Assembly: GCA_041691135.1 (NCBI GenBank)
Contig: JBEPVF010000001.1
Span: 160,001 to 224,000 of the forward strand
DNA length: 64,000 nt
DNA from: Candidatus Peribacteria bacterium
GTDB taxonomy: Bacteria; Patescibacteriota; Gracilibacteria; Peribacterales; Peribacteraceae
Reading direction: 5' to 3'
This document shows positions 1-64,000 of this stretch, piece after piece; positions within the stretch are counted from its first letter, which is position 1; each line of letters opens with the position of its first letter. The notes below the pieces were generated by a model. It did not search any database and was not told where the DNA came from. It saw only the letters and a list, made by a program, of their open reading frames with translations. The translations under genes were made by a program, and so were the position numbers.

Positions 1-66
1 AAATGCTTCAGGATCATCAAAAAAGCATCGATAAAACGATGCTCCCTCATTAATCAGGTGCTTGTA

Positions 67-354
67 TTACTGAGCTGTTTTTGGTTCGATATGTATCACC
101 GTTGCGCGGTCTTTGCTGCCATTAAACTTTAACGCGCGAGTTTTGGTGAACCTGACCGTACCAGGGACGGACGCATGGATCGTCCAATCATTGCCGACGT
201 AAGTATTCTCGCCAGGGCGGTACCAGTAGCCTTTCTGACGGATCAAAATCTCGCCTGCATTCACAATTTGGCCGCCAAAACGCTTTACACCGCGGCGCTT
301 CGCAATGCTATCTCGACCGTTTGATGTAGAGCCTCCGGCTTTCTTATGTGCCAT
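67..354 (-). CDS. rpmA: 50S ribosomal protein L27
   Basis: [35 protein letters not shown] signature; start moved to ATG at 354. Confidence 0.97.
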
Positions 355-425
355 AGTGCGGAGATTGTACTTAGGATTTCGTGCCTTGCAAGAGAAAAGA
401 AAGTCAGCCAGAATGCGTTTAACGT

Positions 426-502
<77 letters not shown>

Positions 503-542
503 TATAAAGCCGCTTAGTGGCCACATGGCGCGGCCAATGCAT

Positions 543-1031
543 ATGACTGAATTACAAAACACTACAGCACACGCAACCCTCAGGTGGATTACTTCAGTTT
601 TCAAGAAACACGCCATTCCTTTCCAGATCAATGGAGGACTTGCTGCTCAGACATATGGAGCAATACGACCGTTGTATGATATTGATGTGAGAAACAGCGA
701 CTTTCCTCAGCTGAAGAAACTTTTTTCTGCGTACATTGTATCCGGCCCCGAGCGCATTGCCGACGGCCATTGGGAATTGGAATTGATGACACTGAATCAC
801 AATGACAATTTGATTGATTTGGCCGGCACTGATGATGTGCAAATGAAAAATGGCCAGACACAGGAATGGGTACCATTGCTTTGCGACATTCGAAAAGGAA
901 TGCCGACAATGGTACTAGACATCCCTGATCTGCCTGTTATTCCTCAAGCGGATTTAATCGCGTACAAAAATATTCTTGCTCGTCCGACCGACCTGGTCGA
1001 TATCGAACAGATGAAAAGGACTCATAATTGA
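543..1031 (+). CDS. nucleotidyltransferase-fold protein
   Basis: GGLAA..YG..R...DIDV motif and C-terminal LIAYK..LARPTDLVD; start uncertain (525/537/543). Confidence 0.65.
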   Translation: MTELQNTTAHATLRWITSVFKKHAIPFQINGGLAAQTYGAIRPLYDIDVRNSDFPQLKKLFSAYIVSGPERIADGHWELELMTLNHNDNLIDLAGTDDVQMKNGQTQEWVPLLCDIRKGMPTMVLDIPDLPVIPQADLIAYKNILARPTDLVDIEQMKRTHN

Positions 1032-1041
1032 TGAATCTTTT

Positions 1042-1485
1042 TTACAGACCTTTCTTTAATCGATCAATCTGATCGCGGTGGAACAGGTAGATATTCCAAT
1101 GCTGAGTAACCGGCATCTGCTGCAATAACTCTTCGTAGGCAGCCTCCTGTTCCTGCGTAGGAGTGAGCGCATCCGGGTTTGTTTTATTCGCCGAATCAGC
1201 GGTGATAATCAGCACTTTTTCTCCCGGATTCAGCTTGTTCAGGTTTTCTTTGGCGTACTTGTCTTTGTACTGGGATGAACGATAGTAATCCAAATCTTCG
1301 CGGCTCTTGGAAATGCTCTCGCGCAACATGCCATTGTCGGCACTCATTTTCTGGAGCTCTTCTTCGAACAGCACGTTGCGGTAGAAAGAAAGCGCCAGTC
1401 CAAAAGCCATGAAGCCCACGACAGTCAACCCGACGACAATAGTGAGCTGTTTACTGATCGGCTCAAGATCCTTATACGACTGCAT
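1042..1485 (-). CDS. septum formation initiator family (FtsB/DivIC-like)
   Basis: single TM helix, coiled coil, then KYAKENLNKLNPGEKVLII motif. Confidence 0.75.
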   Translation of the reverse strand: MQSYKDLEPISKQLTIVVGLTVVGFMAFGLALSFYRNVLFEEELQKMSADNGMLRESISKSREDLDYYRSSQYKDKYAKENLNKLNPGEKVLIITADSANKTNPDALTPTQEQEAAYEELLQQMPVTQHWNIYLFHRDQIDRLKKGL

Positions 1486-1695
1486 TCGCCTCCTAGGGTA
1501 GCAAGCGCACGCTGTCCGGTCACATGATTTCACTTGTTGGTTTACGTGATTCGGGGGATGCAAGGAATTGTGAGAATCCAAGGACGGAGAGTTCTCATTT
1601 TATCTCTTCTCTGAATCTGTTGAATTCCTTCATTCTCTTCAATCTTCGCCTTTAACCCTCTTTCCCACGCCGCTTGCCTCCAGTACAATCTTGCC

Positions 1696-2982
1696 GTGCA
1701 CATCTATTGCAGTGGCATCGGCGGAATCGGCCTCAGTGCCTACGCTTCGCTTCAACATGAAGCAGGGCACGTCGTGTCTGGCAGTGATCGTGCGATGTCC
1801 CCGCTGATAGAAGATTTACAGTCTCAGGGCATCACCGTTTTTCTGAATCAGGATGGGACGTCCGTTCACGCCGATATCGATCTGTTCGTCTACTCTGAGG
1901 CCATTCCGAATTCGGCCCCCGAGCGTGTTCGTGCATCCGAACTCGGTGTGCAACAAATGTCTTATCCGGAGGCTCTCAGTAAAATAACGGACGGGTTCAC
2001 CGTCGTCGCTGTGTGCGGCACGCACGGAAAATCGTCGACGACCGGAATGGTTGCCCGGCTACTCATGCAAACCGGCCGCGACCCGACTGTAGTCATCGGT
2101 ACGAAGATGCCGGAACTCGATGGCCGGAACTGGCGGCGCGGTCAGAGCGCTTTATTCGTCTTGGAAGCGTGTGAGTACCGCAAATCGTTTCATTTCTACA
2201 AACCGCAAATCATTCTGATGACCAATTGTGACGGCGATCATTTTGATTACTACAAGAGCACCGAGCTGTATCAGGAAGCATTCCGTGATTTCCTGCAGCT
2301 TCTTCCACCATCGGGTGTCGTGATCACGCATATGTCTGATCCCGATTGCCAACGTGTAGCCGTCGCCAGCGAGCGAACAGCGGTGGATGCCGATGAATAT
2401 CCGCTGATCGATTTGCAAACGCCCGGCCTGCACATGAAACAGAATGCTCAACTAGTACTGGCGCTCGCTAATGAGCTCGGCATCACGCAGGAAGACGCGA
2501 TTGCAGCCGTCGCGCCGTTCGCCGGCACGTGGCGACGCATGGAAACGAAGGGAACGTTCGGCAACGATATTACCGTCATTGATGATTACGCTCATCATCC
2601 GCGCGAAATACGAGCGACCATCAGCGCCATTCGCGGCAAATATCCCAATCGCCGGTTGGTAGCTGTTTTTCAGCCACATACGCATAATCGGACAATCAAG
2701 CTGTTCGATCAGTTTGCGGATGCATTCCAGGGACTTGATCAATTGTTCGTCACCGATGTGTACGATGCCCGCAGTGATATCGAAACTGATGTGACCGATA
2801 TAGACGCACTCGTCCAAAGCATTTCCACGCAGAGCGGTGTTCAGGCCATTCGCGGCGGCTCGCTGGAAGAAACGGAAGCACTGGTTCGATCATCGCTCCA
2901 GCCGCATGACGTCGTGCTATTCATGGGAGCGGGCGATATCACCAATTTGGCCGGGAAAATGGTCGACAAGAAAAAGGAATAA
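1696..2982 (+). CDS. murC: UDP-N-acetylmuramate--L-alanine ligase
   Basis: GIGGIGLS, GTHGKSSTT, EACEY, DDYAHHP, FQPH, MGAGDI motifs. Confidence 0.95.
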   Translation: MHIYCSGIGGIGLSAYASLQHEAGHVVSGSDRAMSPLIEDLQSQGITVFLNQDGTSVHADIDLFVYSEAIPNSAPERVRASELGVQQMSYPEALSKITDGFTVVAVCGTHGKSSTTGMVARLLMQTGRDPTVVIGTKMPELDGRNWRRGQSALFVLEACEYRKSFHFYKPQIILMTNCDGDHFDYYKSTELYQEAFRDFLQLLPPSGVVITHMSDPDCQRVAVASERTAVDADEYPLIDLQTPGLHMKQNAQLVLALANELGITQEDAIAAVAPFAGTWRRMETKGTFGNDITVIDDYAHHPREIRATISAIRGKYPNRRLVAVFQPHTHNRTIKLFDQFADAFQGLDQLFVTDVYDARSDIETDVTDIDALVQSISTQSGVQAIRGGSLEETEALVRSSLQPHDVVLFMGAGDITNLAGKMVDKKKE

Positions 2983-3004
2983 TGTTCAGCTCCGCTGAGC
3001 CTTC

Positions 3005-4255
3005 TCAATGCCCTTTTACGATGTCCTGCACCATGACACTCAGAATTTTAGCCAGTTCCGCACGGTTCACCGACAACGATGGCTGGAACGCTCCTGCATC
3101 AGTCGTTATAAACTGATGAGTCGCAGAAGTTTCGATGGCCGCTGCATACGGCGTTCGGGCAGTCACATCGGTAAACACCGTACCTTTCGGCCACTCCAGT
3201 GGAATATCCATTGCCTGCAGCAGCGTTTCGAGTACTTCAGCACGTGTCGCCGGTCGTGTGGCATCAAGATGTGAATCCTGGAAGACCGCCCATCCTTTTT
3301 GCTCGGCCGAAGCAATGTACGGCGAAAACCACTGGAATCGTGCACGCAGATTTTCGGGCTGGGCGCTCATATCAATGGTCACAATCGATCCTATTTTATG
3401 GGCGATCTTTGCCAGCTCGGCGATCGTGACCGGCTGATCGGGACCGAAAATGCCGGCAGGATGTCCGCTGCGATCCGAGTAGCCGCTGAGGATGCCTGTC
3501 TTCGTAACATCGAAAACGTACGTGGCAAACCATGCAGTGCGCGGCACATCGGTAAACACCACATCTTTTCCGTCAATTTTCTGCGTGATAAAAGCATCAC
3601 TCGTTTCCTTTTTCTGATTCGTCTGAGCTTGCAATGTATCGCACTTGAGAACAATGGAGAAACTGACGCGGCTTCTGTTTTTGAGGTCAGAAGACTGCGC
3701 CGGTGGCTGCGGACAGCCATCCGGCAAATAGGTAACGCTGTACTGACCGACCGACACATCGTCGAATGATTGCGGCGTCACGCCTTCGGTAGTGGTGTTG
3801 GGCCCGCGCAGACGAAACGGTACACCGGGAGGATCGCTGGTAACACCCACAAAACCGGTATTGCCCAGCGAATACTGAATGACGAAATGCGGAACGGTCT
3901 GTCCGGTCAGATCGAAACTGTACTGTGGACGGTCGATCGTTTCGACCAATACGTCATTTTGGTATACATAGATATGGGTACTCATTCCCTTGGGAGGCGT
4001 AATGAACATCGTGTAACGCCCCAATGCAAGATGATAGAGCGTGACTTTGGACAAAGTCCGTACGATGGACTGCTGATTGGGATCGAGGAATGACACGTAA
4101 CCGACCTCGTCGATCGGACTCTTTTGTTCGTACGATAATGCACCTTCGATGCCCGAGGCATTCGGATCATCCGCGAATGCGACCGGGAGAAAACTTAGAG
4201 TGAGTGATGTAAGAAGAGCAATCGAAAGAACGGAGGAGAGGGGAGTGGAACGCAT
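3005..4255 (-). CDS. secreted PEGA- and S-layer homology (SLH) domain protein
   Basis: signal peptide; VTSDPPG..GVTP PEGA-like segment; FTDVPRTAWF, FGPDQPVTIAE, TRAE, NRAELAK SLH motifs. Confidence 0.8.
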   Translation of the reverse strand: MRSTPLSSVLSIALLTSLTLSFLPVAFADDPNASGIEGALSYEQKSPIDEVGYVSFLDPNQQSIVRTLSKVTLYHLALGRYTMFITPPKGMSTHIYVYQNDVLVETIDRPQYSFDLTGQTVPHFVIQYSLGNTGFVGVTSDPPGVPFRLRGPNTTTEGVTPQSFDDVSVGQYSVTYLPDGCPQPPAQSSDLKNRSRVSFSIVLKCDTLQAQTNQKKETSDAFITQKIDGKDVVFTDVPRTAWFATYVFDVTKTGILSGYSDRSGHPAGIFGPDQPVTIAELAKIAHKIGSIVTIDMSAQPENLRARFQWFSPYIASAEQKGWAVFQDSHLDATRPATRAEVLETLLQAMDIPLEWPKGTVFTDVTARTPYAAAIETSATHQFITTDAGAFQPSLSVNRAELAKILSVMVQDIVKGH

Positions 4256-4325
4256 GATGAATATTCTTGCATGAGTGAAACAAAGAAGCCATATCGCCAA
4301 CCACGCACTTGAGTTCGTTGAAGAT

Positions 4326-4347
4326 GGGCCGCCGCGGTGGGCGGCCC
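4326..4347 (-). terminator. GC-rich hairpin after small ORF
   Basis: GGGCCGCC-6nt-GGCGGCCC perfect 8-bp stem; weak U tract. Confidence 0.45.
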
Positions 4348-4367
4348 GGAAGGTGCCTAGCGACGGT

Positions 4368-4544
4368 TCATCGGAAGAGTGAACCCACTCCGCCGAGGAT
4401 GAACAGTACGCCGATGGTTCCCAATAGTATTTCCGTTCCAATTTTCTGCCTGGCCCGAAAACCTGAAACCAGACCCTGAACAGCGACCACGCTGACAAAC
4501 AATCCGTCGGCAAGGATCACTGTGCTTTCCCACCACTGGACCAT
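4368..4544 (-). CDS. 58-aa two-TM small membrane protein (not in ORF track)
   Basis: MVQWWESTVILADGLFVSVVAVQGLVSGFRARQKIGTEILLGTIGVLFILGGVGSLFR*, preceded by GGGAG and followed by a hairpin. Confidence 0.6.
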   Translation of the reverse strand: MVQWWESTVILADGLFVSVVAVQGLVSGFRARQKIGTEILLGTIGVLFILGGVGSLFR

Positions 4545-4614
4545 TGGATTTCTCCCTAGGAGTAGGTTTGGACAACAAAATTAAAATACACTACAAACAA
4601 AAATTGTCAAAATT

Positions 4615-7134
4615 CTAGGCGGCGCCCAATGCTTCAACTAATCCTTTTTCCCAAATCGATCTAAGGTGGTCGACAGACACATCTATGAATGTATTTTTAC
4701 AGCGTGTTACCCGCAGATGCGCATCAGGAGCGGTCGTTGCAATCGCAATACACGATACATCGACGCCCTTCGCTTTCTTCAAAATACCAGCGACTGCATC
4801 GGTCGGCACTTCGACGAGAAAACCATGCGACTGCGTAAACAAGAGCGTATCGCTTCGCAAATCCGGCGGTAGTTCGTCGAGTTGAACGTTGAGTCCGATT
4901 GAACCTCCGATCTTGCGTACCGGCAGTGTCATTTCGAAGAGCGCAAGCAGCAAACCGCCGTCGCTGATGTCGTGACACGCGAGAACAGCATTCTCGTTCA
5001 TCAGACTGTGCAGGAATTCGATCCGCTGTAACACATCTGCAAATTTCGCTTGTGGAAGCCGAGAACCAAGCAAGGCATCCCGCTCCGTACTCGCCATATG
5101 CTCGAGCACTTCGTAGTACGCCGAACCGCCGCATTCATCACGCAATTCTCCAATAAGTAGAACCGTTGAGTCGGTCTGCTTGAGTTGCATGGAGACCGCC
5201 TTGCGTGCGTCCTCCATAACACCGACACAACACACAATCGCTGATGGAGGAATGGCCGACCCATCGGGCGTGGAATTGTACAAACTCACGTTACCCGAAA
5301 TAACTGGAATCGGTTCACCGTTAACAGCAACCCCCTTCGCCGCTTCGGCAATACCGCGAACACCTTCTTCCAAGGCCGCCAACTGCTCCGGCACTTCGGG
5401 ATTCCCATAGTTTAGACAATCAGTCAGTGCACGCGGTTCGGCACCGACGGCTGCCACATTACTTACCGATTCAATAACCGCATTCGCGCCTTGCCAGTAC
5501 GCCGAAATGCGCCCATAGCGCGGATTTCCATCGGCAGCGAAGGCCGCTCCGATATGGCGATCCTTTTCCTGCGGCTCCCATCCCGGGTGTGATTCGGTGC
5601 TGAGATAGTTTTGTATGTCCGCCAGGGGCATCAGTACGCCCGCATCGGCTTCGCCGGCTTCGATGATACTGTTACCGATAACCGTTTTATCGTAATGACG
5701 AATGACCGGATCCTTGGATGCATGGTTCGGATGGGCGAGCATGTTTTTGAAAACATTGCCGATCGTCGTCTGGAGAATCTCACCGGTAGAAGCCGGATCC
5801 GTCGGATGAGGAATCTGAACTGTTATCGCATCTCCATCGCAACTGATTTGGGGTTCGGTACGAACGACTTCCGATAACCGCGTGGGGCGCGTGTACTGCA
5901 AACCGGATGTGATATCCACCGACCGCGCTTCGCATACCACTTTACCTTGATGACGCAGACGGTAGATTCCATCCGGCGTCACTTTACCGATCACCGATGC
6001 ACGCGCGTTCTCGGCCACACTCGGCAAATCCCAATCGTCATTGTAGTGTTTCAAAATATGTTCGGTAAGGGACGGATGGCATGTCCAGCAAAAACGCTCC
6101 TGCGTCTCGGCGCAGGCAATCACTTCGGCCGGAAGATTATCGATCGATACGTGCACATTATCCAGTGAGACATCGGCGCCGAAGCCGGCTTCGGCAACTT
6201 GCTCGACCGATGCGCATACCACGCCGCCAGCGCCAAGATCTTTAAAGCTCACGGCATGCAGCTTGTCGTTGGCAACCAGCCAGTCGAACAACGCGTACGT
6301 AGAAGCCAGCAGATGACGTTCCAGGAACGGATTGGGCTCCTGCACGGCACCCGTATTTTGCTCATTTTTCTCTGCATCCAGCGACAAACTCGAGAACGAT
6401 GCTCCGCCGAAACCACTGCGATCCGTCGGTTTGCCGACAAGAATAATATCATAACCGACCGCTCCGGCTTCCTCAGGCACGTAACTGTGAATGATCTCAT
6501 CCTCGCGCACGATGCCCAGCGCGATGGCATTCACCAGACAGTTGCTGTTGTACGATGCATCGAACACCGTGTCGCCACCGACATTGGGAATGCCCAGCGG
6601 ATTGCCGTAACCGCCGATGCCGCGCATCACTTCGCGCGCGATGTTCCGCGTCTCATCCGTCTCCAGACTTCCGAGTCGCAACATATCCATCGCCCCGATC
6701 ACGCGGGCTCCCATGCAGACCACATCGCGTACCGTGCCACCTACCCCGGTAGCAGCGCCCTCGAATGGCACGAGCTGCGACGGATGATTATGTGACTCAT
6801 GACTGATCACCAAACCCCAGCGCTTGCCGACCGGGCCGTCCGTAATGGCGACGATGCCGCTGTCTTCCTTCGGCCCCAAAATGACATGTTTCCCACTGGT
6901 ATGAAACGCCTTCAGAAATCGGCGTGATGATTTGTAACTGCTGTGTTCGCTTCCTTGTATGCCCCAGATGACCGCCTCGACGACGGTCGGCGCTCTGCCA
7001 AGAAGCGACTGTATTTTGCAGGCCTCTTCCACCGTCAGACCGATTTTGTAAGTAATGAGCGTGTGCTGCACTTCGTCGTCGGACATGGACGAGAAAGGCA
7101 GGGGAGCGGAGCCGTGCAGAGTGGGACTTTCCAT
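4615..7134 (-). CDS. purL: phosphoribosylformylglycinamidine synthase subunit PurL
   Basis: SEHSSYKS, ESHNHPS, GAATGVGG, DLGAGG, ETQER, SGNVSLYN, HDISDGG motifs. Confidence 0.95.
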   Translation of the reverse strand: MESPTLHGSAPLPFSSMSDDEVQHTLITYKIGLTVEEACKIQSLLGRAPTVVEAVIWGIQGSEHSSYKSSRRFLKAFHTSGKHVILGPKEDSGIVAITDGPVGKRWGLVISHESHNHPSQLVPFEGAATGVGGTVRDVVCMGARVIGAMDMLRLGSLETDETRNIAREVMRGIGGYGNPLGIPNVGGDTVFDASYNSNCLVNAIALGIVREDEIIHSYVPEEAGAVGYDIILVGKPTDRSGFGGASFSSLSLDAEKNEQNTGAVQEPNPFLERHLLASTYALFDWLVANDKLHAVSFKDLGAGGVVCASVEQVAEAGFGADVSLDNVHVSIDNLPAEVIACAETQERFCWTCHPSLTEHILKHYNDDWDLPSVAENARASVIGKVTPDGIYRLRHQGKVVCEARSVDITSGLQYTRPTRLSEVVRTEPQISCDGDAITVQIPHPTDPASTGEILQTTIGNVFKNMLAHPNHASKDPVIRHYDKTVIGNSIIEAGEADAGVLMPLADIQNYLSTESHPGWEPQEKDRHIGAAFAADGNPRYGRISAYWQGANAVIESVSNVAAVGAEPRALTDCLNYGNPEVPEQLAALEEGVRGIAEAAKGVAVNGEPIPVISGNVSLYNSTPDGSAIPPSAIVCCVGVMEDARKAVSMQLKQTDSTVLLIGELRDECGGSAYYEVLEHMASTERDALLGSRLPQAKFADVLQRIEFLHSLMNENAVLACHDISDGGLLLALFEMTLPVRKIGGSIGLNVQLDELPPDLRSDTLLFTQSHGFLVEVPTDAVAGILKKAKGVDVSCIAIATTAPDAHLRVTRCKNTFIDVSVDHLRSIWEKGLVEALGAA

Positions 7135-7155
7135 GGGCAAAGTATAAAGAAAAAT

Positions 7156-7243
7156 TGCCAAATCCCAAGTCCCAATCGCCAATGGAACAGCGAAAGAATT
7201 TTGGCTTTCGTCGGCATTTGGGATTTGGAACTTGGGGTTTGCC
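7156..7243. repeat. heptamer-periodic inverted repeat between divergent purL and murJ
   Basis: CCAAATCCCAA(GTCCCAA) vs TTGGGATTTGG(AACTTGGGGTTTG). Confidence 0.6.
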
Positions 7244-7258
7244 CGTTATGATTCCCTC

Positions 7259-8575
7259 ATACAACTCCTTCAAGCCATCAAGCGGCAAAAGCAGCTCGTG
7301 GGCGGTGTGAGCGTGCTGGCAGTGACCCAATTGGGAGCATCCATAGCCGGTCTGCTACGTGAGCGAATTCTCAACCACACCTTCGCGGGCAACTTGTCGG
7401 TCGTGGATGCCTATCTCGCTGCCTTCAGACCGAGTGACCTGCTTTTCCAAACATGCATCATGTCGGCGATGGGAACGGTCCTGGTGCCTGTCTTGGCATC
7501 GTACTATGCAAAGAATGACAACAAAGAAATGTCGCACGTACTCAGCGGCATCACGGGTATCGCCTCTCTGGTCTTCGGGATTGTCGCACTCATTTTGGCC
7601 GCCATCTTTCCATGGATCGCACCGCTCTTGGTAAAGTTCCAGGGTGAAACATTACAGCTCTATATCACCTTTGGACGGCTCGCCCTGCTTGTAAACTTCT
7701 TCTTCGTCTTCGGGAATTCGCTGGGTCAGTATTTAATTACGGTCCAGCGCTACTGGATCTACGGAATCACCCCGATACTCTACACACTGGGAACAATCGG
7801 CGGAACGCTCTTCCTCACGTCGCGCTACGGGGCGTACGCGCCGATGGTTGGAACAGTGATCGGTGTCGTCATCTACGTTCTGTTGCGTCTTATTGCCGTC
7901 GCACGGATGGGCGCCACGCTCAAATGGACGCTCTGGCATCCGGATGTACCGGAAATGGGCAGACTGATGTTGCCTCGCATCCTCGCCTTCGGTGCGTTTC
8001 AAATTCAACTTCTTTTTCTGGATCGCATCGCATCGGGATTCCCGGCCGGATCGGTCACCATCAATAACAACACGCGCAATTTTCAATCCGTGTTGGTCGG
8101 CGTCGTCGGGATCGCCATCGCGCAAGCGGTGTACTCGATTCTCAGTCAGTCGGCTTCGACCAAGGATTCCGAAAAATTCCGCCGCTACTTCCTGTACGGC
8201 ACATGGCTGTGTTTGATTCTCACTATTCCGGGATCCATCGCACTTGCCTTCATGGCTCCGCTCGCCGCATCTTTGGTCCATCTTTCTCAGCATCTCGATA
8301 CATTCCAATCGTTCCTGATCGCCTACGCCATCAGCATTCCTTTCGAGAGCTTGTCGCATCTGCAGTACCGCGCTTTCTACGCGATGAAACAAACGCTGAT
8401 CCCCGCCACATTCGGCGTGCTCGGCGGGGGAGTGGCCATCATCGGCGCCATTGCGTTGACGCCGCATTTTGGCGTCTACAGTATCGCTGCAGGATACACG
8501 CTTGGAGAAATTGTACAGACGGTGGGATTGGCGATCGTACTGCCATGGCAGACGAGGAAGTACATGAATGCCTAA
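7259..8575 (+). CDS. murJ: lipid II flippase MurJ (MviN)
   Basis: GLLRE, DAYLAAFRPSD, LMLPR, RAFYAMKQT motifs and many TM helices; start ambiguous (ATA 7259 or TTG 7232). Confidence 0.88.
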   Translation: MQLLQAIKRQKQLVGGVSVLAVTQLGASIAGLLRERILNHTFAGNLSVVDAYLAAFRPSDLLFQTCIMSAMGTVLVPVLASYYAKNDNKEMSHVLSGITGIASLVFGIVALILAAIFPWIAPLLVKFQGETLQLYITFGRLALLVNFFFVFGNSLGQYLITVQRYWIYGITPILYTLGTIGGTLFLTSRYGAYAPMVGTVIGVVIYVLLRLIAVARMGATLKWTLWHPDVPEMGRLMLPRILAFGAFQIQLLFLDRIASGFPAGSVTINNNTRNFQSVLVGVVGIAIAQAVYSILSQSASTKDSEKFRRYFLYGTWLCLILTIPGSIALAFMAPLAASLVHLSQHLDTFQSFLIAYAISIPFESLSHLQYRAFYAMKQTLIPATFGVLGGGVAIIGAIALTPHFGVYSIAAGYTLGEIVQTVGLAIVLPWQTRKYMNA

Positions 8576-8584
8576 TGAAAGCAC

Positions 8585-8695
8585 GGAGAATTCAGAAGCC
8601 GGGAACCAAAGAAGCACGAAATTCGAAAGTCACTTTCTTCAAATTTCGTGCTTCGGATTTAGAATTTCCCTTGTTCTTGGCTTCGGGGTTCTTCG
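8585..8695. repeat. nested inverted repeat between convergent murJ and acyP
   Basis: GAAGCACGAAATT (8611-8623) / AATTTCGTGCTTC (8642-8654) perfect; outer GAAGCCGGGAAC / GTTCTTGGCTTC. Confidence 0.65.
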
Positions 8696-8701
8696 CCATT
8701 C

Positions 8702-8971
8702 CTAATAAACTATTTCAAACGTCATCGCATTCTCGGGCGGTGCCTGCTTCACATTGAACCGTTCCACTTTCGCACCGGATGGTCCCACCTGACACCAATC
8801 TTCCAAATCTCCGAGAGCCGTACGGGACCCTTCGGCATGTACCGTCACTGATCCATCGCCATTATTTGCCACCCAACCGTTGACTCCCAATTGCTGGGCC
8901 TTCTTTTTGGTCGCAGCCCGAAAATAGACGCCCTGTACAGTTCCTTCGATGGTGAACTCCCGTGCATACAT
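8702..8971 (-). CDS. acyP: acylphosphatase
   Basis: GTVQGVYFR, GWVANNGDGSV..AEG, GPSGAKV motifs. Confidence 0.93.
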   Translation of the reverse strand: MYAREFTIEGTVQGVYFRAATKKKAQQLGVNGWVANNGDGSVTVHAEGSRTALGDLEDWCQVGPSGAKVERFNVKQAPPENAMTFEIVY

Positions 8972-8994
8972 GCCGACAGTATACCTGGTATCAA

Positions 8995-9276
8995 TCAATG
9001 CTTGGCCATCTTCTGAACCTCCGGCGGCTGCACAAAATCCGCCGCGACGTTCTCCTGCTTAGACAGGGCAAAACTGACAAGCAGAGAAGCGATCACTCCG
9101 CCTATCACTGTCTTCGCATGCGATACAGCCGTAGGAGCATCAAGATCCCCATCGCAAGCACCCGGCAACGTAAAAAAATCGACCTTTCGATTATCATCGC
9201 ACGTATCGAGTGAAGCCATCTGTTCAGCATCATTCCATCCGTAGAGCCGGCTGTCATCAAGAGATCCTCTTGCCAT
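8995..9276 (-). CDS. hypothetical protein with one hydrophobic segment
   Basis: ORF fills the nusG-acyP gap on the same strand; no motif recognised. Confidence 0.35.
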   Translation of the reverse strand: MARGSLDDSRLYGWNDAEQMASLDTCDDNRKVDFFTLPGACDGDLDAPTAVSHAKTVIGGVIASLLVSFALSKQENVAADFVQPPEVQKMAKH

Positions 9277-9316
9277 AGCAAAGACAGAATAGAGAAGCTG
9301 CACGCAAGATGCCGTG

Positions 9317-9862
9317 CTATTTCTTCTTCACCTGCGTGAAGTCCAATTCCACCGGCGTTTCGCGATCGAAGATCAGCACAAGCACGGTGAGCTTGCCCTT
9401 GTTCACATCCACGCTCTCGATGCTGCCTTCGTAGTTCTTGAACGGACCGTCCACGATCACCACCAAGTCGCCGATTTGGAAGTCACTCTTGAATTTGGCT
9501 TCCTGCTCACCCACGCGACGTTCGATGACACCGAATTCATCGGGCGTCACCGGCACCGGAATATTGCCGGACCCTACGAAACCCGTCACGTTCGGTGTAT
9601 TGCGTACCACGTACCAACTGTCATCCGTCACGATCATGTCTACCAGCACGTAGCCCGGAAACAATTTGCGCTCTTCCTCGACCGGCTCGCCTTTCTTGAA
9701 GACCAGCTGCTTCTCCTTCGGTACCTGCACGCTGAAAATATAATCCGACATGCCGAGTGATTCGACGCGTTGTTCGAGAGCCTGTTTGACGCTGTCTTCG
9801 TAACCTGAATAGGTATGGAGAACGTACCAATTTCTCCCGGCCCGTGGATCCTGCTTACCCAT
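9317..9862 (-). CDS. nusG: transcription termination/antitermination factor NusG
   Basis: WYVLHTYSGYE, FPGYVLV, VRNTPNVTGFVG, KOW GPF motif. Confidence 0.97.
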   Translation of the reverse strand: MGKQDPRAGRNWYVLHTYSGYEDSVKQALEQRVESLGMSDYIFSVQVPKEKQLVFKKGEPVEEERKLFPGYVLVDMIVTDDSWYVVRNTPNVTGFVGSGNIPVPVTPDEFGVIERRVGEQEAKFKSDFQIGDLVVIVDGPFKNYEGSIESVDVNKGKLTVLVLIFDRETPVELDFTQVKKK

Positions 9863-9865
9863 AAA

Positions 9866-10057
9866 TTAAATGGTATTGGAAAGAATTTGCTGGATCACCC
9901 ACGACATGCCGAAGTCGATTCCGCCGAAGAAAATGGAGCTAATCGCGCAAAAGACGAAAACAATGACCGACAAACGAACCGCCTGCTGGCGGGTGGGCCA
10001 ACGGACTTGATGGAGTTCTGCGACTGCGGCGTTGATGTATTCGATGACGGCGCTCAT
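9866..10057 (-). CDS. secE: preprotein translocase subunit SecE
   Basis: ELHQVRWPTR motif plus TM helix; directly upstream of nusG. Confidence 0.93.
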   Translation of the reverse strand: MSAVIEYINAAVAELHQVRWPTRQQAVRLSVIVFVFCAISSIFFGGIDFGMSWVIQQILSNTI

Positions 10058-10154
10058 GCCAGAGAGAATGTTCTAAAAAAACCTCTTCCGAGGCAAAGCC
10101 AGTGTACCGTATTAAAGCTTCCGTGCAAGGCCAAATCCAAGGCGGCAATAACCT

Positions 10155-10784
10155 TTACAGTCCGTAATTGGCCGGCTCCAGCGCGTGGATTTTACTGACA
10201 GGGAGTGCCACAAACCAGACGCGACCCTTTACTTCGGCGCGACTGACGAACGGCACCGGCTTGCTGTTTCCGTCGATGGCGAAACTGCGCGAATCGTAGC
10301 TACCCTCACGGTTGTCACCCATTACGAAGTATGAGTTGGCCGGCACTTTGTAGCGGACTTCGGACGTATTTTCGGTGCTGGGCGGATTGCGGTAGGTGTG
10401 ACCCAAATTTCGCTGGTTCAAATATTTGGATTCATCCAGCTGAACCTCTTTCGTCGTACCGGCGGCGATCAGATACACATAGCCGTCACGAACGATAATT
10501 TCATCTCCCGGCAAACCGATAATGCGCTTCACGTAATACTTGGATTCATCGTTCGGCGGACGCAGGACGGCAACGTCACCCCGCTGCGGATCGCCGGTGA
10601 TGTACGCGAGTTTATTGATGATGATGTATTCCTTGTCGACCAGCGTATCGAGCATGGAACTTCCCTCAACCTGGAAAGGCGAGACAAGGAAGGTACGAAT
10701 GCCGACTACGATAGCCACAATGACGACGATATTGAAGACGACGTCGAGGATGTGGAACAATATTCCTGGTTCTTTCTCTTGCAT
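10155..10784 (-). CDS. lepB: signal peptidase I
   Basis: GSSMLDTL (Ser), YVKRIIGLPGD (Lys), GDNR..SYDSR boxes. Confidence 0.95.
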   Translation of the reverse strand: MQEKEPGILFHILDVVFNIVVIVAIVVGIRTFLVSPFQVEGSSMLDTLVDKEYIIINKLAYITGDPQRGDVAVLRPPNDESKYYVKRIIGLPGDEIIVRDGYVYLIAAGTTKEVQLDESKYLNQRNLGHTYRNPPSTENTSEVRYKVPANSYFVMGDNREGSYDSRSFAIDGNSKPVPFVSRAEVKGRVWFVALPVSKIHALEPANYGL

Positions 10785-10953
10785 CCTATGCATTGTACGA
10801 ATTTGCGAGGGCATGTACAGGGATCAGGAACGAATTTTCTTTGTAAGCGGGGATCAGTGACCACAACGCCCGGGTGCCGGTTTTTTTCTGTTTTCCGAAC
10901 CCTCCAGAGCTCCGTCCTTTCAATAAACAGCTCCTTCGCGCTACACTGTCTGT

Positions 10954-11589
10954 ATGTTCGAACGATCGTTGTTCCGACAACACCTGGAAGCCGACGAAGA
11001 ATTAATCATGATCGTGCACAAGCACTGGCTGATCGGCGTGCGTGAATTTTTCTGGCCGCTCGTGTCGCTGGTGTGCTCAGGCGTGATTCTGTACGTCGCA
11101 CCGGTAAAAATAGTGCTGTATGTGTTTTTGGTATGGGCTGCCGCATCTGTCATATGGTTCGCGCGCAATTTCTTCGATTACTATCTGGATGCATGGATCA
11201 TCACGAATATCGGCGTGATCGATCTGGCCTGGCACGGGTGGTTCCACCGTCAATCCACGCGCATTCTGTACAGCGACATCCAGGGCGTGACGAACGAGAT
11301 ACAGGGAATACTCAGCACTCTATTCAATTTCGGCAAACTGACGATTGAAAAAATTTCGACCGGTGCGCTGATTTCCTTGGAGCAGGTACCGCATCCCCGC
11401 GACGTGGAAATGATTATTCTCCGCAATATGGAGTCGTACATGCACTCGAAGAATATGAAGAATGCAAAACATGTGCAGGAAATTCTATCCACGTTCATCG
11501 CCGATCAGATTCATGCCGAAAAGACGCCGCCGAAGAAGGAAGAGTCCAAGCCGGTAAAAAAGAAACGGTTCTCCCTCAAAAAAGCATGA
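10954..11589 (+). CDS. membrane protein with bacterial PH-like domain
   Basis: two TM helices followed by WIITN..ID..GWF..IQGV..GIL..LFNFG pattern. Confidence 0.65.
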   Translation: MFERSLFRQHLEADEELIMIVHKHWLIGVREFFWPLVSLVCSGVILYVAPVKIVLYVFLVWAAASVIWFARNFFDYYLDAWIITNIGVIDLAWHGWFHRQSTRILYSDIQGVTNEIQGILSTLFNFGKLTIEKISTGALISLEQVPHPRDVEMIILRNMESYMHSKNMKNAKHVQEILSTFIADQIHAEKTPPKKEESKPVKKKRFSLKKA

Positions 11590-11993
11590 CGCAGATAGTG
11601 GTTGCAATTGTCATTTTCGGAATCGCCGGTGCAGCTCTGATACTTACTTTTCGCAAAAGAAAGCCAAAATTGAGTGCTGCCACGCAACGTGTGCTCCAGC
11701 AACAATGGTCACATGCAACGTCTCTCTCTGATGCGCACGGACGTATTTTGGAAGCGGATAAAGTACTGGATCAACTGCTGGGTGCGATGGGATATCAGGG
11801 ACCTCTGGGCGAAAAGCTGAAGGCAGCCGGACCGCGACTTCCTAATGCAAACGCCGTTTGGACGGCACATAAATTGCGCAACCGTCTGGCACACGAACCG
11901 GGATTCCAACCCTCCGACGGCGAACTCAACCAGGCGATGCGGGCGTTCGAAGTGACACTACGTGCCTTCGTCCCCTTGTCGAGCGGCAGGTAG
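11586..11993 (+). CDS. membrane-anchored HEPN/DUF4145-like protein
   Basis: N-terminal TM; ILEADKVLD, LGEKLK, AHKLRNRLAHE (RxxxxH). Confidence 0.65.
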   Translation: MTQIVVAIVIFGIAGAALILTFRKRKPKLSAATQRVLQQQWSHATSLSDAHGRILEADKVLDQLLGAMGYQGPLGEKLKAAGPRLPNANAVWTAHKLRNRLAHEPGFQPSDGELNQAMRAFEVTLRAFVPLSSGR

Positions 11994-12015
11994 CGAACTA
12001 GCATCAGACTGTCTT

Positions 12016-12564
12016 ATGAAACCCACCCTCGTCGTCATCGGTCTGGGCAATCCGGGCAAGAGCTATGAACGAACGCGTCACAACGCGGGCTTCCTCGCTA
12101 TCGATGCGTTATCCGAGGCATTCGGTGTAGGGGAGTGGGATGAGAAGCAGAAGTTTCAGGCATCGGTTCAGGAGGCGCGTATCGTGACGGTGCCGGTACT
12201 GCTGGTCAAACCCGCTACGTTCATGAACAACTCCGGCGACGCGATTCGCAAGATCGTCGATTTTTACAAGCTCGATCCGGCGGAGCAGATATTAGTATTG
12301 TGCGATGACATCGACTTGCCGCTCGGAGAGTTGCGTTTCCGCAAAAAGGGCGGTCCGGGCACGCATAACGGCCTACGCTCGATCGAGCCAATCTACGGCG
12401 AAACCTACCCGCGCCTGCGCATCGGTCTCGGCACCCGCCCGCCCGAATTTGACCTTGCCGCCTGGGTCCTCAGCGTGCCGACTGATGACGAGAAGAAGGA
12501 ATTAGAGGCAGCTTTTATGAAGGTGCCGGAGGTGGTGAAGGAGTATGTGTTGGGAAAGCACTAG
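12016..12564 (+). CDS. pth: peptidyl-tRNA hydrolase
   Basis: GLGNPG..Y..TRHNAGF, KP.TFMNNSG, DDIDL, HNGLRS motifs. Confidence 0.96.
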   Translation: MKPTLVVIGLGNPGKSYERTRHNAGFLAIDALSEAFGVGEWDEKQKFQASVQEARIVTVPVLLVKPATFMNNSGDAIRKIVDFYKLDPAEQILVLCDDIDLPLGELRFRKKGGPGTHNGLRSIEPIYGETYPRLRIGLGTRPPEFDLAAWVLSVPTDDEKKELEAAFMKVPEVVKEYVLGKH

Positions 12565-12570
12565 TTTGCA

Positions 12571-12683
12571 GGAAACCGAGGAACCTAAGAAACCGAAGAT
12601 CATCATCGGGTTCTTTCTTTTCCACAGATATATCTGACCTCGCTACTTTCGAATCATTGGTTCCATTGGCTGCCTCGATTTTC
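12571..12683. repeat. 9-mer-periodic degenerate inverted repeat
   Basis: GAAACCGAG-GAACCTAAG-AAACCGAAG vs CATTGGTTC-CATTGGCTG-CCTCGATTT. Confidence 0.45.
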
Positions 12684-12736
12684 TCAAAAGGACCGGCTTC
12701 CCGGTCCCCTGAGTGTTCTTTCCAAAGCTATCTGGA

Positions 12737-15700
12737 TCAAATGAAGAATCTCTTTCCGAAGTATCCTGCGAATCCGATGCCCGAGAGCATCACCGTCCAG
12801 AGTGTCATCGGCAGAGCGTTGCCGTTCGTTGCACTGTGGAACGGAGTGAGGAAGGCAGAGGTATCTTCGAGTGGCGATGTACCGTCGCCGGCTCCCGTTT
12901 GTGGCAAGTGTTCGATGATACGCACTGTAGCCGATCCGCCAAGCGTACCGTGATCAGATGTCATCGTAGCGGTGTTCGTCACCGAATCACCGTGATGGAG
13001 CTGAGGACTGAGAGTGCCGGTGTAGCGGATGATGCGACTCTCGCCCGGCGCAAGGACGCCAAGGTCCCAATTGATCGTACCGCCGCCGACTGAGCCGCCA
13101 TCCACATCCTGCATCGTGACCTTGCTGGGATCGAAGGCATCATTCAGCTGGATATCCGAGATCGAATCAGACGTGCTGTTACGAATGGTAATCGTGTACA
13201 CAATGCGGTCGCCCGGCTGTGCTTCGTAGCGGTCAGCTTGCTTGCTGAAGGTCAAGTTACCGGTGAATTGCTCGCTGCTGCTGGACGACTCGCCAGCCAC
13301 TACATCGGTATCCTCGGTTGCAGTCGCATTGTCGACAGTCGCGCGCAAACGCAATGTATCACCGTCCTGTTCATCTTTGTTCACTTTCACCTTGAGCGTG
13401 AACGTCTGATCCGAATCAGCATCGATGCTGATGTTGCGCCACTCGACACGACCGGTGCTGGCCTCGTCGCCGTTGTCGGATGCGTCATCGAAATCCGTAT
13501 TGTCATCGAGTGTTGCACGAAGCGTAAGGCCATTCACCGGACGACTGGAACGATTGGACACGCGAAGCTTGTAAGTAAGGATGTCGCCAGGACTTACCGG
13601 ATCCGGCTTGTCGGTGATATCGAGACCGATGTCAGGGGTCGTACCATCACTGTTCAACTGCACCGTATCGTTCACCGACGTATTGCAGGCAGTGACCGTG
13701 CTGAGCAGGATGTCGTCGGCGGTTACGTCGGAATCCAGACGAGCCTGAACACTGAAGAACTTCGTTTCGTTGGCAGCGAACAAGAGGTTGTTCCAGGTAA
13801 CCACTCCGTTACCGGCCAGTGAGCCGCCGTTATCGGCGAAGTTGAAGCGTGTGCGGCTAGGCAGGATCTGCGTCACCGTGATCTGATTCGATGCGTTACT
13901 GAGGTTCATCACTCGCAACTGGTACGTGAGCATATCATTGCCGATCGGATTGCTCGGATAGTGGGTGACCGATACGGAACACTGATTGTTATTGCCAGAC
14001 GTAGTCTGAATTGTAGTCGTGTCGGTAGCACTCGGACCGTTCGAGATTTGAGCCGTGTTCGTGATGACCGCATTGTTGTTGCTCTGACTGTCACTCACAC
14101 GCGCCTGCAACGAGAGTGTCAGGCTGCTATTGGCATTGATCGTCAGATTGTTCCACGTGACGGTCTGGCCGTTGATCGTGCCGTTGTTTGAGGAACTAAC
14201 GTAGGTGAGATACTGACTGGGCAGAACATCCGTCACCGTCACATTGTTCATGGCGGCAGATGAACTATTCGTCAGCGTGATCTGATAATTCAACGTGTCG
14301 CTTGGAGTGACTGTAGTACGATTATCCGTCTTGGTGATCGAAAGACCGCCACCCGTCACCACCTGACGATTCTTGAATATGACACTGGCACAGCTGCCTC
14401 CAGCTGACACATTCACCGTACCGTTGTCGGGAGTCACATTGAACTGCGTCCAACCCGACTGTGACGTTTCCGTTACCGTGTGGGAACCCACCGGAACATT
14501 CGTGAACTGTGCATTGCCGTTGGCATCGTTCGTAGCCGTCTGATTGTTATCCAATCGGAAGCTGAACTGAGGAACCGTGGAGATGCGGTTGTTGTTGGCG
14601 TCGTAGACTTCCTTGGAGATATTCACGCAACCGGTCTGATTGACGACGTTCACCGTCGTCGTATCGGTTGCCTGCTGGTTCGCTACCGTCGCCGTGTTGA
14701 TGATCTGCGTTCCATTGGCGGCATTCGACGCGATGCGCGCCTGCACTGTCAGCGTCTTGCTGGCATTGGCACCGAGTGAACCGATCGTCCAAGTGAGCGA
14801 GTTGCCGTTGACCGATGGGTTATCGGAAGCGTTCTGGTAGCTAAGCTGGCTCGGAAGTGTATCGGAGACCGTGACATTGCTTGCTGCCACATTTGAAGTA
14901 TTCGTTACCGTGATCTGGTAGTTGAGGACATCGTTCGGCTGCGCCGTTGTCTGATTGTCCGTCTTCGAAATGCTGAAGGTCGGGTTCTGAACACATTGGA
15001 CACTCGTCTGGAACGTATTCGAGCTTACCGTATTGATGCCAGTTCCCTGAACAGTCGCCGTGTTCGAGACGGTTGCATTGCATTGAACGTTAGACGCAGT
15101 AAAGACGAGAGCAATGGTACGATTCTGACCTACATTGAGCGTACCAAGGTTACACGTCACAGCACCACCATTGACCTGACAACCGGAATCCGACGACTGG
15201 AATGTAAGGCCGGATGGGATCTGATCGCTGACGACAACGTTCTGCACTGCAGACTGTCCGCTGTTGGCGACGACAATCGTGTAGTTGATCGTGCCGTTCT
15301 GAGTAACCGTCGTCGATCCGCTCTTATTGATCGTCAACTGACCAGGCAGACATTGCACCGTCGTCTGAACCGTATTCGAGTTGACCGTATTGATACCAGC
15401 CGCCTGAGCCGCAGCCGTGTTCGTCACGGTTGCATTACATTGGACGCTGGATGCCGTGAAGGTGAGATTGACGGTCCGGCTCTGGTTGGGATTAAGCGCA
15501 CCAATGTTGCAGGTGACCGTGCCACCGTACGTGGTACAACCAGAGTCCGAGGTCTGGAACGAAAGGCCGGATGGGATCTGATCGCTGACCACAACATTCT
15601 GCACTGCAGACTGTCCACTGTTCGTCACGACGATGCTGTAATTGATCGTGCCGTTCTGGCTCACGGTCGACTGCTGGACTGATTTGGTGATAGACAGCTG

Positions 15701-18700
15701 ACCAGGCTGACATTGGACATTGGTTTGTACCTGATTGCTTGCGATCGAATTGATGCCCGTTGCCTGCACGCTGGCTGTGTTCACAATGGATGTGTTGCAT
15801 TGCGCATTAGCGTCAACCGTGAAACTTACATTGATCGTCCGGGTTTGACCGGCATTAATCGTACCGAGATTGCAGGTGAGGGTACCGGCGTAACTGGTGC
15901 AACCGGAATCATTCGACTGATAGTTGAGTCCATTCGGAATTTGATCCGTCACCAGAACGTTCTGAACGGGGGATTGACCGTTGTTCGTGACGACAATGGT
16001 GTAGTTCACCGTTCCGCCGCGGCTGGCTGACGATTGCTGAACCGACTTGGAAATGGTGAGGTTACCCGGGTTGCATTGCACCGTCGTTTGCGTCTGGTTG
16101 CTGCCCACGGGTGCCATACCTGCGGCCGTCGCCATGGCAGTGTTGTAGATCGTCGCATTGCATTGAGCCTGAGACGAAACCTGGAAGTTCAGCGCCAGCG
16201 TCGCCTTCTGTCCAGCATCGATCGATGTCACGTTGCACGTGAGCGTCGAGCCTTGCATCGAACAGCGTCCATCGGATGACTGCGATACGAAGGTGAGACC
16301 CGCAGGAACCTGGTCGGTTACAACCACATTCTGTGCAGACGCCTGACCGTTATTGCTCACTTCGATTGAGTAGAAAAGCGTGCCGCCAGCGGCGACCGTC
16401 GACTGTGGCGTCGACTTGGTGATCGACAGGATGGCCGGGTTGCATTGCACCGTCGACTGAGCCGGATTGCTCTGAATCTGATTGATGTTATCGGCACTGA
16501 CCGATGCGTAGTTTACGACTGAAGCATTACAGGCAGCCGTATCGTTGACATGGAATGCGAGGTTGATGGTCTTCGTTTGACCGGCGGCCAACGAAGGAAC
16601 CGTGCAAGTGACGGTCGACGAACTGGAAGAACAATTGGGATCCGACGAATTCAGAAAGCCAAGACCGGAAGGAATCTGGTCCGTGATAACGACATTCGTA
16701 GCGGCCGTCTGACCATTATTCGTCACGACGATGCCGAAGTTGAGCGTGCCGTTGCGATTGATCGTCGTCTGAGCAGTCGACTTGGTGATCGACAACTGAG
16801 CGGCAGAGCAGCTCACGACCGATTGCACTTCGTTGCTCTGTACCGGCGTATCGCCACCGGCACGAACCTGTGCGACGTTCTTGATCTGCGAAGCACAAGC
16901 CATCGTCTGCGGAACAAGTATGCGGAACGAGACGGTCTGCGACTGTCCGGCCGCAATATCATTAAGCGTGCAAGTCACGACATCACCCGCAAGGTGACAG
17001 TTCTGACTGGCGTCGACGAACTGCGTACCTGCAGGGACTTCATCTGTAATAACCACGGCCTGCGCCGTCGACTGGCCGTCATTGCGGGCAGTCAGGTTGT
17101 ACGTGATGTAGCCGCCGCGACTGACGTTCAGATCGGCTGTCGTCTTGATGATCGTGAGTTTCGAGGGCTGACAGGTCACCGTCACTTGAGAGGGATTGCT
17201 GGTGAAGTCCGTATTGTTGGCACGTACCGTTGCCGTATTTGTAATGGCGCTGTTGCACTGAGCCGTGTCCGTCACTTTAAAGGTGAGGAATACTTCGGCG
17301 CCTCCTCCGGAAACAATATCACCGAATTGATCACATAGAACCTGCGTACCGCTGAGGTGGCACGATGCTCCATTGCGAGTACCGACGAATGTCATACCTT
17401 GCGGCACCGTATCGGTCAGAACAACGTTCGTAGCCGAACCGCGGCCGATGGCATTCGTAAAGGCAATACGGTATCCAACCTCCTCACCACGATTGGCCGT
17501 CAGTTTGCTGGCCTCTTTGGTCACCGTGATCTGTGCCGACTGACAATTGACGGTTACGGTTGCAGGCTGACTCAGAACCGATGCGACACCTATCGCTTCG
17601 GCACGGGCAGTGTTCTGGATCGGCACATTGCATTGGACGTTAGCGGATGGCACGAAGGTAAGGTTAAGCGTGCGTGTCTCGACACTGTTGAGCGTCCCCA
17701 CCGTGCAAACGACATCTCCGCTCTGCTGCGAACAATTGGAATCAGACGACTGGTACGTGAGTCCCGTCGGCACCTGATCTCTGACGATCACATTTTGTGC
17801 GGCGGACTGTGAATGATTGATGACGCGAATTTGGTACGTGACCGATTCGTTCTGATTGATATTCGGCTTTGATGCAGTCTTCTCCACTTGGAGCACAGGT
17901 GCCGAGCAGCGAACAGCCACCGTGGCCGGGAAACTCGTCACTTCATCGAGACCATCGGCGCGAACGTGGGCCTTGTTCAGGATATTGCCGTCGCAAGGAG
18001 CGGAGGGATCGACACGGAAAACCAGATTAACCGTACGCGTCTGACTCATTTGCAGCGCATCAAGCGTGCAGACCACATTGGTATTGTTGAGTACGCAGCC
18101 GCTGTCGGATGACTGGAAAGTAAGACCGGCCGGCACCTCGTCCGTCACAACGACATTGGCAGCTGTCGATTCACCTGCATTTGTCACCTGGATGGCGTAA
18201 CTGATGGTTCCGTTGATGCTCACTTCGGTCTGCTGCGGCGTCTTGGTGATGCGCAATGACGGAGGATTGCATTTGACGGTCGTTTGCGCGGAGTTGCTGG
18301 TAATGGAGGCAATGCCTGTGGCTGCAACCGTCGCCGTGTTGGTGATGATCTGTTCACATGCAGCCGTATTCTTGGCTTGGAAGATCATGTTCACCATTTG
18401 GCTTTGATGTGCTGGCAGCGTATTGAGGTAACACGTGACTGTTGTTCCGTTCGACGTACAACCGCTATCTGACGACTGGAAGATGGCTCCGTCGGGAATG
18501 GTATCGGCCACAACGACGTTCTGTGCAGCCGTCTGACCTTTGTTGTCGATGCGAATTGCGTAGTAGATAAGACCCGTCGGACTGATGATCGATTGCGGAG
18601 TGGACTTCACAATTTCCAGCTGCGCCGGACTGCACACCACGTTGGTAAAGGCATTGTTGCTGAGAACAGAACTCGGATTACCTGCGAAGGTCACCGACGC

Positions 18701-21337
18701 CTGGTTGGTGATGACAATGTCACACTGTGCATCGCCGGCGATATTGAAGTTAAGAACAACAGACCGCGCCTGACCGCTGCTGAGGGAGCCGAGCGGACAA
18801 CTGATGGTCGTTCCGTTCAGATAACAGCTGCTGTCTGACGACTGATACAGAAGACCGTTAGGAATAGTGTCGTTTAGGACAACGCTGTCGGCTGTTCCCT
18901 GACCGTTGTTAGTCACTTCGATACGGTACGACACGTGGTCACCCTGAGAACCGCTGGTCTGTAACGCGGTTTTGATGACGCTGATGTTTGGAGTCTGACA
19001 TTCAACGTTCGTCTTCACCTGCTGACTCATCACATACGAAGCGTTGGTTGCCTGAGCGGAAGCGGAGTTGCTGAGTATCGTGTTGCAGCCGACGATCGTC
19101 GGTACCGAAAACGTCAGAGTGAGATTCTTCGATTGACCGGCGGCCAAATCAAAACCGCCGCAAGTCACCTGACCTGCTGTAACGGTACATAAGGCATCGG
19201 AAGACTGAGGAACGTACTGCAGTCCATAGGGGAACAAGTCCACAAGTTGTACGTTTTTCGCGGTGACCGATCCTCCGTTTGTCACAACGATGTTGTACGA
19301 AACATTTCCGCTCAGCGGTATGGACGACGGTCCGGACTTGCTGACACTCAACGAAGTTGTTGATTGCGGACAGTTCACCGGCGTCTGCACCGAACTGACG
19401 TTGTTGGATGAATTGGTATCCTGCATGCCCGTTACGGACACCGTGGCTGTATTCTGAATAGTCGATGTGCAGAACGAATCGCCGTCATTGGCAACGTCTT
19501 TGGTCTTGAAGGCAACCATAAAGGTGCGTGACTGTCCGGCGCCCAGATTGGAACCCGTACAGATGACATTCGAGCCCTGCTGCGAACAGTTGACGATATC
19601 TGAACCGTAATTACTGAAGGTAAGGTTGGCCGGAATAGCATCGGTAACCGTGAAAGCCGGTACCGTGACTGATCCGTTGTTCGTCACCACAAGGGTGTAG
19701 ATCGCCGTGTCGCCGGCGCGGACAGCTGAAGGACCGGTCTTGATGACCGACAGATCCGTCGTATTCGCCTTCACGTTCACCGTCGTACCACACACATTGC
19801 TTCCTATCTGCGTACCGTTCTTCGTGATTTTTGTCGCCACGATGTACTGGCCCGCTACCAGATTACTGGTGTTCGTGAACGGATAATTCACCGTCACCGT
19901 GTCGCCAGGTTTCACATCGTTCGGCAATGTCATTGTTACCGACATGCCCGGCATAGGCGTGACTCCAGAGAAGGAAGCTTGTTCGATGCGGAAACCTGTA
20001 CCGGCAGTCCATGTCGTATCGCCGGTGTTCTTCCAAGTGATGCGAGCGGTAAGTGGATCGCCAATTGCGATGTTGTACGGACCTTCGGTCTGCTGACACA
20101 GTGCGTTGTCCGTTAACTGGGGAGCGGCAACCGTAATCTGCTTCGTACACTTCTGACCGATCCATGCCACGCCTTCGTGACCCATCGACCAGTCGAACGA
20201 ATAAGTTCCGGGTGTAGAAGGAGCGCGGAACGGCCACTGTAATTGCACGGACTCATTCGGTGCCACATCATGTGGCAACGGCACGCGACTGCCATTGAAG
20301 ACGACGTTGTTATCAGGATCTCTCGAACCGAGCTTGTAGGCATGGGCATCATAGACGCCTCCGCCAGCGATCCATTTTTCCGTTCCCGTATTCTGCACAT
20401 TGAACATGGCCTGGAACTGCTGTCCTGGCTGCAATACATCCGGTGCGATGATCTGACACGTGGCGTTGGCTTGGGTCTGTTGGACGCAGTAATTAGCAGC
20501 CGTCGAAACGCTACCGAGGATGATATTCGGTACACCGTTTTTTAAGGACTGCGGCGCGTCACCGTAGAACAGGTCGACTTGGTAGTTACAAGGTGGAAGA
20601 TCTGCCTTTACGGTGGCGCTCTTGTGTCCCCACACCGTCACTTTGTCCGATGCGTCATAGAAAATCTGCGTCGTAATATCCGGCAAGGGATTCTGCATTT
20701 TGTAAGCTGCAGCGATAATCGGGAACGAGCAGCCGGTGTCGTTGGTCACCGTGTACGTGCCGGTAAGCACATTCTGATCGACCTTGATCAGACCGCTATG
20801 CCAAAAATCCAGCACCTGCTGGTACGACAACGGCGACGTGCATGTCGGCGGATGCGGACAGGCCGGCGTGGCTGTATTCACCATGTTCGTCGTAATTGAA
20901 ACCGGCGTTACATAGTTACCACCACCCTGCTGACCCCTTCTACCCGAAAAACTGGCCTGAAAGCTGGAATTCAGCCCACATTGGTTATTTGCTGTAAAAT
21001 TCAGACGAATAAGCGCGGTATGCGTATTGTGAAAAGCCGTAACCGGGCAGGACACGATTCCGTTCTGGGCCGTACAGGTGGCCGTTCCCAAATCCGAAAC
21101 TGAGGAGCCAGACACAAAAGTCATTCCATTTGGCACATTTGCTACCAATTGACCAAATGCAATCGGTCCTATGGCATTATTGGTGATACTCACCTGGTAT
21201 GTGGCTGTGCCCCCAGCGCTTACGGAAGCCGGACCAGAAACAGTGGATGACAAATTGCTCGCGGCACTGGCAGTCGAAACTGCTGAAAATGCAACGCCCA
21301 CGGTGACTATCAATGTGGCAAGGAAACGGTTTCTCAT
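12737..21337 (-). CDS. giant DUF11-repeat surface adhesin with NBR1-Ig-like domains and LPQTG-TM tail
   Basis: signal peptide; ~19 repeats of L.I.K...Y.I.VTN.G...A.NV.V.D.IP.GL.F...NTA; NTGTEKW/NTGDTTW domains; C-terminal LPQTG, hydrophobic helix, KR. Confidence 0.9.
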   Translation of the reverse strand: MRNRFLATLIVTVGVAFSAVSTASAASNLSSTVSGPASVSAGGTATYQVSITNNAIGPIAFGQLVANVPNGMTFVSGSSVSDLGTATCTAQNGIVSCPVTAFHNTHTALIRLNFTANNQCGLNSSFQASFSGRRGQQGGGNYVTPVSITTNMVNTATPACPHPPTCTSPLSYQQVLDFWHSGLIKVDQNVLTGTYTVTNDTGCSFPIIAAAYKMQNPLPDITTQIFYDASDKVTVWGHKSATVKADLPPCNYQVDLFYGDAPQSLKNGVPNIILGSVSTAANYCVQQTQANATCQIIAPDVLQPGQQFQAMFNVQNTGTEKWIAGGGVYDAHAYKLGSRDPDNNVVFNGSRVPLPHDVAPNESVQLQWPFRAPSTPGTYSFDWSMGHEGVAWIGQKCTKQITVAAPQLTDNALCQQTEGPYNIAIGDPLTARITWKNTGDTTWTAGTGFRIEQASFSGVTPMPGMSVTMTLPNDVKPGDTVTVNYPFTNTSNLVAGQYIVATKITKNGTQIGSNVCGTTVNVKANTTDLSVIKTGPSAVRAGDTAIYTLVVTNNGSVTVPAFTVTDAIPANLTFSNYGSDIVNCSQQGSNVICTGSNLGAGQSRTFMVAFKTKDVANDGDSFCTSTIQNTATVSVTGMQDTNSSNNVSSVQTPVNCPQSTTSLSVSKSGPSSIPLSGNVSYNIVVTNGGSVTAKNVQLVDLFPYGLQYVPQSSDALCTVTAGQVTCGGFDLAAGQSKNLTLTFSVPTIVGCNTILSNSASAQATNASYVMSQQVKTNVECQTPNISVIKTALQTSGSQGDHVSYRIEVTNNGQGTADSVVLNDTIPNGLLYQSSDSSCYLNGTTISCPLGSLSSGQARSVVLNFNIAGDAQCDIVITNQASVTFAGNPSSVLSNNAFTNVVCSPAQLEIVKSTPQSIISPTGLIYYAIRIDNKGQTAAQNVVVADTIPDGAIFQSSDSGCTSNGTTVTCYLNTLPAHQSQMVNMIFQAKNTAACEQIITNTATVAATGIASITSNSAQTTVKCNPPSLRITKTPQQTEVSINGTISYAIQVTNAGESTAANVVVTDEVPAGLTFQSSDSGCVLNNTNVVCTLDALQMSQTRTVNLVFRVDPSAPCDGNILNKAHVRADGLDEVTSFPATVAVRCSAPVLQVEKTASKPNINQNESVTYQIRVINHSQSAAQNVIVRDQVPTGLTYQSSDSNCSQQSGDVVCTVGTLNSVETRTLNLTFVPSANVQCNVPIQNTARAEAIGVASVLSQPATVTVNCQSAQITVTKEASKLTANRGEEVGYRIAFTNAIGRGSATNVVLTDTVPQGMTFVGTRNGASCHLSGTQVLCDQFGDIVSGGGAEVFLTFKVTDTAQCNSAITNTATVRANNTDFTSNPSQVTVTCQPSKLTIIKTTADLNVSRGGYITYNLTARNDGQSTAQAVVITDEVPAGTQFVDASQNCHLAGDVVTCTLNDIAAGQSQTVSFRILVPQTMACASQIKNVAQVRAGGDTPVQSNEVQSVVSCSAAQLSITKSTAQTTINRNGTLNFGIVVTNNGQTAATNVVITDQIPSGLGFLNSSDPNCSSSSSTVTCTVPSLAAGQTKTINLAFHVNDTAACNASVVNYASVSADNINQIQSNPAQSTVQCNPAILSITKSTPQSTVAAGGTLFYSIEVSNNGQASAQNVVVTDQVPAGLTFVSQSSDGRCSMQGSTLTCNVTSIDAGQKATLALNFQVSSQAQCNATIYNTAMATAAGMAPVGSNQTQTTVQCNPGNLTISKSVQQSSASRGGTVNYTIVVTNNGQSPVQNVLVTDQIPNGLNYQSNDSGCTSYAGTLTCNLGTINAGQTRTINVSFTVDANAQCNTSIVNTASVQATGINSIASNQVQTNVQCQPGQLSITKSVQQSTVSQNGTINYSIVVTNSGQSAVQNVVVSDQIPSGLSFQTSDSGCTTYGGTVTCNIGALNPNQSRTVNLTFTASSVQCNATVTNTAAAQAAGINTVNSNTVQTTVQCLPGQLTINKSGSTTVTQNGTINYTIVVANSGQSAVQNVVVSDQIPSGLTFQSSDSGCQVNGGAVTCNLGTLNVGQNRTIALVFTASNVQCNATVSNTATVQGTGINTVSSNTFQTSVQCVQNPTFSISKTDNQTTAQPNDVLNYQITVTNTSNVAASNVTVSDTLPSQLSYQNASDNPSVNGNSLTWTIGSLGANASKTLTVQARIASNAANGTQIINTATVANQQATDTTTVNVVNQTGCVNISKEVYDANNNRISTVPQFSFRLDNNQTATNDANGNAQFTNVPVGSHTVTETSQSGWTQFNVTPDNGTVNVSAGGSCASVIFKNRQVVTGGGLSITKTDNRTTVTPSDTLNYQITLTNSSSAAMNNVTVTDVLPSQYLTYVSSSNNGTINGQTVTWNNLTINANSSLTLSLQARVSDSQSNNNAVITNTAQISNGPSATDTTTIQTTSGNNNQCSVSVTHYPSNPIGNDMLTYQLRVMNLSNASNQITVTQILPSRTRFNFADNGGSLAGNGVVTWNNLLFAANETKFFSVQARLDSDVTADDILLSTVTACNTSVNDTVQLNSDGTTPDIGLDITDKPDPVSPGDILTYKLRVSNRSSRPVNGLTLRATLDDNTDFDDASDNGDEASTGRVEWRNISIDADSDQTFTLKVKVNKDEQDGDTLRLRATVDNATATEDTDVVAGESSSSSEQFTGNLTFSKQADRYEAQPGDRIVYTITIRNSTSDSISDIQLNDAFDPSKVTMQDVDGGSVGGGTINWDLGVLAPGESRIIRYTGTLSPQLHHGDSVTNTATMTSDHGTLGGSATVRIIEHLPQTGAGDGTSPLEDTSAFLTPFHSATNGNALPMTLWTVMLSGIGFAGYFGKRFFI

Positions 21338-21671
21338 ACGACTGAAGGGAAGAAAATGGGGATTTAGGATAAATGGCTGGATCAAAGCGACAAGAAAGGG
21401 ATTAGATATAGCTCAATATTTGCATAAAGTCAAATATATTTTCTATTATACATTTCACTCTGAGGGGATTCACAATTTTCATCTTAAACCGAGAATTAAG
21501 TGAAACTACAATGAAAAGTGCCTCCTCTGACGAAAGCTGCTGTAAAATCTTACAAATCGAGCAATATTTGTGCTCAATTTAAGAGCTCCCTCCCGGCCAA
21601 AGCCGAGAGGGACACGTGATGAATGCATCGCATGTACGAGCGGTTCTCACGAATTTTACGGCTGATTCGCA

Positions 21672-22049
21672 TCAGATGCGCAGTTTTCGCCGAAGGACCA
21701 GAGCGGCTTCCTTTTGCGCCTCATCCCCAAGTATAGAGACCACCTGGGCGAAGTGTCGGGCCCAGCAACACTCCAATTGCCGCATCACAGAGCGGTTTTG
21801 ATCCGAGGGATCGTGGATGAAGACGACGACCTTCATGGGAACGATGCCTCGACTAATCCCTTCCTGACAGCATTCAACCCATTCGGAGTTGAGGGGGTCG
21901 CAGAGCAGGGCATCCGGCAGCTGCTCATCCATAACAGCGCGAGCCGTCGCCAGATCGGTGGCCCACAAGAACTCCGGTCTGAAGCCGAGTTCCCCGAAGC
22001 CATCTAGCCTCGGCGGAGTCTTGTAATCTCTAAACCAAAGAACGCGCAT
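21672..22049 (-). CDS. hypothetical protein, possible degenerate receiver fold
   Basis: MRVLWF...PDALLCD pattern resembles a CheY-like beta/alpha layout. Confidence 0.45.
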   Translation of the reverse strand: MRVLWFRDYKTPPRLDGFGELGFRPEFLWATDLATARAVMDEQLPDALLCDPLNSEWVECCQEGISRGIVPMKVVVFIHDPSDQNRSVMRQLECCWARHFAQVVSILGDEAQKEAALVLRRKLRI

Positions 22050-22283
22050 AACCAAAGCCTCCTAGACGAACTGGTGGTGCGATCACTTTTCGGAGAATAG
22101 ATCACAATCAAAAGCAGTCAATTTAATGGTCAAGAACAGCAACTTCTTACGAAGGCATGGCCGCGTAAAGCTTGCTTCGCTCGCAACGCGACTCACGTAA
22201 AATCGCTTCTCGCTTGGAAGTTATTGGTTTTCGAATCTGATGGCTGCGCCACGTGATCACAAGCCACTGCGACCGATTTTACG

Positions 22284-22358
<75 letters not shown>

Positions 22359-22502
22359 CCGTCCCGTCTATCGTACCAGATTTTGCAAAAGTTCCATGCC
22401 CGCCGGTGAATAGCTATGAAAACCGACTGAATCACTCGCTCGCCAAAGAAAGATGTAAATAAATGGATGAGCCACTTATGTTCTGTGCTACTCTTTCCGC
22501 CT

Positions 22503-24191
22503 ATGCCCGTGCGCAGAACGAGCAACCAAGCCGCTACGGCTGCTCTCAAACTGGCTCGAAAAAAAACGATTGCTCCCGGCAAACGTGTGTCGCCAAAAAT
22601 GTTTTCGCAAGTTGCCAAGACCAAGGCTCGAGACGCCCGCGAACAGGTGGAAGCGCGCAAACGGTATCAGGCGTTGGCCGAAGCCATCCCGCAGATCGTG
22701 TGGACCTCCACGCCGGAGGGCTATGTCGATTATTTCAACCGACGATGGTTCGAATACACCGGACTAACCGAAGACGAAACGTACAAACAGACGAAGAGCA
22801 TTCTGCATCTCGATGACGTGGCCCTCTACAACGAACGATGGAGCACAGCTCTGCGCACCGGGGAGGAGTATGTGATCGAATATCGTTTCCGCCGCGCTTC
22901 GGACGGCACGTATCGCTGGCACCTGGGCCGCGGTATTCCCATTCGCGACGAAAAGGGACACATCATCAAATGGTTCGGCACCAGCACCGACATCGATGAT
23001 CAAAAGAAATTGGAAGAACACATCCGGTCTGCCAACGATGTTCTGGAAGAAAAGGTGAAGGAACGTACGCGTGTATTGGAAGACGAAATTCGTCAAAGAA
23101 AGGAAATGGAACAGACAAATTTGGACACGCTGCACCGACTGCAAACAGTGATGACATCGATGCACATGGGTGCCGTTCTGGCTGATCAAGAGCAGAATAT
23201 CATCAGCGTCAACCAACGCTTCTGTGATTTATTTGATCTGAAAATCGAGCCGGATTCACTGGTGGGAATGAAAGGCGACGAGCTGATTCAAAAAGTGACG
23301 AACCGTCTGCTGAATCCAATCGAAACGATCCAGCGATTGCATCAGGCCTTAAGCAACATGAAGCCGCAGGTGAATGCGGAAGTCTATTTAAAAAACGGCA
23401 CTGTCCTCGCGCGCGAATATGTCCCGCTGGTCGCCGACGGCAACCCGTTCGGCCATCTGGTCCTGTACCGCGACATCACGTTGGAAAAAAAGATCGATGC
23501 TTCCAAGTCCGAGTTCATGTCACTGGCATCGCATCAGCTGCGTACGCCGCTTACTTCCATACGCTGGGTGCTTGGCAAACTCTCGCGCATGTTGGACGAA
23601 AAATTGTCCGAGGCGGAGAAGCACTTATTCACCGAAGGAAAAAAGGCGACCATGCGCATGGCCGGCACCATCGATACGATGCTCACGATTTCGCGCATCG
23701 AATCGGGCAAAGTGAGCTTGAAACTGAAAGACGTGCATATGCACACTTTTTTGAAGGAACTTCTCTTGCAGTTCAATGCCGAGACAACCGAAAAGAATAT
23801 TGCCTGCAAAATAGACTGCCCCGACCATGTGTTCCTCATCACCGATGCGAGTTTCCTGAGCGAGATTTTCCACAATCTGCTGGGCAATTCGATCAAATAC
23901 AACAAACTCAATGGAAGCGTACATATAAAAGTGCTTGAGCATTCACAGACTCTAAAAGTGCAAATATCAGACACCGGTTACGGCATACCATCCGATCAGC
24001 ATAGTATGATTTTCAGCAAATTCTTCCGCGCTTCCAATGTCGTGAACGAAGACACCGAAGGCAGCGGCCTGGGCCTGTATTTGGTTCATTTGCTTGTCAC
24101 CATCCTGGGCGGCAAGATCTCATTCACCTCCAAGGAGGGCGAAGGTACTCTTTTCACCGTTATTCTTCCGACCGTAACCGATATTTCATGA
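22503..24191 (+). CDS. PAS-domain sensor histidine kinase
   Basis: PAS/PAC; SEFMSLASHQLRTPLT H-box; NSIKYN, DTGYGI, GSGLGL boxes. Confidence 0.92.
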   Translation: MPVRRTSNQAATAALKLARKKTIAPGKRVSPKMFSQVAKTKARDAREQVEARKRYQALAEAIPQIVWTSTPEGYVDYFNRRWFEYTGLTEDETYKQTKSILHLDDVALYNERWSTALRTGEEYVIEYRFRRASDGTYRWHLGRGIPIRDEKGHIIKWFGTSTDIDDQKKLEEHIRSANDVLEEKVKERTRVLEDEIRQRKEMEQTNLDTLHRLQTVMTSMHMGAVLADQEQNIISVNQRFCDLFDLKIEPDSLVGMKGDELIQKVTNRLLNPIETIQRLHQALSNMKPQVNAEVYLKNGTVLAREYVPLVADGNPFGHLVLYRDITLEKKIDASKSEFMSLASHQLRTPLTSIRWVLGKLSRMLDEKLSEAEKHLFTEGKKATMRMAGTIDTMLTISRIESGKVSLKLKDVHMHTFLKELLLQFNAETTEKNIACKIDCPDHVFLITDASFLSEIFHNLLGNSIKYNKLNGSVHIKVLEHSQTLKVQISDTGYGIPSDQHSMIFSKFFRASNVVNEDTEGSGLGLYLVHLLVTILGGKISFTSKEGEGTLFTVILPTVTDIS

Positions 24192-24550
24192 GCAAACACA
24201 TTCTCCTCGTCGAAGATGAAATCCTGCTCCGCGACATGATGACGATGTCGCTGAAAGAAGCGGGTGCGGAAGTGACAGTAGCCGCCAACGGCCAAGAGGC
24301 GATAGACATTCTGAAAACGGAAATACCGGACCTGATGCTCCTGGATATCCTGATGCCCAAAGCCGATGGCTACGACGTGATGCACTTCGTCCGCGACAAC
24401 GGCCTCACGTTTCCCGTCATCGTGATTTCCAACTTGAGCGATCCTCAAGAAGAGGAAAAAAGCCGAGCCCTGGGAGCTGTGGATTTCTTGGTAAAAAGCA
24501 ATTTGGATGAAGATGAGTTGTGGGAAAAGGTAAAAAAATATTTAGCCTGA
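24188..24550 (+). CDS. single-domain response regulator
   Basis: ILLVEDE, PDLMLLDILMP, FLVK; overlaps the kinase stop codon. Confidence 0.92.
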   Translation: MSKHILLVEDEILLRDMMTMSLKEAGAEVTVAANGQEAIDILKTEIPDLMLLDILMPKADGYDVMHFVRDNGLTFPVIVISNLSDPQEEEKSRALGAVDFLVKSNLDEDELWEKVKKYLA

Positions 24551-24618
24551 TCGTTTTCACTTCTGCCCTTATTTAAAGCGTGGATTAATTGTATTGTAGT
24601 AGTATAAAGTTAATTGTT

Positions 24619-25962
24619 ATGGACATGAACTTTAGACAGACATTAGGGCAAGAATTGCGCCAAATGACGCCTGAATTTAATGAGGTCGTTATCAGGATGA
24701 GCAACTTAGTTGCCGATATGATTTATAGAAAAGCAAAAAAAAATGCGGATGAAAAATATGGAGAGATTGAAAGCCTGCGGTCGAGGCGTTATATCCAAAC
24801 TCTCACGGATCGAATGACAGCTCATCAATTCGCACCAGAAGCTGTTCATGCACTCATGCTCGACAAAAATTGGGTGACTGTCATCAAGAAGATCGACGTT
24901 GTCTTGGATGCAATTATCAACAATAACCCTATACCGCAGAACATCGAGCAAAGCGATTATAGAATACCGCCATACGATTCTATCGTAGAGCACTTGCGCC
25001 ATCCGATTATATTTCAACTGGAGTTATTGATGGAACCTACCGGAAAATTTGCAGAGAAACGCCATAAGCTCGAGGCGGCACAATCGATGGAAGTCGCCAT
25101 GGCCACCGAAGAGGATATTCCCGCTATTGAAGAGGAATACAACAGACAACTCCTGGTTATAAATGAGCTCATTAGCGGAAATCGAGCGGACTTCCGAGAG
25201 AAAATGAGGGGTGGGTTTGTCTTGCCGTTCGATCATCCTCATCGCACTGGAAAATCCGACCGGGAGGAGTTACGAGAGGCCATTCATCAGCCTTTTGTGA
25301 GTGGAAAAGGCTACACCTTGAACTTACTGCTCAAACAAGGCAATGAAGTGAAAGGATGGTACGAAGGATTTGTGCCGGATCCCACCGGTATGAGCAAGAA
25401 AGCAATTGCACAGGAAAAATCAGATATACGACACGGCAACACCGGGAAAGTAAAATACGACAAGGAAATGAGGAAAATGTTGATCAATAGTATTCCGGTG
25501 CGCTCCAAATTGATGATGATTATGCAGGCAACGGATACGGATTTTGTCGCCAGCCGCGCGTACGCCATCGGTACGATGCTGCTCAAGCTTTTTAACCCCG
25601 ATACGACATTGCTCGATACATATTGGCTCCGACGCCTGCGTATCTCAGGCATGAAACCCGAACCGATAGGCAATAACTGGTCCAGTCAGCGTTTTTGTAA
25701 AGACAGACATTACGAAGAAATCGGCGTGGATGCGGACGAAAATGGCGAAGAAACGATACGTTCCGTTAACGGGATCGACTATTCGATTCAACCGGGATGG
25801 ACAAGGGCTATGGCTCCCTTTGACGACTCATTATCCGCAGCAGATCGGCTTCAGGATCAAGTCTGTGCTTTCTACCATGTTGATCGCAATGATGACAAGT
25901 TGACCACTGTTCTCTTAAAGGAAATGATGCAAACCTATCAAATCGCAACTCATAGAAGGTAA
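24619..25962 (+). CDS. hypothetical protein, possible degenerate GNAT C-terminal half
   Basis: long ORF; ATEEDIPAI and NWSSQRFCKDRHYEEIG resemble GNAT motifs. Confidence 0.6.
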   Translation: MDMNFRQTLGQELRQMTPEFNEVVIRMSNLVADMIYRKAKKNADEKYGEIESLRSRRYIQTLTDRMTAHQFAPEAVHALMLDKNWVTVIKKIDVVLDAIINNNPIPQNIEQSDYRIPPYDSIVEHLRHPIIFQLELLMEPTGKFAEKRHKLEAAQSMEVAMATEEDIPAIEEEYNRQLLVINELISGNRADFREKMRGGFVLPFDHPHRTGKSDREELREAIHQPFVSGKGYTLNLLLKQGNEVKGWYEGFVPDPTGMSKKAIAQEKSDIRHGNTGKVKYDKEMRKMLINSIPVRSKLMMIMQATDTDFVASRAYAIGTMLLKLFNPDTTLLDTYWLRRLRISGMKPEPIGNNWSSQRFCKDRHYEEIGVDADENGEETIRSVNGIDYSIQPGWTRAMAPFDDSLSAADRLQDQVCAFYHVDRNDDKLTTVLLKEMMQTYQIATHRR

Positions 25963-26048
25963 ACCGGGGAAAAACTGGTCAAAAATTGAAATAGCTTGCT
26001 CTTAAAGCTGGTATTCCTTACACTTCGCGGGCCTTTTTACACATTCTT

Positions 26049-26360
26049 ATGTTTGCAATCGTCGATATCGCCGGAAGCCAGGAGAAAGTTTCGGTCGGAG
26101 ACACGCTGCAGGTTCCTCTACATGACGTAGAAGCCGGCAAGAAAGTGCTCTTCGAAAAAGTACTGCTTATTTCCGACGGCGACAAAGTCACCTTCGGTGC
26201 ACCGATTATCGGTGGTGCGACAGTAGAGGCGAAGATTGTGGACCATGGCCGCGGAGACAAAATTCGTGTCGTCAAAACCATGCGTCGCAAGCGCTACAAG
26301 CGCGTCAAAGGTCATCGTCAGGACTATACGACGATCGAAGTGACGGGCATCAAAGCGTAG
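26049..26360 (+). CDS. rplU: 50S ribosomal protein L21
   Basis: MFAIV..GSQ.KV..GD and RRKRYKR..GHRQDYT signature. Confidence 0.97.
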   Translation: MFAIVDIAGSQEKVSVGDTLQVPLHDVEAGKKVLFEKVLLISDGDKVTFGAPIIGGATVEAKIVDHGRGDKIRVVKTMRRKRYKRVKGHRQDYTTIEVTGIKA

Positions 26361-26412
26361 TGAATTGAGAATGTTGGAAGCAGTTTTTTCAGTTGAGCGA
26401 TTTTTATAATTC

Positions 26413-27546
26413 TTAATTTTCAATTTCGTCGTTGTCCATCCGCGATCGCAAGTTTTGGATCGCCCTAAGAGTTACCCCCATGTTCTGCATACAGGCGATT
26501 GTTTCGCCATAGCGTTCGCCCGTGTGGAGCAGGTAACGCAAATAGCTGCGCGTGTGGCGCCGGCTGAGCGGAGAAGGGGAGTCTGGATCGATAGGCGAGT
26601 GGTCATGTGCGAATGTCGCATTAGGAATACGAATCGTCTCACCGTTCGAGAGAAACACATTGCCATGTCTGGCTTCGCGCATCGGCAGGACGCAATCGAA
26701 CATATCAATTCCACGCTTGATGGCTTCGGTCATTTGATCAATACGACCAACACCCATCAAGTACCGAGCATGATCCTTTGGCAAAAGCGGAAGAACAATA
26801 TCGAGTACATCAAACATTTCGGCCGGCGTTTCACCAACAGCCAAACCCCCAATGGCATAGCCATCGAAGCCGATCGCAATTAATTCTTCGGCGCACTTTT
26901 TTCGCAGATCCGCCTCCAGGCCGCCCTGCACGATGCCGAAGAGTAGGGGCTCACATATCTTCTGCGTCGTCTGAGTCCCTTGCCTCGCCGAAGCCCGCAG
27001 GCGGAGGCGGGTCTGAATCTTGAGCCGCTCATGTTCTAGCTTGCATCTTTTCGCCCACCTAAGTGTGCGATCCACCGCATCTAGAATTTCACTCCGCTTC
27101 GCCGTGGATGGCGGACAGTGATCGAAACACATAATGATGTCGGCGCCGAGCTTATGTTGAATTTGCATCGCTTCCTCGGGTCCGATGAAGTGCAAGTCGC
27201 CATTGAGATGCGATTGGAATTCCACGCCATCATCGCTGATCTTGCTGATGCCGCGAAGCGAGAACACTTGATATCCGCCGGAATCGGTCAGAATCGGTTT
27301 GTCCCATCCGGCAAATCCATGGAGCCCGCCGGCCTCTTCGATCAAATCCTCGCCGGGGCGCAGGTGCAGGTGATACGTATTGCACAAAAGAATCTGAGCA
27401 CCCAGTTCCTCCAATTCCCGCAGCGAAATGCCGCGCATCGCTGCTCCCGTGCCGACCGGCATGAAGAACGGCGTCTCGATTGTGCCGTGAGAAGTATTGA
27501 GGCGGCCACAGCGGCCAAGAGGGGTTTCTGTAAGTAGTTCGAACAT
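26413..27546 (-). CDS. tgt: tRNA-guanine transglycosylase
   Basis: TPFFMPVGT, NTYHL, TDSGGYQVFSL, GIVQGG, RYLMGVG, DMFDCVLP motifs. Confidence 0.95.
   Translation of the reverse strand: MFELLTETPLGRCGRLNTSHGTIETPFFMPVGTGAAMRGISLRELEELGAQILLCNTYHLHLRPGEDLIEEAGGLHGFAGWDKPILTDSGGYQVFSLRGISKISDDGVEFQSHLNGDLHFIGPEEAMQIQHKLGADIIMCFDHCPPSTAKRSEILDAVDRTLRWAKRCKLEHERLKIQTRLRLRASARQGTQTTQKICEPLLFGIVQGGLEADLRKKCAEELIAIGFDGYAIGGLAVGETPAEMFDVLDIVLPLLPKDHARYLMGVGRIDQMTEAIKRGIDMFDCVLPMREARHGNVFLSNGETIRIPNATFAHDHSPIDPDSPSPLSRRHTRSYLRYLLHTGERYGETIACMQNMGVTLRAIQNLRSRMDNDEIEN
26978..27012. repeat. palindromic element inserted in-frame in tgt
   Basis: CCTTGCCTCGCCGAAGCCCGCAGGCGGAGGCGGG encodes the extra TRLRLRASARQG segment. 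Confidence 0.55.
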
Positions 27547-27647
27547 GGCGACAAGAATGAGGTGTTACCGCGAAGGATTCAAGGGAAAGAAAAAAGAGAT
27601 CACCTGATCTCCTTAATGTCTTACATTAATGTTTTAAATTGCTCGAA

Positions 27648-28295
27648 TTACTGCTTTTGAGTCGAAATGATCCTATCGATCAATCCGTACGCCAATGCCT
27701 CATCGGCCATCATGAATTTATCACGTTCGGTATCCTGCTTTACCTTCTCGACCTTCTGACCGGTGTGCTTGGCGATCATCTCGTTGAGCAGATCTTTGGT
27801 CTTGATGATGTGTTCCGCATGGATGGCGATATCCGTCGCCTGACCTTCGGTTCCGCCCAGCGGCTGGTGAATCATGATCTCGGAATGCGGAAGAGCGAAA
27901 CGCTTTCCCTTCGCACCGCCGAGCAAGATGATGGCTCCGCCGGACGCGGCCATGCCCAGACACACAGTCGACACATCTGGCTGTATAAGCTGCATCGTAT
28001 CGTACATCGCAAGCGTAGAGGTGACCTGACCGCCCGGCGAGTTCACATAGAGGGTGATGTCTTTCTTCGCATCTTCTTTTTCCAAGAAGAGGAATTGCGC
28101 GATGATCGAGTTGGCGACATCGTCGTTGATCGCCGTGCCGAGGAAAATAATGCGCTCCTCGAGTAGTCGTGAGTAGATGTCGTACACGCGCTCACCGAAT
28201 TGCGTTTTTTCGATCACCGTCGGGATGATAAAGTTCTGCGGTGTGATGTATCCGCGGGAAATATTCTTGGCAATGGATTGAATGGCTGGATGCAT
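27648..28295 (-). CDS. clpP: ATP-dependent Clp protease proteolytic subunit
   Basis: DIYSRLL, NSPGG, GMAAS, IMIHQP, ERDKFM motifs. Confidence 0.97.
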
Positions 28296-28301
28296 GGGAG
28301 A

Positions 28302-28333
28302 GAAATGTAGAATGTAGAATGAAAATGTATAAT
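28302..28333. repeat. AATGTAG-type heptamer array upstream of clpP
   Basis: GAAATGTAGAATGTAGAATGAAAATGTATAAT; same unit as 59001-59038 and 59489-59519. Confidence 0.7.
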
Positions 28334-28405
28334 AGTGTCTATCACCTTCATTATACCGTTTTCTGCCCTCACTCGTTAGTCGCTTTGCTCCTCTAAAATG
28401 AATTT

Positions 28406-29413
28406 ATGAAACGAAATCGATCATCAGTGAAGGGTATAAGTAAAGACAACTTAACAATTGAGCTGCAGGACTGGCGCATCCTCGTGCGCGATCACGTATT
28501 GAAGGCAAAGAAGCCGCTGATCGTCGTTCTGGGTCCTACTGCCGGCGGCAAGACAAATTTTTCGATAGAAGTTGCGCGCTACATCGATAGAGAACTGAAG
28601 GAAAACTTTGCCGAGTGGCACAGTGGCGCCGAGATCATCAACGCCGATTCGCGGCAACTGTACCGCGGTATGGATATCGGCACGGCGAAAATCCGCGAAA
28701 TGGAGATGGATAAAATTCCGCACCATCTGATCGACGTATTGGATCCTCAAGAAAATCTGACCATGGCCTGGTACAAAGAGCGAGCGGAAAAGTGCATCGA
28801 AGAAATTCTGACGCGCGGAAATATTCCCATCCTCGTCGGCGGATCGATGCTCTACATCAGCAGTATTATCGATAACCTGCAGCCGCTCCCGCCCACCGAT
28901 CCGGCGCTGCGGCGATCAATCGAAGAGGAATACGAACGAGATGGGGGATTGATGCTCCACCAACAACTGACCGAGATGGATCCGGATACCGCCAATACAT
29001 TTCATCATCACAATAAACCGTACGTTGTCCGCGCCACCGAACTCGCGCGAACGACGAATGAAAAACCGTCGGCCTTAAAGAAGAGAGGAGAGTCGCCCTT
29101 CGATCTCCTCATCTTCGGCCTGCATGTAGCCAAATCCGAATTAGACCGCCGCATCGACGAGCGCGCTAAAGCTATGCTGGAAGAAGGATGGATCGGCGAA
29201 GTGGAGCATTTGCTAGATCAGGGGGTCCTGCCGAATGAGCCGGGAATGAAGAGCACCGGTTACCAGGAAATCGCAGGCTGGCTCATGAATCCGGAATCCA
29301 TGGATCGCGACGAGCTCACCGAAATTATCGCTCGAAAAACAAGGCAGTACGCCAAGCGGCAACTGACCTGGTGGCGAAGCGATACAAGAATCCATTGGCT
29401 GGATCTCTCGTAA
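28406..29413 (+). CDS. miaA: tRNA dimethylallyltransferase
   Basis: GPTAGGKT, NADSRQLYRGMDIGTAK, PHHLID, YAKRQLTW motifs. Confidence 0.96.
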   Translation: MKRNRSSVKGISKDNLTIELQDWRILVRDHVLKAKKPLIVVLGPTAGGKTNFSIEVARYIDRELKENFAEWHSGAEIINADSRQLYRGMDIGTAKIREMEMDKIPHHLIDVLDPQENLTMAWYKERAEKCIEEILTRGNIPILVGGSMLYISSIIDNLQPLPPTDPALRRSIEEEYERDGGLMLHQQLTEMDPDTANTFHHHNKPYVVRATELARTTNEKPSALKKRGESPFDLLIFGLHVAKSELDRRIDERAKAMLEEGWIGEVEHLLDQGVLPNEPGMKSTGYQEIAGWLMNPESMDRDELTEIIARKTRQYAKRQLTWWRSDTRIHWLDLS

Positions 29414-29457
29414 AAATAACAACCGCGCCACTACATGGCGTTCTCCAAAAAAAGCTT

Positions 29458-29844
29458 TCAAATTTTGAACACCTCTCCATAGTCTTTCTCCACTCGCTCC
29501 TTCATCTGCCACAGATGTTCGATCATCGTTTCGAGTTGCGGACTGCTGTTGGGCGTCTGCGTCGATTTGTAGAACTCAATGATGTGGCGGGCCTGATCCA
29601 CGACATTCGGGAGAGCCTTGTCGACATTCGATTTATCAGTCTCCTTTAAATCGTAATAGAGCTGCGTCACGAATGACTCGGGATGAATCAGATTGATTTC
29701 ACCCACATCGGCAAGCTGCACGATCTTCAACATGAATTCTTCGTGCTCTTTCTTCATTTTTCCACCGATCGCCTGGCCGGCTTTCTTCTGGTCTTCTTCG
29801 GGAAGATCGCTGTGTTGCTCGGCGAGGGAAATGAGATCAGCCAT
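29458..29844 (-). CDS. hypothetical protein
   Basis: clean helical ORF with a TATAGT promoter-like box upstream. Confidence 0.7.
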   Translation of the reverse strand: MADLISLAEQHSDLPEEDQKKAGQAIGGKMKKEHEEFMLKIVQLADVGEINLIHPESFVTQLYYDLKETDKSNVDKALPNVVDQARHIIEFYKSTQTPNSSPQLETMIEHLWQMKERVEKDYGEVFKI

Positions 29845-29930
29845 TGAAAAAGACTATACGCTGGTTGGCAAAAGATGACTAGTCGCTTGTTTGGTTGCAT
29901 CAATTGGCTTCATACCCTCACACTGCACGT

Positions 29931-31955
29931 ATGCGTCTCGATGCCTTGCTGACGGCCAAGCTCCTGCATACCACTCAGCCGTACATTGATGCGCTGAACA
30001 AAATGGAAATTGAAACAATCGAAGATTTACTGCTCTACCTGCCGCGAGCGCATGAGGATCTGAGTCAGATGCAAACGATCGCCACCGCACCGCTCGATAC
30101 TAAAATCACGCTCCGCGGTTCGGTTGATGGATTGAAATTGGTCCGGACAAAACACGGCAAGCAACTGGTCACCGGCACCTTCATCGATGCCGACGGCGAT
30201 ATGTGCGATGTGATCTGGTTCAATCAGCCGCATATTCTGCGCATGTTGAAGGACAACGACGAAGTGGTGCTGACCGGCAAATTGGTCGAGAACAATTACA
30301 AGTTGCAACTGCAGAGCCCGCAATTCGAAAAGAATGGCACACGGCCGCTGGTGCACGCCGGCCGTCTGGTTCCCATCTATCCTCAGCACGAGCAGATCAA
30401 CACCAAGTGGCTGCGGGAAAAGATCGTATTGATCAAAGATGCCATCCAAAATATTCACGAGACGCTGCCGGAGGAGGTTGTGACGAGTGAACATTTGATG
30501 CTGCGTGCCGATGCCATCCGGTCGCTCCACTTTCCCGAGAAGCCCGAGGAGGTGCAGCAGGCATTGGAGCGAATGGAATTCGAACAGATGTACGAGATGC
30601 AACGCCAGGCATTGGAACGTAAACGTGATTGGCAGGGTAAGGGGCAGGCACGACTGCGCACGACGATGGACGTCGAACTCATCCGTCAGTTCTTCACGTC
30701 GCTCAAATTCACACCGACCGACAGCCAACGCATCGCGATCTACGAAATCCTGCGCGACATGGAAAAAGAAACATCGATGTCACGACTGCTGGAAGGGGAT
30801 GTGGGATCCGGCAAAACGCTGGTAGCCGTGGCCATCATCGCCAATACCATTCGCAGCGGCGGGCAATCGGCGCTGATGGTGCCCACCGAAGTGCTGGCGC
30901 GCCAGCACGCCGCCAGCATCACACGCTTGCTCGTGAACTTTCATGCGTTTCTGCAGCACAATACCGATCATCAGCTTACCGATTTTCCGTTGCCGACCGT
31001 GGCATTGCTCACCGGCTCTACTCCGCGTTCCGAGGCGAATGAGATCAAACAGCGACTGGCAACCGGTACCATCGATGTCATTATCGGCACGCACGCATTG
31101 ATCGAAGATACCGTGCAGTTCAAAGATCTTCGTCTGGTGATCATCGACGAACAACATCGGTTCGGCGTCCTCCAGCGCCAACGTCTGCGAGAGAAGGGGA
31201 GTCCACATGTACTCTCGATGACAGCCACGCCGATTCCGCGCACGCTCGCTCTTACCGCGTTCGGCGATCATGATTTATCGGTTCTACTGGAGAAACCCGG
31301 TCGTCGTCAGAAAATCGATACCAAAGTCGTTGCCCCGCAAGACCGAAAGACGGTAGAGCATTTTATCGATCAGCAGATTCAGACGGGCAGACAAGTGTTC
31401 GTCATCTGCCCGCTCATCACCGAGAGCGAGGAACTGGATGAAGTGCGCAACGTAGAGCAGGAAGTGGCGCGCCTGCGCGAGGCATTTCCACATCGAACGA
31501 TTACCATGCTGCACGGCCGCATGAAGTCGGACGAAAAGCAGTCGATTATGCAGGGATTCCGCGACAAGCAATCGGACGTTCTCGTGTCGACGTCCGTCAT
31601 CGAAGTCGGCATCGATATTCCCAACGCCACGATCATCATCATCGAAGGTGCCGAGCGTTTCGGTCTGTCGCAATTACATCAGCTGCGCGGACGAGTCGGA
31701 AGAGGTGATGACAAGAGTTACTGCTTCCTTTTCACCAGCGCCCCGAACATGGCCCACTCTCCGCGCCTCAAAGCGATGGAGCAACATGATTCCGGCTTCC
31801 AGCTGGCCGAAATCGACCTTAAGCTCCGCGGTCCCGGCGAACTCTACGGCATCCGACAGAGCGGTATCCCGGATCTTCGCATCGGCACATTGATGAATCC
31901 GGAATTGATCGTGCGAGCAAGACGGGCGGCGGAAAAATTTGTATTCGGAAGTTGA
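29931..31955 (+). CDS. recG: ATP-dependent DNA helicase RecG
   Basis: RLLEGDVGSGKT, DEQHRFGV, MTATPIPRT, LHQLRGRVGRG, DLKLRGPGE motifs. Confidence 0.96.
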   Translation: MRLDALLTAKLLHTTQPYIDALNKMEIETIEDLLLYLPRAHEDLSQMQTIATAPLDTKITLRGSVDGLKLVRTKHGKQLVTGTFIDADGDMCDVIWFNQPHILRMLKDNDEVVLTGKLVENNYKLQLQSPQFEKNGTRPLVHAGRLVPIYPQHEQINTKWLREKIVLIKDAIQNIHETLPEEVVTSEHLMLRADAIRSLHFPEKPEEVQQALERMEFEQMYEMQRQALERKRDWQGKGQARLRTTMDVELIRQFFTSLKFTPTDSQRIAIYEILRDMEKETSMSRLLEGDVGSGKTLVAVAIIANTIRSGGQSALMVPTEVLARQHAASITRLLVNFHAFLQHNTDHQLTDFPLPTVALLTGSTPRSEANEIKQRLATGTIDVIIGTHALIEDTVQFKDLRLVIIDEQHRFGVLQRQRLREKGSPHVLSMTATPIPRTLALTAFGDHDLSVLLEKPGRRQKIDTKVVAPQDRKTVEHFIDQQIQTGRQVFVICPLITESEELDEVRNVEQEVARLREAFPHRTITMLHGRMKSDEKQSIMQGFRDKQSDVLVSTSVIEVGIDIPNATIIIIEGAERFGLSQLHQLRGRVGRGDDKSYCFLFTSAPNMAHSPRLKAMEQHDSGFQLAEIDLKLRGPGELYGIRQSGIPDLRIGTLMNPELIVRARRAAEKFVFGS

Positions 31956-32017
31956 ACGAAGATTGAGGCGAAGTAATTATAAAGATTGCTCTATGAGCAT
32001 TTGTGAATTTTTCAGTG

Positions 32018-32226
32018 GGGCGCTGCCGCTTTCTCCGGAGCAATCGCAAAGAAGCATATTCATCGTGCGCTCTTGCCGTACCCTTCCCCAACCCTCTTCT
32101 ATTATGTCCTTCCCCGTACCAGCGTGTGGGAGGACCGGGGAAGGTGCTCCGCAGAGCGGATGGGGTGCATCAGCCCACGATGAATCGGCTTACTGCCACT
32201 GCTCCGCGCAGAAAGCGACAGCGCCC
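32018..32226. ncRNA. ~210-nt rod-shaped structured RNA, 6S RNA-like
   Basis: nested pairings GGGCGCTG.CGCTTTCT/AGAAAGCG.CAGCGCCC, CGGAGCA/TGCTCCG, ATTCATCGTG/CACGATGAAT, a large internal bubble, then CCTTCCCCG/CGGGGAAGG. Confidence 0.55.
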
Positions 32227-32311
32227 AAATCATTAAACTGATACCCGTTTCATTTCTGGTTCCGCACTTCTTGCGTCTTTGAAATTCCCTGAATCTTTCA
32301 AGAATATTTTA

Positions 32312-32339
32312 TTGACTCACTCATCATTCCAAGTAAAAT
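32312..32339 (+). promoter_or_regulatory. sigma70-type promoter for the leader region
   Basis: TTGACT-N16-TAAAAT; predicted TSS falls at or next to GTG 32347. Confidence 0.7.
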
Positions 32340-32346
32340 CTCACTC

Positions 32347-32427
32347 GTGACTACCTTACACCGCTCCTCCGGCAACACCATGATGCAGATGATGATGCCA
32401 CGATTGCGAGGGCGGGTAACTGCATAG
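32347..32427 (+). CDS. Met-rich leader peptide 1 (26 aa)
   Basis: GTG start, (M)TTLHRSSGNTMMQMMMPRLRGRVTA*; 3' part overlaps the antiterminator arm. Confidence 0.7.
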   Translation: MTTLHRSSGNTMMQMMMPRLRGRVTA

Positions 32428-32477
32428 TCACACTCTATGTTCCCGAAATTCCCCTCGCATCGATCGCGGGGTTTTTT
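32401..32477 (+). terminator. attenuator 1 (antiterminator/terminator)
   Basis: TGCGAGGG..CGGGTAA..CATAG pairs with CTATG-TTCCCG..CCCTCGCA; alternative terminator CCCCTCGC..GCGGGG-TTTTTT at 32451-32477. Confidence 0.75.
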
Positions 32478-32496
32478 GTAGCCAAAAAGAAATCTC

Positions 32497-32592
32497 ATGA
32501 ACCTTCCTCAATTCTCTCCTAACGGCAGCATTACAAACATCACCACCATGATGAGTATGTGCATGCGTGTCCCGCGGGCGATGAGAGTATGA
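32497..32592 (+). CDS. Met-rich leader peptide 2 (31 aa)
   Basis: MNLPQFSPNGSITNITTMMSMCMRVPRAMRV*. Confidence 0.7.
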   Translation: MNLPQFSPNGSITNITTMMSMCMRVPRAMRV

Positions 32593-32643
32593 GAGAAATG
32601 GAACTCATAACTCACCCTGCGGGACTGCTGCAGGGGAGTTTTT
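32569..32643 (+). terminator. attenuator 2 (antiterminator/terminator)
   Basis: GTCCCGCGGG..TGAG..TATGAG pairs with CTCATAACTCACCCTGCGGGAC; alternative terminator AACTCACCCTGC..GCAGGGGAGTT-TTT at 32609-32643. Confidence 0.75.
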
Positions 32644-32666
32644 CTATTTCTTTTATATTTTCTCTC

Positions 32667-33620
32667 ATGACTCATAATTTTCCAACCTATTCACTTCTCC
32701 TTTCCGATACGTACGGTTCCTTCAATGACGATCCACTTCAGGCCCCCTTTGATCCTGATGTCACGACTTTGACCGATCTTGCGATCGTCCGCGATGCAAT
32801 TGAGCATGGTGATCAGGAATTACCATCGCTTCGCTATAACCAAAAGGTCCCCATTCGCGGAAGAGAAGAGGCACTGGCTCATCATCTTTTACACTTGTTA
32901 GTTGACTGGCACGATCAATACGAAGACATCCTGCGGTCTGCAGATATTTATAATGGCGTTTTCATCAATGCAGCTAGCCGGGACCGCATTGGTGGCATAG
33001 AACCATTCTCAGTGGCAGAAACAGACAATAATCTCCGCGTTGTCACGAGCAACTTGTCTTACCTGAGTGGCATAAAAAATAGAGTCAAATCCTTGAAGAC
33101 TATTCCAAATCAAGATAACCATCTGTTTCCCAATGGTACGCAATTTCGCTCAGAAGTGACGCATCTACTACTGCGCCGAAATAATACAAAAGCGAAACTT
33201 GTGGAGAGAAATACATCCGACATACCGCATGATTCGAAGGATAATGATTTGCGCGTGCAATTTGTCGACACCTTTGGCAACCTTATCACTGGTAATGAAC
33301 GTACGACTGAAGAAATTTTGCCGCGCCTGACTCAGGCAGCACACAGCGAACGCCGTCGCATTAAAATTATCATCGGCGAAAATGGGTCACATCAAACACT
33401 GCCTGGCTATGCAAGTACATCACTTGAAGCAGGAGAGACCGGAAAAGTTCTAGCATACGAAAACGGTAGACATGTTGATATCGTACGAAAATGGTTACCC
33501 GGCGAAAGCGCCAAAGTCACTACCGAAAAATCAGCGTACGTCTTGGCAGGCCGTCCCACAGAGAGGCAAGCAAAAGTGAGAATAGCCTTCGAAAGCGAGG
33601 AAGGTTTTGAAAACCTATAG
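32667..33620 (+). CDS. divergent DUF62 / SAM hydroxide adenosyltransferase (SAM hydrolase)-like protein
   Basis: N-terminal LLLSDTYG..DP, FINAASR, TQFRS, and C-domain FVDTFGNLIT matching the family D.FGN..T signature. Confidence 0.65.
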   Translation: MTHNFPTYSLLLSDTYGSFNDDPLQAPFDPDVTTLTDLAIVRDAIEHGDQELPSLRYNQKVPIRGREEALAHHLLHLLVDWHDQYEDILRSADIYNGVFINAASRDRIGGIEPFSVAETDNNLRVVTSNLSYLSGIKNRVKSLKTIPNQDNHLFPNGTQFRSEVTHLLLRRNNTKAKLVERNTSDIPHDSKDNDLRVQFVDTFGNLITGNERTTEEILPRLTQAAHSERRRIKIIIGENGSHQTLPGYASTSLEAGETGKVLAYENGRHVDIVRKWLPGESAKVTTEKSAYVLAGRPTERQAKVRIAFESEEGFENL

Positions 33621-33628
33621 GCACCGCT

Positions 33629-33667
33629 GTAGAGCAATCATTTTTTAAAAGGTGATTGCTCTGCTTT
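33629..33667 (+). terminator. hairpin downstream of the DUF62-like gene
   Basis: AGAGCAATCA..TGATTGCTCT 10-bp stem. Confidence 0.6.
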
Positions 33668-33746
33668 AAAGGCTACGGAATGACAATGGATTGCTTTGTC
33701 AGCTTCTTATATACTGCTACACTAAACCCGTCTTCTCCCGCTTTTT

Positions 33747-34406
33747 ATGGCTGATCAAACCACTGGAACGAATCCACCGCCACGACCCGGCGACCCGGTA
33801 CCGGAGGGTGGGTTAGATCCCACGCAAGTATTTGCCACGCCGCCTTCGATGGCACCGCAGGGCGGAGCTGCAGGTGCGCAGCAAGGAGCTGCTGCCGGGC
33901 AACAAGGAGATCAGGGAGCCGCGCCTCAGCCGGACCAGGGTCCGCCTCCGCCGCCTCCAGGCACGGTCGCGACCAAGGAAATGGGATACGACGACGAAGA
34001 TATTCGCGTTTTGGGCGAAGTGGGCAACTACCGCTTCGGCAGTATCAGCGCCACACTCAACAATGATCATTTGATGATTCCGGCCCATCCGGAAACGGTG
34101 TTCGATGAGCAGTTCTTTCTCGCGCTCTTGCGCGGAAGCATCTCACTCACGCGCGACGAAAAGTGGCGCATCATCCAAGCCATCCCCAAGTTGAGTCAGT
34201 TTCAAATCGATGAACTGCAGAAAATCCTGGACGAGGAGCGTCACAAGTTCAGCGAACTCTCGCCCAAGCACCTGCTCCAGTTGATGAAGCTCGAACAGAA
34301 GCACTCCGAAGACTGGCGCGACCTGCAATCGATCAATATCCAACAGGGAGCCAAGCAGGCCGAACAGTCGCAGGCGGAAGAGATCAGAAAGCAACTCGGC
34401 CTTTGA
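33747..34406 (+). CDS. hypothetical protein with P/Q/G-rich N-terminus
   Basis: typical codon style; low-complexity N-half and helical C-half (SISLTRDEKWRII..LSQFQIDEL). Confidence 0.75.
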   Translation: MADQTTGTNPPPRPGDPVPEGGLDPTQVFATPPSMAPQGGAAGAQQGAAAGQQGDQGAAPQPDQGPPPPPPGTVATKEMGYDDEDIRVLGEVGNYRFGSISATLNNDHLMIPAHPETVFDEQFFLALLRGSISLTRDEKWRIIQAIPKLSQFQIDELQKILDEERHKFSELSPKHLLQLMKLEQKHSEDWRDLQSINIQQGAKQAEQSQAEEIRKQLGL

Positions 34407-34438
34407 TGTTGTCTTTCCGCTGATTTGTCTGAATCCTT

Positions 34439-34969
34439 TTAAATATTTTGATGAAACAAAAACAACGCCACCAATCCAAGTACCGTCAGTCCCGCTCCGG
34501 TAAGCAAGCCACGTCCGAAAAGGCGGTGTACTGAGGAGAGGAGAAGAAACAAAAAGGCGCCGAAGGTGAAGGAGAGAACAATCGGCGACCAGAACAGATC
34601 ATCAATGTATGGTAACTGAAACGGAAATTTGCGGAGGAATTGGTACGAGCCCAACGCATAGATCAAAAAATACCAAGCCAGTAACCAGCCGGCATACAAT
34701 CGCAATGTATCGATGATCGGATAGTATAATCCGCCCGTACGCTTTGCGGTGCTTGTTTCCAATACAACGGGAGTCGCCGTCGTTTCGTGTTCCGTCACTT
34801 GCCAGGCGACCGGTTCTTCTTTTTTGATCGGATCAACTTCTTCGATTGAATCAATTTGCACATTCATCTGCCGCAGTGCTGCACGCGCCGCCTGTATGTT
34901 GAGCGCATCGATCATTCCTTGTGCGGCCTCGCCTTGTTCGTCGTGAGAGGTATAACGGAATAGGGGCAT
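34439..34969 (-). CDS. membrane protein with PilC/GspF-like N-terminal motif
   Basis: MPLFRY...QG...QGMIDA start and three C-terminal TM helices. Confidence 0.65.
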   Translation of the reverse strand: MPLFRYTSHDEQGEAAQGMIDALNIQAARAALRQMNVQIDSIEEVDPIKKEEPVAWQVTEHETTATPVVLETSTAKRTGGLYYPIIDTLRLYAGWLLAWYFLIYALGSYQFLRKFPFQLPYIDDLFWSPIVLSFTFGAFLFLLLSSVHRLFGRGLLTGAGLTVLGLVALFLFHQNI

Positions 34970-35024
34970 GGAGGGGATTGTACTATGCCTCTTATAAGGC
35001 GGCCATCATAAGATGACGGGCTGC

Positions 35025-35153
35025 TGAGGAAACCGACGGACCAAGGCAACCAAGAATATTAAGAGAGTATTGGAGATGATAGTAATTGCGAGAAAAAAAG
35101 AAGCCGAGGATGTCCTCGGCTTCTTCCGTACATTGATTCCGTTGGTTTCCTCA
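35025..35153. repeat. inverted repeat with internal minus-strand terminator
   Basis: TGAGGAAACCGACGGA / TCCGTTGGTTTCCTCA (1 mismatch); inner AAGAAGCCGAGG..CCTCGGCTTCTT preceded by an A run. Confidence 0.6.
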
Positions 35154-36086
35154 CGAAGGTGTTGCCGTCGTAACATTCTTCAAAATATATTCGATCTGCG
35201 TCCTGAGGCTTGCTGGTCCGCTGATTTCGAAGTGACGGTTCTCAGTCCATGCACGATAACCGGTAACTGTGTCACCCTGCACCTTGATTTGTCCGTCAGA
35301 GGCGCCTGTCGATTCCACAGAACCAGACATGAGGTTAACCGCAATCGGCCCGTCACCCATGTTCTGAATTTCTTCATTGCTCAATTCTACGTGCCACAGG
35401 AAGGAGGTCGTCGCCCCGTACGATTTGTACCACGAGTTCTTGTGCACCGGAATGCAGAAGCCGATATGGGACGAACAATACTGTTGGCTCCAACTGGCGA
35501 TATCCATGTTGTACTTTGCCATCACATCGATGCGCGCCTGTTTGGCCGCATCGGCATCGATGCTCGATCCTGCACTGGAAAACGTCTGCTCGGCCGAAGA
35601 CGATTGTGCCGCCATTTGACGTGACGATGACTGAAGAGAATGCGCACTGGATGATTCACTGCTCATATTGAACGACTCTTGCGACGAAGAAGATGAGGCG
35701 TCGAAGGCGGTTACCTGCATGACATTCATGATTGTGCCACCGGCTTCTGCCGTCGGTTGTTCGTCACCGAACACCTCCACTTCTTTTCCGACGAAAGAAT
35801 CCAAATCCAGGGTCTGGCTCTTGAGCAAGATGAAACGACCGTCATCGAGTGTGAGCCGATGCGTGCCTTCCTGGTAAAATGAGATCCCGGCTTTGTCGAG
35901 CATACCGCGATAGCGCACATCCGCCGTGACAGTTGCCTCGCTCACCGAGCTGGACGACAAGACCATCTCCATTGATGAACTTGAGGCCGCATCCGGTAAT
36001 GTCGATGAGGGATTTGCTTGCTGGGAAAAACAGGCTCCAAGCCCCAGAGAAAGTAGGGCGATGCCGGCGGGAATGATCTTCTTCAT
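35151..36086 (-). CDS. Ser-rich putative lipoprotein
   Basis: MKK-hydrophobic-LGAC lipobox; Ser-rich linkers between two domains. Confidence 0.75.
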   Translation of the reverse strand: MKKIIPAGIALLSLGLGACFSQQANPSSTLPDAASSSSMEMVLSSSSVSEATVTADVRYRGMLDKAGISFYQEGTHRLTLDDGRFILLKSQTLDLDSFVGKEVEVFGDEQPTAEAGGTIMNVMQVTAFDASSSSSQESFNMSSESSSAHSLQSSSRQMAAQSSSAEQTFSSAGSSIDADAAKQARIDVMAKYNMDIASWSQQYCSSHIGFCIPVHKNSWYKSYGATTSFLWHVELSNEEIQNMGDGPIAVNLMSGSVESTGASDGQIKVQGDTVTGYRAWTENRHFEISGPASLRTQIEYILKNVTTATPS

Positions 36087-36277
36087 AAGGTAAAGAATGG
36101 AGGAAATCGTAGGCGATAGTATTCATCAGCTATGACGATAGTACTATACACCTTTCACCAATCTGATTTGACTTTTTTCGTCACCAAACGCTGGCAGTAG
36201 TTAGAACGGCCGAATTGCCGGAATTCCGCTTTCAGAAGACCTTCTGCAGCCGTTCAACTTCTGCTATACTGTAGCAA

Positions 36278-36997
36278 ATGAACAAACACCGCGTTCACAT
36301 CTATCAATCACGGCTACACCTCCTGTGGACGGGTTTCTTCTTGATCCTCCCGTTCGCGTTCCTCTTCATCTACTCGCACTTCGCTAAGATCGCGAGCGCG
36401 ACTCTGTTCTACGATGTCCTGGTATCGAGCATTCGCTTGGCAATTGCCTATTTTGTTGCCGCTGCATTGGCCTGGCTCTCCGCAGTCCTCTTTTCGCATG
36501 GTCGACGTTCCATCATTGCGCTGCCGATTTTTGACGTGCTGCAGAGCTTTCCGACATTCGCCGCTCTTCCGCTTGGCGTGATGTTGTGGGGCGAAACGAA
36601 CTTCACAGTCATCTTCTTCCTGGTCATCACCATCATCTGGCCGATTTTCTTTTCGGTCCTCAGCTCCACCCGCCTGGCCAAGCACGACTGGCAGGAGGCG
36701 GTGTTCATCGCTCGTTTGCAGGGATGGGATTATCTGCGCCTGTATCTATGGCCCGTCACGATTTCGGGGCTCATCACCGGATCGATCATCGGACTCGGCG
36801 AAGGATGGGAAGCGCTCGTGGCTACCGAAATGATCGTGGGCATGAAGAATGGATTGGGTCCGTTTTTCCAGATGTATTCGCAGAATTCCAGCATCACCGC
36901 TTTCGGTATTCTGGGTCTGCTGATTCTCATCTTCGGCATCAACAAGATTATCTGGATTCCCTTACTCGACTGGAGCCATCAGAAAATGGAAGAGTAA
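36278..36997 (+). CDS. ABC transporter permease (NitT/TauT-like)
   Basis: DVLQSFP, EA..IARL.GW, W..LVATE motifs; six TM helices. Confidence 0.85.
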   Translation: MNKHRVHIYQSRLHLLWTGFFLILPFAFLFIYSHFAKIASATLFYDVLVSSIRLAIAYFVAAALAWLSAVLFSHGRRSIIALPIFDVLQSFPTFAALPLGVMLWGETNFTVIFFLVITIIWPIFFSVLSSTRLAKHDWQEAVFIARLQGWDYLRLYLWPVTISGLITGSIIGLGEGWEALVATEMIVGMKNGLGPFFQMYSQNSSITAFGILGLLILIFGINKIIWIPLLDWSHQKMEE

Positions 36998-37012
36998 CCT
37001 CCTCACCACACT

Positions 37013-37759
37013 ATGCAACCTGCCATTCATCTTCAATCGATTACGAAAACGTTCCACGATGCGAGCGGCAAAGAACTAACCGCCTTGGACCGCGTGTCCA
37101 TCGATATTCAAAGCGGTGAGTTTTTCCTGTTTGTCGGTCCTTCCGGCTGCGGAAAATCCACCATCCTGCGCATCATGAGCGGACTCGATAAGGATTATCA
37201 TGGCAAGCTCGTCTACGACAGCTCCATCGATCCGTCCAAGTTCAGTTTTGTGTTCCAGCATTTCGCCCTCCTTCCATGGCTGACCGTGGCACAGAATGTC
37301 GAAACCGGTTTGATCGGCCGTCACATGCCACCTGACGAGCGCAAAAGTACGGTACAAGCGGAATTGAAACTGCTCGGCCTCGACCGGTTCGCCAAAAGCT
37401 ATCCGCACCAGCTGTCGGGAGGTATGCAGCAACGCGTCGGCATTGCACGCGCATTGGCCACAAAGCCGTCAGTCATGTTCATGGACGAACCGTTTTCCGA
37501 ACTGGATTCATTCACAGCCGAGGAACTTCGCAAAGAATTGCTGCAGGTATGGGAGGAACGCAAAATGACGATCATCATGGTCACGCATATCGTGGAAGAA
37601 GCACTGGAACTCGGCGACCGTATCGCCGTGATGACACCGCGCCCCGGCAAAATCGAACAGATCGTCGAAAACCGCCTGCCCCGTCCCAGATCTCTCCGAT
37701 CGAAGGAATTTTTCGAAATGGAAGATACGCTATATGCATTAATCAGAAATCAAAAATAA
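37013..37759 (+). CDS. ABC transporter ATP-binding protein (NitT/TauT-like)
   Basis: GPSGCGKST, FQHFALLPW, LSGGMQQRV, MDEPFS, VTH motifs. Confidence 0.92.
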   Translation: MQPAIHLQSITKTFHDASGKELTALDRVSIDIQSGEFFLFVGPSGCGKSTILRIMSGLDKDYHGKLVYDSSIDPSKFSFVFQHFALLPWLTVAQNVETGLIGRHMPPDERKSTVQAELKLLGLDRFAKSYPHQLSGGMQQRVGIARALATKPSVMFMDEPFSELDSFTAEELRKELLQVWEERKMTIIMVTHIVEEALELGDRIAVMTPRPGKIEQIVENRLPRPRSLRSKEFFEMEDTLYALIRNQK

Positions 37760-37829
37760 AAGACGTCCGTGACTAGCATGCTGTGATCGAAGTCGCATCG
37801 GTTCCTTCTGGCATCTTGGTCAATTTTCG

Positions 37830-38192
37830 TTATTCCAAATACGCCTGTATGCGCGGCCATAATTCATCCTCATCCATATCGCTCTTCACAATGAAATCGA
37901 GAACACCCAGCTGTTTGCATTTGGCCTGATCCATTTCGTCACTCAAGTTGGAGAGAACGATGACGGGAAAAACGTAGCCGTGATCGCGGATGTGTAACAG
38001 TACGGCGTACCCATCCATTTTCGGCATGAGCAGATCAAGCATCAGCAGATCGGGTTGTTCGGCATTGATACGCGTAATGGCATCCACGCCGTTGGATACG
38101 ACACTTACCTGCAGATCGTGATCCTGAAGTGTCAGCTGAATCGTCTCGCGCAGGAAGGGTTCGTCTTCGGCGAGCAACACTTTTTTAGTCAT
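37830..38192 (-). CDS. single-domain response regulator
   Basis: VLLAEDE, PDLLMLDLLMP, FIVK. Confidence 0.92.
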   Translation of the reverse strand: MTKKVLLAEDEPFLRETIQLTLQDHDLQVSVVSNGVDAITRINAEQPDLLMLDLLMPKMDGYAVLLHIRDHGYVFPVIVLSNLSDEMDQAKCKQLGVLDFIVKSDMDEDELWPRIQAYLE

Positions 38193-40801
38193 AGGGAGTG
38201 GGGAATATCGTAGGACAAGAACACGGAGAACGTCGTTCCTTTGCCTTCTTCCGATGAAAAGGTAATAGTGCCGCCGAGCAATGCGACGGTAATGAATACC
38301 AGATACAGTCCCAAACCTGTTCCATCCGGTTCTTTGGAAATGGCATTGTCGGCCCGGAAGAATTTCTGAAACACCCTCTCCTGCTGGTGCAAAGGAATTC
38401 CGACACCCGTATCCTGTACATCGATGCGCATCCGGCCGTTATCATCCGTAATCCGCACGTCCACCCGTCCGCGTTCTTCGGTATATTTGAATGCGTTGCG
38501 AAGAAGATTCGAGAGAACTTCTTTGAGCAACAGCCGATCGGAGTGAACATCGTGCTTTTGTAATACTTCGATGGAAAACAGCTGTTCCTTCCAGGAAAAT
38601 TCAGCTTCCGATTCGCGTTGGATGCTTTCGATCATTTCACGCACATCGATGGATTCGTGCTTCACTTTGATCTGTCCGGCTTCGATGCGCGAAATTGTGA
38701 GCATGGCATTGATGGTTTCAGCCATGAGTTGCGTGGCATTTTTGGCTGCCGTCAGCATGCTGCGCTGCGCATCATCCAGATTTTTTTCCGTCTTATTCAA
38801 ACGACCGAGCGCCCATCGCACAGTGGTGAGCGGCGTACGCAGCTGGTGCGACGCCAGCGACATGAACTCGGATTTGGCGGCATCGATCCGCTTCTCGTGC
38901 GTGATGTCGCGGAAAAGGAACAGCAAGCCCCTGTTTACGTCATCGACCATGATACTGAGGAAGTCACTCGATAAAATGCGACCATCGACCAACACAATTT
39001 CCTGACCCAATTGTTCGACATTCTGAAGAATGGCGATCTTCAGCAGCGCCACATATCGCTCCGGCTCGCGTAATTGTTTCTGAAGCATACTGATGACTTC
39101 TTGACCGGACTTGCCGATAAGCGTGTCGGCGGACATATCCAGATTGAACATCCGGCAAAAGCGCTGATTCACGTGCAATATTTTCTGCTGCTCATCGGTG
39201 GCAATAGCAGCCATGGGCAGGTTGTCGATCGCTCCTTTCAACCGCTGCAGATTCGCTTTGTCTTTCACTTCGGCTTCGGTGCGTACGGCGATTTCATTCT
39301 TCAAATCACGGTTGGCCGCTTTCAGTTCACTCGTACGCTCGATCACCCTTTTCTCCAATTCATTGTTGAGCGTACGCACTTCGGACTCCGCCCGTTTGCG
39401 TTCGGTGATCTCCTCCTGCGCTTCCAAATACAGACGGGAATTCTCCACTGCCAATGCCGCTCGTTGTGCCAGATCTTCCGCCAATGCCAAGTCACTCTGC
39501 GTATAGCTCCGATCGGATTCTGCTGACACAAAAACAATGGCGCCCAGAGTTTTGCCGCGGATCAAGAGCGGCACGATCATGACCGATTTCATCCCGATCT
39601 CTTTTACAATGCGTAACTGCTTTTCGTCTTTGATGGACTGACGCAACAGGTCATCGGTAATGAGCGGATAGAGCTCGGACTTTCCCGTTCGCATCACGCG
39701 CGCCACACCTTGTTCTGCATTTGGATCGGACGCATTTTTTTTATTGAGTTCTTTGGCCCACTGAACTTTCTTTCGATCCACATGCTCCACAGCTACGTTA
39801 TGTATGGCTCCGGTCTCATCAACCAGATCCACGCTGCACCAATCGGCGAAACGCGGCACCACCAGCCGGGCGACACTCACCAGTGTCGTCTGATAATCCA
39901 AAGATGAAGCCAGGATATTGCTGGCGTCCGACAGGAATCTGAGCACGTTTTCGTTGCGCTTCTGTTCAGTGATGTCCTGAAAAATATTGAGTGCGTATTC
40001 CACCTCGCCTTTGCGGTCCAGCACGGGCAACGACTTGTACAACGACCAGCGCTCTTCACCGGTTGCCAACACCCTGAAACTCAACATTTTCTCACTTTCT
40101 TCACCAAGCAATGCTTTGCGTCCCGGCATGTCGGTAAGTGCAACCGGATTACCGTCCGCATCTTTCAAATCGAACTTCTGCATGATGTTTGCAACCGAAT
40201 CGGTAAGCAGCGCTTCAACGCTGGGATAACCGATCAGTTCCGCCGCCTTGTCATTGGCATACAAAAGCGAGCCGTCCGGACGCTGCAGGGTAATACCTTC
40301 AGCTACTCCGCGCAAAATAACCGCCAGTTGGTCATATGAGCGTTGTAACTCATTCTCCATCCGTATTCGATCGGTTATATTTCGCGCAATGGAACACGCA
40401 GCGATGACAATCCCGGCGTCATCTTTGATGGGTGATACGGACACCGAAACGTTAATGTACTGCCCATCACGACGCCTGCGAATGGTTTCGAAATGCTCTA
40501 CCGGCCGGCCTTTGCGGATATGACTCATGATCACATCAAACTCATTTTGCCGATCGGCAGGAATGAGGGTGTTGACGTGCTTGCCCAGAATCTGTTTGGC
40601 CGTGTAGCCGTACATCTGTTCGGCGCTCTTGTTCCAGTCGACGATCTTGCCGGACAATGTTTTGATAAAGATCGCATCTTCGGACAATTCGACGACACTC
40701 GCATAGAACTGCCTGGACACTTGTTCCTCTTTCCAAGGCGTTTTCGGCCGCCGCACTCGAGTCATCTGTCGAGCCGTTGCAGAGCGGGGGGAGGGGACCA
40801 T
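38189..40801 (-). CDS. PAS/GAF sensor histidine kinase
   Basis: three PAS domains, GAF (ADWCSVD), SEFMSLASHQLRTPLT, NAFKYT, DTGVGI, GTGLGL. Confidence 0.92.
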   Translation of the reverse strand: MVPSPRSATARQMTRVRRPKTPWKEEQVSRQFYASVVELSEDAIFIKTLSGKIVDWNKSAEQMYGYTAKQILGKHVNTLIPADRQNEFDVIMSHIRKGRPVEHFETIRRRRDGQYINVSVSVSPIKDDAGIVIAACSIARNITDRIRMENELQRSYDQLAVILRGVAEGITLQRPDGSLLYANDKAAELIGYPSVEALLTDSVANIMQKFDLKDADGNPVALTDMPGRKALLGEESEKMLSFRVLATGEERWSLYKSLPVLDRKGEVEYALNIFQDITEQKRNENVLRFLSDASNILASSLDYQTTLVSVARLVVPRFADWCSVDLVDETGAIHNVAVEHVDRKKVQWAKELNKKNASDPNAEQGVARVMRTGKSELYPLITDDLLRQSIKDEKQLRIVKEIGMKSVMIVPLLIRGKTLGAIVFVSAESDRSYTQSDLALAEDLAQRAALAVENSRLYLEAQEEITERKRAESEVRTLNNELEKRVIERTSELKAANRDLKNEIAVRTEAEVKDKANLQRLKGAIDNLPMAAIATDEQQKILHVNQRFCRMFNLDMSADTLIGKSGQEVISMLQKQLREPERYVALLKIAILQNVEQLGQEIVLVDGRILSSDFLSIMVDDVNRGLLFLFRDITHEKRIDAAKSEFMSLASHQLRTPLTTVRWALGRLNKTEKNLDDAQRSMLTAAKNATQLMAETINAMLTISRIEAGQIKVKHESIDVREMIESIQRESEAEFSWKEQLFSIEVLQKHDVHSDRLLLKEVLSNLLRNAFKYTEERGRVDVRITDDNGRMRIDVQDTGVGIPLHQQERVFQKFFRADNAISKEPDGTGLGLYLVFITVALLGGTITFSSEEGKGTTFSVFLSYDIPHSL

Positions 40802-40910
40802 GGAGTGGTCATTGTAACAAACTTTTATGCGAAGAAAATTCTCGCTCCAGGTACATAGCTGAGAACCGGGTAGATAGAGTATGATGACGGCATCTCTTCA
40901 CTTTTCTTAC

Positions 40911-42731
40911 ATGTCATCCGCTCTGCTCAAAGAATTTATCGCCGGCCTGCTGACCATTTTGTTGCCCTGTATCCTGCCACTCGTACCCATCGTGCTGGGC
41001 GTGAGCATCGCCGACCGCAACCGTCTGCGCCCGCTCGTCACCATTGGCGGCATGGTAATCAGCTTCGTCGGATCGACTTTTCTGTTGCAGGTAGTCCTGA
41101 GCCAGTTCGTAACCCTGGCCGACATCATCCATATCGCCACCTATCAGATTCTGTTTCTGTTCGGCATCGGCTTCTTGTTTCATACTCAACGTACACAGGT
41201 AATTTTGGCTTTCTTCAGCGGCTTTTTCTTTTGGCGATATGATATATCCGCTGTGATAGTGGCAGGAATGGCTGGCGCCTGTGCCATGACCATCGGAAGT
41301 ATGGTCGCGACCCGTATCCAGCAACTGGGAACGGATATCCAAACAACGGCTCGCACGCGTTTCGGGGCGCAATCACTGCTCACCGCACTCATCGTCGGTC
41401 TCACACTGGGTCTGGTGTGGGTGCCATGCGCCGGACCGCTCCTTAGTTACGCACTGGCTCAAGTACGCGACGAACCGAATATTCGGGCGCTCCTTCTGCT
41501 CAGCGCCTACGGTATCGGCGCCGGACTTCCGCTGCTGCTGATCGGCTACGGTGGCCAGGCCGCCATTCACTCCGTGCGCACCCTCAGCAAGTACAGCGGA
41601 CTGATCAAACAGACTGCGGGCGTACTGCTCATTCTCTCGGCCATCGGCCTCAGTTTTGATATTTCGACCAAGCTTCAGCTGTGGTTCGCCGACCACACCT
41701 CGTTCGGTTCTGTCGGTACGAACATCGAAGAGTCGCTGTTTGGACAGCAAAGTTCAACCCCAACACCGGTTGCGTCCGCCGGCACCTCGGACCAGACGGC
41801 TGTGGAACTAAACAACTATGGACCGGCTCCAGAATTCGCCGGTCTTGGGCCGTGGCATAACAGTCAACCGCTCACGCTTGCGTCGCTGCGGGGTAAAGTC
41901 GTCCTAGTCGACTTCTGGACGTACAGTTGCATCAACTGCATTCGTACGCTTCCGTACATCGAAGGCTACTGGGAAAAGTACAAAGACAAACCGTTCGTCA
42001 TCATCGGCGTGCATACGCCGGAATTCACTTTCGAGAAAGACGAGAAGAATGTGGCGGGTGCCATTCAGGAACACGGATTGAAGTATCCGATCGCACAGGA
42101 TAACGATTACGACACCTGGAACGCCTTCCAAAACAAATACTGGCCGGCCAAGTATCTGATCGATGCACAAGGGAACATCCGCTACGTGCATTTCGGCGAA
42201 GGCAACTACGAACAAACCGACGCGGCTATTGCCGCACTGCTCAAAGAAATGGGCGTGACTGCGCAGGCAGGATTGCCGATGTCATCCGCTTCCGACGACG
42301 TCACCAGCGGGCCGGTGTCTCCCGAAACGTATGTCGGCGCTCGCATGTGGAGCTCGTTCGCCAACGCGACCGGCGGCCCCTCTTCCGATGGGGTTGCCTA
42401 TACCGTTCCCTCAAACATTCCATTGGATCACTACGCGCTTGGCGGCACATGGCAGTTGTCGGATGATACGGAAAGTCAGGTGTTACAAAGTGATACCGGC
42501 ACTATCGCCATGCATTTCCAGGGCGGCGAGATCAATTTAGTATTAGGTCTGGCCGATGGAGCTGAACCCGCACAAATAAAGGTGAGCGTAGATGGCGAAG
42601 CAACCAAATCCCTCACAATCGACAGCCATGATCTCTACAACCTCTACAAAGGAAAGTACGGCGATCACACGATCACCTTACGCGTCCAGGGAAAGGGGGT
42701 AGAGGCGTATGCGTTTACATTTGGAGGCTGA
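40911..42731 (+). CDS. dipZ: DipZ-like CcdA/thioredoxin fusion
   Basis: PCILP and PCAGP membrane cysteines; DFWTYSCINC; GVHTPEF; C-terminal YAFTFG. Confidence 0.88.
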   Translation: MSSALLKEFIAGLLTILLPCILPLVPIVLGVSIADRNRLRPLVTIGGMVISFVGSTFLLQVVLSQFVTLADIIHIATYQILFLFGIGFLFHTQRTQVILAFFSGFFFWRYDISAVIVAGMAGACAMTIGSMVATRIQQLGTDIQTTARTRFGAQSLLTALIVGLTLGLVWVPCAGPLLSYALAQVRDEPNIRALLLLSAYGIGAGLPLLLIGYGGQAAIHSVRTLSKYSGLIKQTAGVLLILSAIGLSFDISTKLQLWFADHTSFGSVGTNIEESLFGQQSSTPTPVASAGTSDQTAVELNNYGPAPEFAGLGPWHNSQPLTLASLRGKVVLVDFWTYSCINCIRTLPYIEGYWEKYKDKPFVIIGVHTPEFTFEKDEKNVAGAIQEHGLKYPIAQDNDYDTWNAFQNKYWPAKYLIDAQGNIRYVHFGEGNYEQTDAAIAALLKEMGVTAQAGLPMSSASDDVTSGPVSPETYVGARMWSSFANATGGPSSDGVAYTVPSNIPLDHYALGGTWQLSDDTESQVLQSDTGTIAMHFQGGEINLVLGLADGAEPAQIKVSVDGEATKSLTIDSHDLYNLYKGKYGDHTITLRVQGKGVEAYAFTFGG

Positions 42732-42784
42732 TTCAAGCCGACAGAAAAGGAGTCCACGGCGTTCCTTACTCTCCTGAGTCGACG

Positions 42785-43156
42785 TTATGCTCGGACGCCC
42801 AGATATTTTTCGACAACAACACCGATTTCGTCCCAGTCGATATTGCTCTTCACGATGTACTCTTTGACACCGAGTTCTTTGGCGCGATCGATCTGTACCT
42901 GATCGCTGATATTGGAGAACACAATGACCGGAAAATCATATCCTTTATCACGCATATGCTGCAGCACGCCGAAACCATCCACCTTGGGCATTCGGAGATC
43001 GAGCAAAAGGAGATCCGGTTGTTCCTTTTCTATTTCGTTGATTGCCTCTTCGCCATTCCGGGCTTTTACCGGGTCAATTCCTCTGTCTTTCAATTCAACG
43101 TTAATGATGATGGAAAGAAACGGTTCATCTTCGGCCACAAGAACGCGCTTGGACAT
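42785..43156 (-). CDS. single-domain response regulator
   Basis: VLVAEDE, PDLLLLDLRMP, YIVK. Confidence 0.9.
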   Translation of the reverse strand: MSKRVLVAEDEPFLSIIINVELKDRGIDPVKARNGEEAINEIEKEQPDLLLLDLRMPKVDGFGVLQHMRDKGYDFPVIVFSNISDQVQIDRAKELGVKEYIVKSNIDWDEIGVVVEKYLGVRA

Positions 43157-43279
43157 AAAGTCAGGGAGTAAAGTGCCCCCTATTATGCAGTGTCTGTCCG
43201 ACAAGAGGAAGTAGATTTCTCATTTTCTCTGCTTTCTTGCAATATTTATGCTTTTAGCAGCCAGTAGTGACAAGAATGT

Positions 43280-43639
43280 ATGACATCGCATCGACATGCA
43301 AAAGCAGATAGAATGGAAAATATGGGAAATCCTGAGGACCGCAATTGGACCCGCATACTTCTGCGCATCGTCGTGGTAGGCGGCGTGTGTTACGTGCTCT
43401 TATTCGTGGGCATCAAAAGTTGCACCGATGCGGCGGCTTACTGCACGCGGACAACGAACAAACAGGCATGTCTCCCCGTCTATTGCCCGGCCGTCTATCA
43501 GGCCAATGTTGCCGTGCAAGTAGTGACTGGCGGTTTTGTCAAAGATGCCACGCTCGGCTATTCCAAAATGGAACACTCATCGAACTTGTGCAATTACTTC
43601 GTCTGCGACGAAGACCAATTGAAGCATATGAAGCAATGA
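43280..43639 (+). CDS. small membrane-anchored Cys-rich protein
   Basis: TM helix followed by six Cys; start uncertain. Confidence 0.55.
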   Translation: MTSHRHAKADRMENMGNPEDRNWTRILLRIVVVGGVCYVLLFVGIKSCTDAAAYCTRTTNKQACLPVYCPAVYQANVAVQVVTGGFVKDATLGYSKMEHSSNLCNYFVCDEDQLKHMKQ

Positions 43640-43753
43640 AGCCGGTTCTTATTGCAGCATCAGCAATCCCAAAAAGAGAAGCGGCGCCAGTATGCGAACC
43701 AGTCCGTTCTTCCGCAAAGGAGAGGTGAAGATGATCATAAAAGAGAAGTGAAA

Positions 43754-43930
43754 TTATCGGGAACCTCCGATCTGTCCGCCACGCGAACGTTCCCGGCGGG
43801 TGAGCTTATGCGCGTTGCCGCTGCGCTGCGCCACGATGCCGCCGATGCGACCGAGTTCACTGATCACCTCGGGATCCAGTCTCGCGAATCCGCGGCGCGA
43901 ACTCTGATTTTTTTTCTTCATCTTTACCAT
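43754..43930 (-). CDS. KGG-repeat-like (general stress) small protein
   Basis: RRGFARLDPE..ELGRIGG...AH.LT..E...GG.IGG pattern. Confidence 0.7.
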   Translation of the reverse strand: MVKMKKKNQSSRRGFARLDPEVISELGRIGGIVAQRSGNAHKLTRRERSRGGQIGGSR

Positions 43931-44050
43931 GCAAAAAAAGGAAGGAAGTATGAACATACTTCCTGACGCAGCCAGATCATGACCATGACAAAATTGTTGT
44001 AAATCTGCCGCTCTACCTCCCCGCAGCTCCAGCGGATCTTTCATCAAGAA

Positions 44051-44347
44051 TCATGCTTTCCGTTTCTTCTTTTTGATCTTCCCGACAAAATAATCAAAAC
44101 CTCCCTGTCCGTACTGCAAGGCGCGTGAACCGCGGGTGATTTTACTGATGCTCACGTTGAGCTTGGCGGCGATGTCGCGCTGCGGCACACCTTGCATCAG
44201 CAATTGGATCAGTTGCCATCGCTCGGCCAACGAATCGAGCTCCTGCGGCGTGAGGATATCGGCGAGGAGTTTCTGGGCTTCTTTGTCCGTTTCTACAGAA
44301 CCAAACAGTTGATACAGATCACGAAAATAACGTGGGGGCAGCGACAT
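44051..44347 (-). CDS. TrpR/YerC-like helix-turn-helix repressor
   Basis: LTPQE..LAERW, PQRDIA.KL.VSISKITRGSRAL. Confidence 0.85.
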   Translation of the reverse strand: MSLPPRYFRDLYQLFGSVETDKEAQKLLADILTPQELDSLAERWQLIQLLMQGVPQRDIAAKLNVSISKITRGSRALQYGQGGFDYFVGKIKKKKRKA

Positions 44348-44393
44348 ACGGCGAGTGTACCAGATCGGCGGGACGGTCAACATGAAAGGACGT

Positions 44394-46037
44394 TTATTGT
44401 CGTCCGTAATCGGAAAAAGCCTTATCGGATCCGGGAATTGATACCGCCTTCACCCGGACTTTGGCATCGAACGGGCCCTTATAGATGCGTACGACGGGCA
44501 TGCCGTCGACAGCGATGGCATGGATCAGCGGATAACCGGCAAACCGATCGGGCTGATCGTCGGGGCGATAGGTATCCAGAATGTAGTGCGCCGACGACAC
44601 ATCTTTGATCGGAATGAGACGCTTGCTCTGATCGCGGAAGAACATGCCGCCGTTGTTGTAGGCGATATTCTGCGGCGAGTAATACAGCATCACGTCATCG
44701 GGATGTTCCTTCAGCAGATAGGCCAGTGCCTGGCGGTACGACAAACCCCAGTAATCGAGCGGAAAATTGCGCATCGCGACTTGTGACGGAATGCTGAAGT
44801 AGACATTTTCGAACGGATGATTGTGTATCATCCACAATCCCGTCATGCCCGTACAGATGGTGACGATGCAGATGACCGTTGCCCGAAGCGAAATAAAAGA
44901 GAACACCATCACGTCTTGCAAACGTCGGAGCATCCATTGCAAACCAATCAGTGCCATCAGCAGGAAGGCCGGATAGACGAAGAACACATGACGCCATTCC
45001 TGATAAATTTGCGCATGGAAGGCGATCAGCGAAACAAGCGGCACAAAAAACCAGAGCAATACCAGGAGTTCGTCAGTCGAATGCAACACAAACCGCCAAC
45101 GTTCACGCACCAAGCGCAAAAGCAGTACGGCAAAACCACACAGAAACAATGCCGTATAGAGGAGGGGAGTGGTGACGAAGATCGACACAAACACGTAGTG
45201 CCATGGATTGGCGTGGTACATTCGACCTAGGTAGAAAACATCGGCCTGCAATGTACTCATGAACTGGTACGCAGATATAAAATGATTCAGCGGATGCTGC
45301 CATAAGAACGGCCAGCTGATAATGGTCACGACCCACCACACACCCAGGTAGAGCCCGCAGGAAAACAGGAATCCTTTCCAGCGACCATGTGAAAAACCGC
45401 CGGCGCGCAGACATACGATAACGAAAGCAAGCAGTGTGAGCGCAGGCAATAGAATGGCCGTCATGCGGAGTGCCATGGCGAAACTGCACACGACCGCATG
45501 CAGAACAATGGCACGCAATGTTCTGACATCCAACGCATGCATCAGCGTCAGCATCGAGGCGGCGAACAGCGCCAGGTAGGGGATGTCGCGCGAGTTATAG
45601 AAAGCATGTGCGAAAATGCGCGGGCTCAGGACCAAGAACACGCACCCCGCCAGCGCCAGTCGCCAGTCCCGGGTAATACGTTTGGCGAGAATGTAAAAAA
45701 TCCACACACCGACGAAGAAGAACAGAAAGACAACAATGGAACGAACATGCAGCGCCGCAAGCGGAGTAAGTGCGAATGTACGCACGATGATGTTGATCGG
45801 CAGTTCTACAAATGTTCCGTGGTACCGGTGATCCACATTGGTCGCCCACGGCTGATGCAGAAACACGTAGTTGTAAGCGTCATAACCCACCTGATCCATC
45901 GTCGCGGCATCGTAGGGCAGGCCGTAATCGGCAAACACGCGCATCCCTATCAAGAAAAACACACCTAAACATACGCCAACGACACGTCGTTCAAGCGACC
46001 ACCACGAGAGAAATCGCTCACGTAAAAAGGAGAGCAT
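44394..46037 (-). CDS. GT-C fold (PMT/ArnT-like) membrane glycosyltransferase
   Basis: DYG..YD, LSPRIFAHAFYNSRDIP, PWHY, DYWGLS motifs; many TM helices. Confidence 0.8.
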   Translation of the reverse strand: MLSFLRERFLSWWSLERRVVGVCLGVFFLIGMRVFADYGLPYDAATMDQVGYDAYNYVFLHQPWATNVDHRYHGTFVELPINIIVRTFALTPLAALHVRSIVVFLFFFVGVWIFYILAKRITRDWRLALAGCVFLVLSPRIFAHAFYNSRDIPYLALFAASMLTLMHALDVRTLRAIVLHAVVCSFAMALRMTAILLPALTLLAFVIVCLRAGGFSHGRWKGFLFSCGLYLGVWWVVTIISWPFLWQHPLNHFISAYQFMSTLQADVFYLGRMYHANPWHYVFVSIFVTTPLLYTALFLCGFAVLLLRLVRERWRFVLHSTDELLVLLWFFVPLVSLIAFHAQIYQEWRHVFFVYPAFLLMALIGLQWMLRRLQDVMVFSFISLRATVICIVTICTGMTGLWMIHNHPFENVYFSIPSQVAMRNFPLDYWGLSYRQALAYLLKEHPDDVMLYYSPQNIAYNNGGMFFRDQSKRLIPIKDVSSAHYILDTYRPDDQPDRFAGYPLIHAIAVDGMPVVRIYKGPFDAKVRVKAVSIPGSDKAFSDYGRQ

Positions 46038-46148
46038 AGATGGAGTATAGGACAAGGCAGACCGCATCCCTAGAGCCATTCGACAACCCTATCGAGCCCA
46101 AAACGTATATTCCATAAAACGACAATTTATGGTATAATAATCAGATTT

Positions 46149-46907
46149 ATGAAGAACTCACTTCAGAAGAAACAGTGGCTCATCCGTGTCTTCATTCTCC
46201 TCGCTATCGTGAGTGCGGTTGCCGGCCCGATCATGCTGGCATACCTGTCGCCGCAAGATGTATTCGACGCGCAGTTTCCAGGCAATGGAAGCGGATCTTC
46301 TTCGCCGTGCAGCAGCTCGTCGTCTTCGTCGAGTTCCAGCCTGCTCCCCATGCCGTGGGACGAAACAGGTCAGTCATCCAGTTTCAGCATCCCGCCGATG
46401 CCGTGGGATGCGAGTTCGAGTTCATCGTCCAGCGTTGATCCCTGTCAGAATTCTTCCTTCAGCATCCCGCCTATGCCGTGGGATGCCAGCAGCTCATCGA
46501 TCAGCTCCAGCAAATCCAGCTCGGCAGCATCGTCGTCGTCACCTTCATCTTCGTCATCTTCTTCTCAGAGCGTTAACCAAGATAACGGCAGCGGAGGCGG
46601 TGGCAATCATCAGTCACCTGTCGACAGTGTGATTCACATAAAATCAACCACCAAGCCGACACTCGATCCGTATCCGCCGACCTACGCCGCCGCTCCAGTC
46701 AGTTCGGCGCCTGCCATCGAGCAGAATCCCTACACTGTCCCTGTCGTCACCACTGCACCGACAACGACGGACGAACCGACGCTCCATTCCGGTGCACCGG
46801 AAATCGCGCACTCAGGTCCGGGAACGGTCCTCGCACTCGTTCTGATGCTGATCGCCGCCATCGTCGTCGTCATTCGCGTACCACAGAATAATCATTACAC
46901 AGAGTAA
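46149..46907 (+). CDS. Ser-rich protein with 3x PMPWD repeats, N- and C-terminal hydrophobic helices
   Basis: poly-Ser tracts; (L/P)PMPWD three times; C-terminal HSGP plus TM. Confidence 0.75.
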   Translation: MKNSLQKKQWLIRVFILLAIVSAVAGPIMLAYLSPQDVFDAQFPGNGSGSSSPCSSSSSSSSSSLLPMPWDETGQSSSFSIPPMPWDASSSSSSSVDPCQNSSFSIPPMPWDASSSSISSSKSSSAASSSSPSSSSSSSQSVNQDNGSGGGGNHQSPVDSVIHIKSTTKPTLDPYPPTYAAAPVSSAPAIEQNPYTVPVVTTAPTTTDEPTLHSGAPEIAHSGPGTVLALVLMLIAAIVVVIRVPQNNHYTE

Positions 46908-47016
46908 AGCTGTCTCATTCATCTTTGGAGTTCAGCTGTACTATGATCGTTCGTAAGAGTGCTTGATGGTGTATCCAGGGTGCTCTTCCTCCCTCTATAT
47001 TTTCCCCATTCCCTCT

Positions 47017-48420
47017 GTGAAAAGTTCTGGCTCCAAGCTCGCCGTGCTTGCCGCATTCGTAGCGATTATTGTGTTCGTGGCACTTGCACTCAAAGCGACA
47101 AATTTGCGCCCAACGACTCCCGACACGAGTACTGTTCACAGCGCTGCGCCGCGGAGATTCCCTCTTCCTTTCGCACCGGATGCGCAGGTGGATCTTGATA
47201 AAGGAGTAGTCGAAGGAATGGATAACGGCAACCTGAAAGGAACCGTGACGCCGCTCGGCGTAAACAGCAAGGGCATCACCGTTTATCTCGTCCGCCAGCC
47301 GCACGAGAATGCCAGAGGCGACACGCAGAAACAGAACATTATCTACATTTGGGATGTGCAAAGCACAGTCCAGAATGTCCCGATCAATTCCGTTCTTAAC
47401 AACGCTCTCGGCAAAGACGGCAAAGATATTTCGGCATTTATGTATAAATACAGCCCAGACGCGGTGCAGGAGATTGCCGGTGTCGGCCATCCATTCGGCG
47501 AGCAATGGATTCTCACTAACTTCGCATGGACGCCCAAGTACGCCAACGAGGACGTCGTGCAAGGCCAGAACTGGGGCCATAATTTCGCAACGGCCCACGG
47601 CCTGACCTGGAACAGCACCGATGGGGCATCGACCCTGCACTTCAGCGGACCCAGCTTGTGGGTGGCAGTCGTGAATGAAACGGACGTCTCCGACACGCGC
47701 GTGAATTTTGATCCCGGCGCCAAATGCGGCAATGCCTGGATGGAAACTGGCGAAACATGCGATGACGGGAACATTGCTCCCGGTGACGGCTGCTCGGCGT
47801 CCTGTACACCGGAAACAGGTTGGACCTGCACGAATAACCCCAGCGTCTGCACATCAAACGGACCGGTGATCTCCGACGTTTCCGCCACGCCATCCGATAC
47901 CTCTGCGGTCATCACATGGACAACCGATCTGGGAGCAAGTTCACAAGTGGAATATGGCACAACGACCAGCTACGGCTCCACCACGACCAACGATACGAAT
48001 CCGGTCACGTCGCACTCAGTGACAATCGCATCCGGTCTGGCGGCAATGACGACCTATCACTACCGCGTCAAGAGTACGGCCAGCGGCACTACCACCACAT
48101 CGCCTGATGCGACGTTTACGACTGCGACCATCATTCCGCCGCCGATGATCACCAACGTTACCTGCACTCCAAGCGATACCACCGCGCTTATCACCTGGGA
48201 CACTGATAAAATGTCCGACTCGCAGGTGGAATATGGACCGACAGCAGCATACGGCTCCACCACGACAGTGGATCCCGCAACCGTCGCCTCACACTCCGTT
48301 ACCGTGAGCGGCCTCAGTGCATCAACCACGTATCACTACCGAGCCAAGAGCACCGCTGACGGCAAAACAGGCACATCATCTGATGCCACATGTGCCACGT
48401 TGCCGCCGATTCCGTTCTAG
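47017..48420 (+). CDS. surface protein with Cys-rich (DUF4215-like) repeat and two FN3-like domains
   Basis: N-terminal TM; CGN...GETCDDGN...GDGCSASC; two ITW.TD..SQVEYG.T..YG..HSV..L...TTYHYR repeats; start uncertain (46963 or 47017). Confidence 0.8.
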   Translation: MKSSGSKLAVLAAFVAIIVFVALALKATNLRPTTPDTSTVHSAAPRRFPLPFAPDAQVDLDKGVVEGMDNGNLKGTVTPLGVNSKGITVYLVRQPHENARGDTQKQNIIYIWDVQSTVQNVPINSVLNNALGKDGKDISAFMYKYSPDAVQEIAGVGHPFGEQWILTNFAWTPKYANEDVVQGQNWGHNFATAHGLTWNSTDGASTLHFSGPSLWVAVVNETDVSDTRVNFDPGAKCGNAWMETGETCDDGNIAPGDGCSASCTPETGWTCTNNPSVCTSNGPVISDVSATPSDTSAVITWTTDLGASSQVEYGTTTSYGSTTTNDTNPVTSHSVTIASGLAAMTTYHYRVKSTASGTTTTSPDATFTTATIIPPPMITNVTCTPSDTTALITWDTDKMSDSQVEYGPTAAYGSTTTVDPATVASHSVTVSGLSASTTYHYRAKSTADGKTGTSSDATCATLPPIPF

Positions 48421-48441
48421 ACCCGCTCACAATGCTTCATG

Positions 48442-48477
48442 ACCGCCGTGATCCGAAAGGAGAACGGCGGTTTTTTT
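48442..48477 (+). terminator. intrinsic terminator
   Basis: ACCGCCGT..ACGGCGGT followed by a T run. Confidence 0.75.
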
Positions 48478-48901
48478 ATAACGATGGCTCCGCGGCAGTC
48501 CGTCCCAATATCGTTCTGGACGGATTGCCTCCTAACCTGGAGGACGTGATCGCCGAGATCGCTGTAGGTAGCTCATCCGGCAAAAGTCTTCTGTTCGGCG
48601 ATCTATGCGTGCGTTGCCCAGTGACACAGGTGCTCCAAGACACCGGCAAAAAACGGGATGGCGAGCCACTCACATGGCTCAGCAAAAATCGACCGTCCCG
48701 GCCTCCAGAAAATAAGGGCGCCACCTTCGCAGTCAACGGTGTCTTCGGGCCTCACAGCTTTAACCATGTCATTCACCCCGGTGAAGACTTCACTATCCTG
48801 AGGGAAAAGTGAAAGGCGAGAAAAATGAGAAACAGCACGGGGACGTCAGTGGGGAAACCCATTGGCGTCTTCGTCATGGCTGTCTAATTTGACTAATTTT
48901 A

Positions 48902-48976
48902 TGGTGGCCCAGGCCAGAATCGAACTGGCTACGCCTGCCTCTTCAGGGCAGCGCTCTACCAATGAGCTACCGGGCC
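48902..48976 (-). tRNA. tRNA-Phe (GAA)
   Basis: reverse complement GGCCCGGTAGCTCATTGGTAGAGCG-CTGCC-CT-GAA-GA-GGCAG...GTTCGATTC...ACCA. Confidence 0.93.
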
Positions 48977-49108
48977 ACAGTGGACACAAAATATAGCAAT
49001 AAGGGAAAGGGAAAGAAAGAGACGTTGTCCCCGATATCTTTCTAGATTCCGGATTCTTCTTCGGTTAGAGTGAAACTGACATCCTTGTGAGGAAGGATTT
49101 GTCTTACT

Positions 49109-49199
49109 GGGCCGTAGCTCAGCTGCCTAGCTCCACGAAGTGGAGCGTAAAGAAATAAGGCGCTGCGCGTTGCCTGAGGCACTCGAAATTTTCACACCA
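49109..49199 (+). pseudogene. tRNA-like relic with palindromic insert
   Basis: GGGCCGTAGCTCAGCTG resembles the tRNA-Ala 5' end; then GCTCCAC-GAA-GTGGAGC; ends in ACCA; no intact cloverleaf. Confidence 0.4.
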
Positions 49200-49200
49200 T

Positions 49201-49276
49201 GGGGCTGTAGCTCAGCTGATAGAGCGCTGCATTCGCATTGCAGAGGTCGAGGGTTTGAGTCCCTTCAGCTCCACCA
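49201..49276 (+). tRNA. tRNA-Ala (CGC)
   Basis: GGGGCTG..CAGCTCC-ACCA with G3:U70; anticodon arm CTGCA-TT-CGC-AT-TGCAG. Confidence 0.93.
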
Positions 49277-49311
49277 TGACAACTATGCACACTTTGATCT
49301 AGTCTGATCAG

Positions 49312-49334
49312 AAAGCGCCACTTGGCGCTTTTTT
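49312..49334 (+). terminator. terminator after tRNA-Ala
   Basis: AAAGCGCC..GGCGCTTT-TTT. Confidence 0.7.
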
Positions 49335-49453
49335 GTTGCACTTAGGTTGAGTCTGCACACTTTGTGCGACTTTGCACACAATCGTTTCAAGTCCGCTGAC
49401 CCAATACAGTCTCTGTAATAGACCCAAGTGCCCATTCAAGCTAAAATCACCAT

Positions 49454-50095
49454 ATGGAAAATGTAATACCATTTCGGACTGATAGGTTTACCTGCCCGCT
49501 GTGCCATACATTCGCAGACCAATCATGGTTTCATGGTCAAGTTCGGTTCAATGATCATGAAAGGAACCAATATGAGGCCGCTGGTGATATCAGTCTTTGC
49601 TATTGCCGCTCGTGTAGGAATTATTCAATTTGGAAAGGACAAGAAATGGTTTACCCCGATACATTGCCAGTTGAAATTCCGAATCAAGATCTTTCGGCAG
49701 AAATTGTTAACGATTATAACGAAGCAGCTTCTATACTTAACAAATCGCCACGAGGCGCAGCTGCTCTACTCAGATTGGCTATTCAAAAGTTATGCCATGA
49801 GTTGGGTTGTGATCCGAAGAAAAAAATAGATGACAATATAGCGGAGCTTGTTAAAAAGGGACTATTACCCAAAGTGCAGAAGGCTCTAGATATAGTTCGT
49901 GTTACAGGCAACGAAGCAGTTCATCCAGGACAAATCGATTTATCTGATGATATCGAGACAGCGAAGAAGTTATTCGGACTTGTAAACATTATTGCTCGAC
50001 AAATGATCACCGAAGAAAAGGAGGTAAATTCACTTTATGATTCTCTTCCAGAAGAAAAAAGGTCTGCTATTGAAAAAAGAAATCAAAAGTCTTGA
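49454..50095 (+). CDS. DUF4145 (HEPN-like) protein with N-terminal Cys pairs
   Basis: CPLC..CRSC; DYNEA..SPRGAAALLRLAIQKLC; RVTGNEAVHPG. Confidence 0.85.
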   Translation: MENVIPFRTDRFTCPLCHTFADQSWFHGQVRFNDHERNQYEAAGDISLCYCRSCRNYSIWKGQEMVYPDTLPVEIPNQDLSAEIVNDYNEAASILNKSPRGAAALLRLAIQKLCHELGCDPKKKIDDNIAELVKKGLLPKVQKALDIVRVTGNEAVHPGQIDLSDDIETAKKLFGLVNIIARQMITEEKEVNSLYDSLPEEKRSAIEKRNQKS

Positions 50096-50195
50096 TACGA
50101 TTATCTTCAATCAATCTAGTAATCAATCTTTCTTTGAAACAAGTCCAGGTACTCCGGTTGCTTTGATGCAAACAACGATCAAATGTGAGTCCACT

Positions 50196-50354
50196 ATGGC
50201 AGACTTCAGAGATCAACTTCCTGAGAAATGGAGAAACTACGACTTCACGAATGCTATTGGGCTACTGTTATTGATGAAACAGATTCAGGAAGATCCTCCA
50301 AAGGACGACCCTAATATTTTGAAGATCGATGAGGACGGAACGCGGCTTTATTAA
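50196..50354 (+). CDS. small hypothetical protein (52 aa)
   Basis: MADFRDQLPEKW... protein-like composition; no motif recognised. Confidence 0.35.
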   Translation: MADFRDQLPEKWRNYDFTNAIGLLLLMKQIQEDPPKDDPNILKIDEDGTRLY

Positions 50355-50364
50355 AGTCTCAGTA

Positions 50365-51270
50365 TTACTTCGAGCCTAATACTTGTGACAATTCTCCACG
50401 CGGACTAGTGCCGACGATCTGCTGAGCAGCCTCGTCCCCGCTATCTACAAATCGTATCCAGGAGCAATTTCCACCATCAAGTTCCTGCAGAAGATTATTC
50501 ATATCAGGATCTGCCTGGTTTTGTTCAAGATACTGTCTTACCGCAGGTTCTAAGATTGTTCTGTCCGACGCCCCTCCAACATTATTCACTGCGAGGATCC
50601 GATATTGCTTGCCTGCCTTTCTTGCAAGAATGACATTGTGGACGTAATCAGGGATCTGCTTCTTCACAAAATCGCCGCCACTCACAAGCAGCACAGCGTC
50701 CACTCCCAATTCGTGAGAGAGAATATTGTATTTGTGATCCTTATTCACTTCTGCCCCCCAAGGGACGCCACTCGATGCTGATGCGCTTGGTGCTGGGTAG
50801 ACGAGGGTCATTGCACTACTGTTCTTCACGCATTCACAATTACTGCCTGGTTCCGTTCCCTTCGGCAAACCATAGAATACCGTTCTTCCACTAGCATCCT
50901 GTTGCCCAGCAATCGCCTGCTGAATTCCTGCCGTGTTTCCAGCGGCAATCGGACAATGTTCATTGGCAGGGTCTAATTCAGAAAGTCTTGCATTAAAGCT
51001 ATTCACAAATTGTTCGAATCTATGGAAGGTTTCCTCATCGGGAAAGGCAGCCAACGCCTTTTGCTCTTGATCTGGTTTTACAGTCTGACCACTCAGCATT
51101 TGCTTTCTCCATTGATAGGCCATGGAAATTCCATCAACAGTAAATACTTTTCGCGAAAGAACAGGAGCGAGTTGCTCTCGTAAAACTGCTTCATCAGGAT
51201 TACCCATATCAACAATTCTTGCCTGAGGATTCTCTGCTACTTCAGAAAGGGAGGTGATCTTGTCAGTCAT
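50365..51270 (-). CDS. SLOG-superfamily (LSDAT/TRPM-like) protein
   Basis: AAGNTAGIQ, PWGAE, VLLVSGG, NNVGGASD echo SLOG GGT..G, WG.E, v.gG, gsGg.AD motifs. Confidence 0.55.
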   Translation of the reverse strand: MTDKITSLSEVAENPQARIVDMGNPDEAVLREQLAPVLSRKVFTVDGISMAYQWRKQMLSGQTVKPDQEQKALAAFPDEETFHRFEQFVNSFNARLSELDPANEHCPIAAGNTAGIQQAIAGQQDASGRTVFYGLPKGTEPGSNCECVKNSSAMTLVYPAPSASASSGVPWGAEVNKDHKYNILSHELGVDAVLLVSGGDFVKKQIPDYVHNVILARKAGKQYRILAVNNVGGASDRTILEPAVRQYLEQNQADPDMNNLLQELDGGNCSWIRFVDSGDEAAQQIVGTSPRGELSQVLGSK

Positions 51271-51744
51271 AAGTATAATTTACTCTTAATATAGATTTTG
51301 TCAATTTTGAACTCTTGGCAGAAGAGCCTGTCAAATACCCAGGAAATTGGATTCGTATGAACAACCAAAAAAGTTCCCAATCGTTCCCCACAGCTCATTG
51401 ACGACATAGACGTTTTCATAGCGTAAGAGCACATTCTGACTCAATAGGATTCTTGAGAATATTTTTCACGAAATCCAGAGAATTCCTCAGCCCGATGAGC
51501 TTTTCTGACCTAGTAAGTGGATCCAATTTTCGAGGGCTTTCGAGTTCCCAATCGTTCCCTACAGCTCCACCATCAAGGACTTACTTCAAACTTTTAGGAC
51601 AGAATTTGCCTATAAATACAGAATTCTTGTCTTTAAAGCGAATTTGAAAAAGTTTGAAAATAGATTTACGGATTTTCTCGAAAATCGGAGCCACTTCGAA
51701 AGATGTGGCTTTGCTTTGCGGTTTTTATTGAGTTTGAAAATTGA

Positions 51745-52482
51745 TTATGGCCAATTCTTGAACACTCGTGGGAACTTCTGCGCCAAAAATTTCTTGGTTT
51801 TGAAAATAGGTTTGGAATACCACGCAATACCCTTTTCCCAAGCATAGGCATCTGCGTTGTAGAAGAGTCCTGAAGTCAGACTTGGATGAGGATCATCGTA
51901 GTGCATAACAGTAACTGTGATTGCAGTTCTTTCATCAATCGAACTCACCAAGCAATGACTTTCGCCATCCAGATGCTCAATGAACGCATGCGCTTCGTCG
52001 GGAGTCTTTCTGTATGAGAGAAAAAATTCGAGAACGCACGGAGTTTTCACTCTCTCTATCACTACGTCCTCCTCTCTCGCTGCTTTTGAAATCTCAGTGT
52101 GACCTTCGAACTTATCTAGCGTATAGCAGCAAATCAATACTGGGCGATGTACATCCTGCAGCCTGGGGAAATCACGATGTCGAGACAGATACTGACCATC
52201 TACAGTTTTCAGGTGTTTTACCCCAGCAAGATAGTGATAGGTCAGCGATTCCACTTTGCATTTCACTGGAGGTTTCGAGTCTCTTAGTTTTACTGTTTTG
52301 CCGTCGATCTCACGCATTCCAATCCCTTGAGTCAGAGTCGCTCCTTTCTGAAATTCAACGAACATGATTTTGAAATACGGCTCGTTGTGTTTGTCATTAT
52401 CATCAGAGATTCGTAGGAGTTTATGTAGATTGCCAGCTTCGTCCTTGAGAAGAAGTCGAGTGGATCGGAGTTTCTTTCCCAT
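51745..52482 (-). CDS. hypothetical protein directly downstream of the kinase
   Basis: ATG 7 nt after the kinase stop (alternative start 52533); no motif recognised. Confidence 0.65.
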   Translation of the reverse strand: MGKKLRSTRLLLKDEAGNLHKLLRISDDNDKHNEPYFKIMFVEFQKGATLTQGIGMREIDGKTVKLRDSKPPVKCKVESLTYHYLAGVKHLKTVDGQYLSRHRDFPRLQDVHRPVLICCYTLDKFEGHTEISKAAREEDVVIERVKTPCVLEFFLSYRKTPDEAHAFIEHLDGESHCLVSSIDERTAITVTVMHYDDPHPSLTSGLFYNADAYAWEKGIAWYSKPIFKTKKFLAQKFPRVFKNWP

Positions 52483-52489
52483 GTGCAAA

Positions 52490-54034
52490 TCAGTAGGTAT
52501 CAGAAAATCTGCCACGGCCTCGTAGGTCTTCATTGAAAGCTCTTGATTGACGCTCCGCCTCCTCTCGTGTTTCCAGTTTTACAAGAGTTGGAATGAGATG
52601 CTCAACCACTCGCTGCACATCATCGCGGCTGAGTGCGTGCTCTCGAATGTTGTAGATGTCCATCGCACGCCTGTTGGAGTACGCCTTCGTAAACTCGTCT
52701 CCGGGGAGTGGTGCGGTCTTGTTGCGAAAAGATTTTCCTGAGAAGCCCCTCATAGAAACCTCAACAAACCTCCATTCTCCATACTGACTCTCAGGTGGGC
52801 GAGTCAGTACGAGATTCCAGCCGACCAACATTTCACCATGTTGGTCGATCATGATGTGTCCGCCATGAACAATATGCTGTTCTCTGAGACTTTTTGCATA
52901 CCCCGGGTACTGCCGATCCTCGACGGGAAAATGGGGATAAAAACCAATCTGGAGGCGACGATTTGCAAAGCTGTACGTCATCTCTCCGCTATGCATCCCT
53001 TCTGTTCGTATCTGCACTTCGGGGGAAGCGACGTTGAGTTCCTCGACGACCTCTTGGAACATATCGAGCACTTGCTGTTCCATGTACTTATTGCGGGCAG
53101 CCGTGTCGTTCTGTACTTGAGCAGTCTGAGCTTGTGAGAGACGCATTTTTTCTTCAGCGTCGTGGTGCTTCCGCATAGCCTCAACTGCGGGGCTTACTGT
53201 AGGTTTCGCCGCTGCGCCTACACGCAACGCCTGACGCACTTCATCGGCTGTCTGGAAACGTCGGCTGGGTTCCTTGTCGAGCAGCTTCTTTATAACGCCA
53301 TCAACTGTGAAAGGAACTTCGGCACGCACAGTTCTCGCGCGCGGCGCAGGCTCATAGATATGGAGCCTTTGGAGATCACGAGCATCGTCAGCTATGAACG
53401 GTGGTTGTCCGGTCAATGCCTCGAACAGCATCACGCCAATGGCGTATAGATCAGCAGGGATGCCGATGGCCTTCCGTTCCCAAACCTCAGGAGCCATGTA
53501 AAGAGGAGTCCCTGATCCTTTGAAGGTTAGGCTCTGGGTCGCATCATCCACGAACTTCGTGAGTCCGAAGTCACCGATCTTCAGCACTTTTCTGTCCACC
53601 ATTATGTTCTCGGGCTTCAAGTCTCTGTGAACGAGGCGAGCATGGAGTGCCGACAAACCAGCAAGGATTTGATCGAAGTCGGCCAAAATCGTCTCTACTG
53701 GAGCTCCCCTGAAGGTATCCAAGCGAGCGCGGTAGTTCCCATCAGCACAGTAGGGATACACAACGAAAAGCCCCTTTTTACGCCGTGATTCGCACTCTCC
53801 GTGGTCAATCGGGATCAACAAGTTCTCATGACTCAGTCCTTCGGCTGCATTGAGCTCCTTCTGGAAAGAAAGCTCCGCTTGCGCGTTAGTCACGGGCATG
53901 ATGACCTTCACAGCATACTGTTCCTTCTTGCCCTTCGTTCCGAGGTACACCGTTCCGAATCCGCCTGCACCGATCTCTTCGCCGATCTTCAGCTTCAGCC
54001 CCTTTTCGCCGATCAATTCGTCACCTGTCTTCAT
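52490..54034 (-). CDS. Hanks-type Ser/Thr protein kinase with unknown C-terminal domain
   Basis: GAGGFGTVY, AVK, HRDLKPEN, DFG, GTPLYMAPE motifs; no TM helix. Confidence 0.92.
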   Translation of the reverse strand: MKTGDELIGEKGLKLKIGEEIGAGGFGTVYLGTKGKKEQYAVKVIMPVTNAQAELSFQKELNAAEGLSHENLLIPIDHGECESRRKKGLFVVYPYCADGNYRARLDTFRGAPVETILADFDQILAGLSALHARLVHRDLKPENIMVDRKVLKIGDFGLTKFVDDATQSLTFKGSGTPLYMAPEVWERKAIGIPADLYAIGVMLFEALTGQPPFIADDARDLQRLHIYEPAPRARTVRAEVPFTVDGVIKKLLDKEPSRRFQTADEVRQALRVGAAAKPTVSPAVEAMRKHHDAEEKMRLSQAQTAQVQNDTAARNKYMEQQVLDMFQEVVEELNVASPEVQIRTEGMHSGEMTYSFANRRLQIGFYPHFPVEDRQYPGYAKSLREQHIVHGGHIMIDQHGEMLVGWNLVLTRPPESQYGEWRFVEVSMRGFSGKSFRNKTAPLPGDEFTKAYSNRRAMDIYNIREHALSRDDVQRVVEHLIPTLVKLETREEAERQSRAFNEDLRGRGRFSDTY

Positions 54035-54376
54035 AGCTCAGTGTAAAATGTCATAGTGATTCCTACGCCAAAAACGTCGGAAAGTCCACAAACGCTCAAT
54101 TGCTGACTGTAGCTTGAAAACTCCCGGCAGCTCGGTTGACTCAATTCCATTACAGGATGAGATCATCCCTTGGCGCTGGCCGTCTATTCAGGATCTGAAT
54201 TATCGGCTTAAGCGAATATCCTAGCCCATCTAGCGCTTCTACTAGATCTAGCACATCTCTGTTGTACACGTCTTGGAGTTTGAAGCTCGTTTCTAATGCT
54301 CCACCATGGCAACTTTGCTTGGATTTCTTGTACACTTTAATTAACACTGTTAACATCAGCAACCTTTCACTTTCGT

Positions 54377-55144
54377 ATGAAGTACATAAAAAGTGGTCGA
54401 AACCTTATTGAAGCAGCTGAACTCTGTCGAAATGATCTCTCTGCGCATTTTAACTTCACATCAACATCGCGCGTAGGGGTTTTAGATATGTCGAACGAGA
54501 CAGACCAAGTCCGATACAAAGCTCTTGCGGCACTTAGTGAGATAGACCCAGACGAGGCAATGTCCGCATTGGAAAATTTTTCGGCAGCATGCATTTATGA
54601 TGGTTCTGAAAAAGATTATTATCTTATTTTTAAAAATCCCACTGATCCAACTCTCGGGCATGAGGTAACACATGGCGAACATGAAAAATTGCATTTTCCG
54701 CGTCTAGGATCAAACGATGAATACCACAAAGCTTTTTCATTTGGTGAAGTGCGAGAATTAATTGCCTATCTTGGAGAACGCTTCGTGCGTCAAAAAATAT
54801 TTCGTAGCGAGAAATCGAGGAAACTAGAGCGACATAGGCCGTCCATAACTCCTCCCGGATGGGGTTGGTTGGGAGTGGAACCGGATCCTAACTTTCCATA
54901 TGTCTTGGGAAGCGGAATCGCACAATCCGTATCTTCGCATGAACGATACAGTCCTCAGGCTATTTTCCATGCGGAAGATGACAGTGCTATGTTGAAAGAA
55001 GTAAACAGAGTTTGCATTCCAATTATTACTGTCGAACTGCCAAAAGATTGGGATATTGATGGTCTTGTTCAGAAGTACCACGAGCGCTTAGAAGCCATTG
55101 GCCTGAAGGCTAAAATTAAAACGAAGTTTGTAGAGAATTTTTGA
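54377..55144 (+). CDS. putative zincin-like (HExxH) protein
   Basis: TLGHEVTH followed by EVRELIAY (candidate third ligand Glu). Confidence 0.55.
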   Translation: MKYIKSGRNLIEAAELCRNDLSAHFNFTSTSRVGVLDMSNETDQVRYKALAALSEIDPDEAMSALENFSAACIYDGSEKDYYLIFKNPTDPTLGHEVTHGEHEKLHFPRLGSNDEYHKAFSFGEVRELIAYLGERFVRQKIFRSEKSRKLERHRPSITPPGWGWLGVEPDPNFPYVLGSGIAQSVSSHERYSPQAIFHAEDDSAMLKEVNRVCIPIITVELPKDWDIDGLVQKYHERLEAIGLKAKIKTKFVENF

Positions 55145-55318
55145 GATTAATGAAAAAATTCCAAATCTTTCCCTTCAGCTCCACCATTATATAAAACCAA
55201 AATCACTCTTTTGTTACCTGAAGAACAAAAGTCGGTTTGAAACAGCAATGTCTACAGCTTCGTCAGTGAGCGACAACTTATTTTTCGGTGATACAGATGG
55301 AAAAATTATTCAAGTACA

Positions 55319-55916
55319 TCAAGTAGTTTGTCCTGCAGGCGAGCCATTTTGCAAAGACGGATTTTCCACTACTCGGACATATTTGCGACGCTGGAAGGAG
55401 GCAACCACATCGGCGATCTTTTCGGCTACCTCCTGCGCATGCGGGATATATTTCATCACTGTTTCGCGTTCGCCTTCTTTCAAATGAAAACGCAGCATTC
55501 CAAACGGAAAGATATTCCAAAACTGAGTCTCCGCTACGACACTGGCAAAATTTTCCAGACTCATCTGAGTGATATCCCGACGAAAGAGAAATGATTGATC
55601 GACGAGGATGATTTTTCCAGACGTGATCTGGATAAAACTGAAACGCCAATGAATATACTTTTTAAACAGAGGTAACAGGACAAATAGGATAAATATTATT
55701 ACCGCGGATCCGAAGATCCAAAAAGCTGATCCTTGCGAGTACACGAAGAGCAGCACACTGAGTATCACCACAACAAGTGCAACGGCCGCTTGTTGAAATA
55801 TGGACAGCAAAAAACATGTAGCGCGAATAATGGATCGTCATCAGGAGCTCCTCACCTTCGGAGGCGAAACTGTTTTTTATTTTTTCCACATTGGTTTCCA
55901 GGGCCAGAATACGCAT
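55319..55916 (-). pseudogene. frameshifted membrane PH-domain protein
   Basis: N-terminus MRILALETN..YMF joins LLSIFQQ.. only if one T is removed from the T6 run at 55809-55814. Confidence 0.65.
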
Positions 55917-56052
55917 AAGAAAGGCAGTATAAACCTTTTTACCTGAACCAGCGAACAACTCCCCATAAAACCAGTTTTTACCCTAGCCGCCTATTCAAGC
56001 CCCTAAAATCATCCTATAATCCCGCGCTTCTTACTTTTCTCTTCTCATTTTC

Positions 56053-57510
56053 ATGGACCAGGGCGATGTCATCTTGCGGTTCCAGGACGTTCGATTCCAT
56101 TTCGATCAGAACAAGCCCATTTTGGATGAGGCGAGTTTTTCGGTGCGCGAGAATGCCAAGCTGACGGTAATGGGACAGAACGGTGCGGGCAAGAGCACGA
56201 TCTTCAAACTGATCATGCGTGAATTAAAACCTCAGGAGGGAGAGATTCATATGAAGCGGGGCACGACTGTGGGCATCGCCAAGCAAGTGATCGCGCATGA
56301 GGATTTAAACAAAACAGTATTGGAATTTTTCGAAGGCGCGTTTAACGAAAAGAAATACGACATCGAGCGCCACATTGCGCGTGTATTGGACGCCGTTCAT
56401 TTGAAGGCAGCGCACGACAAGAAGTTAAAAGACTTTTCGGGCGGACAAAAGGCTCGTTTGCTTTTGGCATTCGCGCTGATTCAAGAACCTGACTTGCTGC
56501 TATTGGATGAGCCGACGAACAACTTAGACGCAGCCGGCATCGATCATCTGACGCAATTTCTGATCGACTACGACAAGACATGCATCGTCATCTCCCACGA
56601 TGCGGCATTCCTCAATTGCTTCACACAAGGTGTGCTCCATTTGGATGCGCATTCACACAAGGTGGAACAGTTCGTGGGCGACTACTACGACGTGGTTGAG
56701 CGGATTCAGGAACAAATCGAACGCGAGCAACGCCAGAATGCACGGATGGAGAAGGCGATTATCGATCAGAAGGAGAAGATTAACTTCTTCTCGCACAAAG
56801 GCGGAAAAATGCGCAAACTGGCCAGTAAAATGCGCGACGCGGTGGAAGAAGCGGAAGAAAACAAAGTCGATGTGCGTCGCGAAGATAAAACGATTGCACC
56901 GTTCACCATCGATGCCGAACCGTTCACTAAGCCACTCGTTCACATCACCTCGGTGACGGTGATGAAGGATCACAAGCCAGTGAAGAGGAAGTTAAAAACG
57001 GAAGTGACTGTGCGTCGCCGACATCGAGTACTCATCACCGGTCCCAACGGCATCGGCAAAAGTTCGCTGCTGGAGGCGATGGCCAATGGAACAGAACTGG
57101 GCAGCACCATCACACAGGGCGTGAAGATCGGCTACTACCGCCAGGATTTTTCCGGTCTGCCGCACGATAAAACGGTGTACCAGATTTTGGGAGAAGAAAT
57201 GCAGATGGAAAACCGTCAGGAAATTTTCGCGACTGCCGCACGTTTCCTGCTGCCCGGCGACAAAGTGCAAACGAAAGTCTCGGCACTCTCCGAAGGGCAA
57301 AAAGGCCTGCTCTGCTTCGCGCGATTCATGATCCAAAAACCGACGCTGTTGATCCTCGACGAGCCGACGAATCATATTAACTTCCGTCATATTCCCGTGA
57401 TCGCCGAGGCCTTGAATGAATACGAAGGCGGCCTGATTCTGGTCAGCCACGATCAGGAATTCGTGAATCAGGTGCAGATGGACGAGGAATTGGATTTGGG
57501 GGCGTTGTGA
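56053..57510 (+). CDS. ABC-F family ATPase
   Basis: two NBDs (GQNGAGKST, SGGQKAR, LDEPTNNLD; GPNGIGKSS, LDEPTNH); no TM helices. Confidence 0.92.
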   Translation: MDQGDVILRFQDVRFHFDQNKPILDEASFSVRENAKLTVMGQNGAGKSTIFKLIMRELKPQEGEIHMKRGTTVGIAKQVIAHEDLNKTVLEFFEGAFNEKKYDIERHIARVLDAVHLKAAHDKKLKDFSGGQKARLLLAFALIQEPDLLLLDEPTNNLDAAGIDHLTQFLIDYDKTCIVISHDAAFLNCFTQGVLHLDAHSHKVEQFVGDYYDVVERIQEQIEREQRQNARMEKAIIDQKEKINFFSHKGGKMRKLASKMRDAVEEAEENKVDVRREDKTIAPFTIDAEPFTKPLVHITSVTVMKDHKPVKRKLKTEVTVRRRHRVLITGPNGIGKSSLLEAMANGTELGSTITQGVKIGYYRQDFSGLPHDKTVYQILGEEMQMENRQEIFATAARFLLPGDKVQTKVSALSEGQKGLLCFARFMIQKPTLLILDEPTNHINFRHIPVIAEALNEYEGGLILVSHDQEFVNQVQMDEELDLGAL

Positions 57511-57633
57511 CGAAGATTTCAATAGATACTGAGGCAATCTGCGGCCTCCACATCACATCAAAGATGCATGAGAAACGTATCGACGACTGAAAGGAAATAA
57601 ATCGACACCCAATAAGGCAGATTACATATTCAC

Positions 57634-58995
57634 TCACAAATACGATTCCACCTGCATTCCGCCGATCCATACGATTGTTTCTTCCGGCAACTGTAATTTT
57701 TTGATAGCCTTGCGCAGTCCGACCCGATCCAAAACATCATGGAACCGATTCACGGCTCCTGTATTGGAAAAATCAGTCATGCGCGTGAACTGCTCCAAAC
57801 GCTTGCCATGGACGGCAACCGAACCGTCTTTTAATTTCTCGATACGATAGGCACCCATCGTATCGCCCCCGCCCAAGTGCGGACGCAACACCGGAACTTC
57901 TTTTTTGTGTTCGTCAGCCATATCTTCTTCGTGCTGATGACGCTTCTCGCGCTCTTCGAGTACCAAGGGCAGTAATTTCTTCTTGAGCTCATCGGTTCCC
58001 AGCGTCGTGGCCGCCGAAATACATGCAAAGATGCGCAAGCCGCCTTTTTCGAGCGAGTGCTGCAAACTTTTCACATCATCGGGAATCAAATCGATTTTAT
58101 TGAGGATCACCAGTTCGCGCTTGAGCGCCAGAGTAGGGGAGTAGGCCTCGAGTTCGCGGCGGATCGCCATGTAATCCTCCAGGAGTAATTCCGGTTGCAA
58201 TGCGGAATCCGGTGACGCACTCGAATCGAACGCACGCGAGACATCGAGCACATGCAAGAGCACGCCGACACGTTCGAGGTGCTTAAGAAATGTGTGACCC
58301 AATCCTTTGCCTTCGCTGGCGCCTTCGATGAGTCCCGGTACGTCGCACACGATGTACGAACGCGTGTCGACATCCACCACACCCAAGTTCGGCACGAGCG
58401 TTGTAAACGGATAATCGGCAATCTTCGGCTTGGCCGCGCTGATCACCGAGATAAGCGTCGATTTGCCCACGCTCGGATAGCCGATAATACCGACATCGGC
58501 GACCAGCTTCAGTTCCAAATGCAATTTTCGCTTCTCTCCGGGTTCGCCGAGTTCGGCGAAATCCGGCCGCTGACGTGTGGAACTTTTAAAGTGTGCATTG
58601 CCGTACCCGCCGCGTCCGCCATGCGACACTACAATTTCGTCACCATGCGTCGTCAGATCGCCAATGAGCAGTTCTTGCACTTTTCCCTTCTCATCTTCGG
58701 CAAACTCATGAATCAGCGTGCCCGGCGGAACAAGTAGAACCCGATCCTCACCGTCTTTGCCAGCCCGCTGGCTGCCGGATCCGAATTCGCCTTTTTCGGC
58801 TTCAAATTTTTTGCGCGACGCGAAATTGCTCAACGTATCAGTATTATCATCAGCTCGAATAATCACATCGCCACCTACACCGCCGTTACCACCGCTGGGT
58901 CCTCCCATAGGGACATATTTCTCACGTCGCCAGGCAACACAACCAGCACCGCCTTTTCCGCCGATGACTTCAATAATGGCTTCATCTAAGAACAT
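57634..58995 (-). CDS. obgE: GTPase ObgE (CgtA)
   Basis: MFLDE..GGKGG.G, GYPSVGKST, YPFTTL.PNLG, DVPGLIEGA, NKID motifs. Confidence 0.97.
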   Translation of the reverse strand: MFLDEAIIEVIGGKGGAGCVAWRREKYVPMGGPSGGNGGVGGDVIIRADDNTDTLSNFASRKKFEAEKGEFGSGSQRAGKDGEDRVLLVPPGTLIHEFAEDEKGKVQELLIGDLTTHGDEIVVSHGGRGGYGNAHFKSSTRQRPDFAELGEPGEKRKLHLELKLVADVGIIGYPSVGKSTLISVISAAKPKIADYPFTTLVPNLGVVDVDTRSYIVCDVPGLIEGASEGKGLGHTFLKHLERVGVLLHVLDVSRAFDSSASPDSALQPELLLEDYMAIRRELEAYSPTLALKRELVILNKIDLIPDDVKSLQHSLEKGGLRIFACISAATTLGTDELKKKLLPLVLEEREKRHQHEEDMADEHKKEVPVLRPHLGGGDTMGAYRIEKLKDGSVAVHGKRLEQFTRMTDFSNTGAVNRFHDVLDRVGLRKAIKKLQLPEETIVWIGGMQVESYL

Positions 58996-59000
58996 TGTCT

Positions 59001-59038
59001 GAAATGTAAAATGTAGAATGGACAATGTACAATGAATT
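59001..59038. repeat. heptamer repeat arm (left)
   Basis: GAAATGTAAAATGTAGAATGGACAATGTACAATGAATT; inverted relative to 59489-59519. Confidence 0.8.
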
Positions 59039-59041
59039 GCT

Positions 59042-59431
59042 TTAGGAAGACAGCCCTTGTCTTGTAGTTTTCAAGATTGCGGTTAGAAGAGCAATTAGCT
59101 CTTCTATATCAGATAATAATGAAGTTATTTGATCACTTCGATCGACATCAGCATCACGAATAAGCATGAGCCAATACCGACTTTCGTAAGCTTCTTTTAA
59201 AGCGATTGAGAGCTTATTAGCAAAATCCTTTTTACTTGGAGCATTCACGGCTTCTTCAATATTCGCTCCCACACTTGTCCCACTTTTAAGTAATTGAGTG
59301 CAAACAACAAATTCCTTTTTCTTTGTTAAGAAGCGACAGTATTTGACGATTTTTACTGCGAATGCGTAGGACTTTTGCCGAACAGTATTAGGTTTTTCTT
59401 GCATTTTGTAATCGTACATCCTCCATTTCAT
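59042..59431 (-). CDS. four helix bundle protein (23S rRNA IVP / TIGR02436-like)
   Basis: KSYAFA..I, QLLKSGTSVGANIEEA, DFANKLSIALKEAYESRYWL; start may be 59404. Confidence 0.92.
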   Translation of the reverse strand: MKWRMYDYKMQEKPNTVRQKSYAFAVKIVKYCRFLTKKKEFVVCTQLLKSGTSVGANIEEAVNAPSKKDFANKLSIALKEAYESRYWLMLIRDADVDRSDQITSLLSDIEELIALLTAILKTTRQGLSS

Positions 59432-59449
59432 ATTTAATATTCTGAACTA

Positions 59450-59490
59450 TTGACCCTGCTAAATTATCACTCTAAAATGATGAGTGATAA
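59450..59490 (+). promoter_or_regulatory. dnaK promoter overlapped by a CIRCE-like (HrcA) operator
   Basis: TTGACC-N17-TAAAAT; TTATCACTC-N9-GAGTGATAA at 59464-59490. Confidence 0.8.
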
Positions 59491-59519
59491 TTCATTGTAC
59501 ATTTTACATTTTACATTTC
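59489..59519. repeat. heptamer repeat arm (right)
   Basis: AATTCATTGTACATTTTACATTTTACATTTC. Confidence 0.8.
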
Positions 59520-59525
59520 TCGCCT

Positions 59526-61457
59526 ATGTCTAAAATTATCGGTATCGACCTCGGCACCACCAACTCCTGCGTCGCAGTGATCGAAGGAGGGGAGCCGACT
59601 GTCATCCCCAATGCAGAAGGAGCACGCACGACTCCATCAGTCGTCGCTTTCAAAGACAGTGAAGTACTCGTCGGTGTGGCCGCCAAGCGCCAAGCCGTCA
59701 CCAATCCGAAGAACACGATCTTCTCGGCCAAACGTTTTATCGGACATCGCTACAACGAAGTGGAAAAAGAGGCGAAGGCCATGCCGTTCGAAGTAAAAGA
59801 AGGAAAAGAGGGGAGAGCCGCGATCGTCGTGAATGGTAAAGAAATGCTCCCGCAGGAAGTGAGCGCCAAAGTATTGCAAAAACTCAAGCGTGACGCCGAG
59901 GCGTTTCTTGGCACGACGGTCACAAAGGCTGTAATCACCGTGCCGGCATACTTCGACGATTCGCAACGCCAAGCCACAAAAGACGCCGGACAAATTGCCG
60001 GTCTGGAAGTGGTCCGCATCATCAACGAACCGACTGCGGCAGCACTTGCTTACGGTCTGGACAAAAGTCAGGCACAGAAGATTGTCGTCTATGACCTCGG
60101 AGGCGGAACGTTCGACGTGTCGGTTCTGGAACTGGGCGACGGCGTGTTCGAAGTAGTTGCCACGAACGGCGACACACACCTCGGCGGTGACGACTTCGAC
60201 CAGGTAATCATTCAATGGATTTTGGACGAGTTCAAAAAGGAGCAGGGGATTGATCTGTCGCAGGACAAGATCGCACTGCAGCGTTTGAAGGAGGGCGCCG
60301 AGAAGGCGAAGATCGAACTCAGCTCGGCCAACGAAACGGATATTAATCTGCCGTTCATCACCGCTGATGCGACCGGCCCGAAACATCTGAACTTGAAACT
60401 GAGCCGTGCCAAACTCGAAGCGCTCGTGCAGCCTTTGATCGACAAAACGGTCGGACCCTGCGAAGCGGCGCTCAAAGATGCCAATATCAAGAAGGAGGAA
60501 ATCAGCGAAGTAGTGCTCGTGGGAGGTATGACGCGCATGCCCGCCGTGATCGCGAAGGTGAAGGAACTCTTCGGCAAGGAACCGCACAAAGGCGTAAATC
60601 CGGACGAAGTGGTAGCCATCGGCGCCGCAATCCAGGCCGGCATTCTCGGCGGTGACATCAATAAGGACATCGTCCTGGTCGACGTGACGCCGCTGTCGCT
60701 TGGCATCGAAACACTCGGCGGCGTGGCGACGAAACTAATCGAGCGAAATTCGAAGATCCCCACCAGCAAAGCGCAGGTCTTCTCGACGGCAGCCGACAAT
60801 CAAACATCGGTGGAAATACATGTGGTGCAAGGTGGACGCGAAATGGCTGCCGATAATAAATCACTTGGTCGCTTTATCCTCGATGGCATTCTGTCGGCTC
60901 CGCGCGGCATGCCGCAGATCGAAGTGGCATTCGATCTCGATACCAACGGTATTCTGAGTGTGAAAGCCAAGGACAAGGGAACCGGCAAGGAGCAACACAT
61001 CACCATTCAGGGTTCGACGGGCCTTAGCAAAGAAGAAGTCGAGAAGATGCAGAAGGATGCGGAACTCCATGCCGAGGAAGACAAGAAGAAGCGCGAAATG
61101 ATCGATACTCGCAACAGCGCCGATGCGCTCGTGTTCAGCATCGAAAAACAGATGCGCGAGTACGATGCAAAAATTCCAGACGAGACCAAGAAGAAGGTGA
61201 ATGAGAAAATCAATGCGCTCAAGGACCTGTTGAAGAAAGAAGATACGGACCTGGACACGCTCAAGAAAGCGACGGAGGCACTGGGTACCGAGGCACAGGA
61301 AATCGGCAAGATCGTCTACGAGCAGGCACAGAAGGATCAAGCCGCTGCGGGCGGGGCAAAAGACGGCGAGAAGAAAGATGCTTCATCCGAGCCTGTTGAC
61401 GCAGAAGTCGTAGACGATAAGAAAGAGGGCGATGGCCCAGAAGTGCATAAAGCGTAA
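59526..61457 (+). CDS. dnaK: chaperone DnaK
   Basis: [34 protein letters not shown] motifs. Confidence 0.98.
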
Positions 61458-61480
61458 TTTTAAACGATTATAGGAACAGC

Positions 61481-61518
61481 ATAACCGCGGCAAGGATCAC
61501 AATCCCTGCCGCGGTTAT
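61481..61518 (+). terminator. hairpin after dnaK
   Basis: ATAACCGCGGCA..TGCCGCGGTTAT 12-bp stem. Confidence 0.7.
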
Positions 61519-61536
61519 TGATGGTAGAATTGCGCC

Positions 61537-62013
61537 ATGACCAGCCAGGGCCCCATCACCACCGACATCGATGTTCTGCGCGAGATGGTGCGTCTGGCAG
61601 AACGTTTGCGCGACGAAGAATTCCTCTCCATGGAGCGCACCAATCGCTACAACTCCGGACTCATCGCGTTCTCCACCGGCTTTCTATCATTCATGATCAA
61701 TGCGCAATTTCCAAAAGCGACGGTACAAATAGCGGGGATTTTTCTGATCGGCTCGATCATCACTTCACTTATTGCACTCAGCCCGCGCAAATTACACGGA
61801 GCCGCCGTGCGGATTGACGAAGACATCAAAGCCATCTGGAGCGGAGCTCAACTCGACCTGCCGGCCTATCTGCTCGAAACAGCCGACGTCACCGACAAGG
61901 CTGCCATGGCGATTGCCAAACGCGGATCGCAGAAGAAATACCTCACCGTCATATCGGCGCTGTGCCTTGCTTTTGCGCTAGGTACAACGTATTATTTGTA
62001 TACATATGCCTAG
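61537..62013 (+). CDS. hypothetical three-TM membrane protein
   Basis: three hydrophobic helices; TG-TAGAAT box 6 nt before the ATG. Confidence 0.7.
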   Translation: MTSQGPITTDIDVLREMVRLAERLRDEEFLSMERTNRYNSGLIAFSTGFLSFMINAQFPKATVQIAGIFLIGSIITSLIALSPRKLHGAAVRIDEDIKAIWSGAQLDLPAYLLETADVTDKAAMAIAKRGSQKKYLTVISALCLAFALGTTYYLYTYA

Positions 62014-62094
62014 ACCAGGAACCATTGTCGAAGGGATCTGACCGCCTCTACCAAAATCAGTAGGGCCGCGAGAATTTGCTACGCACATCACACA

Positions 62095-62790
62095 TTACAT
62101 TTCTACGGAAACCTGATCGGGTGAAAGAATATATTTTTTGAGCGATCCGCCGCAAAACTGCTGGACCAAGTTTTCGAGTTCCTGAAGCGATTTTTCCAAT
62201 GATCCATCATCGATCAGGCTCTCAACTACTAACACTGCGTTTTCCGTCTGATTCGTCAGTTTTGTTCGGTCTCCTTCACGCCAGTTAAACTTACGACAGA
62301 TGACACCCTGATCATCGCGGTAGATTACTTCGCCGAGGAGCGGGGGATCAGCGGTCACACTGCCTATTTCAAAAAATTCCTCTGAGGCGGCCGACAGAGT
62401 GAGGCGAATATCGCCGATCGTTCGATCAAGGTCCTCACCGCCGGCAGTCAACAAATGTGTGATCGAGATGATATTGTAGAGATCGACGAGTGAATTGATG
62501 CTCGGCAATTCACCGCCTTTCACGACTCGCTTCACCAATGCTTGCACCGACGGCTGATCGCGATTCGGATTGTTGCCGAATTTTTTGTGTGCTTCCTGCC
62601 ATGCCGCGATATGCGGATGTTCTTTAAACGTCTCGGCCTGTAGCGACGAACGCACTTGTGCTTCGGCTGCGCGGAGAAGGGGAATAATCTCCGAATGGAC
62701 AATCGCATTGTCAGCTCCGCGCACGACAATCAACCCCACGCGAAGCGCGGGATGACGTTCAAAAATTTGAGGATCGATAGAAAAAGTCAT
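62095..62790 (-). CDS. B3/B4 domain protein (PheRS beta editing-like)
   Basis: W.EA.KKFG, PSVQALVKR, INSLVDLYNIIS, GGEDLD, CRKFNWRE motifs. Confidence 0.9.
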   Translation of the reverse strand: MTFSIDPQIFERHPALRVGLIVVRGADNAIVHSEIIPLLRAAEAQVRSSLQAETFKEHPHIAAWQEAHKKFGNNPNRDQPSVQALVKRVVKGGELPSINSLVDLYNIISITHLLTAGGEDLDRTIGDIRLTLSAASEEFFEIGSVTADPPLLGEVIYRDDQGVICRKFNWREGDRTKLTNQTENAVLVVESLIDDGSLEKSLQELENLVQQFCGGSLKKYILSPDQVSVEM

Positions 62791-62819
62791 AGTGAAGTAA
62801 GAATATGGTTCAGCTTTCC

Positions 62820-63824
62820 TTACAGCTTTGACCCCACGTATCGAGCCAGCTCGACCAAACGATTGGAGTAGCCCCATTCGTTGTCGTACCAACCGAACGC
62901 TTTCACCATCGTACCGCCAATGACTTCGGTGAGATCACTGTCGATGATGCAGCTATGCGGATTGCCGACGAAGTCTTTGAGTACGAGCGGGCGATCTTCC
63001 ACTTGAAGAATATTTTTCATCGCACCGGACTCGGCTTTTTTGAATGCTGCATTCACTTCTTCCTTCGTCGTCGCCTTGCTGACCGTGACCGTCAAATCGG
63101 TAATGCTGCCAGTGGGAGTTGGGACGCGAATAGAAACTCCGCTCAATTTCCCTTTGAGCTCAGGAACAACCAGACCGATCGCCTTCGCGGCGCCAGTCGA
63201 TGTCGGTACAAGGTTCACGGCGGCAGCGCGAGCACGGCGCAAATCCTTGTGCGGCAAGTCCAGCAGATTCTGATCATTGGTATAACTGTGGATCGTCGTC
63301 ATCAAGCCGTGCTCAATACTGAACGTGTCATGAAGCACTTTCGCCATCGGCGCCAAGCAGTTCGTGGTGCACGACGCGTTTGAAATGATGTCCATTTTTT
63401 TTGCATCATACGATTCATGATTCACACCAATACAGAACGTTCCATCGATTTCGTCCTTTGCTGGAGCCGAAATAATGACCTTCTTGGCACCGGCCTTCAA
63501 GTGCTGTGATGCGCCTTCGCGACTCGTGAAAAACCCGGTGCACTCAAGTACCACATCTACCTTGAGTTCTTTATGAGGCAATTGCGACGGGTCTTTCTGT
63601 GCCGTCAAACGGATCGTGTCGTTGCCGGTGATCAGATTTCCATCCTTGAGGGTGACGCCGCCATTGAAGTGACCGTACGTGGAATCGAACTCAAACAGAT
63701 GTGCGAGCGTGGCAGGATCCGTCAGATCGTTGATAAGTACAACGTTCACATCGGGATACTGAGTCTGAATGATGCGCAGTGCTTGGCGTCCGATCCGGCC
63801 GAAGCCGTTGATAGCGAGATTCAT
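62820..63824 (-). CDS. gap: glyceraldehyde-3-phosphate dehydrogenase type I
   Basis: AINGFGRIGR, SNASCTTNCLAP, WYDNEWGYS motifs. Confidence 0.97.
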   Translation of the reverse strand: MNLAINGFGRIGRQALRIIQTQYPDVNVVLINDLTDPATLAHLFEFDSTYGHFNGGVTLKDGNLITGNDTIRLTAQKDPSQLPHKELKVDVVLECTGFFTSREGASQHLKAGAKKVIISAPAKDEIDGTFCIGVNHESYDAKKMDIISNASCTTNCLAPMAKVLHDTFSIEHGLMTTIHSYTNDQNLLDLPHKDLRRARAAAVNLVPTSTGAAKAIGLVVPELKGKLSGVSIRVPTPTGSITDLTVTVSKATTKEEVNAAFKKAESGAMKNILQVEDRPLVLKDFVGNPHSCIIDSDLTEVIGGTMVKAFGWYDNEWGYSNRLVELARYVGSKL

Positions 63825-63945
63825 AGAAAAGAAGAGGGGAATCCCCCTCACTTTAACATGAATTAAAACGCAGTCTGAAGGCATAATTATGAACTCAAAG
63901 GAAGAATTATTTACATAAACAATTTATGTTATAGAATTCTATATT

Positions 63946-64000
63946 ATGAATAATGCCAAAATTTTTCGAGAAGACGACTACAGAGAACAGGTTATTCCGA
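63946..64000 (+). CDS. possible 5' end of an ORF running off the window
   Basis: MNNAKIFREDDYREQVIP open to the edge; TAGAAT upstream. Confidence 0.35.
   Translation, partial: MNNAKIFREDDYREQVIP

What the first reader, a model, noticed from the sequence alone, without database searches (positions are those of the whole stretch)
32312..33620. Tandem methionine-codon ribosomal attenuators controlling a SAM-hydrolase-like gene
Seen: a promoter (TTGACT-N16-TAAAAT) points at leader ORF1 (32347-32427, ...MMQMMM...), then a GC stem plus T6. Leader ORF2 follows (32497-32592, ...MMSMCM....M..), then a second stem plus T run, then the gene. In both units the sequence just 3' of the Met cluster is complementary to the 5' arm of the terminator, so the two hairpins are mutually exclusive. 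The two units differ in sequence but share architecture. Established: this is the layout of trp/his/leu/thr leader-peptide attenuators, whereas Met/SAM genes are normally controlled by MetJ, SAM riboswitches or T-boxes. Inference: stalling at AUG codons when Met-tRNA is low allows read-through of two serial gates, giving a sharp switch that induces SAM-to-Met recycling in a probable auxotroph. I know of no described Met-leader attenuator class, but I could not search the literature.
Basis: partly seen in the sequence, partly recalled or inferred. Interest (0 to 1): 0.92.

Follow-up and report, generated by a model that had tools for sequence, protein, structure and literature searches.

The report
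Methionine-codon leader attenuators in Peribacteria
Two short upstream reading frames packed with methionine codons, each followed by a switchable transcription stop signal, appear to turn on a gene for a SAM-splitting, methionine-releasing enzyme when methionine runs low, and the same device sits before methionine-making genes in many related tiny-genome bacteria.

Summary
At 32312-32666 a promoter is followed by two leader ORFs with Met-codon clusters (MMQMMM, MMSMCM). Each is followed by an intrinsic terminator. In each, the strand just 3' of the Met cluster, inside the leader ORF, is complementary to the terminator's 5' arm.

The device is conserved. Met-cluster uORFs precede 18 of 20 homologs outside one leaderless subgroup. 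A 21-base pattern scan of 185,579 species genomes gave 49 loci, 44 of them leader-like. Of these, 43 are on records titled Peribacteria, Peregrinibacteria or Patescibacteria.

Where a downstream gene could be named, it makes methionine:
- a divergent SAM_HAT/DUF62-fold enzyme
- homocysteine S-methyltransferase
- MetA
- a Cys/Met PLP enzyme

In 23 of 30 units with a recognisable promoter, the uORF start codon lies 7-11 nt after the -10 box. This suggests leaderless leader peptides.

Seven full-text searches and Rfam found no described Met-codon leader attenuator. I read it as a new amino-acid specificity of classical ribosome-mediated attenuation, tandem in this window. There is no RNA or experimental evidence. 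The enzyme's activity is inferred from fold and remote homology only.

The parts
32312..32339 (+). Sigma-70-type promoter TTGACT-N16-TAAAAT. The -10 box ends 7 nt before the GTG of uORF1.
   Evidence: 10 of 12 matches; the same -10-to-start spacing of 7-11 nt in 23 of 30 related units with a recognisable promoter.
32347..32427 (+). Leader ORF 1, 26 codons, GTG start at the predicted transcript 5' end. Met codons at 32380-32385 and 32389-32397 (MMQMMM). Stop TAG at 32425-32427.
   Evidence: Near-identical uORFs in L137 and L146.
32361..32370 (+). Possible 'region 1' (CCGCUCCUCC), which pairs with the antiterminator strand when no ribosome is present.
   Evidence: the free-RNA MFE shows this helix plus the terminator. 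Not significant across relatives (4 of 43 units), so this is tentative.
32400..32416 (+). Antiterminator 1, 5' strand. Core GCGAGGG at 32406-32412 plus CGGG at 32413-32416. It lies inside uORF1 and starts 3 nt after the last Met codon.
   Evidence: dG -19.4, z -4.1, 0 of 300 shuffles; forms when a ribosome is placed on the 2nd Met codon.
32442..32477 (+). Terminator 1. The 5' arm CCCCTCGC (32451-32458) is shared with the antiterminator. The 3' arm is GCGGGG (32466-32471), followed by T6 at 32472-32477. CCCG at 32442-32445 is the inner antiterminator partner.
32497..32592 (+). Leader ORF 2, 31 codons, ATG start. Met codons at 32548-32553, 32557-32559, 32563-32565 and 32581-32583 (MMSMCM....M). 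Stop TGA at 32590-32592.
   Evidence: Orthologous second unit in L034 (MNLHHVHAFGTSRVILKMMSMLMRSPRANRA).
32568..32586 (+). Antiterminator 2, 5' strand. Core GTCCCGCGGG at 32569-32578. It lies inside uORF2 and starts 3 nt after the Met cluster.
   Evidence: dG -26.5, z -4.9, 0 of 300 shuffles..
32611..32643 (+). Terminator 2: CUC-A-CCCUGCGG / loop / CUGCAGGG-GAG, then U5. The 5' arm 32615-32625 is the antiterminator partner.
   Evidence: (dG -18.7).
32581..32669 (+). Long lower extension of the terminator-2 hairpin. The purine-rich end of uORF2 (32581-32603) pairs with the U/C-rich tract 32639-32669, which contains the AUG of the main gene.
   Evidence: z -4.94, 0 of 200 shuffles. An analogous A-rich/U-rich extension appears in the centroid fold of L034 unit 2. 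Any effect on translation is inference.
32667..33620 (+). Regulated gene, 317 aa: a divergent two-domain member of the SAM_HAT (DUF62, chlorinase, fluorinase) superfamily.
   Evidence: Start. AF2 model pLDDT 84.4, pTM 0.83. Foldseek PDB: all 29 hits at E<=0.001 belong to this family. The A3 profile retrieves SAM_HAT proteins.
33631..33665 (+). Hairpin AGAGCAATCA...TGATTGCTCT after the gene's stop codon. Probably the gene's own terminator, which would make the unit monocistronic.
   Evidence: Read. The scan did not call it, so this is weak.

Best explanation
This is a pair of classical ribosome-mediated (leader-peptide) transcription attenuators whose regulatory codons are AUG.

Proposed mechanism, all steps inferred:
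1. Transcription starts about 7 nt after the -10 box, so uORF1 is probably translated as a leaderless message from its 5' GUG.
2. With ample Met-tRNA(Met), the ribosome runs through the Met cluster to the stop codon. It then covers the GC-rich strand just 3' of the cluster, so the terminator hairpin forms and RNA polymerase stops at the U-tract.
3. With scarce Met-tRNA, the ribosome stalls early in the AUG cluster. The GC-rich strand is left free to pair with the terminator's 5' arm (antiterminator), and polymerase reads on.
4. The second unit repeats this test, so full-length mRNA needs two successive read-through decisions.

The gene that is switched on encodes a divergent SAM_HAT-fold enzyme. 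By analogy with its family it attacks C5' of S-adenosylmethionine and releases L-methionine. That would give a methionine auxotroph a way to recover Met from SAM.

The same leader type controls other Met-producing genes across Candidatus Peribacteria and relatives.

Shown: the anatomy, its conservation, the codon-level conservation, and the Met-related gene set. Inferred: stalling, termination, tandem sharpening and enzyme chemistry.
For: 1. Anatomy in the window.

2. Footprint-masked folds.
- Unit 1: a ribosome on the 2nd Met codon gives the antiterminator. A ribosome at the stop codon, or no ribosome, gives the terminator.
- Unit 2: a ribosome at the stop codon gives the terminator. A stalled ribosome, or none, gives the antiterminator.

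3. Conservation before homologs.
- Of 30 homolog loci from 401 class genomes, 18 carry an upstream uORF of at most 70 codons with at least 3 ATG in 6 codons.
- The 12 without are 10 members of one subgroup that sits behind gatA or another gene, plus L026 and L032.

4. Terminators and antiterminators.
- A terminator was found in 20 of 21 units.
- An antiterminator strand lies 1-15 nt after the Met cluster and inside the uORF in 20 of 20 units evaluated.
- 19 of those 20 were beaten by at most 5 of 300 shuffles. In a second set, 9 of 12 met the same mark.
- At least a dozen different sequence solutions keep the same three-strand relation.

5. Alignment counts on 57 units.
- Terminator: 86.1% of cells paired against 40-60% when slid, 5 of 7 pairs with double changes, covariation beaten by 0 of 500 shuffles.
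- Antiterminator: 81.6% paired against 37-58% when slid.

6. Codon-periodic conservation. The ATGs are nearly invariant, while the single interrupting codon varies freely: Q, S, A, H, E, R, N, P, T, D.

7. Gene set behind independent leaders.
- PF02574 in 8 loci, PF04204 in 2 plus one second gene, PF01053 in 1.
- In the gene-blind pattern scan, 44 leader-like loci gave 16 SAM_HAT-like and 8 PF02574-like downstream genes.

8. Start codon 7-11 nt after the -10 box in 23 of 30 units.

9. The enzyme.
- Foldseek best E 2.8e-9, TM 0.44-0.61, with SAM hydroxide adenosyltransferase, (R)-SAM hydrolase MJ1651, SalL and fluorinase.
- The A3 profile finds 197 representatives among 1.84 billion.
- Of 10 tail hits checked, 9 carry SAM_HAT_C at E<=0.001 (8 above Pfam's cut-off), and 2 carry SAM_HAT_N, one of them above its cut-off.

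10. The own genome has metK but no match to PF02574, PF01053 or PF01717.
Against: - No expression data. The one sequencing run that holds this DNA is not on record as RNA.
- All genomes are metagenome bins, so nothing here has been tested at the bench.
- The antiterminator's alignment-based covariation score is weak: 39 of 500 shuffles reach it. Most family members share GCGAGGG/CCCTCGC, and MAFFT misregisters the divergent ones.
- A '1:2' protector helix is predicted in unit 1 of the window, but it is significant in only 4 of 43 units.
- With a generous footprint on the 4th Met codon, the unit 1 model still predicts the terminator. Only stalls early in the cluster are predicted to relieve termination.
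- Four complete units (L067, L068, L071, L079) have a hairpin with only a U/C-rich tail instead of a run of four or more T. L069 is cut by a contig end. L024 gave no terminator. L086's antiterminator is not supported, with 45 of 300 shuffles as good.
- 10 of 30 homologs, including ones in the same family, have no leader at all. One congener, L146 (69% identical over the 190 aa aligned, cut by the contig end), has only a single unit.
- The window protein's Pfam hit is below threshold: 18 bits against a cut-off of 25.5. PDB profile hits are non-significant at E 0.13. Catalytic residues were not mapped.
- Met starvation would also limit initiator tRNA, so the leader might not be translated at all. 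The outcome then depends on the unproven default fold.
Confidence: 0.85

Rival explanations
1. The leaders sense general translation stress or ribosome slowing rather than methionine specifically. Examples would be defects in formylation or initiation, or antibiotics, as with erm and cat leaders. On this view the AUG runs are incidental.
For: - The uORFs appear leaderless, so they depend heavily on initiation.
- Basic residues (R..RG) follow the cluster, a feature reminiscent of arrest peptides.
- Several downstream genes have no known function.
Against: - The conserved feature is the AUG run itself, with a freely varying interrupting codon.
- The conserved 'RG' is explained by the GCGAGGG antiterminator strand.
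- Every downstream gene that Pfam or the A3 profile could name is Met-related. The hisS genes lie over 230 nt further on, behind a conserved small ORF.
Confidence: 0.05
2. The leader is an RNA switch that binds a ligand or protein directly (Met, SAM, tRNA-Met or a regulator). The reading frame is then irrelevant.
For: - Met and SAM genes are usually under SAM riboswitches, T-boxes or repressors. This is established knowledge.
- This genome seems to use a SAM-I riboswitch before metK: RF00162, 41.9 bits, E 4e-8, just under the gathering score.
Against: - No Rfam family matches the leader at E<=1.
- Apart from the three pairing strands, nothing but in-frame ATGs is conserved.
- The frame is always open from a start codon at the predicted transcript 5' end to a stop placed just past the antiterminator strand.
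Confidence: 0.04
3. The Met-rich peptides are the functional products. They could be a precursor modified by the downstream enzyme, a metal- or oxidant-scavenging Met-rich peptide, or a Met reserve. The hairpin would then only set the peptide-to-enzyme ratio.
For: - Short ORFs followed by leaky terminators occur before modifying enzymes in peptide natural-product clusters (recalled).
- The core MMxMMM is conserved.
Against: - The N-terminal parts vary in length and sequence.
- The same peptide type precedes unrelated enzymes: HcyMT, MetA, a PLP enzyme and SAM_HAT-like.
- The strand 3' of the Met cluster always mimics the terminator's 3' arm, which a product-only role does not require.
Confidence: 0.04
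4. Chance or low-complexity (ATG)n repeats next to ordinary terminators.
For: ATGATG-type strings are common inside genes. The loose pattern hit 356 of 401 genomes, and the stricter one still hit mostly coding sequence.
Against: - The 21-base pattern has about 0.3 hits expected by uniform chance in 596 Gb (my estimate). It gave 49 loci, 44 of them with the full uORF architecture and 43 of those from one lineage.
- In the own genome only this locus combines a short Met-cluster ORF with a terminator.
Confidence: 0.01

Closest known systems
trp, his, leu, thr, pheA and ilv leader-peptide attenuators of Proteobacteria (Rfam Trp_leader, His_leader, Leu_leader, Thr_leader, Phe_leader)
   Same: A short leader ORF with a run of codons for the end-product amino acid. 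A terminator, and a mutually exclusive antiterminator whose 5' strand lies between the regulatory codons and the leader's stop codon.
   Different: - The regulatory codon is AUG (Met). I found no description of that in seven full-text searches.
- There is no Rfam match.
- The leaders appear leaderless rather than SD-led.
- Two units stand in tandem here.
- The protector 1:2 helix is not demonstrably conserved.
- The host lineage is CPR/Patescibacteria.
Leaderless leader peptides of Deinococcus deserti (PMC4007540; abstract, section 16 and passages read)
   Same: [quoted passage not shown]
   Different: - The text I could read names Cys (cysS) and Trp (trpEGD) examples only.
- The list of all 14 is in supplementary table S9, which I could not open, so a Met example there cannot be excluded.
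- Different phylum, and no tandem arrangement is described.
Cys-codon leader peptides before cys and cbs operons in Actinobacteria (PMC1262725; passages read)
   Same: A sulfur-amino-acid leader peptide predicted by comparative genomics.
   Different: - Those lack terminator and antiterminator hairpins, and Rho dependence was proposed.
- The paper states that no conserved RNA regulatory structure was seen upstream of methionine operons.
Met-specific T-box ('met leader RNA') of Staphylococcus aureus, and SAM riboswitches (PMC3771891 and PMC7913692, search listing and abstracts only; Rfam RF00162)
   Same: Control of Met and SAM genes by premature termination. The T-box also reads tRNA(Met) charging.
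   Different: - Those sense uncharged tRNA or SAM by RNA structure, without translation.
- Here the sensor is a translating ribosome.
- In this genome a SAM-I-like element sits before metK, while the Met leader sits before the SAM-splitting enzyme.
SAM hydroxide adenosyltransferase / (R)-SAM hydrolase (DUF62: PH0463 2wr8, MJ1651 2f4n and 22uy), SalL chlorinase, FlA fluorinase
   Same: - Two-domain fold.
- The 'vD.FGN' motif aligns with 2zbu and lies within the short stretch matched in MJ1651, whose alignment was not shown.
- The chemistry of this family releases L-methionine from SAM (established for the family).
   Different: - About 12-14% identity.
- 40-60 residues longer.
- The window protein fails both Pfam models at their cut-offs.
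- Nucleophile and substrate stereochemistry are unknown.

Membership tests
Leader-peptide (ribosome-mediated) transcription attenuators | Short ORF in the 5' leader that carries a cluster of codons for one amino acid. | tested here: met
   Window peptides: MMQMMM and MMSMCM. Seen in 18 of 20 non-subgroup-A homolog loci and in 44 of 49 pattern loci.
Leader-peptide (ribosome-mediated) transcription attenuators | Intrinsic terminator between the leader ORF and the regulated gene. | tested here: met
   20 of 21 units; 12 of 17; four complete units have only U/C-rich tails and one is cut by a contig end.
Leader-peptide (ribosome-mediated) transcription attenuators | Antiterminator mutually exclusive with the terminator. 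Its 5' strand lies just after the regulatory codons and is covered by a ribosome at the leader's stop codon. | tested here: met
   20 of 20 present; 19 of 20 beaten by at most 5 of 300 shuffles; 9 of 12.
Leader-peptide (ribosome-mediated) transcription attenuators | Upstream 1:2 protector or pause helix. | tested here: inconclusive
   Predicted in unit 1 of the window. Only 4 of 43 units beat 95% of shuffles.
Leader-peptide (ribosome-mediated) transcription attenuators | The regulatory amino acid matches the pathway of the controlled genes. | tested here: met
   Homocysteine S-methyltransferase, MetA/HTS, a Cys/Met PLP enzyme and the SAM_HAT-fold enzyme.
Leader-peptide (ribosome-mediated) transcription attenuators | Read-through depends on translation of the leader and on charged tRNA. 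| not testable with these tools
   No RNA run is listed and there is no bench test.
Existing Rfam leader, riboswitch and T-box families | Match to a curated covariance model. | tested here: not met
   no family at E<=1 in 32300-32670. The only hit in 29000-36000 is a sub-threshold Ysr141 match inside recG.
SAM_HAT (DUF62, chlorinase, fluorinase) superfamily | Two-domain SAM_HAT fold. | tested here: met
   (pLDDT 84.4); all 29 hits at E<=0.001 are from this family, with probability 1.00.
SAM_HAT (DUF62, chlorinase, fluorinase) superfamily | Pfam SAM_HAT_N (PF01887) and SAM_HAT_C (PF20257) above their gathering scores. | tested here: not met
   the C domain scores 18 bits against a cut-off of 25.5, and there is no N-domain hit; 11 of 28 family members hit SAM_HAT_C at E<=0.01.
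SAM_HAT (DUF62, chlorinase, fluorinase) superfamily | Significant profile-level sequence link to recognised members. | tested here: met
   tail hits at E 1e-10 to 5e-7 in a library of 1.84 billion; 8 of the 10 checked pass the SAM_HAT_C cut-off and 1 also passes SAM_HAT_N.
SAM_HAT (DUF62, chlorinase, fluorinase) superfamily | Catalytic and substrate-binding residues, and release of L-Met from SAM. | not tested
   Residue mapping was not done. Activity cannot be tested here.

The most novel reading that the evidence does not exclude
Peribacteria and related small-genome bacteria use a previously undescribed class of leaderless, Met-codon leader-peptide attenuators as their methionine regulon signal.

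- Because methionine charges both initiator and elongator tRNA, the device may integrate failure to initiate with stalling at AUG runs.
- In tandem form, as in this window, it may give an ultrasensitive switch.
- The regulon it marks includes a new branch of SAM-cleaving enzymes that regenerate Met from SAM.
- It also marks several protein families of unknown function, including a 63-92 aa protein, that would then be candidate methionine-salvage genes.
Probability: 0.75. Interest if true: 0.85.

Novelty: new variant of a known kind. Interest (0 to 1): 0.82.

Why it matters
Leader-peptide attenuation is a textbook mechanism. The described examples I know of, or met in the papers I read, cover Trp, His, Leu, Thr, Phe, Ile/Val and Cys. 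Methionine is the odd case because its codon is also the start codon. I found no described Met-codon leader.

If this one is real:
- It adds a new specificity to the mechanism.
- In the library I searched, no paper links Peribacteria or Peregrinibacteria with attenuators or leader peptides. It would therefore be a newly described lineage-wide cis-regulatory system in uncultivated CPR bacteria.
- Leaderless leader peptides would be shown outside Deinococcus.
- It provides a ready-made 'regulon tag' for finding methionine-salvage genes in organisms that cannot be grown. These include a divergent SAM-splitting enzyme family with only 197 representative clusters among 1.84 billion proteins.
- It offers a compact, portable Met-responsive switch for synthetic biology.

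Tried and rejected
- The search for related loci in genome contigs with the single protein found nothing.
- The word-indexed protein search gave only 3 proteins. Whole-genome HMM searches were needed.
- The loose pattern ATGATGNNNATGATG over 401 genomes was useless. It hit 356 genomes, mostly in coding sequence.
- The stricter pattern still hit mostly coding Asp/His/Met-rich stretches. From its 150 listed places (63 further matches were not listed) I picked 39 by eye and added L061 and L062, which one search had already fetched. Of these 41, 23 proved to be leader-type uORFs. The rest were inside long ORFs: L075, L081, L082, L088, L090-L092, L095-L097, L099, L101, L103, L104, L061, L062. L093 and L094 are ambiguous.
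- Test for a conserved 1:2 protector helix: not significant.
- tblastn for remnants of the SAM_HAT-like gene in the 236-526 nt gaps between some leaders and hisS or the 219-aa gene gave no hits. Those gaps hold a conserved small ORF instead.
- NCBIfam and Pfam gave nothing for eight unknown downstream proteins, nor for the window's 219-aa neighbour.
- PDB sequence-profile searches were non-significant.
- No RNA holder was listed for this DNA.
- Supplementary table S9 of PMC4007540 could bear on novelty. I did not request it, because supplements are closed.
- Recalled only, not seen: the Vitreschak, Lopatovskaya and Merino-Yanofsky surveys of attenuators, which to my memory list no Met leader.
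Full report
**What is in the window**

The + strand carries, in order:
- a good sigma-70-type promoter, TTGACT-16-TAAAAT, at 32312-32339
- a 26-codon ORF at 32347-32427 (GTG start; ...NTMMQMMMPRLRGRVTA)
- a GC-rich hairpin at 32453-32471 followed by T6
- a 31-codon ORF at 32497-32592 (...TTMMSMCMRVPRAMRV)
- a stronger hairpin at 32611-32638 followed by T5
- a 317-codon gene

The gene starts at ATG 32667. This follows from the alignment with the closest relative, P0002, at 46% identity. The 340-aa gene call held in the protein collection (P0001) would begin inside the leader. The whole leader folds far better than shuffles, with z = -4.83. No Rfam family matches it at E<=1.

**The switch in the window**

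In both units the strand that begins 3 nt after the Met cluster lies inside the leader ORF and is complementary to the terminator's 5' arm.
- Unit 1: GCGAGGG-CGGG at 32406-32416 pairs with CCCG and CCCTCGC at 32442-32458. Duplex dG is -19.4, with 0 of 300 shuffles as good.
- Unit 2: GTCCCGCGGG at 32569-32578 pairs with CCCTGCGGGAC at 32615-32625. Duplex dG is -26.5, with 0 of 300 shuffles as good.

Folding with a masked ribosome footprint gives the pattern expected of an attenuator.
- Unit 1, ribosome on the 2nd Met codon: antiterminator.
- Unit 1, ribosome at the stop codon, or no ribosome: terminator. In the no-ribosome case an upstream CCGCUCCUCC segment sequesters the antiterminator strand.
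- Unit 1, generous footprint on the 4th Met codon: still terminator. Only early stalls are predicted to be productive.
- Unit 2, ribosome at the stop codon: terminator.
- Unit 2, stalled ribosome or none: antiterminator.

The terminator-2 hairpin extends downward into a roughly 21-bp helix. This helix pairs the end of uORF2 with the U/C tract that contains the main AUG (z = -4.94). An analogous extension appears in the centroid fold of the orthologous unit of L034. Whether it also gates translation is conjecture.

**Chance**

A six-frame scan of the 1.74 Mb genome found 53 windows with at least 4 ATG in 7 codons.
- Of the 20 checked, unit 2 of this locus and two others had a hairpin plus T-run downstream.
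- Unit 1 was missed by that crude filter.
- Both others are explained by overlapping long ORFs.

**Conservation before homologs**

The protein is rare.
- 3 hits in the word-indexed 5.8-billion collection.
- 5 of 401 genomes sampled across the phylum.
- 32 of 401 genomes sampled across the class, using a profile.

Of 30 fetched loci, ten form a subgroup (SDTYGRSKNPF...) that mostly sits directly after gatA and has no leader. Of the other 20, 18 carry a Met-cluster uORF upstream.
- L026 has a Phe/Leu/Met-rich variant.
- L032 has none.

Distant examples are unmistakable.
- L005/L019: MYLDTQSASAATHSPSMMMSMMMRARRELMLIG plus a terminator.
- L006/L020: MNLKTLTTNSFQTSSMMMAMMRSMRRLKFLS plus a terminator.

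Terminators were found in 20 of 21 units. Antiterminator strands were found in 20 of 20 units evaluated, and 19 of those were beaten by at most 5 of 300 shuffles. The pairing sequences differ widely between lineages. Examples are GCGAGGG/CCCTCGC, GTCCCGCGGG, GGCGCGAGCTG, GCGAAGGCTT, CACGGACTTCGTGG, TTCCGGCGAAGAC and GGGCTGA. The three-strand relation is nevertheless kept.

On a MAFFT alignment of 57 units:
- The terminator pairs in 86.1% of cells, against 40-60% when slid. Compensatory changes occur at 5 of 7 pairs, and 0 of 500 shuffles reach its covariation score.
- The antiterminator pairs in 81.6% of cells, against 37-58% when slid. Its covariation score is weak, with 39 of 500 shuffles reaching it. 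Most family members share one sequence solution.

A conserved 1:2 protector helix could not be shown: 4 of 43 units.

**The regulon**

I searched 391 class genomes for ATGATGNNNATGATGATG and inspected 41 places. Of these, 39 were picked by eye from the 150 listed, and 2 were loci already fetched. This gave 23 further leader-type uORFs.

The genes behind them:
- homocysteine S-methyltransferase PF02574: L067, L071, L074, L086, L089, L098, L102, L106
- homoserine O-acyltransferase PF04204: L084, L105, and the second gene of L102
- a Cys/Met PLP enzyme PF01053: L083
- a divergent SAM_HAT-like protein: L080
- proteins with no family match

I then ran a gene-blind, exact 21-base pattern over one genome for each of 185,579 species: ATGATGNNNATGATGATGNNNNNNNNGCGAGG. 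About 0.3 hits are expected by uniform chance (my estimate). It returned 49 loci.
- 44 have the leader architecture.
- 43 of those lie on records titled Candidatus Peribacteria, Peribacteraceae, Peregrinibacteria or Patescibacteria. One record is titled Kiritimatiellales.
- The 5 others (Bacteroidia, Pirellulaceae, Ferrimicrobium, Proteobacteria, Anaerobiospirillum) are not leaders.

Downstream of the 44:
- SAM_HAT-like: 16
- PF02574-like: 8
- a conserved 63-92 aa ORF (MVNxLP..DG..VNQ.E), then hisS (7) or a homolog of the window's 219-aa neighbour (5)
- unknown: 8

Every downstream gene that could be named makes methionine.

**Leaderless leaders**

In 23 of 30 units with a recognisable -35/-10 pair, the first in-frame ATG, GTG or TTG lies 7-11 nt after the -10 hexamer, which is at the expected transcription start. 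In the window the GTG is at +8. This parallels the 5'-terminal leader peptides reported in Deinococcus deserti (PMC4007540, section 16 read). Second units cannot be leaderless. Their ATG follows an A-rich, SD-less spacer.

**The tandem arrangement**

I saw two serial units in three genomes: the window, L034/L131, and L137.
- Unit 2 of L034 is clearly orthologous: same length, and both peptides begin MNL and carry similar MMSMxMR cores.
- L146, whose protein is 69% identical over the 190 aa aligned (the ORF is cut by the contig end), has only unit 1.

The tandem is therefore a lineage variant, not a defining feature.

**The enzyme**

- Pfam gives only a sub-threshold SAM_HAT_C hit: E 0.0036, 18 bits against a cut-off of 25.5.
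- 11 of 28 family members hit SAM_HAT_C at E<=0.01.
- An AlphaFold2 model built on 7 sequences is confident: pLDDT 84.4, pTM 0.83.
- All 29 Foldseek PDB hits at E<=0.001 come from one family: DUF62 SAM hydroxide adenosyltransferases, the (R)-SAM hydrolase MJ1651, SalL/ClA chlorinases and fluorinase. The best E is 2.8e-9 and TM-scores run 0.44-0.61.
- A 28-sequence profile finds 197 representative clusters among 1.84 billion proteins.
- Of 10 tail hits checked, at E 1e-10 to 5e-7, 8 pass Pfam's SAM_HAT_C cut-off and 1 also passes SAM_HAT_N.

This family is known to displace L-methionine from SAM, so Met release is a reasonable inference. It is untested, and I did not map catalytic residues.

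**Physiology**

- The 92%-complete genome has metK.
- metK is preceded by a near-threshold SAM-I riboswitch: RF00162, 41.9 bits against 44.4, E 4e-8.
- There is no match to PF02574, PF01053 or PF01717.

This is consistent with methionine auxotrophy. It suggests a two-signal logic: SAM level controls SAM synthesis, and Met-tRNA level controls SAM breakdown to Met.

**Novelty**

Seven full-text searches found no Met-codon leader-peptide attenuator.
- 'met leader' in the literature refers to the S. aureus T-box (listing and abstracts).
- Naville and Gautheret 2010 (passages) mention no Met leader in the passages I saw.
- Seliverstov et al. 2005 (passages) state that no RNA structure was found before methionine operons.
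- The unseen supplement S9 of PMC4007540 is a caveat.

**Verdict**

I file it as a new variant of leader-peptide attenuation: Met-specific, leaderless, sometimes tandem, and restricted to CPR lineages. It is not a member of any existing Rfam family. What is missing is any direct RNA or biochemical evidence.

Noticed in passing
window 31956-32311: The 356-nt spacer between recG and the leader promoter folds into a long, imperfect hairpin (dG -137.4, z -6.28, 0 of 100 shuffles). Pieces of it recur at 72-93% identity about 46 times on 16 contigs of the same genome. It looks like a dispersed palindromic or MITE-like repeat family. The matches stop before the promoter.
   Followed up: partly
G000:C10:14533-14638 (locus L087 434-539), upstream of metK at C10:14636-15871: A full-length match to the SAM-I riboswitch RF00162 at 41.9 bits, just under the gathering score of 44.4 (E 4e-8). 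It is followed by a hairpin plus T7 before metK.
   Followed up: partly
L127, L138, L144, L142, L116 (oriented, directly after the leader terminator). Also L113, L123-L125, L133, L143, L154 by analogy.: A conserved small ORF of 63-92 codons (consensus start MVNxLP..DG....VNQ.E) is the first gene after the Met leader in loci where hisS or the 219-aa gene follows. It has no family match and its function is unknown.
   Followed up: partly
L122 996-2030(-), L126 2353-3354, L135 4213-5304(-), L136 4025-5017(-), L076 1456-2481(-), L068 1617-2420(-), L079 594-1931(-), L100 420-1514: Eight proteins of 268-446 aa sit directly behind Met leaders and have no credible Pfam or NCBIfam match. L122 and L126 are 36% identical to each other. 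They are candidate methionine-related genes of unknown family.
   Followed up: partly
L022 (oriented 1173-1493) and L025 (oriented 1157-1459): An ORF of about 100 aa, rich in Cys-x-x-Cys pairs with a helix-turn-helix-like tail, lies between the Met leader and the SAM_HAT-like gene. By eye it resembles a small IS-type or regulator protein. This is a possible insertion into the leader-gene spacer.
   Followed up: no
L026 (oriented 1288-1422): One homolog has a 44-codon uORF rich in Phe and Leu (…ALRALFLFMFMRTRRRLVRGL) instead of a Met cluster. It still has a strong antiterminator-type complementarity (dG -26.1, 0 of 300 shuffles).
   Followed up: no
window 32598-33620 (protein P0001): The gene call stored in the protein collection starts at ATG 32598, giving 340 aa. 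It would therefore translate through terminator 2. Homolog alignment puts the start at 32667.
   Followed up: yes
L143 (record titled Kiritimatiellales): A typical Peribacteria-type Met leader (…MGMMMAMMMRSQRGLVRS) and a homolog of the 219-aa Peribacteria gene lie on a contig binned to a different phylum. This could be a mis-binned contig or a transfer.
   Followed up: no
window 30732-30929 (-): An Rfam Ysr141 match at 49.8 bits against a gathering score of 196, inside the recG coding region. It most likely reflects protein-coding similarity, not an sRNA.
   Followed up: no
window 33747-34406: The 219-aa Pro/Gly/Gln-rich protein downstream has no Pfam or NCBIfam match. It is conserved next to this locus in relatives (L070, L077, L078, L113, L116, L142, L154), even where the SAM_HAT-like gene is missing.
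   Followed up: partly
G659 contig ends (L069 = end of C27; L106 = start of C1): Two contigs of one relative break exactly inside a Met-leader AUG run. The leader or its surroundings may be repeated or hard to assemble there.
   Followed up: no
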